The notes under the pieces were generated by a model. The model worked only from the letters and a program-made list of their open reading frames with translations, was not told where the DNA came from and did no database searches. From Phallusia mammillata (Eukaryota): a stretch of 64,000 nt of DNA. The DNA is taken from NCBI GenBank assembly GCA_965637545.1, contig OZ281494.1, forward strand, positions 30,690,001-30,754,000, given 5' to 3'. Made by a program: the position numbers and the translations under genes. Of the stretch, positions 1 to 64,000 are shown piece by piece (the first letter of the stretch is position 1; each line of letters opens with the position of its first letter).

Positions 1-19
1 GCGTAGGCTAGAAAAATCT

Positions 20-81
20 AGCCTGCGGTGGGATTCGAACCCACGATGGGACTTGCGCTCTACCAACTCAGCTACGCAGGC
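20..81 (-). pseudogene. tRNA-like element / tRNA pseudogene lacking the anticodon arm (possible SINE head)
   Basis: Minus strand reads GCCTGCG TAGCTGAGTTGGTAGAGCG CAAGTCCCATC GTGGG TTCGAAT CCCAC CGCAGGC TA GATTTTT. It has a perfect 7-bp acceptor stem, an A-box/D-arm, a perfect T-stem with GGTTCGAATCC B-box and a T5 run. Only about 11 nt sit where the anticodon and variable arms should be. Confidence 0.7.
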
Positions 82-559
82 TTCTTTAAATTTGGACTTA
101 AGCTACGTAAAAAATGTTGACAATAGTTTGTTAATTGTTTACGACGGTTTACGTTCGCTTGAACAGCAAACACCATATTTGGACAATTTCCTATATTGCT
201 ACTAGCTTGGGATTAAAATCAAAGGCCATTTAAGTGCTGCGCAGCTTATAACTGAGCACGATAGACGCGCACAGTTTAAAGTCATACCGTTCTTACGTTA
301 GTATTTACCAGGGGTACATAGCACTACACGAGCTCAAATAACGTGTGTGTTCGTCAAGCCTATGAATCAAATCAAGTATTAAACTGCTTACATCTATAGT
401 TTGCCTGTAATACAAAAATATAAATAAAATAATCATTTCAAGACAATAATAAAGACCAAACTTGAACCTCGGGTCAAAAATATGTGTTTTTATTTTAATA
501 TGTGCGCTGATGTAGAATACCCACAGCGTAAAATAACCAGGCACTATCGTTTACTGCAG

Positions 560-3500
560 AACAACAAAGTAATATTCATTCACGTTGACACTTCACATGA
601 AAACATCGACAGTTACGTGGGATTCTATCACGTGGATGCCAAAAAAGATGTTCCCTGCAACCGAATGACAAAAATCGACAAATACCATTCCCGCTTCATA
701 CCCGCTAAACAAGACTTCACTGCAGAAGGTTTCATCAGATTTACGGATGACGTCATGGCTGGGAAAGTCCAGGTGACGTCATAGCTTCTAACGCACAATC
801 TGTATACTTTGCAGGCTTTATTGCGGATTTGTACAGACATTTGTATGTTTGAAACAGATACGGACGAAGCAAACATTTGGGCGAGATGTCGTATTGTTTA
901 TTTACGGCTGATTCTGCCTTAATTTAGGTTATAGTTCAAATTTCCAACTATTTACAGCAATCGGTAACACCTCAAAGCAAAAGTTTTAGGGGGTTAGGTA
1001 CACCACTAACCATACTTAATTTAAAAAACAAACGAATATTTCTTGTTGTTTGAAGCGTAACATCAGAAGTGACAAACCACCCTCCGATTGGAACAACTAT
1101 GACGTGAAGATAATTGTGGGATCCACATATGACAACTTTATTCGCGACAAGCAACGAGTAGTGTTCATGATGTACTGTGAGTACTATAACATTTCAATAT
1201 AACTCTCTCGAGTATATTTGAAAAAGATACTGATGATGCTGTCAGTGCTGGATTAAGGGTCTGCTGGTCTGTAGGCACATTTTATAAGTGGCCCGAAAAT
1301 CAGGGTTGCCAACTAAAAAAATAGAATTATCAGTGTTGCCAAGATCGTTGTTGTAAAGTGGCCTGGATTTTTGACTGGCCTTTGCCTAATGGTTAATCCG
1401 GCACTGGATGCTGTTAAAGCGAAATATCTATATCTCAAAAACTTAAAGACGAGTAACTTAGACATAAGGTACATTGTTGTCTTCATGCACTAAACAACGT
1501 GCTGGGTGATTCTATTTTGTGTGAAGTGAGCGTTACCTCGCTCGTACGACCAACGCAAAGACTTTGTTAGACGAGGTGTAAGACAAGCTGCTATACATAA
1601 ACAAATAGAAATCCCGTACATTTTTGTTCGTTAAAAGCTACAATTTCATGTTATAGAGTCCTAAAAAAATTTCTCGTTGACTGCTTGACTTTTTTTGAAG
1701 ATAAATTTGACGTCCAAACTTTTATTACCAAATTGTTTAAACCAGCGGTTCCCAAACTGGGTCCGCGGTCCTTTAGGGGTCCGTGAGGCAATTTTGGGGG
1801 GACCGCGAAGCGGTTGAAGTAATTCTATAATCTTATTTGGCGTCAGTTTGTGCCACTAAAAAGGTTTAAATCAAAGTAGAATTGACTGTCTCCATTGCCA
1901 AACAAAGGCCTTTATTGAATGACAACTATCAAAAATGCAATTGTTCGCGCACAATTGTAATGTTTTTTTGTCCTGTTTGTGATGTCACAAGCTGTCTTTG
2001 GATGATTGTTATGCGCAAATTTTGCATAACTAGCTAAATAGTGCAATCAACTTTCGTTTTTATGTAATATACATTTAGGCGTAAGGACCGCGAGCCCTCG
2101 AAATAATGGCAAAGGGACCGTTTTGAAAAAAATATGAAAAAGTTTGGGAACCACTGGTTTAAACAAACCTAAAAGTCATTTTTTGACCTTGTTACCAATA
2201 TATGTTGCATGGCGTTGGGGTATGTACCAGATCCGGTATATTTATATCTTCACGACAAATGAAATTACTTCGAAGCCAAGACCGATATAGGCTACTGTAG
2301 TTTCAAAACCCAAACTGTTTCAATCGTGAAAATGTAACATTTACAAACAGACGTTCCTAAGCATGACGCCTCCGAAACAGCATTAGGAATATTCAACAAT
2401 CTTGCAAAGGAAATGCGAAGTAATCAGACATTGATATTTGGTAAAATGAATGTGGCAACAAACGACGGAGAGCTCGATGTTCATATTGTTTATCCGTCTT
2501 TCAAGATGTTCCGTACAAACGGAGAGGTATAAACTTTATATGCGTAACCTATTTGAGATTATAGCCAAGAGTTATTGCTTTTAACATCCCCAGGTGGTAA
2601 AATACAGAGGAGACGTTTCGGTTTCTGCAATGAAGGCTTTCATTGAAACGGGAGGTGCAAGTCAAGCCCACACGACGGTAAACCATTTGAAATCGTAACT
2701 TAGTGTATCTCAACCTTTATGCACCAGCAGGGTGTGCTCACAAAAAACAAATTTTAAACCGCACCTATTCAATAATCAATTCTTGAAGAGGCACCATTGA
2801 TAGCATTAAGGAAAACCACTAATCAGATCAACTCAAACAAACTTGTTAGTTATCTCACCAGGCTGATAGCATTAAGGAAAACCACTGATCAGATCAACTC
2901 AAACAAACTTGTTAGTTATCTCACCAGGCTGATAGCATTAAGGAAAACCACTAATCAGATCAACTCAAACAAACTTGTTAGTTATCTCACCAGGCTATAC
3001 CTTCCAGCGAGCACCTGGTAAAAAGTAAAAACTGCATCTAAACTCCATTTAAACATATACTTTATGTGCAAAGTATAATGTCTAAAAAACTCAACTAAAA
3101 TAGAAAAGGACATGTTAAAGTTACAACTAAGTATAACTCGTGTACTTTAGGGATAGTTTTCGTCGGAACTGTTTGAATTGCAAGATGGACCGGGCTTTTT
3201 TGGTTGGGTAATCTGATTCCTATAATTGTAAATTGGTTTGTGCTTTTTGGGTAGGTTTCGGGCTTTGCATAAAACGGGTGAATTCAGGCCGTGCACAACT
3301 CTGCACTGCATGCATAGGTTACTGTATAGTGCAACGCTTTTTCTAAACCAATATCGAGTGAAATAAATCTGTCAGGAACCTTCCTATTCAATTACATTTA
3401 TATTGGTGGCTGTGGGGTACTTTTGGTTAAAATCATGTTCATGCCCTTCAGGATCCTCACGATCACGAGGGTGGGGCAGAGTACGACTTTTCGTGGCATG

Positions 3501-4859
3501 ACAAGGCTCATCCGGTCGATGATTGGAGGGATGAGGAGGAGAGAAAGGAGAAGTGGGCAGCGGAGGAAAGAGAGATCCTGGAGAAGTCGGTACAACATGA
3601 AGTTGGTAGGTCCATGTGTTGAAGGCATAAAACACATCTTAAATTGTTAAATACAAAACTACACAACAGTCCGAGAAGTGATTAAAATCCACAACCCAAA
3701 GAGTGTCAAACGGCTGTTATGTATCGGCTAAATAAACTTAGATATGTTTTTTTTTGCACGGGACTCAATACCGATTAGGTTATTGAAGGCCGTTGATGGG
3801 GAAGCGCCCTTGACCATTCCGCCAACTTTTGTAGTTGTTACTGGTTGGAACAAACTTGTAGACCACAACTGCTGACAGATTAGACAAAACAAGTCACATA
3901 ACCTATAAAATATACACTCGAGGTGTTATATGCGCTTAATGTTGCCATTTATATGGAGATTTCAAATATTGTGAGATATAGGCTAGTCGCTGGTCCAGTT
4001 AAACATGATTTGGCTTGTCCAAACTCAAAGAAAAATTGACATTCTGCTTAATCTTCGCATTCGAAACAGAAAGTAAGGTAAAAATTCTGTCGTAAACAGT
4101 ACTAACACGTGTTACTCAAATGAGTCCGTATGTATGGTACGCGCGACCAATAAACGTTGCTATAATAGTAATTAACCCGTACCTAATTCGCCAATGGGTA
4201 TACTTGGGCAAAAATGATCTGATACTAGAAAAGGTTAGGTTAGACTGACACCAGTGGTGGGATTCAAATTTTTGTCAGGCAGTTCAATCACAAAAGTCAT
4301 ATTTTTCAGCCGGTTCTGTTACAAAAAGTCCATTGACAGTAACCAGTAAAGCTAACCGGTTCGCAGATCTCATAAAATTTCGTGAGACGGTTCTATACAA
4401 CCGGTGCGAACCGGCTGAATCCCATCACTGCCTGACACCATTTAAGTATATTGACAAGATCTATTAAAGAACAAAGATAAAAGAAAGTGCCGAAACGGAC
4501 GTTTCCTTCGACATTTAGTGCTGATGTTTTTTACCCTTGCGCCGCCAGCCTTACAGAGTTTCCCCTTTTAACAATCATATTGTAAAAATAAGTTTATTAA
4601 CATGGTCTCGCAAAGGTAAATCCATAAAACATCAATAACTGAGACAGAAGTGATCGACAGTTGCTACAATCTTTCAACATCAGTGTTTTTGTCATTTTAA
4701 GGCGAAGAGCCGCACGAGGATCCAAAACACAAAGACGAACATCCGCTAAAGCATCTAGAACCGGAGGAAATGGATCCGGATCACATGGATCCGAAAAAAC
4801 ATGCGGATTTCGAAAATCACGACTACAATCAAAAGACCCAGGACCATTATGAGCTTTAG
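560..4859 (+). CDS. Protein disulfide isomerase-family protein, 3' part (b' domain, redox-inactive a' domain, His/acidic tail, HYEL end); 5' exons not resolved in window
   Basis: In-frame GT-AG exons 560-772, 1056-1176, 2351-2526, 2594-2677, 3452-3605, 4702-4859. KVIFIHVDTSHENIDSYVGFYHV...FTDDVMAGKV resembles the P4HB b' domain. PSDWNNYDVKIIVGSTYDNFIRDKQRVVFMMYYVPKHDASETALGIFNNLAKE...FGKMNVATN...YPSFKMF...VVKYRGDVSVSAMKAFIETGG aligns with PDI a'. Protein ends QDHYEL*. Confidence 0.85.
1743..2156. mobile_element. hAT-type MITE
   Basis: TIRs CAGCGGTTCCCAAACT / AGTTTGGGAACCACTG; perfect 8-bp TSD GTTTAAAC on both sides; no coding capacity. Confidence 0.9.
2798..2995. repeat. Intronic minisatellite, 66 bp x 3
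   Basis: Three near-identical head-to-tail copies of TGATAGCATTAAGGAAAACCACTAATCAGATCAACTCAAACAAACTTGTTAGTTATCTCACCAGGC. Confidence 0.95.
4252..4430. mobile_element. hAT-type MITE (CAGTGGTGGGATTC family)
   Basis: TIRs CAGTGGTGGGATTC / GAATCCCATCACTG; TSD ACTGACAC/CCTGACAC. Related copies at about 38523-38700 (inverted) and 59590-59741 (truncated). Confidence 0.85.
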
Positions 4860-5071
4860 GAGTCTTCTTCTGCCGTTTTAGTTCTCTTGGCAGCTGGCTC
4901 TTTGGCTGCATCTATTCGTTTTGTAATAGCTTCTCCACATAATTTCTGCATCGACGTGACAGAGTCCTTTAGACTTGGCATGTTCTGGTTTTCTAGTGGC
5001 ACCACAAAGTCTTCGGTTTCCCCTTCAGGCGTTGATAAAGTGCCCGTCAATGCTTTGCAATCAAAATCCAT
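4856..5071 (-). CDS. GON7: GON7-like KEOPS complex subunit (71 aa, single exon)
   Basis: MDFDCKALTGTLSTPEGETEDFVVPLENQNMPSLKDSVTSMQKLCGEAITKRIDAAKEPAAKRTKTAEEDS. Size, N-terminal beta pair, amphipathic helix and PAAKRTKT (human PSAKRPKT) fit GON7/C14orf142. AATAAA on minus strand at 4593-4598. The family is fast-evolving, so the call is tentative. Confidence 0.55.
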   Translation of the reverse strand: MDFDCKALTGTLSTPEGETEDFVVPLENQNMPSLKDSVTSMQKLCGEAITKRIDAAKEPAAKRTKTAEEDS

Positions 5072-6516
5072 GTTTTTTCCTATGCCCTACTCGTTCTGCG
5101 TGTAGATTAACAAGTGTATTATTTCAGTAGTGTATAACTAATAAATGATAGTTGCTTTAGTTAAATTAGCCTCAATAAATTCAGTTACACCGAATTGTGG
5201 TGTAAATTAGGAAATACTTGACATCAATAAACGTAAAAGAACAAAGCATTAGCGAAAAAAGCTCACTTTTAAACCTAAGTTATGGTGACACAGTAGGCTA
5301 CATTAACCACTAAATCTTAAAATTACGTAGCTTGCAGCGATTAGTTAGACATCATGCAACTTAATTATAAAATGAAGTGCTAGTTCTAAATATAATTGTA
5401 CCATTGCGTTTGACACCGAGCGCACAAAATCCTGCGCCAGGCGTTGATTTTCACAATGAGTTTGTGTAGCGCAGGTTTGGGGACCCCAGACATCCACGAA
5501 TCAGGAAGCCGGGCTCGTAACCGCGCAAACGGAGAACGTACTACGCCCTGGTAATAAAAGACGCGAGATTTCTTTCGTTTGTGGTGCTTTTGTATTTTGT
5601 ACACATCGCTATCGCCACAACGCACAAAAAACGACCATTTCAAAACCGCGAGCGCAGCGCATTTTTACACAAACGACGAATTGCAAACAAGGGGTCGCTT
5701 GACTGCACACGCACCTCGATACGGTGTGACGTCACTGATGATGACGTCAGGTGCGTGGTGGCGCCAGAGATACAAAAATTGCACGACATTCTATTGTTGG
5801 CTATAATAAACTTTTTCGTTACACCCCGATATATGTGTGGAAATTTCACGAACGCAATGAAGCGTGACGTTGATTTGTGTACGTCACAAATCACGACGAT
5901 GATGTCATAAATGAAAAATGACACCTTAAGGGATTTTTACGGGAACTTGTCATAGCAAAAATCTGTTCATGAAAATTACAGCAAAGGTGTGCGAAAAAAG
6001 TAAACAAACAAATAATAAGGTTGTATCATACCGAACAAAATCCACCGGAAAATATGGGGTATAGTAGGGTGGGTTGGGGAGAAAGGGAAAGCACCCAGGG
6101 AATAATATATAATGCTGAGGTTAAATCAACGATATATTTTATGTAGTTTTAGGTGGTAGGGGCATTTTTTACAATTTGGGTGAAAAATCATCTCTTTAAC
6201 TGGTCATTATTAAGTTATTGCCCATCAAAATTAAAGTTTTTGTAAAATATGTCTCAAAACTGGTCGCTGTGAATAAAGTGCCAATATTATGCGAAACAAT
6301 GTCGTTTACTGTACTTTGTCGCTAATGATTTAATGACGAATAAAGACATAAACACAAGATATGAATTATGTCCTTCGAAACAAACAAAAACAACTTTCAA
6401 TCTGAGCCGTACAACCCAACGGAAACAACGGCCATAGCCCAGTGTTGCTTGGCAACGGTCAGTGCGGCACGTGATTCAATGCTGCATAGCTATTGGTTGA
6501 CAACGCACACATGTAT

Positions 6517-6527
6517 TGCGCATGCGC
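6517..6527. promoter_or_regulatory. NRF1-like site, putative promoter region upstream of GON7-like
   Basis: TGCGCATGCGC with a nearby ATTGG (CCAAT box) in a locally CpG-rich stretch; motif match only. Confidence 0.35.
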
Positions 6528-7055
6528 GTAACGCAATGTGTGCAATAAACCGGGATACTTCGTTGCAAACCGTTCTTTGTTGAATTAAGAGAAAGTTGTC
6601 GCATTCAAAGAAGAAAATGCACGAATTTTAAGAATACACAAAATTTAAAATCACCTCAATACATGAAAAGGTAGCAGTTAAATTATTATCCAAGCCCTAA
6701 AGGTTCCAGACATTTATATGTTGCTAAAATTTATAAAATACTTAATTCTTTTTTTGTAGGCATTTTTACACATGTTTTTTTAGAATTCCCATTTAATATG
6801 TACAATTGCCGTGGTGCGCAGTTCACAACTCAATGACGTCACACATAAAACCGCTGACGTCATGAGGACTAAATCGGATGACTTCACAGAAATCTACACG
6901 CGTAAGTTTAAATTGAATAAGAAACAAATGGATAAAGGGGTAGCGCTCGGCGTTCGACTTTTTGCACTATAATGACGTCACTCTGAGGACGCTGGCGTCA
7001 TGCAGTTCCTTGCCAACCTACGTCACCGTTGGCAACATAGTGACAGGTGAGACGG

Positions 7056-24044
<16,989 letters not shown>

Positions 24045-25163
24045 TCTCCTTTTATCATGGTGTTATAACACATACATCACTAAACAGGAATGAGCCCTGC
24101 TAAAAACACCAGTATACCAAACTTTACTTTTTGGCCTACTAACTGTAAAATATAGAGTTGATGTTATTGTTATTTTGTACAATTTTTTTGTATTTACGTT
24201 AAATTGTGATTTTAGCTGTTTTTACAATATAGTATCTGCAGTCAAAGTATCTCGACACACAGATTGGCTGTTTAGGTTTTTTTATTTGCATTTTTTGTGA
24301 TTCTCGAGAAATGAATTGAAATTGAAGACCCTTTCAGAAACTGACATATTCTATCAAGTAGGAAAAGGGCATCACTTTTGGCAATCGCATTGACAAACCA
24401 TAATGCTAAAAATCATTTAAATATCATCCTGTTAGATGTAATTTTCCGAGTCTAGTAAAGAATCATGTGTTTGGCCAAAATAAACCTGTCAAATTTCAAT
24501 GAATTTGGATGTTGTTAATTTCGAAAGGTTAGCAATTAACGGTTGGACTAAAGATCACCAAACATTGTGTTGTTGCACATATAGGCACAAAATCTTTCTT
24601 CATATTGCATGGTGGCCTAAACAACACTTCTTACTGCTGCAACAAATTACTGAACAATAAAAAACAAAGTACCATTTTTCTGTTCTAATTATAAATTGTT
24701 TCATATTCAGGACAAGAAAAAGGCTTGAAGATTTTTGCTAGTATATATACACAGCACTGGTACACAACATTTCCAATTTTACAAACGATTACTCTTGTAA
24801 TTTTAAATAGGACATAAATATCAACATTGTTTTTGTTGATTTAGTGTATCATTACACTTTGTAGAAGTGCAATGTATGTTAAATGTTCGTATTTTATGAC
24901 AAATTTCTAATACACATTACATAATCCCCTTTCCTCACAAATTACCAAACTAAACTTTTAAACAAACAAAAAACTTTTAGAAACAGTTACCGACCGAAGA
25001 TACACTCAAAACTTTAAAAACTGATTGTGGTCAAAGTAAAACAATCAGTATTGCTGAAATTCAGCGACTATTTAAGTTACAAATCAATAAATGCTAACTA
25101 AGCAACTAACAACACCCAAACTAACAAACACACCGAAGTCAGCTGACAATGAATGACGAAGTA

Positions 25164-25172
25164 GTCACGTGA
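25164..25172. promoter_or_regulatory. E-box (GTCACGTGA) in the putative WWP promoter
   Basis: Lies just upstream of a candidate non-coding first exon (minus-strand donor GTAACT near 24990); motif match only. Confidence 0.35.
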
Positions 25173-25422
25173 TGAACTACCCATCGCCCACTAAAAATGA
25201 TTGGACACATTTTCTTTGAACGTTTTTAAGATACGTGGTTAACTATATAATATGGGGTATGATTTAAGGTTTTTCTTTTTAACAAAAACAATATGTTTAA
25301 TTTCTTTAATGTGAAACCTGACTTGTTATGTGTATGACGCAAGTCCGATGAACCGTAAACAAGCTCACTAAAATATTATAACCCCCTTTTAACTACATAG
25401 TTTTTTCGGGTTTTATTTTTTG

Positions 25423-26559
25423 TCACCATAGCAGTAACGGTTTTCCATCAAAATCTGAAAACAGTACAAGAGCGTCCAGCAAAATCAGCGCATCATAAGT
25501 ATATTCCGGGTTTAAAACGGATAGAATGATTGACTTGATGTAATCTGCACTCTGAAGTTCGTCGTACTCGCTAATACTCTTCTTCGAGCTGATTTTTAAC
25601 ACGCCAAATTTGTTTACTAGCATCTCTGAAAATATCGGATGGTATTTTGCGTTGTAACCAGTGTTGTGTTGTAGAAAGCGAAACGCATTGTCTCTTTTTT
25701 CTTTCAAAGTTTTTCGCTTATGCAAGTCGACCGTTCCGGTTTGGAAGTCCTCGGTGTATTCCATTATCTTCTGTGTAACATTACGAACTGTGAAACCGTA
25801 CAATCTCTTGCGATGCGAAAATACGTGTTGCAAAATTCTTCTGTCAAGTTGGAAAGCAATTTCTCCGACTAATCTATGTCCGACATCATTAACTTTTTCC
25901 TGATGTTTTCTGCGCAAATGGTTTAACAAAAAACATTATTTTACAGTCCATGAGAAATATTGTGCACATATTCATTATTAAATCGAAAGAAGCAAATATT
26001 AACCTTGAAATATCTGAGTTTGGGTGGTGTTCTGTAGTCTGGTATTTAGGACTTTTTAAGTTAGGTAAATTATCTTTTTTCCACTCTGGCGAAATTGACC
26101 TTTGTGGCGTTTGTTGTTTATGTGTACCATCTTTCAACGGTAAAGATGGTTTTGGTGGTTGTTTAGGTAAGGTAGTGGGAGTAAAAGATTGGTCATCGGC
26201 ATCCAGTGAATCTTCTGTGTCTGCCGCATTGTCGAAGGGAAGCGGTTTGAAGCTAGTGTCTAAAAAACTAATTGGTTATTTAACTTGCCAGTTTTACTAG
26301 GACAATTAAAAACAGTAGAAAACTTACGGAAAAAGGATACTTCGTTGTCCACACTATCATTAAACTGATTGGGTTTGGTTATATTTACAATCTTTGCTTT
26401 TGGTGTTGCGGCGCCATCCATAGAGTCTTCATCGCTACGCTGTTTTAACGAAGTAAATGACAACCTTTTGATTTCTTTCTCTAGTTTTTTGTTTTCTTCA
26501 ACCAGCTTTTGCACTTCTATTTCCGGAGTCAGCTCATTAAAGCTTCCAGAAAAATCCAT
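25423..26559 (-). CDS. SPATC1L: Speriolin-family protein (SPATC1/SPATC1L-like), 324 aa
   Basis: Exons 26559-26328, 26259-26004, 25909-25423 in phase. N-terminal coiled coil EVQKLVEENKKLEKEIKRL; C-terminal speriolin signature LVGEIAFQLDRRILQHVF...RLYGFTV..., ending DGKPLLLW. Confidence 0.8.
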
Positions 26560-26791
26560 GTTCACTTACTCCATAAAACTAAACTTGTTGAGACAATACA
26601 GCCAAATTGTTTTGGTAAAAATATTAGGCAAATAATGCCTCCACAGTCAAATAAGTTGCTTTATGATGCAACAATTGTTGTCAGGACTGATTGGTAACAC
26701 CAAAAAATTGTCTTAAAATCTTCTTTATTGTGTTTTATTGCAGCTGGTGACGTAAGTGTGCGCAAGTTGCAGCAAATCAGCTGATTGCCGT

Positions 26792-26803
26792 TGCGCATGC
26801 GCA
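26792..26803. promoter_or_regulatory. Perfect NRF1 palindrome in the divergent speriolin-like/HAPSTR1 promoter
   Basis: TGCGCATGCGCA in a CpG-rich patch between two head-to-head start codons 808 bp apart. Confidence 0.5.
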
Positions 26804-27366
26804 GTGACCTACTTGGAGGTGAGTGGCTGAAAGCACATCAACGGTTTAATGAATGGCAGCGGGTGTGACTTGCTTTGCGATTGTTTCGCGCAAAAAGAAC
26901 CACATTACACCATAACTTTTAGGTATATTGAAATAATGATTAGTTCAAAGTAATCAGATTGTTTAGGTAATGTCTTTTTGGTAATCTCGACTGCTAATAG
27001 TAACATTTACGCGTTAGTTGCTGGTTAGGCAAAAAGCCAATATTTAGACTTCAGACATTGTGTGTGTTGTGCTTTCAGCATATTTATTAAATATTTAGGG
27101 AATTTTACCGGTTATGACAGATTTTGAGTCAATATAGCTGACAATTTTGTTAAATTTAGTTTTATGGGTAACAGTTTAAATGATTTTTTTTCCAGAAAAG
27201 CCTTTGTTGTTAGTTTGATAAAATAAGAACAGCACTGAATACCGGTGGAGAAGTGGACCAATTCAAAAACAACTGCTTTCATTTTGGTACTTGATTCACC
27301 TATTTCATGTAGCTAAGGAAATTAGAAAATCAAAACACTTTTAATCAATGAAAAGAAGGCTGTACA

Positions 27367-30300
27367 ATGGATGATCATTCATTGGGAAAGTCTGGGAAGA
27401 ATTTTGCCAATGGAGCAAAAGATTTACAGGATCACAGCCCTGGAAAATGGTTCACCAACTGGGAAGAACAATGTCTTTTAGAGGTGTGTATTTCACCTTG
27501 TTTCAGCCATTTTTTGTGCCAAAGTGTATTTTTTTTACAAGCAAATTGCAGCAAATGTTGTCAATGAAAACACAATTCATAGGGAAGTAACTTTTAAACT
27601 TGCACAACAAAAATTGTTTTTTAATTTTAGTTGCAATTTCTTAATTGTAATGTTATATAACACATTAACTAACAGTTGTGTTTACTTTGTTAAAACTGCA
27701 CATAGAATGTTTTTTTTGTTTCTTTTTCATATCTTCCTACATGTTTAACAAAGTAGGAAGAAGACTAGTAATATTTTTATGCCATATTCAGGCTGATAGC
27801 GAGCCCTCATCTGAAACAAAATATGCAACCGAAACAACAGAATTGGAACAGAAGCTTTGGCTGTCCTTTCAAAACACTGCCTCTGCAATTGCACAACTGT
27901 ATAAAGGTCAGTAATGCATTACATAAGCAGTCACTCATGTATTTAAAGCAGATACAAACCAAAAAATCTGCAATGTTGTTGCAATGTATCCAACGTTTTC
28001 ACCTCACATTCCATTTAAAAATTTTACTCTTTTAGCAATAAATGCAATACATTCTGTACTGTTTTAACAAATTAGAAAAAGTGAAAACATGTACCTAGAA
28101 CAGTATGTATTTAACAACAACATAACTTGCAGAAACACAATTTTCAGTATATTACGGATAAAATGAATACTGATACACTTGGTTTGTCACATTTAGCTGT
28201 TTAAAAGTTTAACCCTGTTTTTGGTTTTAGATCGTGCCCAAGGCAGAGATGAACTATGGGTGTCTTTTCAAAGTGCAGCCGAATATGCCACCAATATGTA
28301 TAGAGGTAAATTGACTAATTTGAGGTTGTAAAAATGATTTTAATGTAATAACTTTGGAACTGTGTTAACTTGCTAGTGAAATGTGTAACAATTTGACTGC
28401 TTATGTTGTCTGTAATAGGGTGATAACTGTTTCTGTACATTTATACATATTGTTTTATGATAGTTAATAAGGCACTTTTCACAGGTTTGGTATGTTTTGT
28501 AGATCTTAGACCCTTAGTGATTGCAATAAGATTGTACTTTTAAAAAACTCACTGAACAGGATGTTCAAAGCAAAAAATGAAACTTCAGTGCTGCAGCTAA
28601 ATTGTTTCTTTACTTTTCACTTCTAGATGGATTAGATGGCTCAAAAAGTATTTGTGAGCGAGCAATACAATGTGGCTACAGCAGAAGAAATAAAGAAATG
28701 CTTTCTTGGGCGAAGAAAAAGCGACGACACATTAGGTAAGCGTAAAATTTTTTATTCTCCATGTTGTTTTTATGATTTGAGTGAAAACAAAAAAATGTTC
28801 ACTAACAATTGATGCTTGAAGGACAATTGTTTCATTGAAAATGAATTGTGTTTCAGGAGAGAAGACTTAATAGGATATTTATGTGGACGGTCTCCACCCC
28901 ATCGGTCGTCACGACCCAGCTCGTCGCATTCAAAGTCACAAGATGGCAGCAGAGAAAATCGACTTCAAACATTTCATGATGCTGTTTCTATGAACGGTAG
29001 GTAGCATTACTGATGTTTAAATAGAAAGTGTTTTTGAAACCATTTAAAAGTATAAAAAAGATCAGGCCTGAAAATGAATTTTGGTGCTGCAAAACAGTAA
29101 ATACTTTGATTGAGAAAGTTTTGAAGTTTTGTCCTCACTTCAAAAAGTTCACAGCTTAAGGTTCCTTCTGTTATGTTCAAATGGAATTTATAAACACATT
29201 TAAAAGTAGAAGACCAGGCTTGCAAGGCAGTAACCACGGCATTTGAGATGCTGGTTTCTAGACAGTTTTGTCCATTTTTCATAAAACTCTTTGGCATTTG
29301 TGTTTTGTAAGGTACAATAGTCTATTGAGCATTCCAGTTTGTTGCGTAATAAGACGTGCAACCAAGTAAAACAACTTTCTGTGGAGAATAGCCAGATGCA
29401 TATTTAGATAACCAGGGATTGGTGAAGGTTCAAGGTGTGGTTTCAAAGAAATAATGGGCCCTTTGATATACAGCCTCCAGGCATGCATGTTGGTCTGTGA
29501 ATGTTGGTAATTTGTCAATTGTGAAAAAAACGAAGAAAACCACACCTGTCGCACTTTTTGCAAGATTTGAAAATGTGAAAGGTTGTTTTTAATTGTGTGT
29601 TGCAACAATCTTTTTTGCTGATACAGTGAAATTAAAAATGCTTCTCTTGTGTATTTGAGTATTAAACATAATAAGCATATGTTAAATAGCTTGTTGTTAT
29701 TAAATAATAATAAAAAGCTAATTAACTGTTCAATAGTGATTATAATGGCAAAAAATAATTTATGTTGTTTTACATGTGAAATTTCTTTTCATGAACTGCA
29801 TTTTAACTGTTTTGTAAAAATGCATGTAGTTTTATGTCAGCAATTTTTCTTTCGTAAAATTGTTAAGAAAAGGATTGTATTTTTGTAACGACATAATCAG
29901 CATATGCTTTATGTATGTTACAGGGTTGAATGGTGCAATGGCAGATATCAGTTTTGGAGGTGACTCACCATTGCGACAAAATTCTTCTGCTGCAAGAGCT
30001 TGCCAACAAGGTTTTGTTTTTTCATTGTTGGCAGCATTTTAGAACACTGCCCAGGTTACAATGTGGGAGCATTAACAATTAGGCAACTTGATTCTGAATC
30101 CAGACAATAACAATAAAATTTACAAGTATATGGAGTAGTTATAAAACTTTGTGTGCTACAAAGCTATCATCGGTATGTCACCTTTTTTTAGTTTTGGCCC
30201 ATCCCTACTATGTTGTGTCAGATTTCATGTTGCTAACACGGCAAAAACTTGCACAAAGACAACTTTTGCTTTTATTTATCTTTGCCACATCACAAAAGTG

Positions 30301-30464
30301 CTATTCCTTTTGTTTCAGGTTTTCATCCTGATTTAACAACATTTCTGTCAGAAGAATTTCAACGACGGAATTTAACAGCAGGGGCACGGTCAAATTCCCC
30401 TTCACGAAAGCGAGGGGCAACAGCACAAGATGCTAAACCTTCTTCACCTAAGCGTAGGAAATAA
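27367..30464 (+). CDS. HAPSTR1: HUWE1-associated protein modifying stress responses (C16orf72), 262 aa
   Basis: Exons 27367-27483, 27792-27906, 28231-28305, 28627-28735, 28857-28996, 29924-30010, 30319-30464 in phase. Motifs WFTNWEEQCL, QKLWLSFQNTASAIAQLYKDR, LWVSFQSAAEYATNMY, WAKKKRRHIRREDLIGYLCG and DLTTFLSEE match the human protein. Confidence 0.93.
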
Positions 30465-30698
30465 AACTCAACTTCGAAAAAAATGTGTACATACCTTTTT
30501 TTGTGCTTTTATTTAAACATGTGTGCCGGCTGGAACCAGCTGTTCGTACAGTTCGCATGCACATTTTGCATCCTGCAACTTTTTTATTTTATGACAAAAA
30601 ATATTGTTTTTGTGTTTCGACCCCAAAATTACAAACGTTGTGATATCAATGCTGTTGTATTTTATAACAATAACATTTGATTGTGAAATAGTTAAAAC

Positions 30699-30895
30699 CA
30701 GTGATTCCCTTGCCTTTGACATATGGTTAGTAAAAGACACTTTAGCTATGTGAATATGACCTGTGAAGTTGATAAAAGACCCAATTTTAAAAGATCTGTG
30801 CATAGTTTAGCTTTCACTATGTACTTTATTAGGGAGGAATGAAAATGGTTTGGATTGTTAAGGAAGGAATTCACCTAAAAGGTTGGGAACTACTG
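30699..30895. mobile_element. hAT-type MITE (family also at about 49763-50002, 54058-54265, 57921-58239)
   Basis: Degenerate TIR CAGTGATTCCC / GGGAACTACTG; shares the internal TGTGAAGTTGATAAA...GGTTTAG...ACTATG block with the 49.8 kb and 54.1 kb copies. Confidence 0.75.
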
Positions 30896-32669
30896 ATTTA
30901 AACTTTTTGGGCTTGATACTTAATACAGCACGAAGTTAACGAATTTTCCTAAAACCAGGGGTGCCTAGCATAAGCACTGTGGTGACGGTATTTTCCTATG
31001 CCAAAATGCATCGCATTGAATAGGTCTGTTTAAGATTGGCATGTGGTTTTTGGTGTCGCAAATCTGCTGGAACTGAACCTCTATATCTCAGTCAAACCCT
31101 TAAAATCATGATCAAAATTTTTCAAACTGGTGTTTTACCTGTTAGTGCTGTAGAATTACTCTTTTTTTCTCCTGAACTGCCAATTGAATTTGTCAAAATT
31201 TGGGTGTGGCATCTACATTGTAATTCAAGAAAACTTAAAACACATTTCTGACTTATCATACGTACATTTCATTTTCTTAAAAGCCCGAAATGAATGACAA
31301 TTCAACTGTATTACTACTGGATATTTTTGACATAGAACCTTACACCATTATATTTGTGCCTCATAGTATTGCTTGGACTGCCATACGTTAAACAATAGTA
31401 TCATCAGACTATTTAAAACAACAACAATGTGTTTTTGATGCATGTTTGTGTTTTTGCAAAACAAAGTGTTTCTTCATTAATAAGTGTGTAACAGATGTTT
31501 TAGTCTACCATGTATTGAGTATCGGTAGCTCAGGTATGTTGCCAGATATTGATGCAGTAATTTAGGAAGCTTCTAGTTTATGCTATATTCATAAACTAAG
31601 TGGCAAAATTGCAGCAAAGTGAATGCCAACCATTATACATAACTACCAAGCGAAGAAAACTGTACAAATAAATTAGCACACATTTTTCATGCAGGGTTGC
31701 ATAGTCGGATGATGTAAAGTTTGACTCATAATTCTTTGTTCCAGTAGAATGCAGACTCCTAACCATGATTCTAACCCCTTGGGGTTCCCATTTTGGTTTA
31801 TATATATGATAAAAAGTATTAGGCATGGGTCAAAATTTTCTGTTTGCACCGAACATCTTGTGCTAATGTTCAGCTGAATACACTCGATGCATTGTGACGA
31901 CACAAACATTCCCATTTCCATGCTGCGTTTGCAGCTTTCCAATTCCCCTTCTAGCTTATATCACCAGCAGCATATCAGGCTATACAGGCCCCAAAAGTAT
32001 CTTTAAAGGGCAAACCTTCTAATGTGCTCAAGCCAACTGGACAATGCACCTTGGACTGTAAGAGTCCGATAAAAAGTCTGGCTCCTTGCACGTTTCACTA
32101 TGACTCTCTTTCTACCAAGAAACAGAATTGTTCTCTAGTATCTCAAAATACTAACATTGAACCATAGGTTTATTCCCAATTAAACAAACACATACAAAGC
32201 GTGAACTTTTTATAGCAAAACAAAACAAAAAATGCCAATTGGAGCAACTAGAATTTGAGTGACAAATATAACATGAAGTACTACATCAAAAACAGTCGGC
32301 TAAAGTGAAGAACAAAAATAGAATAAACATTTTAGGCTGCAAATTACTTTGTTGGAACACCAACTGGAAATTGGCACTTTTCAGGATCCTTGCTTTTTTT
32401 AAATAGGTGTGAAGACATTTGAATTCAATTTTTGTGGCAAAGCAGGTAGAAATAGTTCTGGTGCATTTGACATCTTCGAAGTCATATTTCAAACAGTACC
32501 AAAAATTCACAGCATTGCACAAGAGCCTGCAAATGAAAACCATTTGTTAATAGATAGCAGATTACAACAATATCTATAAACTGCAAATTTTATTCAGCTT
32601 TGACATTGTGAAAAATTGTTTAAATGCTGGGGTTCAAGGGTCGAACCTAGCAGTTCATACAGGATACAC

Positions 32670-33192
32670 CAGGGGCCGCCAACCTTTACCACTCTGATCA
32701 ATTTCACATAGTAAAAAAAATGCTGGGAGCCACAAAGCCGTTTGCAATTTCAAATGAAATGCCACTTTTTTGTCTCCAGCATTTTGACTTTTTGTTGTTG
32801 GTTTCTTGCATATTAGGCACACATACTTAACCGGTCTCGTCAGCAGTAAAAGCAAATGAAGCGCTCCACGTAGCATTGAATGTTTTGTTTTCTTCAGACG
32901 CTGATTTTTTGTTTTATGCGTATTGTAAGCCAGATATTAACAAATTGAAACGTGCCGTCAGTTTGCCTCTTTTAAAATTTACGTTTCATGGTATAGACGC
33001 GGTTAATTGTAGCTACTAAGAGCGGGTTTGCTCATGTTATTGCACGACAATTTTTGGTATTTTCGACATTTGTGTAGAGCATAATCGTCACAGAATGTGT
33101 ATTCAAAACATTTGATAATTTCAAAAACTGAGCCGCATCAAAGGGATCAAACAGCCGCATGCGACTCCGGAGCTGCGGGTTGGCGACATCTG
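32670..33192. mobile_element. hAT-type MITE
   Basis: TIRs CAGGGGCCGCCAACC / GGTTGGCGACATCTG; perfect TSD GGATACAC. Confidence 0.88.
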
Positions 33193-33604
33193 GGATACAC
33201 CAAGTTGGTCTCTTTATTTATGGTAAAAATATGGCAGTTTATGATCACATAACTATCATTATATAAAACAAAAACTGCCAGAGAACTTGACGTGGAAACA
33301 GTCTATTCTAGACTTTCAATATTCATTGTTTGTTTGTTTCATTTTTATCCTCCATTAAGCCTGTTAAATCTTTTTTCTCAGGCAGTTGGCAACTTCAGTT
33401 TAATCCAACCTATCGCAACCACTGGGTTGGAGCAACGACCGATATAGGATTAGAATGCACAATCTTGTTAACACAAGGTGGCTATGCCAACATTTAGGCC
33501 ATCTTGACAGTATGTTAAGTGTTCCCAACACATATCAGTCAAAATGTATTTGCAGCAAATTACCTGTGCTGCTTGTTTATGATTAAATGCTGAAAAATAC
33601 AGGC

Positions 33605-36526
33605 TCATTGCATTTGCAGGCTTCTTTCTATTGCTTCTCGCATCTCTGCATCCATACTATGTGCATCGCTATGGTGATGACCAATGGCCTCGTTGGAATG
33701 CCTCATTAGTTCTTGTAGTGTAGACCAACTGGCAGATTGGCTCCAGTGAGTGGCTAAATCGTTATCATGATTGCGGACAGCATCAAGAAGAATGCCCATC
33801 TCATCCTGTTAAATAGTTCGAAGCTTAAGGTTTTGTGCAAGTAATGGTATACGCCAAACAAAAGAAATATTTTTACAAGTTGGAATTGTGATATTATTCA
33901 CACACTTTTTGCTTGCATAACTTGCAAGTGCTGTGTGTTAAATGAGTCCAGACATTATGCACAGACTATTTTTTTAAAACAAAAACAACAATGGGTTGGT
34001 TAATAAGGGAAACCAAGTTTTGCATCTTTCATCTGCACTTTCTAGAAACTGGGAAGCAGCCCTAAATTATTCATACACTACTAGCGAAACCCTACAATAT
34101 ATATAGCTGTAAGTTCAAGAAGGTGTAATTTCAAGGTTTGCATCAATAGCTTTAGTTAATTATATCGTCACTGAATACATTTCACAAACAGCAAAAGTGT
34201 AACAAAATTTAAAATTGACCAAACTTAAAAAATGAGCATGCCAAAAAGTTGTGGGAATCTTGCAAGGCTGCTCAGTGTGTTCGCATTTGGGCAAAAAGGC
34301 AAGAAAATTTATTTAAACAACAGTTATTTAAAAATTTGCAAGAAAAAGCAGACTATTCTTGAAATTTGCAAACAGTGTACTTTTATGTCCTTACCTTTAG
34401 AGAAATAGTGTCATTAGTAGCCAAATAGACTAAGACATGAAAATCGGACAATGCATCTACAAATTTGTCAGCAGGGAATTGACTGAGGTATTTTGAAAGA
34501 GCTGACAATGACTGTACTTGGCCAACAGCATCACGATTGCAGGCGGGAAATTCAGAAATACTGTTACTGCAAGTAAACTGGGATTCTCTGGAAAATGCTG
34601 TAGGGACCTGAAGAAAATTGACGAGAGCTTTTGTTTCAATATATTTTGAGTAAATCCAGACTCTTTCAAGAAACATACACAAACAGAAGGTTATAGCCAT
34701 TAAAAAGATAAATATTCAGGAGACTACTTGCCATGCAGAACCTGATAATTTTTTATGATTCACCATGGCTTTTCCAGACGTTAGCAGCAATTATCTATAC
34801 TATAGAATACCATTTTAGTTAATCAGCATTTTACCCATTTCTCAAACAGTGTTGTTTTTACTTACATCCAGTAGAAGATATTCAAGAGGTAGAGGTCGAG
34901 CCAATTTAGTGACTTCATTTCCATAATCATCCTTTTCTTTGTAATATACATCAGCTACAAAAAGTTCTGGCGAGCTTTCTCGTACATAACCCAACTCAGG
35001 GGCATCGATCGTTGGAATTAAACAATCATCAGCAACCAATGACATGCCCTGATTGGAAACCTTAATACAAACATTAAGGAGAGGTTTGTATTTTCATCGC
35101 CAAAGGTCTAATCACTTTAGTCATGATATTTTTGTTGGAACAAAACAAATGTTCAGTGAACCTCAGTTAAACCGGATTTGTTTATTCCAGATCTTTACCT
35201 TATTCAGACAAAACTTGAGGTACAAACGGTTTGTAATATGGTAAGGCTTTAACTAATCTACATCGGTTAATCTATATCTTCGCCTAATGCGGACATTTTG
35301 TTTTGGTCTAAACCGGTCAGGATTAACCGAGGTTTACTCTATACACTTTCCAAATTATTTAAGTGAGAAACTTGCAGTTGAATAGATAAAGCTTTGACAA
35401 AAAAATATGATTTAGAAAACTTATAGTATTGGCGCAAACATACCTGGTAGCCTTCGAATGAAATTTGATAGTCTTTGTCTCCCGAAACTACAACAGTTGT
35501 AAATTTTGACCCATATTTTCCATTTGATGCCAGTCTACAAGAATTCAGATGTTTGTTTTGCAGATAAGCAGCTGTTATGCATTCCTCGGCTGTCAAGAAA
35601 TGTGTTTCAGAGTTCCGGAAATTCTTGACAGTTCCTTTGCTACGGTCCTGCGCTATTAAGTCTGTTATGATCCAACCAACTTTTACGAGACCCAATTTGG
35701 TAGCTATTTCATCCACAACAATTTGCATCGGATCGTCATGAAATTGCAACGAGTTTACCGAACTGTCTTGAGGAGGCTCGTAAATTGCACATACTTCTGC
35801 TTTTATGCCAAGTGGGACCTCTGAATGTTGTGTATATCTACCATAAAGGTAGCCCATTCTTTGATGCCCTGATACACGCCAGAAATTGAGAAACCTGTCC
35901 ACTATATCCCGATTTTCAAACATAATATTGTCAATGTGTCGGTATTTTTGCCGATTTAGCGTCACTGCTGATGGAAGGTCAACCACAGAGTGCTTGGTCC
36001 CATTTGTACTCATTTTACAGGCAGCACGGAAGTTTTCTAGTTTAAAATACTTTCCTTTGTCAACCCCGGCCGTTTGCTGCCTCATATATGCATGGAATGA
36101 CATAAATTTAATTTCTTTTCCCTTCAGGTAAAGTTCATCCCAGGGCTCTGTTGGTAGGTCATCAATCTTAAAAATTCCAGCAGCACTTTTGCTTTGTTTT
36201 ATTCGACCATCCTCCTTCCATAATTGTAAGTCAATTGGGTCTTCAACCACATTCTGTGACTCCTGTGACTGAGAAGAGCTGGGCCGAGAGGAGGCTCCAT
36301 TTGAAGAAACCAAATAGAGCATATCGCCATGGTTCAATTTTGCTGCTTTTAACTTTTGTCTTACATTTTTTAAAAGGCCTTTTTTGTTGCGATCTTGGTA
36401 AAGCTGCCAGGAAGAATCTTTCAGCTGAAACATATCCTCCACTCTTTTGAACAGAGTCGCAACAGTGTCATTGTTTGATAGTTCAATTCGCTTTGTTCCA
36501 TCACTTGATTGAATTCTTATAATCAT
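33605..36526 (-). CDS. NPLOC4: Nuclear protein localization 4 (p97/Cdc48 cofactor), 563 aa, atypical domain content
   Basis: Exons 36526-35444, 35060-34866, 34607-34395, 33805-33605, all phase 0. UBXL start MIIRIQSSDGTKRI...LNHGDMLYL; core motifs MSFHAY, TLNRQKYRHIDNIMFEN, GYLYGRY, AIYEPPQ, VGWIITDL, FGSKF-like YGSKFTTVV, FEGYQVSNQ, ARPLPLEYL, DFHVLVYL. Confidence 0.95.
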
Positions 36527-38161
36527 TTTGTCTGTCAACTCTAGTCCTACACAAAAAAAGTTAAAATTTACAGAGGTCTTCTGGCAATTGTACTTTTATA
36601 CCAACGTTTCGTTGTCCTATATAGGTCGCATTCATCAGAGTAGGTAACACTGAATGTGCATTGCACAGTGCACGATAACAAGTTTACGATTTGTAGCATA
36701 TTTGTATGGGTGAATACGGATTGTAGACACAGAGTAAGCAGATGAAAAGAATCACGTTCGCTGGGATCCTTGCAATATTTTTTCTTGTAATATGCACAAA
36801 TTTAGGATTTTGACGTATAATTCGCAAAAAATGTTGTTCGCGCAATTTCTTTTTTATTACATAGCACAATTAATTTATGTGTCGTCACAGAACATAATCC
36901 ACGAAAATCGGTCAAGCGCATCAGAACCTTACGTTTGTCACGCTTGAAATGACATTTTAAAGTCGAACGTTGTCATTTAGGGAGGTAATCCGGCTTGGCA
37001 CAAAAAAGTTCCTTCAATACATATTTTTCTCTGACACCTAGTTACCGACAATTTAGGACTTTTCAACAAAGTTTGCCCAAGAAAATCAGCGCAAAATTTT
37101 GAGTCGTTATGAAAATAAAAAGGTATACGCTTAGGCAAAAACGCTACGTGCGCAATGGAGCGAAGCTAGTAAAAAATCGTTGTGTTAAAGTTTAATTATT
37201 CCTTATGTAGTAGACTCGCAGTCTTGCGGGAGTAACATACAAATTGCTATAATCGTTAAATCTACCTGTCAATCAAAAGTTAATCCTCCGCGCAAACAAA
37301 AAACTTTCTAAGTACAGTTACAAATACAGAGAAGCGAATTAAGCGAAATACAAACACACAAAACACGACAATATACATAAATACCTTCGGATATTACACA
37401 ATACATTTTAACCTGTAACGTACATGATACAAGTTAAAACACTCACTATCATCAAGATAATATTTCAAAGCAAAATCCAAATAGCATGACAAAAATCTTC
37501 CCACACTACCCACAGCCTTTAAACATAAAAATCATAGACTTCCGTAATATTTCTATAAAGCATACTCTTTTTTCTTATTAGAGCTAAATTTTGCAAAACA
37601 AAATAATATATTTTTTGCTAAAACTCATAATATACGATAAGATCGACACAGGGGCCGGTCCAACCGAGTTCTGGAGGGTTTGGACTTCAGTTTAAAGAAA
37701 AACTCGTCTTCGGGTCTCGTCTGACTTTACACTGGTGCTAATTTTTGTCGTAACTTTACCTTGGTAAGTCAAAATATTGGACCTAATTTGGGCTTTATTT
37801 TAACAACGCTTCTAGTTTGGATCGGTCTTGTACACAGGAGCAATGTAACGAATCTGAACCAAAACCAGTTTCTTTTGACGTTGATTCATTGACTTGATGT
37901 TCAGTGTGGTGACAAACATTTAGCATACTTGTGGACAATGTGAATTATTTCATAAACGTCAAGGTCTCTATTTGAGAAAATAATTCTAATTGTAAAGTAA
38001 AGTCAACGGCTAATTAAAAACGTTTACATTAAAAATATAACAAACTGGTTTGATTCTAAACAATATCACACAAGCATCGTGTTGGTCGACATAATTTTAT
38101 TGACACAAAGTACATGTAACAAGCCATGGCACAGGCGTGATGATTTCGTTGTCTCCTTGTA

Positions 38162-38794
38162 TCCTAAAAGAGGCCCAAAACAACACGTTATTTCATTAGG
38201 TAATTGGAGTACTTTTCCAACTCAACACGACTTACATGCTGTTTTGGTTTCACAGCAGGACTTGGATTTGCAGCAACCACCACTACTGTCCTGTTGAGTC
38301 ACAGAGCATTTACAATCTTTGCATTTACATTGGCCGGGTGTACAAGCACATTGGCCAGTTTCTGAAAGCATTCACGACAATGTTACAAACGGACCTTCAA
38401 AAATAAACAATGCGCCCCCAAATTGGCCCCTAAACTATTTATGCACTTAACTTCAAAAAGTTTGTACAGTGTGCAACAACAAATGTTCGCACACGAGTAA
38501 ATTTGGCCACATGTATTCAAGACATTGTGGGATTCAGCCGGTTCGCACCGGTTCTATAGAACCGTCTCAACCACTTTTATGAGATCAGCGAACCGTTTAG
38601 CATTACTGGTTATTGTCAATAGACTTTTTGTAACAGAACCGACTGAAAAATATGACTTTTGTGATAAAACAGGCTGACAAAAATTTGAATCCCACCACTG
38701 ATCCAAGATATGTGATTAACTTGCAACAAGTTAAACTCCGCATAGACGTAGAGCGTCAAATCTTACCTGAACATTTGCAGCTCGCAGGATCCAT
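38162..38794 (-). CDS. MT: Metallothionein (51 aa, 12 Cys if intron 2 is spliced; 55 aa, 14 Cys if retained)
   Basis: Exon 38794-38767 (MDPASCKCS) joins 38361-38236 in phase to give MDPASCKCSETGQCACTPGQCKCKDCKCSVTQQDSSGGCCKSKSCCETKTA. A GTAAGT donor at 38235 and TTTTAG acceptor at 38164 create T|GA. AATAAA at 38096-38101. CxC/CC pattern with no aromatic residues. Confidence 0.9.
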
Positions 38795-38894
38795 CTTAAC
38801 AATCTTTTGTCTCTTCAATATGTAACAACAGTACTGTGCCTCAGTCCCATAGTATGAATAAAATATACACAAGATGTAAGGAATCTGGGGTGCA
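38411..38894. promoter_or_regulatory. Three metal-response-element core matches (TGCRCNC) at the MT gene
   Basis: TGCGCCC 38411-38417 (+), TGCACAC 38469-38475 (-), TGCACCC 38888-38894 (-). Two lie in intron 1 and one about 100 bp upstream of the ATG. Confidence 0.5.
38523..38700. mobile_element. MITE copy inside MT intron 1
   Basis: Reverse-complement match to 4252-4430, ending GAATCCCACCACTG. Confidence 0.85.
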
Positions 38895-39005
38895 CAATGA
38901 CGCGTCGATTTCAGGATGTCAGTCGTGATATCACTGGCTTCCGTCCCCAACGATGTGTGTTGGTTACTTACGAAGCTTGTGCAGGACTCAAATCATGGTT
39001 TAGTA

Positions 39006-39831
39006 CAGCGGTTCTTCACCTTTTTTTGTCCACGCCCCCCTAAGGTATTTGTCGGGCACTTTACGCCCCCCTGAAACAGGCAAAAAACGACAGTTTTTTC
39101 GAATACTTGCAGCAATAGAACTACCAGAAGTTTCCCTTGCCTATGTTGTAAATCAGGTATCATTTAATTACAGGCCTGGGGCGTTAACGATTGTGCAAAC
39201 ATGCAGAATACATTTTAGTAACAATTTTGCCTGGTCTAACAGGATTGCATAAGTATCATCCAAAAGCAGTTTGTTACGTCACAGACAAAGCAAATAATAG
39301 TAATTGTTTGCGAACAATTGCCTTTTTAGTTCTTTGTGGTAGATAAACGTACAATAGTTGGTATGTGACACTTCTATATTTTGCATAATTTTACAATTAA
39401 ACAGCGGCACAATCTGAATACAAATTAGATCGTGGGAAGACATGAACCCTTTGCGGTCTCGTCAAAGTCGCCTCGCGAGATCCAGTTTGGGAAAGTCTGC
39501 GTCAGGGCTTGTAACCCATGCGGCTTTTGAGCGTGATTAATAAAATTATCCGGCCCGCAGTTAAAAAACTTGGTGACCCCTGTTTTAAACTGACAAACTG
39601 AAAACTTTGTCACGGATGTCAATATTCAAAATTTGTCTTACGCCATAAGGTAATGCATTATAATATTCGTTTGTTTTAAAAACGTATGTGCTCACAAACA
39701 ATACATTACACTTGCAAAATTAATTTTAGGGGGAGGTGAGTGTACAGTTAAATATTTTTTTATTTAACTTTTGGCTCACGCCCCCCTTGGAAATGTCTGG
39801 CGCCGCCCTAGGGCGAATTTGCAAAACATTG
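39006..39831. mobile_element. Composite hAT-MITE remnants between MT and SDR42E1-like
   Basis: Starts CAGCGGTTCTTCACC. Shares blocks with 45288-46238 (TTACGTCACAGACAAA...AACAATTGCCTT; CAGGGGTCACCAA inverted). No clear TSD, so the ends are approximate. Confidence 0.55.
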
Positions 39832-40367
39832 GGGTAAGAAATACCAGCGGGCTTTCAACCGTTTAAGTATAAATATTTTTTATATTGCAAATCTTATAAA
39901 AGTTAAAACAAAATTTTAAAGCGTTTTAAATTTAAAAACGAGCTTGTAAATCCACTACAGTGACGCTGTAAATCTGTCAATCAAATCTCATACCATGGCG
40001 AGAGGAAAAGAAGAAAAAGGCAAACTTTTTTTCCGTTTTGTCTCGTTTTAGCGAGGACTGATTCAGTCTGCACGCGAAGCAGAAGCAGGCGGTTAGTTTG
40101 TTCTGTGTCATTATGCAGCGATTTGTAATCGATTTTTATGCGCGAAGAGAGTTCTAACGTGACCTAATTCTTTTGCCTTATTGTTACTGTTCAACGAGGC
40201 TAGTGTATTAGATTTTAAGTGTCTGTTAAGCTACACATTTTCTCGGGACGAATTTGAAAACGGTTTTAGGTCGCAGCAGACGACAGAATAATTTTCTGTG
40301 TTTTTTTGTCAGTGTCCATTAAACTCTAGATTGTGTGCCTTGTCGAGAAAAGAAGCAAGCTTGTGAT

Positions 40368-43300
40368 ATGGGGGATATTTTTAATGCGGAGGAAATAGGG
40401 ATTCCTAGAGAATTTACCCTCACCACAGGCACAAATGGACACAGGTGATTTAACATACTTTTTCCATAACTCATCCGTTTTTGTGGTAACTTTAGACAAG
40501 TTACGTTTGTTAGGAGCAAACTAAATTTGTATTTTTAATATTTTTTTAACTCTGTGTTTTTAACTTTTCATTTTTTTTCCAGTCGAAAGCTGAAATTTCT
40601 TATCACTGGGGGTTGTGGATATTTTGGCTTCAGGCTTGCAAGAACTTTACATCATCTAGGAGCATTTGTTACTATTCTTGACATTCAGTTACCCAAAACC
40701 ATAGAAAAATATCTTGACAACCGACTAAAGTTCATGCAGGTAATATTCAAATTGTGGCTTAGATTATTACCTAATCCAAAACCAAAAATATCACCTAAAG
40801 ATGAATCTAAATTCTGTTATATCCATTCTGGACAAATTTTTCTTTAAATTTTGTTAGTGTACAGCCATTATTAGATTTGGTGCTAATTTAATTGTATTTT
40901 TTCTCTAATTTTCAAGGGTGATGTAAGAGATTATTCTGCTGTCCTTAAAGCTTGCCAAGATATTGATTGTGTTTACCATGTTGCCTCATTTGGACTCAGT
41001 GGAAAAGACCAGGTATGAATAATTAAATTTTAATCCTTTTAATTTATAATGTAAAACCCTTCGAGAATTTTATATTTTGTTTTGTACAAAACAGGCTTTC
41101 TATGTGACAGTTAAAATGCAAAACAAACATCTTTTTTTATACTGTTTTGTGAATAAATACATGTAATTGCTACAACCTAAAAATGTATGTTACTGACTGA
41201 TATTTTTTGTATTTTTAGCTTGATAAGGGATTGAATGAAGCTGTAAATGTTGGAGGAACTCAAAACATCATCAAAGGTAACACACCACAATTTGTATGTA
41301 CAATAAACCTAATAGCCTACTTTTATGATAATTTTGTAACCCACATTTCATGCCTGTGACATTGGTGGTTGGGTTTTTTAGCAATCTAATTTACTGTCGT
41401 GCTACATTGGGTTCCCATGGCACCAAGGCATCATAGACTCATGCATTTTTAATGTAAACAGCTTGCCAAGAATGTGGGATAACCCGTCTGATCTACACAA
41501 GCTCGTACAACGTGGTCATGCAGGGGAAAGAGATATGTAACGGCACAGAAGACCTTCCGTATGGCGACCCGGAAAAGGTGCTCATTTATTATCACGGCGT
41601 AACTTCTGCTCAAAACCCCGCAACCATAGTAACGATAGCGCACCAGCCCACATAACAGCCTGTAACATTGTCAGTTAAATAACCATGGAAAGATTAATGC
41701 CTTCACTTAGGTTGAACTGTAGTGATTAGTATTAAGACTGCATGTAAAATCGCAGAATTAAAACTAAACCAGTTAAAACATGTTAAAATATTGTTGTTGT
41801 TTTTCCAGAAAAAATGGTGGTAGAAAAAATGTAGAGCGATTTTAAGATACAAATTTGAAAAATTTAAAAGTAAATTCATGACCCACTTTTTTACCGTTTT
41901 TATTACACTCTTTAAACCATAACAAATGAGAACCAATTATCTATGTACGCAAGGCATTGGACACGTAACCCAAATACGAGTATAAGCGGGCAATTAGGCA
42001 CTGCTTGAAACACTCTATTTTCCCCTAATGCCCTTTAATAACGTATTACTGCGCGCAGATGGTGGATTATTATTCCTCGACAAAACTGAGAGCGGACAAG
42101 CTCGTAGTGAAAGCAAACGGATCGTTGGTAGCCGGTAAGTGTTCAACCTAATTGCTAATCGAAGCAAGGATTTATTGAGTTTCATTCATTACCCTTGTAG
42201 GCCATTGCCGTAAGACGACAAAGCAATTTGCTTTGCGGCTGATTGGTTCGTATAGCTTTGTGGCCGTTGAAATGATATGGCATATTTTTGATGTTGTGTA
42301 GGCAAAGTTTTCGTACTATAAGGGTCACTACAGCTTGCCAGGAAGAAATCTTAAAAACAAAATAACTGTGTGTTTTTCGAAGCAAAAACTGAATCTGAAA
42401 TGAGAGCGTATATGGTATGTATTAAACCAACATTATAAAGCTGTGGCACCAACACAGAATAAAAAAAACTGTCTAACAGTTACCACAGCTCGCCAAAAAC
42501 ACACAAAGATGTCGTTGACAGATTAACTGTGTATTTTCAGCAGATAAAAAACGAATACCAAATTGGAACGTATTTGGAATATTAAGCCAACATTTCGTAA
42601 CGTAGAACCAAGAAATTTCAACAACTTATATCAGGTCGTACAGCGCAATTCTAAACATGATTAGTTTCAGATTAGTTTATTTCCAACACCTAGCCTACTG
42701 TTTCAACACAAATTCACAATTCAGGGCTTTTATCCCCCTCTCTCTCTCTTTCTCTTGAAATTTGAAATCCAAACCGTTCTCCTTCACATAGCTGTATGGC
42801 GCAGTTTATTTCCCGACAAACAATATGCGCGATTTGAGTGCTCATTCAACGGTGATTCATTTTTGAATCATCGATATTTCATGACCAAAGTTTAAAAGTT
42901 TGCCCTGAAATCATCGCTTTTTACAGTCAGTCTTTTATCGCACCGCGAGATCGTAATATTGCGCATACGAACGTAGTGAAATACCAAAACAAAAGCGATG
43001 TTATTTTGTGCATCTCGCTGGTGCAAAAATGTAATTTGCTGTCATACATTTTCAAAGGTATATTTTGAAAAAGACATTCTAAGCGTTTTAATGTAAGTAT
43101 GGAACGATTTCATGTTAAGAAAGCTGCAAACAGTGTCTCATCAATTCAGCTGATAACAAGACATTGTATAACTTACTCCAATAACAAAGTTACACACATT
43201 AATTCTATTAGTATAAACTTCAGATAATTAAGCAAATTTTCAGTATGTACTATAAGTTTAATGTAATTAAGCATAAAAACACAACACCTTTACGAGAACA

Positions 43301-46300
43301 ATACAACAAAACGTGTAATGTTAAATAGGTCACGATTACAAGATGTTGCATAACTTTGTATGCAACTGAACAAGTCGAACCAGCTGAACTGGTGTGTGTG
43401 TGTGCTTCAACCGGCTTAACCATCCACTTCGCCACCACAATACGCCGCACTCTTATCAGCCACCACTTAAAATCGACCCATCTGTTTGGCCGCACAACGC
43501 ACGCTGTGGTTGAATGTAAACCGTGTTACTTTTATTCCCGGACGCTTATCTATTTGTTTTGTGGTTTATTTATGCTGTCAAGTTTAAATTATTATATTGG
43601 TTGAGATGATTTTGGATTTCATGCAAGTTAAAAATGCCCATTTTAATGCGGCTCGTTTTTGAAAAGTTCGCATTTCAGATCTTAACATTTTAATTGTTTG
43701 TAGGCGTTTGTAGGTCTATCAGAAATTTTTGTGGTGTATAATGACTTAAATACACGTAAAAACGCATGTGTTATTCCTAGACATTGAAAATGCCATTATG
43801 AACGATATAATCTATTTGGGAATCTATGCACATCACAATTCGTATGAACAGATCGGTGTAAAGTGTTTCTAAATCTTTTCCATTTGTTTACTATTTAAGT
43901 CCAATGCATGTTTTGTCATTTTCAAAATTGATGTCAAAATTTCTCCACCTAAATGTGTTTACAGCTAAAATAAACTGCCCTCCACGCAACAGCAAAACCC
44001 ACTTCCACAAATGCGTCTGTCCCAATAGAAAAGGAAACCAAGTTAATCATTTTCAGGATATTGCACACCGGCACATTGGCGAAGGTTTCCTTTAAAGCCG
44101 AAACTCTTCAAATTTTAACATTTGTCGATTGTTAAGAAAGATTTTATCGTTACGACTGCGTTACTTTTCGCCAGGTAGTTTTGTAATTCAAGGGCAAAAA
44201 GGTTGAAATTGTATGCACTATTAACCCGTGTCACACGATTTGAATACAATTTGTATTCATCAACCAACGTCATCTAACACCCTGAAGCGTTGTGATTACA
44301 AACAAGAACGTAACATAGATTACGCGTTGACATTTCCGCCATTCACGTTTTTGTATCAAACAACAACATTGACACATCCATGTGAAGCACTACTTAAATT
44401 TCACTGTTTCTGGTAAAGTGTCTAAAATCTACTTTTTCCATCATAACTTGTTTAACAGAACAGCATACCAAAACCTGCTATAATGTCTTGTTGCAGAGTT
44501 GTAGGTCGGATCGGGCTTCAATTTGATTAAAACGGGCTTGATTCGGGCCTGGCTTCACACTAGGCCATATTTGTGTCGTAATTTCACCCTTGATAGATAT
44601 TACTTATTCGGGTTTAATTTTCAAAAAAAATCAGCCGGATTTCGGGCTTGTACTTTCCGTTTCGTGCCCACTTACACCTCTGGCTTGATCAAACATGAAC
44701 TAATAAACAAGTCTTGTTGCCCTAATGACAGGACAGATATGGTTAGTAAGGTCTGTGCGTGCGATCTTTAAACATTTAACGTCTCTTACTGAACCCCTTC
44801 GCGGAAAAAACCCTTCGAGTAAAATTTAAACTTGTTTGTCCCTTACGGTAAAGAGGAAGCACTGTATTTTAACAAGTGTAGCCATTTATCACACGCTAAA
44901 GTATACCTGACACCGTGGTCGTTTTATTATTCAGGGGGTTCCCAGCTCTCAACGTGCTGCCTCCGACCAGCTGGTATTTTCGGGCCGGGCGAACGGCGAC
45001 ACATCGACAGAGCTGCGGTAAGTGGTTCAGCTATTTCCTTTGTGCCACGCTCGCTCAACGCGTTTTTTTCCCTGCGGTTTTATTTGAACTCTGAATTCCG
45101 AAGTCGGTTTAGTGTGTACAAAGTTTAAGTAGGATACGGGGCGTGCATTTATCACGTAACAGGTGCCTGTTGTGATGTAGAGGCCTTTTTATAACCCAAT
45201 GGTGCCCAACCCTTTTCGACGAATTTCTCCCTTAACAATTTAAAACAATCTGAGCAAAAAAATCAGAGCCAATATGTTTGTGTAGAGCAGGGGTTCTTAA
45301 ACTTTTTCGGTCGCGCCCCACTTGACACATTTATTTATTCTCACGCCCCCCTAAAAAACGTTAGCACTGATGATGCTTGTCTTGTGTTTTTTTTAAAAAA
45401 AACAACATACATCGTAGGTCCGCCTTTAAGCTACTGTCAAGTTAGTTCCAATCGTTAGAAAAGGCCACTTCAACGCTGATAAGTTGCGAAGTTTTTTTTT
45501 GCTCGGGCACTGAGCCACGTTGTCAGTATTCGTATAAACTACGCATATGTTGCCCAGAAATTGTTGATTCACTCAAAGTCAAGGCAATCTCTAAAGCGAA
45601 ATTGCGAATAAATAAAGAATGTACAGCCGACTATATACTACAGGGGTCACCAAACTACGGCCCGCGATCCCATTTATTAGGTTTGCCAAAACGTATTGAT
45701 AACTTTGTTACTGTCAAAAATTAATCTACACCTTACGAAAGTTTACTGTTCCGACATGCAAAATTAATATTACCGACTTTCATAATATTGCAATGCCCAG
45801 GATTGACCCAAAGCCAGTTTATTACGTCACAGACAAAACAAAAAGTGTTAATTGTGCGCAAACAATTGCCTTATTGTGTTACTTGTGACGTAATATACAA
45901 GCATTTCTTGTAAGATGAGATTAACTATACAATTTAATAGATTTTAAATGGTTTTTCTAAAAGATCATATCTTGGCGCCCCTATAAAAATCGCCCCGTGG
46001 GCTAAGTTTGAGAAGACAGCACTAGGGCATGTAAACTGTGCCGCACGCGCGAATAAACGTTTTCGGCCCGCAGTGGAAAAAAGTTTAGATAGTACTACTG
46101 GACATCCATTTCATAGTAATGAGCGTTTGCTTTGCTGCCTAATGAAGCGTTAACTTTGCTGCCATAATGTGCTGCGCCCCCCTTACAAACCCTTCACGCC
46201 CCCCTTGGGGGGCGCGCCCCCCAGTTTAAGAACCCCTGGTGTAGAGCATAACTACGTTTCGACAAGTACTATTGTCATCGTCAGGTCATTGGCTCTGATT

Positions 46301-49300
46301 TTTTTGCTCAGATTATTCAAAACCGTGAATAGTGTACCTAAATTTAAAACAAATTCATTCATTCCTAATATACTCCATAGTAGATGCTAAACCATACAAA
46401 TATTATTATTTAAAATTGGGCCTTTTATTAACTTCACAGGTCATATTTCCTAAGCTATAGTGTCTATTTACAAACCGCATGTAAAAACTAGGAAACCACT
46501 GGTTTAGTGTGTACAAAGTTCAGGCACGATAATGGTCGTGTAATCATTACGTGTCAGTCGCTGTTGTGCTGCAGAGGCCGTTTGCCAGACAATAACAAAC
46601 TTATGCAATCTCTTAACATATTAACCATGATGTCACATTAGGTATTGTGATAGAACAACTTGTTTACGTGGCATTGCTGTCGTGATGTTTGTTCTGTGGC
46701 CCAGAAACGTCGCAAACACAGTTTTTGTACCGGTTTTGATGCATTATATCAATGGTTCTTAACCTTCTACTGATCTCGTACCACCTCAAGACTTCATATC
46801 ACTACGTACCACGACTATCACCTAAACCCTGTTTGTATGGATGGACCAAAAGATAGGCCTATTCTTCTATACAAGGCTAATATGTTTCTGAAACCAGCAA
46901 GGTTAACAATTCTAATAGAATGTCCATGGCACGTGTTTTGCCCAAACCATGGCTGATGGTTTGGGTTAGTTGAGTTGCATTTTTGTATCTGACTTGAATT
47001 AAGTATAGCAGAAAGCTGTAACCACGTACCACTTAAAACGATTGTAGTTTCCTCAGGTTAACGTATTGAGTTGTGTTTATGTTTATCGCGCAAATGATAG
47101 TAAGCGTTAAAACTAGTTGGTAAAAGTATTCGTTTTCTGATGAAATACATTTGTAAAGCAGCTTGTTTTTGCATAAGCTGCAGTTAAAACTTCCCTTGAT
47201 GTCAGCTTTCCCAGCAAGCGCAAACACTAGGGATTTCCACAGCGGGTAAAGCTTTGGGACTTCCTTATGCCAAGTGACTCTCTGAATCCGGTTTTAACCA
47301 GTCTATAAGCCATCCATCACTGTTTTGCCTTAACATGAGTTGTTGTATTACCTACCGCCCTACACTGATTGAACAGATGGGTTTTGTATGGTAAATCTGT
47401 AATATTTTTTCGGCTCTGCAGTGATGAATTACTGCTGCAGGTGGATAGGTCATTGTGTTGTTTGAGAAACTGGCATTTTCTACAAAGCGACCATGCTAAA
47501 TTTTGACACCTACGTGATGTGAAAGATCCTCGCAAATTGAGTTGGCAGCCTTTTAATTCATTTTTTTGGCAGCAAGTATCTACATAACCAAATAAAAACA
47601 TATGCGCGATTTTACAGATATCTGCTTTCTAGTTTACGAGTAATTCTTTTCAATCTGATTTTCGGTGCATTCAAAAATATTATTTACCCAAGCTTTAAGA
47701 ATAAATATGCGCCTCTCTAGTCTAGACGCCATAACGTTGTCTTTGTTATCTAGTATGTACTCTTATTCCGCAAGCATTTCTGTTAACTTTTCGTGATCTC
47801 AAAATTACCGGGTATTTGTGAATTCGTTCTGCCGTGAACAGCACTATTTGTATGCTGTAATCGCTCCGATAACTTTACGCCGAAACTGTACGAGTCGGTG
47901 AGAGCCACGCCCACTTTTTTCCGGACACGCCCCCTCACCGCCCACGCCATTATTCCAATCACATACTTTGTTGCCAAACTCGTACATGCTGTGATTGGTT
48001 TTAGATTGTTTCCGTGTTGCGTTTGGTTCATTTCGCCTGGACCCCGCCGTTATGTTTGTTTGCTAACGGATATTGCCCTGTGTTTGTGCGTGTTGAAACG
48101 TCGTATGCAGGAAGTTTAGAAATAGCTCTGTGCTAACGTTTCCGTTGTCCGACTTCCAAACACATTCATCATGCACTTAAAAGTTATTGGAAACACATGT
48201 CGCCCATTAATCTTGTGGCAAATTAGCGAAAAAAATGTGGATTCTTTTCCAAAAAATCGAAATGAGAACGTTCTTTGTGTTTGGTATGAAAAAACTTCAA
48301 TGTAATTTTTAATAGTGACGTCACGATATGACGTGTGGTATGTCATCATTGATATATGCCAAGTTCAGATAAGTCTCATAGGTTGTCTCATGTCACGTGA
48401 CATTTTTCTTGATGAAATTTTCATATCTCAAATGTTCTTTAGTGTAAACTTTAAGCCAATGGTTTTTACACCATTTCTGATCACGCGCAATTCCTTAAAA
48501 TGTAAGAATCGAGTTTTCTTCCGCCGTTGAGCAAGAAAACGGTCACTCAGTATGTCCATACGTTCCAACGTCTAACATGAAAGTACATTAAACGTCCTTT
48601 CAGTATCATTATGTTATTTTGTTTGCGTGTAAACGAAATGTCACTTGTCATAAGACCTCCGTTTGTTTTTGTCATATGTGTGTTTAAATGTGTTTAAATA
48701 TGGTCATAGCCTACTTAAACATAATCCCGTATCAGTGCATAGAACTTGTTCTCATGTAATGACCAATACGATTGAGGAAATGAGTTTCCGTGTTTCAGGT
48801 CAAATAAAACACGTTATTAACCAACGAAAGTGACTCATGGCAAACTTACTAACGCAATACAATGGAAGTGGAAAGGAAACGCCCATGTTATGAACCAATA
48901 GACAATTTCCGCGATACCCGATCTGATGGCATTGATGTTCACAATCGCTTCACTGTTTTGACCGTATATTGTTAGCGAATTTCGACGAGATTGTATATAT
49001 GTGTACATATTAAGTTCTGCCCAAACAAGTGTTATTATTACAAAACAATATTTGATTTTTGACCTGTGTCCAAAAAACCACTGGTCCAATAAATAAATTT
49101 CTTGCGCTGAACACCGGTTGAAAATCACTGCCTTATGGCATACATCTAATTTACACTGAACGATATTAGGCTCCGATAAAGGCTACGGATAGTATAGATT
49201 TCTTTTAAAGCGTTTACGTACAAAAATACATTGTTTGCAAAATGTTTTGCTGATAACAGTACCCACGATTTAATACCGAAAGCCAATATGCTATATCAAG

Positions 49301-52300
49301 ATTAGTACAGAAGTACAAATCTATATGCACATAAAATCGATGAAATTTGAAACGAAAGGCTGTGCGTTGAAGTGAATGATTGTAATATATATCGGCCTGA
49401 TATTGATGACACAATTTCCTGTACGACTTTGATTGGACTGAGTGAGGTGCGAGGCTGTTGTGACCCTATATAACTATATTTGTTCACAAGTAATTTGTGC
49501 GTTTGTTTTTGCAATTTTAACTGTTTTTTTTACGCACGATTGTGGCGTCTAAGGACCTATTAGAAAACAAGGGGGTTCAAAAAATGCTAGAAAGATTATG
49601 TTTTTGCGTTTTTTTGTGTGTAAACAACCTTTTTAATACTTTGATTTTCTGTGAGTTTACACATCACAGGGCCTATTGTTACCTAAATTGTATCCCTACG
49701 TGACATTTATGTTTGTTTCATAACATAGTTACGACATCCACATGATTTGTGTATGGGTTAGAAAATTGGTTACCAACCGGGGAGGAATTTTAGAACTTGA
49801 GGGGGAATTTACTTGAAATCTGGAATGTGGTTTGCAAATAGACACTTTTGCTCCGGAAATATAACCTGTGAAGTTGATAAAAGAACCGATTTTTAATGAC
49901 GTTTGCATGGTTTAGCATCTACTATGTAGTCTTTTGGGAAAGGAATAAAAATATTTTAAATTGTTAAGTAAGGAATTTGTCAAAAAAGGTTGGGAACCAC
50001 TGTTTTTTTCCCTATACAACAATCCACTCGACTAATTTATTACCATTGGGGCTAACTTTAACACAATTTACATCACATTGTAACTAAATGCCAACTTGTT
50101 TTTATGCCGAGAACGTATAGGTATATGCTTGCCAAACAGTTTGATATATCATTCCAAAACGCATATTATGACGTATAAATAAGACTTTGTCCTAGGGCCG
50201 GAACTGTCGACATTCTGTGACATTTATGTACATTTGCGGCATTACACGATAATTGTGGAAACCTAGCCGTTTACGTTGTGTCATTGCACGTTGCCTATAG
50301 TTAGCAATAAAATTTGCTGCAGTTGTTGTACTGCTTGAAACTATATTTTAGTGTATGCTGGAAGCCCATCTTTAATCGATAAAGCTAAACTAGTTTCTTC
50401 TTTAATCGATAGAGCTTTTTCGCTTTAATCGATTCGCTGGTTTGTTTACTGTTTACGTTGTAATCAATTTTTCCATATACTCGTATCATATTGTACACAT
50501 ATCGTTGTATCATAAACATATTTTTCCTCAAATCGGCAAGCCTTTAGCAGTAAAGTCTGTGTACTTTGTGTAGCCGTTACCAATCATACAACGCCCCTCT
50601 ATGGCGTTTGGGAACACTATATTCATGTAGCAAGGCTGTATTTTTCGTTATGCTACATTTACACATAAATAGTGCACTCCAATGCGTTTGGGAATGCGTG
50701 CAAACTACCTTTGTACATTGAGGACCACTGTGTTATATGTGCGCCCTCGTATTGGATGACGTTTCACTCATAGCATACATTTTTTGGGACACTAACCCGT
50801 AAGTTCAAGCCTGGACCCGATTTTTCGTTTTAATTTTCCCCGAATTCACAGACAGTGGACACTGTTCCGACCTATAAGGTCTCATCAGTACAGCTGGTAA
50901 CGAGAGATCGGCCGGATGTGCCAATGTAGCCATCTTACGACATTCCAGTTTGTTGAGAGCAACAAGCTAAAAAGCCATGTCTCACCAACCCAATTAGGAC
51001 CAAACGTTGGTAAAAATGCGGTACAAACAATGCTAAGTTGATAGTCAGGTCAGAATCAAGCCCTATTCAATCAAACTTAAACCCGAACCCGACCCGACTT
51101 ACAACGCTGGCGCGAGCAGTAAAGGAACTTTAGGATGTAACCTTGTTACCACGTTTCACGATTTTGACCGAACCACCCCCACACACACATATGCACATAT
51201 TTGCATAATTGCCGGGTGTTTCCTCAGACCTGTACGCAGCCTATGGTGTTCCAAATCGTCGACGGATTTACGCCCAGAGTTTTTAATGTTAAACGCACCC
51301 GCGGGCGACGGAAAACGCTGTCATATTGTCACTTTGCGTCCCACTCTTATAACGTGAAATTGTTGTGTCAGCATCGCTTGTACTATTTGACGTGGCGAAC
51401 TGATACTGTAACGGATGTCTTGCTGATTGATAAATGTCCACAACGAACATACGATTTGACTAATGTTGTTTGGTATTTCTCGACCGTTAGTGTGAATGCT
51501 GGCAACAAAATATATACATTGGATATTTTTCTTCCCTAAAAATATTCGTTTTTTTACAAATTCAGATTGAAAACTGAGTGTTAAAAATTCACTATGTTGA
51601 TTTCTTCATTCTTAGACCTATAAACAACTATAGCATTTCCTTCTTGAGGGTTTTTAAAGTGTGGTCGTTAAACTATGAAAAATCCCTGTAATAAGTCCAC
51701 CAAAAACCTTTTTAAACACCATTTAAGTAAGGCATAGTCAAAGGACACACCATTTAAAAAACGTATATTTCAACACACTAGTATTATAGAGTGGCGTATT
51801 TTTCAATTTCGTTCCTGTTTTCAGGCCATCGTGGAAATGAATCTTGTGTTCGTGAAGATTGGTGATGCCATTGTAGACTGGGTTCACGTTAATAATCTCG
51901 TTCAAATCCACCTGCTTGCATTACCAGCCCTGTCATCTGCCAACAACAGCATTGCGGTGAGTTGCAACTTTTACAATCTAGCTATGTTGACCCCTGACGC
52001 CAGAAATTGTATTTATAGCTTATCTATATGAGCAAAATTCCGGACGGTTTTAATAAGTATCTTTGGCGACACCAAACTTGTGTTACAATGCATTGTATAG
52101 CATGTTGTTACACGTTACCAACCCAAAGAGTGCTATTTTTGATAAAATATCATCACTATTACAGAGACAAAAAGCGCAGTTTTACAACATGCGGTCTATT
52201 TAACAAAGCAATGTTAGCTTTCAAGAGTTATTTCGCATAAATGAACGCGGGTGCATCGTGAATCAAAATTAGCACAGACAATCTTTATGGAATAAACATT

Positions 52301-55300
52301 CGAGTCCCCCAAAAAAATATTGGAAAAACTACTGAAAAGGCTGAAGGTGTCCATTCTTTTTCATACGCCGCCATAACATTGTTGCTTAATCTAACAAACG
52401 TTTGTTTTATAAACGTTAAACACAATTGAGTATTGGTCCATTGTAAAACTTATTGTTCTTGATCCCTATTAGGCCTGTGTGCAGATACTCGAACCGCTTT
52501 TTGTTTGTATTTTCCGAAACGGACCTTAAAAAATATACTGAATATGCGTTGGTCGAGCCTCAAAAGCTGAAACAACAGGACGCCTTGCTCCCTCCTGTGG
52601 TATTTTGATGTAGATTTGTCAAGTTTTAAGCCATTAAAAATTGTAATCCGGTTCCACCGATTTTGACCGCACTTCTGCATAAAAAACATAAGTTAGTAAT
52701 ATTTTTTTCTCATGCCAAAATGGTATTTTAAAATGACAAGTAAGCGTTGCTTAGCAATAATTTCGAATGATTTCGGTGCTAGGGTCTAAACTTTATATTA
52801 TACAGTATCACGTCATTTTGAAGCAAATTGGAAGTCAAAGCCCGACGAAAAAAAGCTGTTACTTATTTGGTCAACGTCTCGTCATTTCCAATTTTGTCGA
52901 ACGTTCAAAGTCTTTCGGGAATAACTTTAAAACGTTAAAAAGCACATCACCGCTCAAAGCTGTAAGTTATTCCCAGCAGATTACTTCAAAGGCTCGTCGG
53001 CGTGTCGGAATTGTTCTATCGCTTGCCATCGGTGGGGGGGATAGACCGCCATTATGACGTCATACGGTGACGCCGATGAATTATTCATTTAAGGTTCTCG
53101 CGGGAAAGTGTCGATTGTAGTAAGACCGCGTCTGGACTTTTTTTAAACTCGATGTCGCTTTTTGCGTATCATTTCAGCTTTGTTCAATATGGTAGCGGGA
53201 TTTTGAGGTGCCTCACTCAAGCGGAAAACAATTTAAAACGCTTTCCTATGCTCGCCCATTGCTCCCCAAAGGTGCATATTATACCAATGGATGATTATTA
53301 TACAATACATCAAACACAATTGACTAGTATGGTGTTTTTCTCAGGGTAGCAAGCCTTAACCATGTTTATTCACCCATTTTAGGATTAGTTGATTCTATGA
53401 AAGTGGTTTTCAAACGCTTTAAATCTAAAAAAAGCCAAAATCTTATGGTCTAAAACGTAATATGACTTATGAAAGTTTTCAAAAATAGTTGCAATTATAT
53501 GTACACCAGAGATTATGAAACCTATTTTATTACATAATGCAGTACCCCAAGTTCATTTGTGGCCCACTGAAACTATATTTTGGGCCACCGGCTTTGGAAA
53601 CCACTAAGCAAGGGGTGGGCAACCTTTGTTTCTGTGGGGCCAATTACAAATGTCAAAGTTGGATCGCGGGCCGCACCTGTGTGTAACACAAAGTGATTTT
53701 GCTTTGTTGCTTACCAAATATGCTAAATTACAAGTAAAATTCGCATTTGATTCTAGCCACATTTTGCCAGATCGCAGAAAACTAGTATCAGGCGCAATAA
53801 TCAACTCAAAAATATGTAATAATTTGACTCGTTTGCCAGTATTTTGAAATCCAAGCGTCTCTGCGGGCCGCACAACCTTTAAAGAAGGGCCGCAGGTTGC
53901 CCACCCCTGCACTAAGCCAACACATAATTTACCACGAAATGTTGTCTTGCAGGCGGGCAAGTGTTATTTCGTTTCTGACAACAACCCTGTCCGGTTCTTC
54001 GACTTTTTATCACCCTTGGTAAGTTTATGTATATTCTGAGAACGTTAAGGTGTAATGCAATGGTTCCCAACCCGGGATGAGTTTACTTTATTTTTTACAT
54101 GTGATTTGTAAATAGACACTTAAGCTACGTGGATATGAACTGTGAAGTTGATAAATTACCCAATGTTACGTATGGTTTAGTATCTACTATGAAGTATATT
54201 AGGGGAGAATGACAATGGTTTGGATTGCTAATGGGGGAATTGATCGAAAAGGTTGAGAACCACTGATGTAATACATTAAACGTGCTATATATTGAACTAA
54301 CATTTTGTCACATTTTTGATAGAAACGCATTATTTGTAACTTTACTTTGTTGGATTTGTGTATGTTTCTGCTTGGAGAATCACGATTTGTGTGCAAAAAA
54401 TATGGTTGAAAATATGTATTCCTAAGGCACTATTGTGTATGTGGAATTGGGCACAAACCAACTTTGTAGTAGCCAATACATTCCATTAGGTAGGTAGATT
54501 AATACCGAATGCTCTGCACTGCGTATCAATTTTCAACTTTTTGAATGCTTAAATTACAGTGCAATACACACGCAAATCCACCCACCCCTATAGGTTCGAC
54601 AATCACGTCTGTTTATTGGTAACATTCGAGATTTCTAACTGGCGCCCTTTTTGTTTTTTCCCTTGCAGTTTGTCGGTCTCGGGCACTCTCCGCCGCGCTA
54701 CAAGTGTCCTTATATCTTCGTATATTATGCCGGTAAGTGCACTTCTAATGGGCCACTAGGTTAAAAAAAACCACTGTGTAAAAATGAAGCCCCCCTGCTT
54801 TTCTGTTGACGAGCATTTTAAAATTTCATTCAACCTGAACACATAATTTGTTTGGAATTAAGTTGTGGAAAAACATTGATTTTGCCGATTGTGTGTTGTT
54901 TTTAGCTTGGACAACTTTGAAAATCGCTTTGCCTATGCGTTTAGTATCGGTAAGAGTAATGTGGTATTGTATGTTCGTTTAAATTTACTTTAATATTTAA
55001 GTCGCATTGGCTTAAAATAGCTTTGGGACACCCATACATTCACAAAACGTCTTATTGGGTTGTCATATATGCCTCAAATTGACTATCAATGACATTAAAC
55101 AGACATATTAACGTACCAAACGCACAACGTACTTTAACAACACTAGAATCGTATTGAGAACTTTGCCAGTTTTCAAACTCAGCGGCCGGTTGCTAAGCTG
55201 TTGTGAATGGATTATCAAGTACCCCGCACCGCATTGTCCTGAAATTGCCCGTTTTTTGGCCCGCCACCAGCATTTCTAGCAAGTGTACGTGACTTGTGAG

Positions 55301-58300
55301 CGCATTTGATGGTTGCCACTGAACTTAGAGTGTCTTTGTTGCCCACTTGCCATAAAAAAAACTTACAATTATACGAGGTTTGTTTTGACTTGGGTATTAA
55401 ACCAGAAACGAAAATACTTTGTCCTAATCGGCTGTACAATGTAATTCTGAACAACGAACAAGCGTTTCGTCCACCAGGTTGCATATTTAAGTAATTTGTC
55501 GTTTAACTCGTGTGATGCTAAACAAAATACTATGGTTTTTTGAACACTTTGTGGATTGTGGCCAAAAGATATAGTTTTACCGACAATAAATAAATTATAA
55601 AAATACCGACATATTGAAGCACTACTACTAGCATCAATCAGCAATCAACCATTCTAAGCCTTGGAAAATAGTGGAGCCCACAATACCAGCGTCCTTTGTG
55701 TATTAAAACTTACGACCGACGAATGGTTGTCAGCAGCATCAATTATTCAAAACTCAAATACCCGCTCTTGACATTGTTAACACAAGCACGTCTGATTGGC
55801 ATCTTTGGCGTCCCGTTGCCATAACGACCTCCCGGGACGAGTACACATTTCCATGGCTCTCTCATAGGAATTTCAGTAATGGCCTTAAAAGCACTTAGGA
55901 AAGCGCAACAATGCTCTTTTGTGCGCGCCACCAATTTTAGGTTGATCTGTCAATAAGTATCTCAAATTAAGTTTATGTATTTTTAAACTGCTGTATCCAA
56001 AACTCGCCATAAAGACATTTTTTTACGACAACAGATGTATTGATTTGTGTTGTACTTTATGATAAACTAAGCTGTTACAATGTCATAATGCGGTTGTTTG
56101 TATAGTTGTAAATGTTTGATCAAAAGTTCTACAGCATGTAAAGGCATACAACCGATTTTAAATTAACAATTTGGGGTTTGGAACAAAAAAGTTTGAAACC
56201 GCTGTTTTTAACCGTATTAGATTCTTGTCTACATTTCATCTGGTAAGGTTATGTTAAGAAAATATGTGGTCCACTTTGAAACCACATTACAATAGTTGAA
56301 GACAAAATTTTGCTAACGAAACGCTGTTTAGGTTGGCATGTTGCCTAAAACCACAGCGCTTAACAAATTCCCATGTAATATGTCTTTTTGTTCTTTGCAG
56401 CTTTTTTAATGGAGTTGGTCTATCACTTGATGAAACCCTGGCGCGTGGTTGCTCCACTGGCAACTAGAACAGAGGTATTCAAATTTCAAATGTTAAATGA
56501 TTACTTCCGTTTTTGTATGCACCAAGCGGCCTGCTAAAATTTGCCGACTCAGCAAAAATAATTTAAAGTTTGTGTTAATTAGCTGTTTCATAGCATGTTT
56601 GGTTAAGTCATGAAACGTTTTGGTTTTCCTGTGTGGTTGAAACCTGATATCACTTGCATTGTGAATTCTGCTTTTATGTGACTAGTGTTGTATTTTGGGG
56701 TAAATGTGAGTTCGTGGTTACATGTACCACTACCAGGCCAACCCATATCAAAATAATACAAGTGATTGTATGAAAATCAAACAATAACAAAATGGGTTTG
56801 AATATATTAACACGCATTGTCATGGAGAGTGCTGTGCTATTCTGTGGGAAATAAACACTGGAAGTTTCATATTACGGTTTCAAAGTATACATTAGCAATA
56901 AACTGTTACACAAATCCAATAATGTAAAGTACAAAAGTGATTTTTTTTCAACCATCTTAATTTGCTCTAGCGCAGCGCCTTTATATGCGCAAGAACTCGT
57001 GAAGTTACTTAAAAAAGATTTGCAATAAACCGGTTAAAATGCAGGCTGTGGTTAGAGCAGGTACCAGCACTGTACAGAGGAAATTGCCTATCCACGGTAA
57101 ACCGCAGCAGAAAATTAATTACGATTTTCCTATAATTTGACTTGTGCTGCACTATATTCTAAAACTATTTGCCGTAATGGGGTGTTCCTAACTCTGTTTA
57201 AAAATACTTAAAAAATGTTAAGCAGCCATAAAAAATCCAAGCTCAAATTTGGTTTGCATGTGGACAATTGCCAGGCAAACAGTTGAAGTACATTTCCAAA
57301 ATCCAAATTTCTCTCACATGTAACTAAACCCACATGTTCAGCAATGAGTTCTGAAACCATAGGCTTCAACTGACGATTACTGTTTGGCGTTTTTCAATTT
57401 CAAAGCATTCCTATCTTCAATTTTTACCACTCAAAGGTACCATATGCCACTACCATGTACAATGTATGTTATATAAAGGCGAGCGTATCTTGGTCGGGTT
57501 TTGTTGTGGTAAAATTGCTTACATTCGGTACCACGTTCAGGCCGCATTATAGTGTACAATTGCGGTGCAGCCAAGCAAACGGTTTGACAAGTAGGATTAA
57601 GTGTTTGCAACCACACTAAACCCACGCAACAAGCCAATTGCTTCCTGTGTCAGAAAGGCACAGCGTACTACGGCTTAAAAGTAAGTCAAAGGGCAGAGAA
57701 AAACTGTGGTTGGGTCTAAAGTCGATGTAACACTGGATAAAGTCGATGTAACACTGGACTGCTAATTTTTTTACATATGCTGTTATTGTTCAAATTGTAG
57801 TTGTCTTAATTTTTGTGTAAAGACTTGGGCCCTTTGCATTTGCTGACTCAGCGAAAATTTGCTATGCCGTTGTTGAGCGTTGACTTGCACGTACTTAACA
57901 GTCAAAACAACTGTTTAAAGCAGTGGTTCCCAACCTTTTTTGTTGCATTCCTCCCTTTGCCAATTTTCGAACTATTCATTCCTCCCAATAAGACGAAAAA
58001 CAACAATAACATGAAAAATTAAAGCAATTTAAAATAGACCTTGTAATTAGGGTGGTCCATTTTAGAATCTTTTACAACCGGATCCAAATTATAATGGACA
58101 TCCCCAATGCACATACAAAATCAAAAATATTCTGTAACATTTCCAATGTAAATTATTTTACAGTTTTTTATGAAATTCCTCCCCTGAACTCATAAAATTC
58201 CTCCCTAGGGAGGAATTCCTCCCCGGTTGGGAACCACTGGTTTAAAGGCTTTTCGTGGTTAGTGTTTTGAATGTTCCTTAAAGCGCGTTTGTTTTTTGCA

Positions 58301-60343
58301 CCTAGTTTTTGCCATCCAATTCAAATCACGAAAGATAACCTGCAAAGTTGATTACATTTATTGTTTTAAACCGCCGTTCTGGTATGTTTGTCCGTTTTCT
58401 CAGAAATGCTAGAACCCCATTGAGCAAAAATGCTACATTTATATGATTCATTATAGATTTAGGGTTTGCAGATAAACAAATCACATACGATAAAAAATCT
58501 TTAACGTATGTGTAAAGATTGTTCTTTGTAAGAATACATCAATGGGACGCATTGACTTAAAGTTATGGCGGCTTGTAATGTATAGTAAAGAGAAAGTAAG
58601 GAGATCCGTCGGAGAATATGCTTATGCGTCTCTGTTGTGCACATTGACCAAAAAATCCTAAAAAACGGAAATGGGATAAAAATGCTTACGAACTATTCGT
58701 GTGGCATGACAATTTTCGGCCATTTACTTGGTAAAGTTTGTTTGATTTGTGTTTGAGGTGTTACCATTTCACGATGCTAAAATACCACGGCACGAAAACC
58801 GAAATGTTCATTTGTTTTGGAAACGTTTTTTTCTGCGATACGTAACGAAACTTATATATGTAAAGCCGATTGTACCAATGTTTTGGCACCATGTGTATTT
58901 TATGTTGGTTTGAGACAACCAATTGTGCCCATTTTTTGGCTAAATGTGCGCATTCTACTCGTCAAGCAAGACAACCGACTAAAAGTTTTTATTCAATGCG
59001 TTTGACCAAAACGATTTCGTTTTCACTGGTGATTCTAGCCTCGTACATTAGCCAAAATCAGGCGTTTACATTCCGGCATATAAATAATGCATTCCAGGTG
59101 ATTTGCCATGCAAGCCTTCAATAAACTTTAATAAAAGTCCACACACATGCCTGGTTCCTTTCACTAATAAAGAAATGCACATTAAAAAAGAATGTGTTTT
59201 ATTCTTATATTCCCCTATATTTGCCCCATATTTAAGCGAATTTGTTAAAATAGAACACTGCAGTACGAATTAAATTTTGTTGTTGTGTTAAAGCATTAAA
59301 ATTTGACCGGTATTTTACACATTTTAATCTCCTATGCACACTTTCACCTACTGCTAGAGCCACAAAAATGTGTCTTTGTTGCGTCACAGTAACACGTCTA
59401 GTGACGTAAACCCAGGCAGATTATCTCTGCGATAATATCAAGCTTATACAGAGGCGAGAAACCTACGAAACGCTTCACATTGTAACCCATTGTTTAAATG
59501 CATATTTTTGGTTTGGGCGTAACCCTGTCTAACGTGTTTTTGACTTAGGGTGTTTACTTTGTTATTTGAGATATTTAAGTCATTACGATCAGTGGTGGGG
59601 TTCAATTTTTTCAGCCGGCTCACAAAAGTCATATTTTTCAGACGGTTCTGTTACAAAAAGTCCATTGACAGTAACCAGTAATGCTAACCGGTTCGCTGAT
59701 CTCTTTCGTGAGACGGTTCTAGAGAACCGGTGCGAACCGGCTAATTACGATGTAATAAACCTGTAAAAACATAGAAATCATATGCATTTATTTTTCTAGG
59801 TAATGAAAATGGGACTTTCCCACTTTCACACCATGGACAAAGCAATAAAAGAGCTGGGTTATAGACCCAAGATATACGATTTTGCCGACGTTGCAAAACT
59901 TTACCTCAAAGAACGCCCGACAGCAAGTAAGCACACGTTTTTACTGTATTTATTATAAAAGGTGCTAGTTGTTACAAAAACGTGCCACTTCTTGAAATTG
60001 TACGTTTTTGATCACATGTTTTGTTTGTCTACGAACTATTATGTGTAGTAAAGTTATTTTTAATCGACGTGGACATTGATTGAATATAACAAAAGCTGTT
60101 TAAACAGAAAATATTAAATGTGGGAATTATACGTCCTCATTTTGATCTTACAGTAAACCTTTTTCACGTTTTACTGCGTAAATGTGCGCTACGTCATACC
60201 GACTTTTTGATTATCAATGACAAAAAACATTTTTATTTTTAGGTGTTGATCCAATCAGGGACACAAGAGGGAACTATTGGGCCAAAATCACGTTAATAGG
60301 CCTGGCCTTGTTCTGTTGTTTGTTACAACTCTTGCTTTTATGA
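40368..60343 (+). CDS. SDR42E1: Extended SDR / 3-beta-HSD family protein, SDR42E1-like, 408 aa
   Basis: 13 phase-consistent exons: 40368-40444, 40583-40739, 40917-41012, 41219-41276, 41462-41577, 42059-42134, 44935-45017, 51825-51956, 53953-54018, 54669-54732, 56401-56474, 59800-59926, 60243-60343. Motifs: TGGCGYFG, CVYHVASFGLSG, YTSSYNV, catalytic YSSTK, TCCLRPAGIFGPGE, VHVNNLVQ, AIKELGY, and a C-terminal hydrophobic anchor. The first exon is the least certain. Confidence 0.9.
44494..44682. mobile_element. TIR element (CAGAG(T/G)TGTA(A/G)GT family); relatives at about 3180-3303 and 50786-51109
   Basis: Ends CAGAGTTGTAGGTCGG / CCCACTTACACCTCTG, with sub-terminal TCGGG repeats. Confidence 0.7.
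45288..46238. mobile_element. 951-bp hAT-type element nested within another inverted-repeat element
   Basis: TIRs CAGGGGTTCTTAAACT / AGTTTAAGAACCCCTG; perfect TSD GTGTAGAG; flanked by a perfect 27-bp inverted repeat at 45247-45273 / 46288-46314. Confidence 0.9.
53610..53909. mobile_element. hAT-type MITE
   Basis: TIRs AGGGGTGGGCAACCT / AGGTTGCCCACCCCT; perfect TSD CACTAAGC. Confidence 0.88.
54058..54265. mobile_element. hAT-type MITE
   Basis: TIRs CAATGGTTCCCAACC / GGTTGAGAACCACTG; degenerate TSD GTGTAATG/ATGTAATA. Confidence 0.75.
57921..58239. mobile_element. hAT-type MITE
   Basis: TIRs CAGTGGTTCCCAACC / GGTTGGGAACCACTG; perfect TSD GTTTAAAG. Confidence 0.9.
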
Positions 60344-63159
60344 AATCGTGTGGTCTGATCTACTCAAACCCCCTGTAACTTTTTTCCGTCATTTTTCTTC
60401 TACTCATACTGGTAAGCTCTTACAGGAAGTTTGTCTACCAGTTTGTGCGACGGAAATGCTTATTATTTGATAATTTATCTTACCGAACTTAATCCTAAGC
60501 TACGTTAATATTATCGCAGTGTTTTTAAAACTTTATATCAAAACATTTTGAACAAAAAGAGAAAAAGGGCGTTTGCGCAACATTTTTCTCACAACTAATT
60601 GATCCTTACTTAATAATTCTGTCGTTTTTTTTAATTTCATGTCACGAGCCCTTAGTTTAATAGTGGTAAGCCAAGCATTCGTCATTTTACCAGTACATTT
60701 CATACTGTGACAAACGGTACCTTATTGACTCTCTGGCGTCGCATGGCGGTATTTTTAAATATCAGACAGGCGTCGGAGGGTGTCGCCCTTGAGCTGGTGT
60801 CTAAAACCATGAGTCTGAAGCCATAACAAGTTTAAAAACATATTTTTGCACTTGGTTTTCACAGACCATAAAAGTAAGACATGCGCTGTGTCGTGTTTTG
60901 TACCACTAGGTGTCAGCCAAGCGGCTTTCGCAATGTGACTTTGTGTTGGAAAAGCTTATATTTTTAATCTACCTGAAGAGTTATCATACTTTCCATATAA
61001 AATCGCGATTTTACCACTTTTTTGCGTTTGAGTCGTGAGTTTGGTGCCATGATGGGGGCATGACCCTTTCACGAGGTTACCCCCTAGCGGTTCTCGAATG
61101 AAATATTTTAATGAAAATGAAAAATTTCTTGTACCAACAGTTGCACATTTATTTACTTTGGCTCGCCGTGTAATGCAAAACCCATCGTACTTTTGGAAAT
61201 CTCAGTTGAAATTTTCTTTTGCAATTTCTCACCAATGCAATATTGTATTTCCGCTTACAATGCACAATTACCTATTTGCCGAAAAAGTTCCACCTCTATA
61301 TATTAACAAGCCCATATATTTATATCCTAACTCGTGTGTCTGGACCTATAAACCTACACATTATGTATGTCTCGTGAGCCCTGCAATTTCCTGTACTATT
61401 TTCACAGTATTTTTGTCAAGGTAAAACTAATAGCTGCGCTAGTTTTAATGACCTACTGCTTTTGACCAAGCAAACTTTGCGTACTATCCTTAATCATGAC
61501 GTAACTGCTATGACGTCATTTTAAGTGGCCGATTTTCTACACGTCATGCTTTGTATCTCGTTTTAAACTTTTTGCGTACTTTTTTATGACGTCACTGCTT
61601 TATGACCACAGCACCACGTGCGATGGCAATGACGTCACAATGCTAGTCGTCGGAATTATGACGTCACAGTACGTTGACCGAGTTTCGTAAATTTTGTATC
61701 GCTTCATTAAAAGCTTATAGTACTGTTTTTTTCGCTTTTGCTTGACAGTAGGAAAAAAATAGAAGAATTCATCTCAAAATGTGTGTTGACGTTACAATAG
61801 GCTTTAGACCAGTGGCTCTCAATCTTTTTCAGCATGCGTTCCCTCCCATACATGGCGAACTTGGGAAACTTAAAGTCAATCGTTATATTATAAGGCCCGG
61901 ATGAGAAACGCTGCTCTAAATCTCGTTTTAGAACAACAAAAATGGGTGTTATATCACTTTAAAAAAGGCCGAAATTGGCTTACACAAAACCTACAACCAA
62001 AAAATGTCTGCTAAAAGGCATAATTACGTATAATACTAAGCTACGCTCGTCGAGCAACACTGATTTGACAATAAGTACGGAATATGGGTGCTATGTTTTA
62101 ATGTAAAAGTGTTTGGATGAATAATGTGGACAGTGGCAAAACAACTATAGCACAGCTATTATAGTTGTACAGCACTATGAGACACGCAAACCATTTCTTT
62201 GGTCCGGTACAATTTGCTGCATTAACATCGTGCGACGCGAGATCAGCGCTAACGACCATCAAACAACATAATTGCCAAACATTTTGCAGAACACCAATAC
62301 CAATAAGATTACCGATTTTAAGGTAGTCTTGGTTTAAAGACGATTCAAACACACACACACGAATATGCTGTAGCCTAGGCTATTTCCCAAAACTCACATG
62401 AACCGCTTTGAAAACGAGCGAAACGTTAATGCCATTCACCAGAGTTCGGCAATTGGTGACTAAAAAGATACACGTTTAGCTGTAACTCATTTGCGTGTAC
62501 CAAAATTACGCCTAAAAATAGCAGAAAACAACCAAGCATTTCGGATCGAACAGCCAATTCTTCATGTCTAGGCCTACTCGTGCCGTCTGTTCGTGAAGTA
62601 AAATCGATATGTTGTGTTTACACGTGGACTGGGGCCGAGATAATTCTGTTGTCTGTTTTCTGCGTGCTTTTAAACGTGTGTTTCTCGGTCCTCTTTTTGC
62701 ACCCCCTTAAATGCTTGATAAAAACTCCTATTAGTGGTAAATTTGCCTATATTGGTCGTTGAAAGAAGTTCTATCAAATCAAATCACCAGTGCTAAACGT
62801 GCCAGACTTCAAACAGGGCAGAGATTAAAGCAGAAAGTCCACTAAAAAATGACCGTACGGTGTCGCCAGCACATCACACCTACGGTCGAATTGTGACGTC
62901 ATTGCGCTGTGACGCGAAAACACGACAAGCCGGGGGTCTGCGTCTGCGGCAATCGAGACAGAAGACAAAAACGGCTCGAGGAGACACGAGTGCTTAGCTG
63001 GCGAATCTTGTTGTTGTTTACCCGCACCTGAATATTACACTCGGGATTTAACCTACTGAGGCAGCTGTGGGACAACTGCAAGCAATTATACGGACTTTTT
63101 GCACTGTTGTTTTTGTAACACGGATATTCGAATTTGGATTTACTTTTTGCTTGCCCACT

Positions 63160-63703
63160 ATGGCGGAAGGAATATGTAAGACGCTGTATTCATATAATGG
63201 TGCCGGTGGCGGAGAAGTAAGTTGTAAACCTGTCATAGCCAGCTTTGTATCAATCGCTTAAATTAGTTTGCAACAATATGCCACAAAATTAAATTGTTAA
63301 CTTCTTTCAAACAAAGCACGTTGCACATGTTGGTCCAAAGCAAATGAAGCACACGTTGCACATTACAGTACGTTACATTTTGTGATTTGTTTGTGAAATT
63401 ACTAGAAATTGCAATACAAGTGTCTAATTAAACAACCACCGTTTCTTAGTTATACAATTGTTGTGATTTTACAGAATTGTATACAAGTATACTTGTGCGC
63501 AACTATAATTGACATCGTTGGCATAACACATGTCTTGGTCCCTGTGGAAAATAAAACACTTGCTCTCTTCTCAGATTACAACATTAACCTTTGATGCTGG
63601 TGAAGCCATCCAGATTTTGTATTCTGGTGACGAAGGATGGTGGGAAGGAGAAATAAATGGAAGAAGAGGATGGTTCCCTGCATCATATGTCACCAAAGTA
63701 CAG
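63160..63703 (+). CDS. GAS7: N-terminal SH3 domain of a GAS7-like protein (continues beyond the window)
   Basis: Exons 63160-63216 and 63575-63703 give MAEGICKTLYSYNGAGGGEITTLTFDAGEAIQILYSGDEGWWEGEINGRRGWFPASYVTKVQ. This is closest to the recalled GAS7 SH3 (CRTLYPF..LRFAAGE..WWEGE..RGWFPASYV). SNX9/18 or PIX is less likely but not excluded from the SH3 alone. Confidence 0.7.
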
Positions 63704-64000
63704 GTACGACATGTTGTGCCAAATATCGTATGGTGGTATATGGATTACAATTGAAGTCATAAACCAAATGCTGATTTTTGCGGTTGTTTTCTATAAGATT
63801 AACTTGGTAAACAACAAAACATGTATTTAAAGTCTTAAAGATAAGGCATATCTCCAATATTGTGTCTGTTTGTGGTAAATAAAAGCCGCTGATTGTACAC
63901 AAGCAAAATACATTAAAAGCTTTGTCTAGTTGTTTGTGTGTCCAAGTAGTTTTGTCGCAAAATATAAGGTGTGCAGGTTTATTGCGAATATTATGTAAAT

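Follow-up and report, generated by a model that had tools for sequence, protein, structure and literature searches.

The window analyzed here is a 64,000-nucleotide stretch of the Phallusia mammillata genome (contig OZ281494.1), and it carries an NPL4 gene on the minus strand at 33605-36526 with four coding exons that encode 563 amino acids (Table 1). The reading frame is open across the 563 codons and the splice sites are canonical. Pfam models recognized three regions of exon 1: UN_NPL4 (E = 2.9e-22; residues 1-73, the UBX-like domain at the N-terminus, modelled with a pLDDT of ~90), zf-NPL4 (PF05020, E = 2.3e-26; residues 94-220, covering the entire model length) and NPL4 (E = 1.3e-54). The last of these, PF05021, represents the MPN and C-terminal domains and extends across exons 1-3. 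Residues 2-363 were aligned by phmmer against the PDB to human NPL4 with E = 1.9e-108, and the Pfam domains and this alignment together bear out the assignment of the gene to NPL4 made in an earlier note on this DNA.

Table 1. Positions of the NPL4 features and of a neighboring ORF in the window
Feature	Position	Strand	Evidence
5' UTR and trans-splice acceptor (TTTTTTTGTGTAG/G)	36527..36548	-	genome sequence
NPL4 coding exon 1, residues 1-361 (UBXL domain; zf-NPL4 domain lacking zinc ligands; larger part of MPN domain)	35444..36526	-	ORF and splice donor GTATGT
ZF1 replacement, residues 110-127, KQSKSAAGIFKIDDLPTE	36146..36199	-	alignment; no Cys/His
ZF2 replacement, residues 166-184, FRAACKMSTNGTKHSVVDL	35975..36031	-	alignment; four ligands absent
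NPL4 coding exon 2, residues 362-426	34866..35060	-	Pfam NPL4 E = 2.1e-17
NPL4 coding exon 3, residues 427-497	34395..34607	-	Pfam NPL4 E = 1.3e-10
NPL4 coding exon 4, residues 498-563 and stop, without NZF finger	33605..33805	-	
UIM-like C-terminal helix at the NZF position, DAEMREAIERSLQMQ	33608..33652	-	tunicate conservation; consensus pattern
Cys-rich ORF, 49 aa, 13 Cys	38225-38371	-	composition

A word search returned a 100% match to Phallusia NPL4 and matches of 61-68% to Ciona, Clavelina and Styela, and the spliced coding sequence equals the UniRef entry of P. mammillata NPL4 except for two substitutions, T174A and D513N. Identity to NPL4 of other animals is 48-50% (vertebrate NPL4 ~49%) and is distributed along the entire protein length. 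The window and Ciona also have the same gene order and relative orientation, namely Speriolin, TAPR1-like/C16orf72, NPL4 and SDR42E1; the Ciona NPLOC4 gene, KY21.Chr11.652, is flanked by C16orf72 and SDR42E1. At the 5' end, transcript contigs run upstream of the acceptor into ...ATTCTATTTGAATA(AG), which we take to be the ascidian spliced leader, and a loose end was found at 36548 in run X2. The Phallusia NPL4 mRNA appears to be trans-spliced to a spliced leader, its 5' end being spliced-leader-like.

Replaced zinc fingers and the C-terminal tail

The segment at 35948-36208 (minus strand) encodes residues 107-193, from GRIKQSK to TLNRQ. In the phmmer alignment, notable gaps and mismatches against human NPL4 are confined to two Cys/His clusters in this segment. 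We aligned 51 sequences, consisting of 21 tunicate-type sequences (P0001-P0021) and 30 from non-tunicate animals. CHCC was present at both sites in 30/30 non-tunicate animals, minor variants aside, and none of the eight ligand columns holds Cys or His in Phallusia or in the 20 other tunicate-type sequences. The only Cys retained (AACK) falls in a column where Cys is not a ligand and amphioxus has Val, and the only His (KHS) is not conserved across tunicates. The regions flanking both replaced fingers are ~80% conserved. The earlier observation that both CHCC fingers are gone within one open exon between highly conserved flanks was thus reproduced. Judging from these residues, Phallusia NPL4 probably cannot hold structural zinc at either site and would be independent of it.

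Relative to the canonical finger, the ZF1 replacement has a net loss of 9 residues, and the 21 tunicate-type sequences share its core, G-[IMV]-F-K-x-[DEN]-x-L; the Phe of this GIFK core is lost in a long-branch group of tunicates, so that there is no universal docking residue. The ZF2 replacement combines a 2-residue insertion with a 7-residue deletion, leaving the loop 5 residues shorter.

The C-terminal NZF finger is also missing. The Pfam model Zn_ribbon_RanBP did not match the Phallusia tail, and the same model matched a mammalian tail (P0053, Manis javanica). At the position of the ubiquitin-binding NZF of other animals, every full-length tunicate sequence, including those of the long-branch group, has a tail with Ala and Ser four residues apart and acidic residues before them. 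The pattern is [EQ]AI.RS[LI] in the ascidian-type sequences and [EDK]AI.RS[LM] in the long-branch group, and in Phallusia a single helix is predicted at residues 550-562. The UIM consensus is acidic-x-hydrophobic-x-x-Ala-hydrophobic-x-x-Ser, and the Phallusia tail, with its predicted single helix, fits it as do the UIMs of S5a/Rpn10, Vps27, Hrs and epsins. Unlike these curated motifs, the tail was unmatched by the Pfam scan (UIM not reported for residues 530-563 at E <= 10, where the model is very short and HMMER filters drop weak matches), so the name UIM is based on the consensus pattern, and ubiquitin binding by the tail is putative.

AlphaFold2 modelled residues 90-370 from a 150-sequence alignment with a pLDDT of 87 and a pTM of 0.83, and Foldseek matched this model to the human NPL4 chain of a p97 complex (9yrc_G) with a TMq of 0.89 and E = 9.5e-35. 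The TMq values against fungal Npl4 chains were 0.84-0.89. The NPL4 fold is, in this model, retained without zinc ligands; the replaced loops have a moderate pLDDT of 62-75, and the monomer shows no hairpin there. A full-protein AlphaFold2 run from the 51-sequence mixed alignment gave a pLDDT below 50 at residues 108-194, but this low value was put down to the shallow alignment and not to disorder of the region, because the 150-sequence alignment raised the domain to 87.

Compared with human and vertebrate NPLOC4 (PDB 9yrc, 7wwp) and yeast and Chaetomium Npl4 (PDB 6chs, 6oa9, 6jwh), Phallusia NPL4 has the same domain order, UBXL, zf-NPL4 scaffold, MPN and CTD. It differs in the absence of ZF1, ZF2 and NZF, in the loops shortened by 9 and 5 residues, and in the UIM-like end.

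Distribution of the losses among tunicates and other eukaryotes

The identical indel pattern, with 0/8 ligands, was found in 21/21 tunicate-type sequences. The long-branch group, a sister group for which a word search from its member P0165 returned eight further relatives, has the same indels and features. In a quick tree with SH-aLRT support, the tunicate clade including this group received a value of 100. All three fingers are retained in vertebrates, amphioxus, a hemichordate, molluscs, arthropods, nematodes, flatworms, rotifers and Trichoplax. An alignment across tunicates had been proposed in the earlier note as a way to date the loss, and it places the loss in all sampled tunicates and before their radiation. 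The loss of the zinc sites in tunicates is, on present alignments, a secondary one that occurred in the stem lineage. The literature searched contained no mention of a zinc-finger-less NPL4 in tunicates.

One long-branch member lies on a metagenome contig with dense ORFs separated by gaps of 54-60 bp. Such a compact contig fits an appendicularian-like genome, although it is no proof of one, and the group is probably pelagic.

Fingers are also absent elsewhere: both in arcellinid amoebae (Arcella, Pyxidicula) and a cryptophyte (Chroomonas), and one in a sponge (Oscarella) and other amoebae (Rhizamoeba, Flabellula). In each of these, the CHCC set or sets are independently absent from an otherwise recognizable NPL4. 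Arcella, Pyxidicula, Rhizamoeba and Flabellula have a UBA-like tail, none was seen in Chroomonas, and Oscarella retains ZF1 and NZF; the tunicate indel pattern and UIM-like end occur in none of them. A Schistocerca-labelled NPL4 without ZF2 (P0249) was not counted as an insect case and was taken for assembly contamination, because its finger region and UBA-like tail resemble amoebozoan NPL4. This distribution indicates that NPL4 has probably lost fingers repeatedly across eukaryotes. The earlier statement that these fingers are conserved from yeast to human does not hold universally, given the plants, arcellinids, cryptophyte and sponge.

Plants provide the mechanistic precedent for tunicate NPL4, as zinc fingers are absent in both. 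Arabidopsis AtNPL4 forms a complex with CDC48 without them (PDB 9m3z; bioRxiv 10.1101/2025.03.28.645892). In the plant protein, a linker beta-strand docks zinc-free at the place on D1 that is occupied by fingers in other NPL4 proteins, a short UBXL-MPN linker replaces the zf-NPL4 scaffold, and CDC48 binding is UFD1-independent; the authors of that preprint consider that the state without fingers is possibly ancestral (bioRxiv 10.1101/2025.03.28.645892). The Phallusia model resembles plant NPL4 only distantly (TMq 0.48, 27% identity), and the tunicate case differs in being a secondary loss within Metazoa in which the scaffold was kept.

Constraint, proposed docking and competing explanations

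Constraint was measured by segment-wise identity instead of dN/dS because synonymous sites were saturated at 68% protein identity to Ciona. Pairwise identity of the inter-finger scaffold is 0.80 within tunicates and 0.75 in other animals, and that of the replaced loops is 0.45-0.47 compared with 0.13 in the neutral-like linker. The UBXL domain, the inter-finger helical scaffold, the MPN domain, including the ubiquitin groove, and the CTD are under purifying selection, from which we infer that the role of UFD1-NPL4 as an adaptor for p97/VCP is retained.

We propose that the stem lineage of tunicates exchanged the two CHCC knuckles of the zf-NPL4 domain for shorter loops without Cys or His, and the ubiquitin-binding NZF finger for a UIM-like helix. 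In human NPL4, the fingers touch D1 through backbone hydrogen bonds to the strand F265-I269 (PMC7785736). The remnant loops of the tunicate protein may contact the D1 strand normally bound by fingers through a zinc-free main-chain (beta-strand) interaction, attachment to p97 would be provided by the contact of UBXL with the N-domain and by the SHP motifs of UFD1, and the UIM-like helix would take over ubiquitin binding. Human NPL4 with its putative zinc finger mutated aggregates in cells (PMC7072750), so the ligands cannot be lost without consequence, and we assume that compensating changes accompanied their loss in tunicates. In this scheme, p97 binding and the mode of docking, the ubiquitin-binding role of the tail, and independence of zinc and copper are proposed features.

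The earlier note suggested a metal-resistant adaptor encoded next to a metallothionein gene. In its strongest form, this explanation states that selection purged three zinc-thiolate sites because of their lability, in tunicate cells, toward copper and other metals or toward oxidants, resulting in a p97 adaptor insensitive to copper and CuET. All three zinc modules are gone, not one, and the NZF was swapped for a zinc-free motif of like function rather than merely deleted, which looks like a selected replacement. Metal accumulation is known in some ascidians, Phallusia among them, and was counted in its favor. In the human p97-UFD1-NPL4 complex, Cu2+ is inhibitory and acts through ZF1/ZF2, whose cysteines are oxidized so that the complex is locked (PMC7785736). 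Against this, the loss extends to all sampled tunicate orders and to the probably pelagic long-branch group, not to metal accumulators alone, and finger loss in plants, amoebae, a cryptophyte and sponges has no obvious common metal ecology. Tunicates are also generally fast-evolving, and drift after compensation would suffice. The supposed metallothionein adjacency was not supported: the neighbor is a Cys-rich ORF with no Pfam match and no word-sharing homologue, its atlas feature score to a metallothionein cluster (0.83) is below the 0.9 trust level, and a scan for Cys-rich ORFs found none in the syntenic Ciona interval. What favors a metallothionein is its composition, with 13 Cys in 49 aa. 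Overall, the evidence appears to lean against the metal-resistance idea, and we regard adaptive removal of zinc as unlikely.

If a canonical zinc-finger NPL4 existed elsewhere in tunicate genomes, the copy described here could be a diverged paralogue with a derived or partial role. This is highly improbable, since the tunicates identified by name, namely Phallusia, two species of Ciona, Clavelina and Styela, have one NPL4 apiece among the matches listed, always without zinc fingers, and a search covering part of the Phallusia genome found no second copy. A Ciona proteome table likewise contains one NPLOC4 among the matches listed, which is the syntenic gene without zinc fingers (PMC10951915 supplement). 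The conserved gene order between Ciona and Phallusia and the full-length extent of the 48-50% identity to other animals also argue against a paralogue.

The gene is authentic and expressed. A genomic DNA run covers exon 1 with zero differences, and transcript-like contigs of 2.0-2.1 kb from three studies showed all three introns spliced GT..AG as modelled, again with 0 differences; they span exon 1, and the splice joints of exons 2 and 3 were present in three runs. For Ciona KY21.Chr11.652, protein values are given at eight embryonic stages, and its proteome entry has a count of 7, which we read as peptides (PMC10951915 supplement). The base-for-base agreement of the DNA run with the three transcript assemblies excludes an assembly error at the finger sites, and transcription, correct splicing, the higher conservation of the replaced segments than of the linker and detection of the Ciona protein largely exclude an unexpressed or neutral copy. 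An assembly or annotation artefact or a neutrally evolving pseudogene can therefore be set aside, given also the 563 open codons with canonical splice sites and the same indels in more than 25 independent sequences.

In summary, we estimate a probability of about three in four that the gene is a single, positionally orthologous and expressed NPL4/NPLOC4 that lost all its zinc sites in the tunicate stem and kept its adaptor role. In fungi and humans, the p97-UFD1-NPL4 unfoldase is considered to be anchored by ZF1 and ZF2, which are also regarded as its 'seesaw' pivots, and copper set free by the disulfiram metabolite CuET is proposed to act on these fingers. A chordate subphylum in which this essential unfoldase would work without any zinc site offers a natural experiment, which suggests that the NPL4 fingers are dispensable in an animal context and extends the result for plant NPL4 to a secondary loss within Metazoa. 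The conserved replacement loops can be used for chimera experiments, and tunicate NPL4 offers a test of whether sensitivity to copper and CuET truly resides in the fingers. If the adaptive explanation were true, the tunicate p97-UFD1-NPL4 complex would be a natural unfoldase insensitive to copper and CuET, and human NPL4 carrying its loops could be used to tell finger docking apart from drug sensitivity.

Loss of the zinc ligands in an intact, transcribed gene

The segment 35948-36208 translates to residues 107-193 of NPL4, and in a phmmer alignment with human NPL4 the gaps are almost confined to two Cys/His clusters. In a 51-sequence alignment, the first finger (ZF1) reads C-x-H-x5-C-x2-C and the second (ZF2) C-x2-H-x8-C-x2-C, minor variants aside, in the 30 sequences from vertebrates, amphioxus, molluscs, and arthropods; the window NPL4 has none of the eight zinc ligands, with 9 residues fewer at ZF1 and a net 5 fewer at ZF2. 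The sole remaining cysteine (AACK) falls in the column of a non-ligand Cys, which is Val in amphioxus, and the histidine (KHS) is variable among tunicates, so the absence of both CHCC fingers described in the earlier note is correct as written.

The top word-search match to the exon was the UniRef NPL4 of Phallusia mammillata (100% identity over 563 aa). The coding exons are joined by introns that all have GT..AG ends, and the spliced CDS encodes 563 aa with T174A and D513N as the sole differences from the database protein. Pfam domains UN_NPL4 (E = 2.9e-22), zf-NPL4 (E = 2.3e-26), and NPL4 (E = 1.3e-54) were detected, and residues 2-363 matched human NPL4 chains with E = 1.9e-108 (phmmer). 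Codons 1-361 lie in a single exon, and the three introns all fall toward the 3' end, in the final third of the gene; human NPLOC4 is far richer in introns, which suggests heavy intron loss on the 5' side of the Phallusia gene. Within intron 1, genomic-run depth rises to ~24,600 at 35172-35288 compared with ~100, with a second spike at 33300-33416; many short contigs terminate within 35172-35288, so a high-copy dispersed repeat is probable in this intron.

NPL4 and neighboring features in the window
Feature	Position	Strand	Remark
Speriolin	25423-25929	minus	
TAPR1-like/C16orf72 exon	27678-27914	plus	
NPL4 coding exon 4	33805-33605	minus	
NPL4 coding exon 3	34607-34395	minus	
NPL4 coding exon 2	35060-34866	minus	
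NPL4 coding exon 1	36526-35444	minus	
Cys-rich ORF	38225-38371	minus	49 aa, 13 Cys; 1.7 kb upstream of NPL4
3-beta-HSD/SDR42E1-like gene	40.5-45.1 kb	plus	

The exon with the replaced fingers is covered by genomic run X15 with zero differences. In each of runs X1, X2, and X13, which come from three studies, a contig of 2.0-2.1 kb is spliced precisely across the three introns and is identical to the genome in every exon; these runs carry no RNA label on record and were classed as transcript assemblies by their intron-less contigs and a ~0.5 share of sampled words. The agreement of all four runs contradicts an assembly error or an unexpressed copy. The X2 contig departs from the genome at a polypyrimidine-TAG acceptor (36549-36547), with a 22-letter loose end at 36548, and the transcript contigs run on upstream into ...ATTCTATTTGAATA(AG), which we take to be the ascidian spliced leader. 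Trans-splicing of the mRNA appears to use the TTTTTTTGTGTAG|G acceptor, which lies 20 nt 5' of the ATG (36540-36560, minus strand). The contigs depart from the genome again at 33563 (minus strand), 42 nt past the stop codon, and continue for >250 letters, suggesting a 3' UTR intron with a downstream exon below 33300.

Orthology and distribution of the loss

The order and relative orientation of Speriolin, TAPR1-like/C16orf72, NPL4, and SDR42E1 are common to the window (at 25423-45128) and Ciona intestinalis AP043577.1, the locus of the 68%-identical NPL4 protein. In the Ciona proteome atlas (PMC10951915 supplement), KY21.Chr11.652 is NPLOC4, is placed between C16orf72 and SDR42E1, and has values at all eight stages and a count of 7, which we read as peptides. 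KY21.Chr11.652 is the finger-less Ciona NPL4 gene, and the zinc-free protein is therefore made in Ciona.

All tunicate-type sequences found (21/21) lack both fingers and have identical indels; among them are Ciona intestinalis, C. savignyi, Clavelina lepadiformis, and Styela clava, which together represent the three ascidian orders. Every full-length member ends in [DE]-x-[DE]-[ML]-x-x-A-I-x-R-S-[LI], replacing the C-terminal NZF that is kept in the other animals of the first alignment and in most animals of the wider survey. A profile search was exhaustive over 1.84 billion cluster representatives; among the best 150, the finger region was covered in 122, with both CHCC sets exact in 77 and neither present in 13, six of them from the tunicate clade. 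A quick maximum-likelihood tree supported this clade (SH-aLRT 100) and nested inside it a long-branch group with ten members recovered (P0165, P0179, P0191, P0250, P0294-P0300), each without ligands in whatever finger region its sequence covers; seven (P0165, P0191, P0294-P0298) terminate in MDDD[VI]-x-x-AI-x-RS. The group may be appendicularian because ORF spacing is compact on one contig. Since ZF1, ZF2, and NZF are all retained in a hemichordate, Trichoplax, rotifers, nematodes, and a fluke, complete loss is a tunicate synapomorphy within animals.

The NPL4 fingers are not universal. Both are absent from Arcella and Pyxidicula (Amoebozoa) and Chroomonas (a cryptophyte), as named representatives; ZF2 is absent from the sponge Oscarella, Rhizamoeba, and Flabellula, and ZF1 from Ephydatia and a crustacean-like sequence. 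The fingers had been described as conserved from yeast to human, which does not hold for plants, these protists, or sponges missing one finger. P0188 and P0217, UBA-tailed NPL4s without either finger, form a separate deep lineage. P0249, whose label is Schistocerca gregaria, is missing ZF2; its finger region is amoebozoan-like and its tail UBA-like, and it was rejected as probable contamination of the assembly.

Retained domain and proposed docking on p97

Among tunicates, identity is 0.80 in the scaffold between the former fingers (0.75 in other animals) and 0.79 after ZF2 (0.79 in other animals), compared with 0.45-0.47 in the replaced loops and 0.13 in the UBXL-ZnF linker; by these values the zf-NPL4 domain has not decayed. 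An AlphaFold2 model of residues 90-370 (150-sequence alignment) reached pLDDT 87 and pTM 0.83, with pLDDT 62-75 in the replaced loops, and gave TMq 0.89 against human NPL4 from the p97 complex.

In the human complex, the fingers hold the D1 ring of p97 via backbone hydrogen bonds to strand F265-I269 (PMC7785736), a contact for which zinc is in principle dispensable. The remnant G-[IMV]-F-K-x-[DE]-x-L segment may retain this main-chain contact, with the UBXL domain and the UFD1 SHP motifs as the probable main tether to p97, and the C-terminal UIM-like helix could substitute for NZF in ubiquitin binding. Plant NPL4, also without ZnF domains, offers a direct mechanistic precedent in its docking on D1: a UBXL-MPN linker strand completes the D1 beta-sheet where animal and fungal fingers bind, and in ZnF-less NPL4s generally a short strand-helix motif is reported to anchor the MPN domain (2025 preprint, bioRxiv 10.1101/2025.03.28.645892).

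Cause and meaning of the loss

As a cause of the finger loss, metal adaptation is no more likely than compensated drift in a stem lineage that evolved fast. Cu2+ inactivates human p97-UFD1-NPL4 via the ZF1/ZF2 cysteines (PMC7785736) and human NPL4 aggregates upon mutation of the putative finger (PMC7072750), so a zinc-free NPL4 is expected to escape this route. The loss, however, goes back to the ancestor of tunicates as a whole, and unrelated eukaryotes show comparable losses; the metal-resistance proposal is not supported so far. Nor is the metallothionein gene reported next to NPL4 supported so far: the Cys-rich ORF has C-x-C and CC motifs and zero aromatic residues, but no Pfam match, no word-sharing homologue, and a weak atlas feature score (0.83), and the Ciona NPL4-SDR42E1 interval holds no comparable ORF. 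It may be called metallothionein-like by composition only.

The literature searched yielded no paper linking Npl4 and zinc finger with tunicates, and the Ciona/ascidian/urochordate literature no Npl4 paper among the matches listed. The zinc-free NPL4 of tunicates is real, lineage-wide, and expressed, and it offers a natural experiment on what the fingers do in NPL4.
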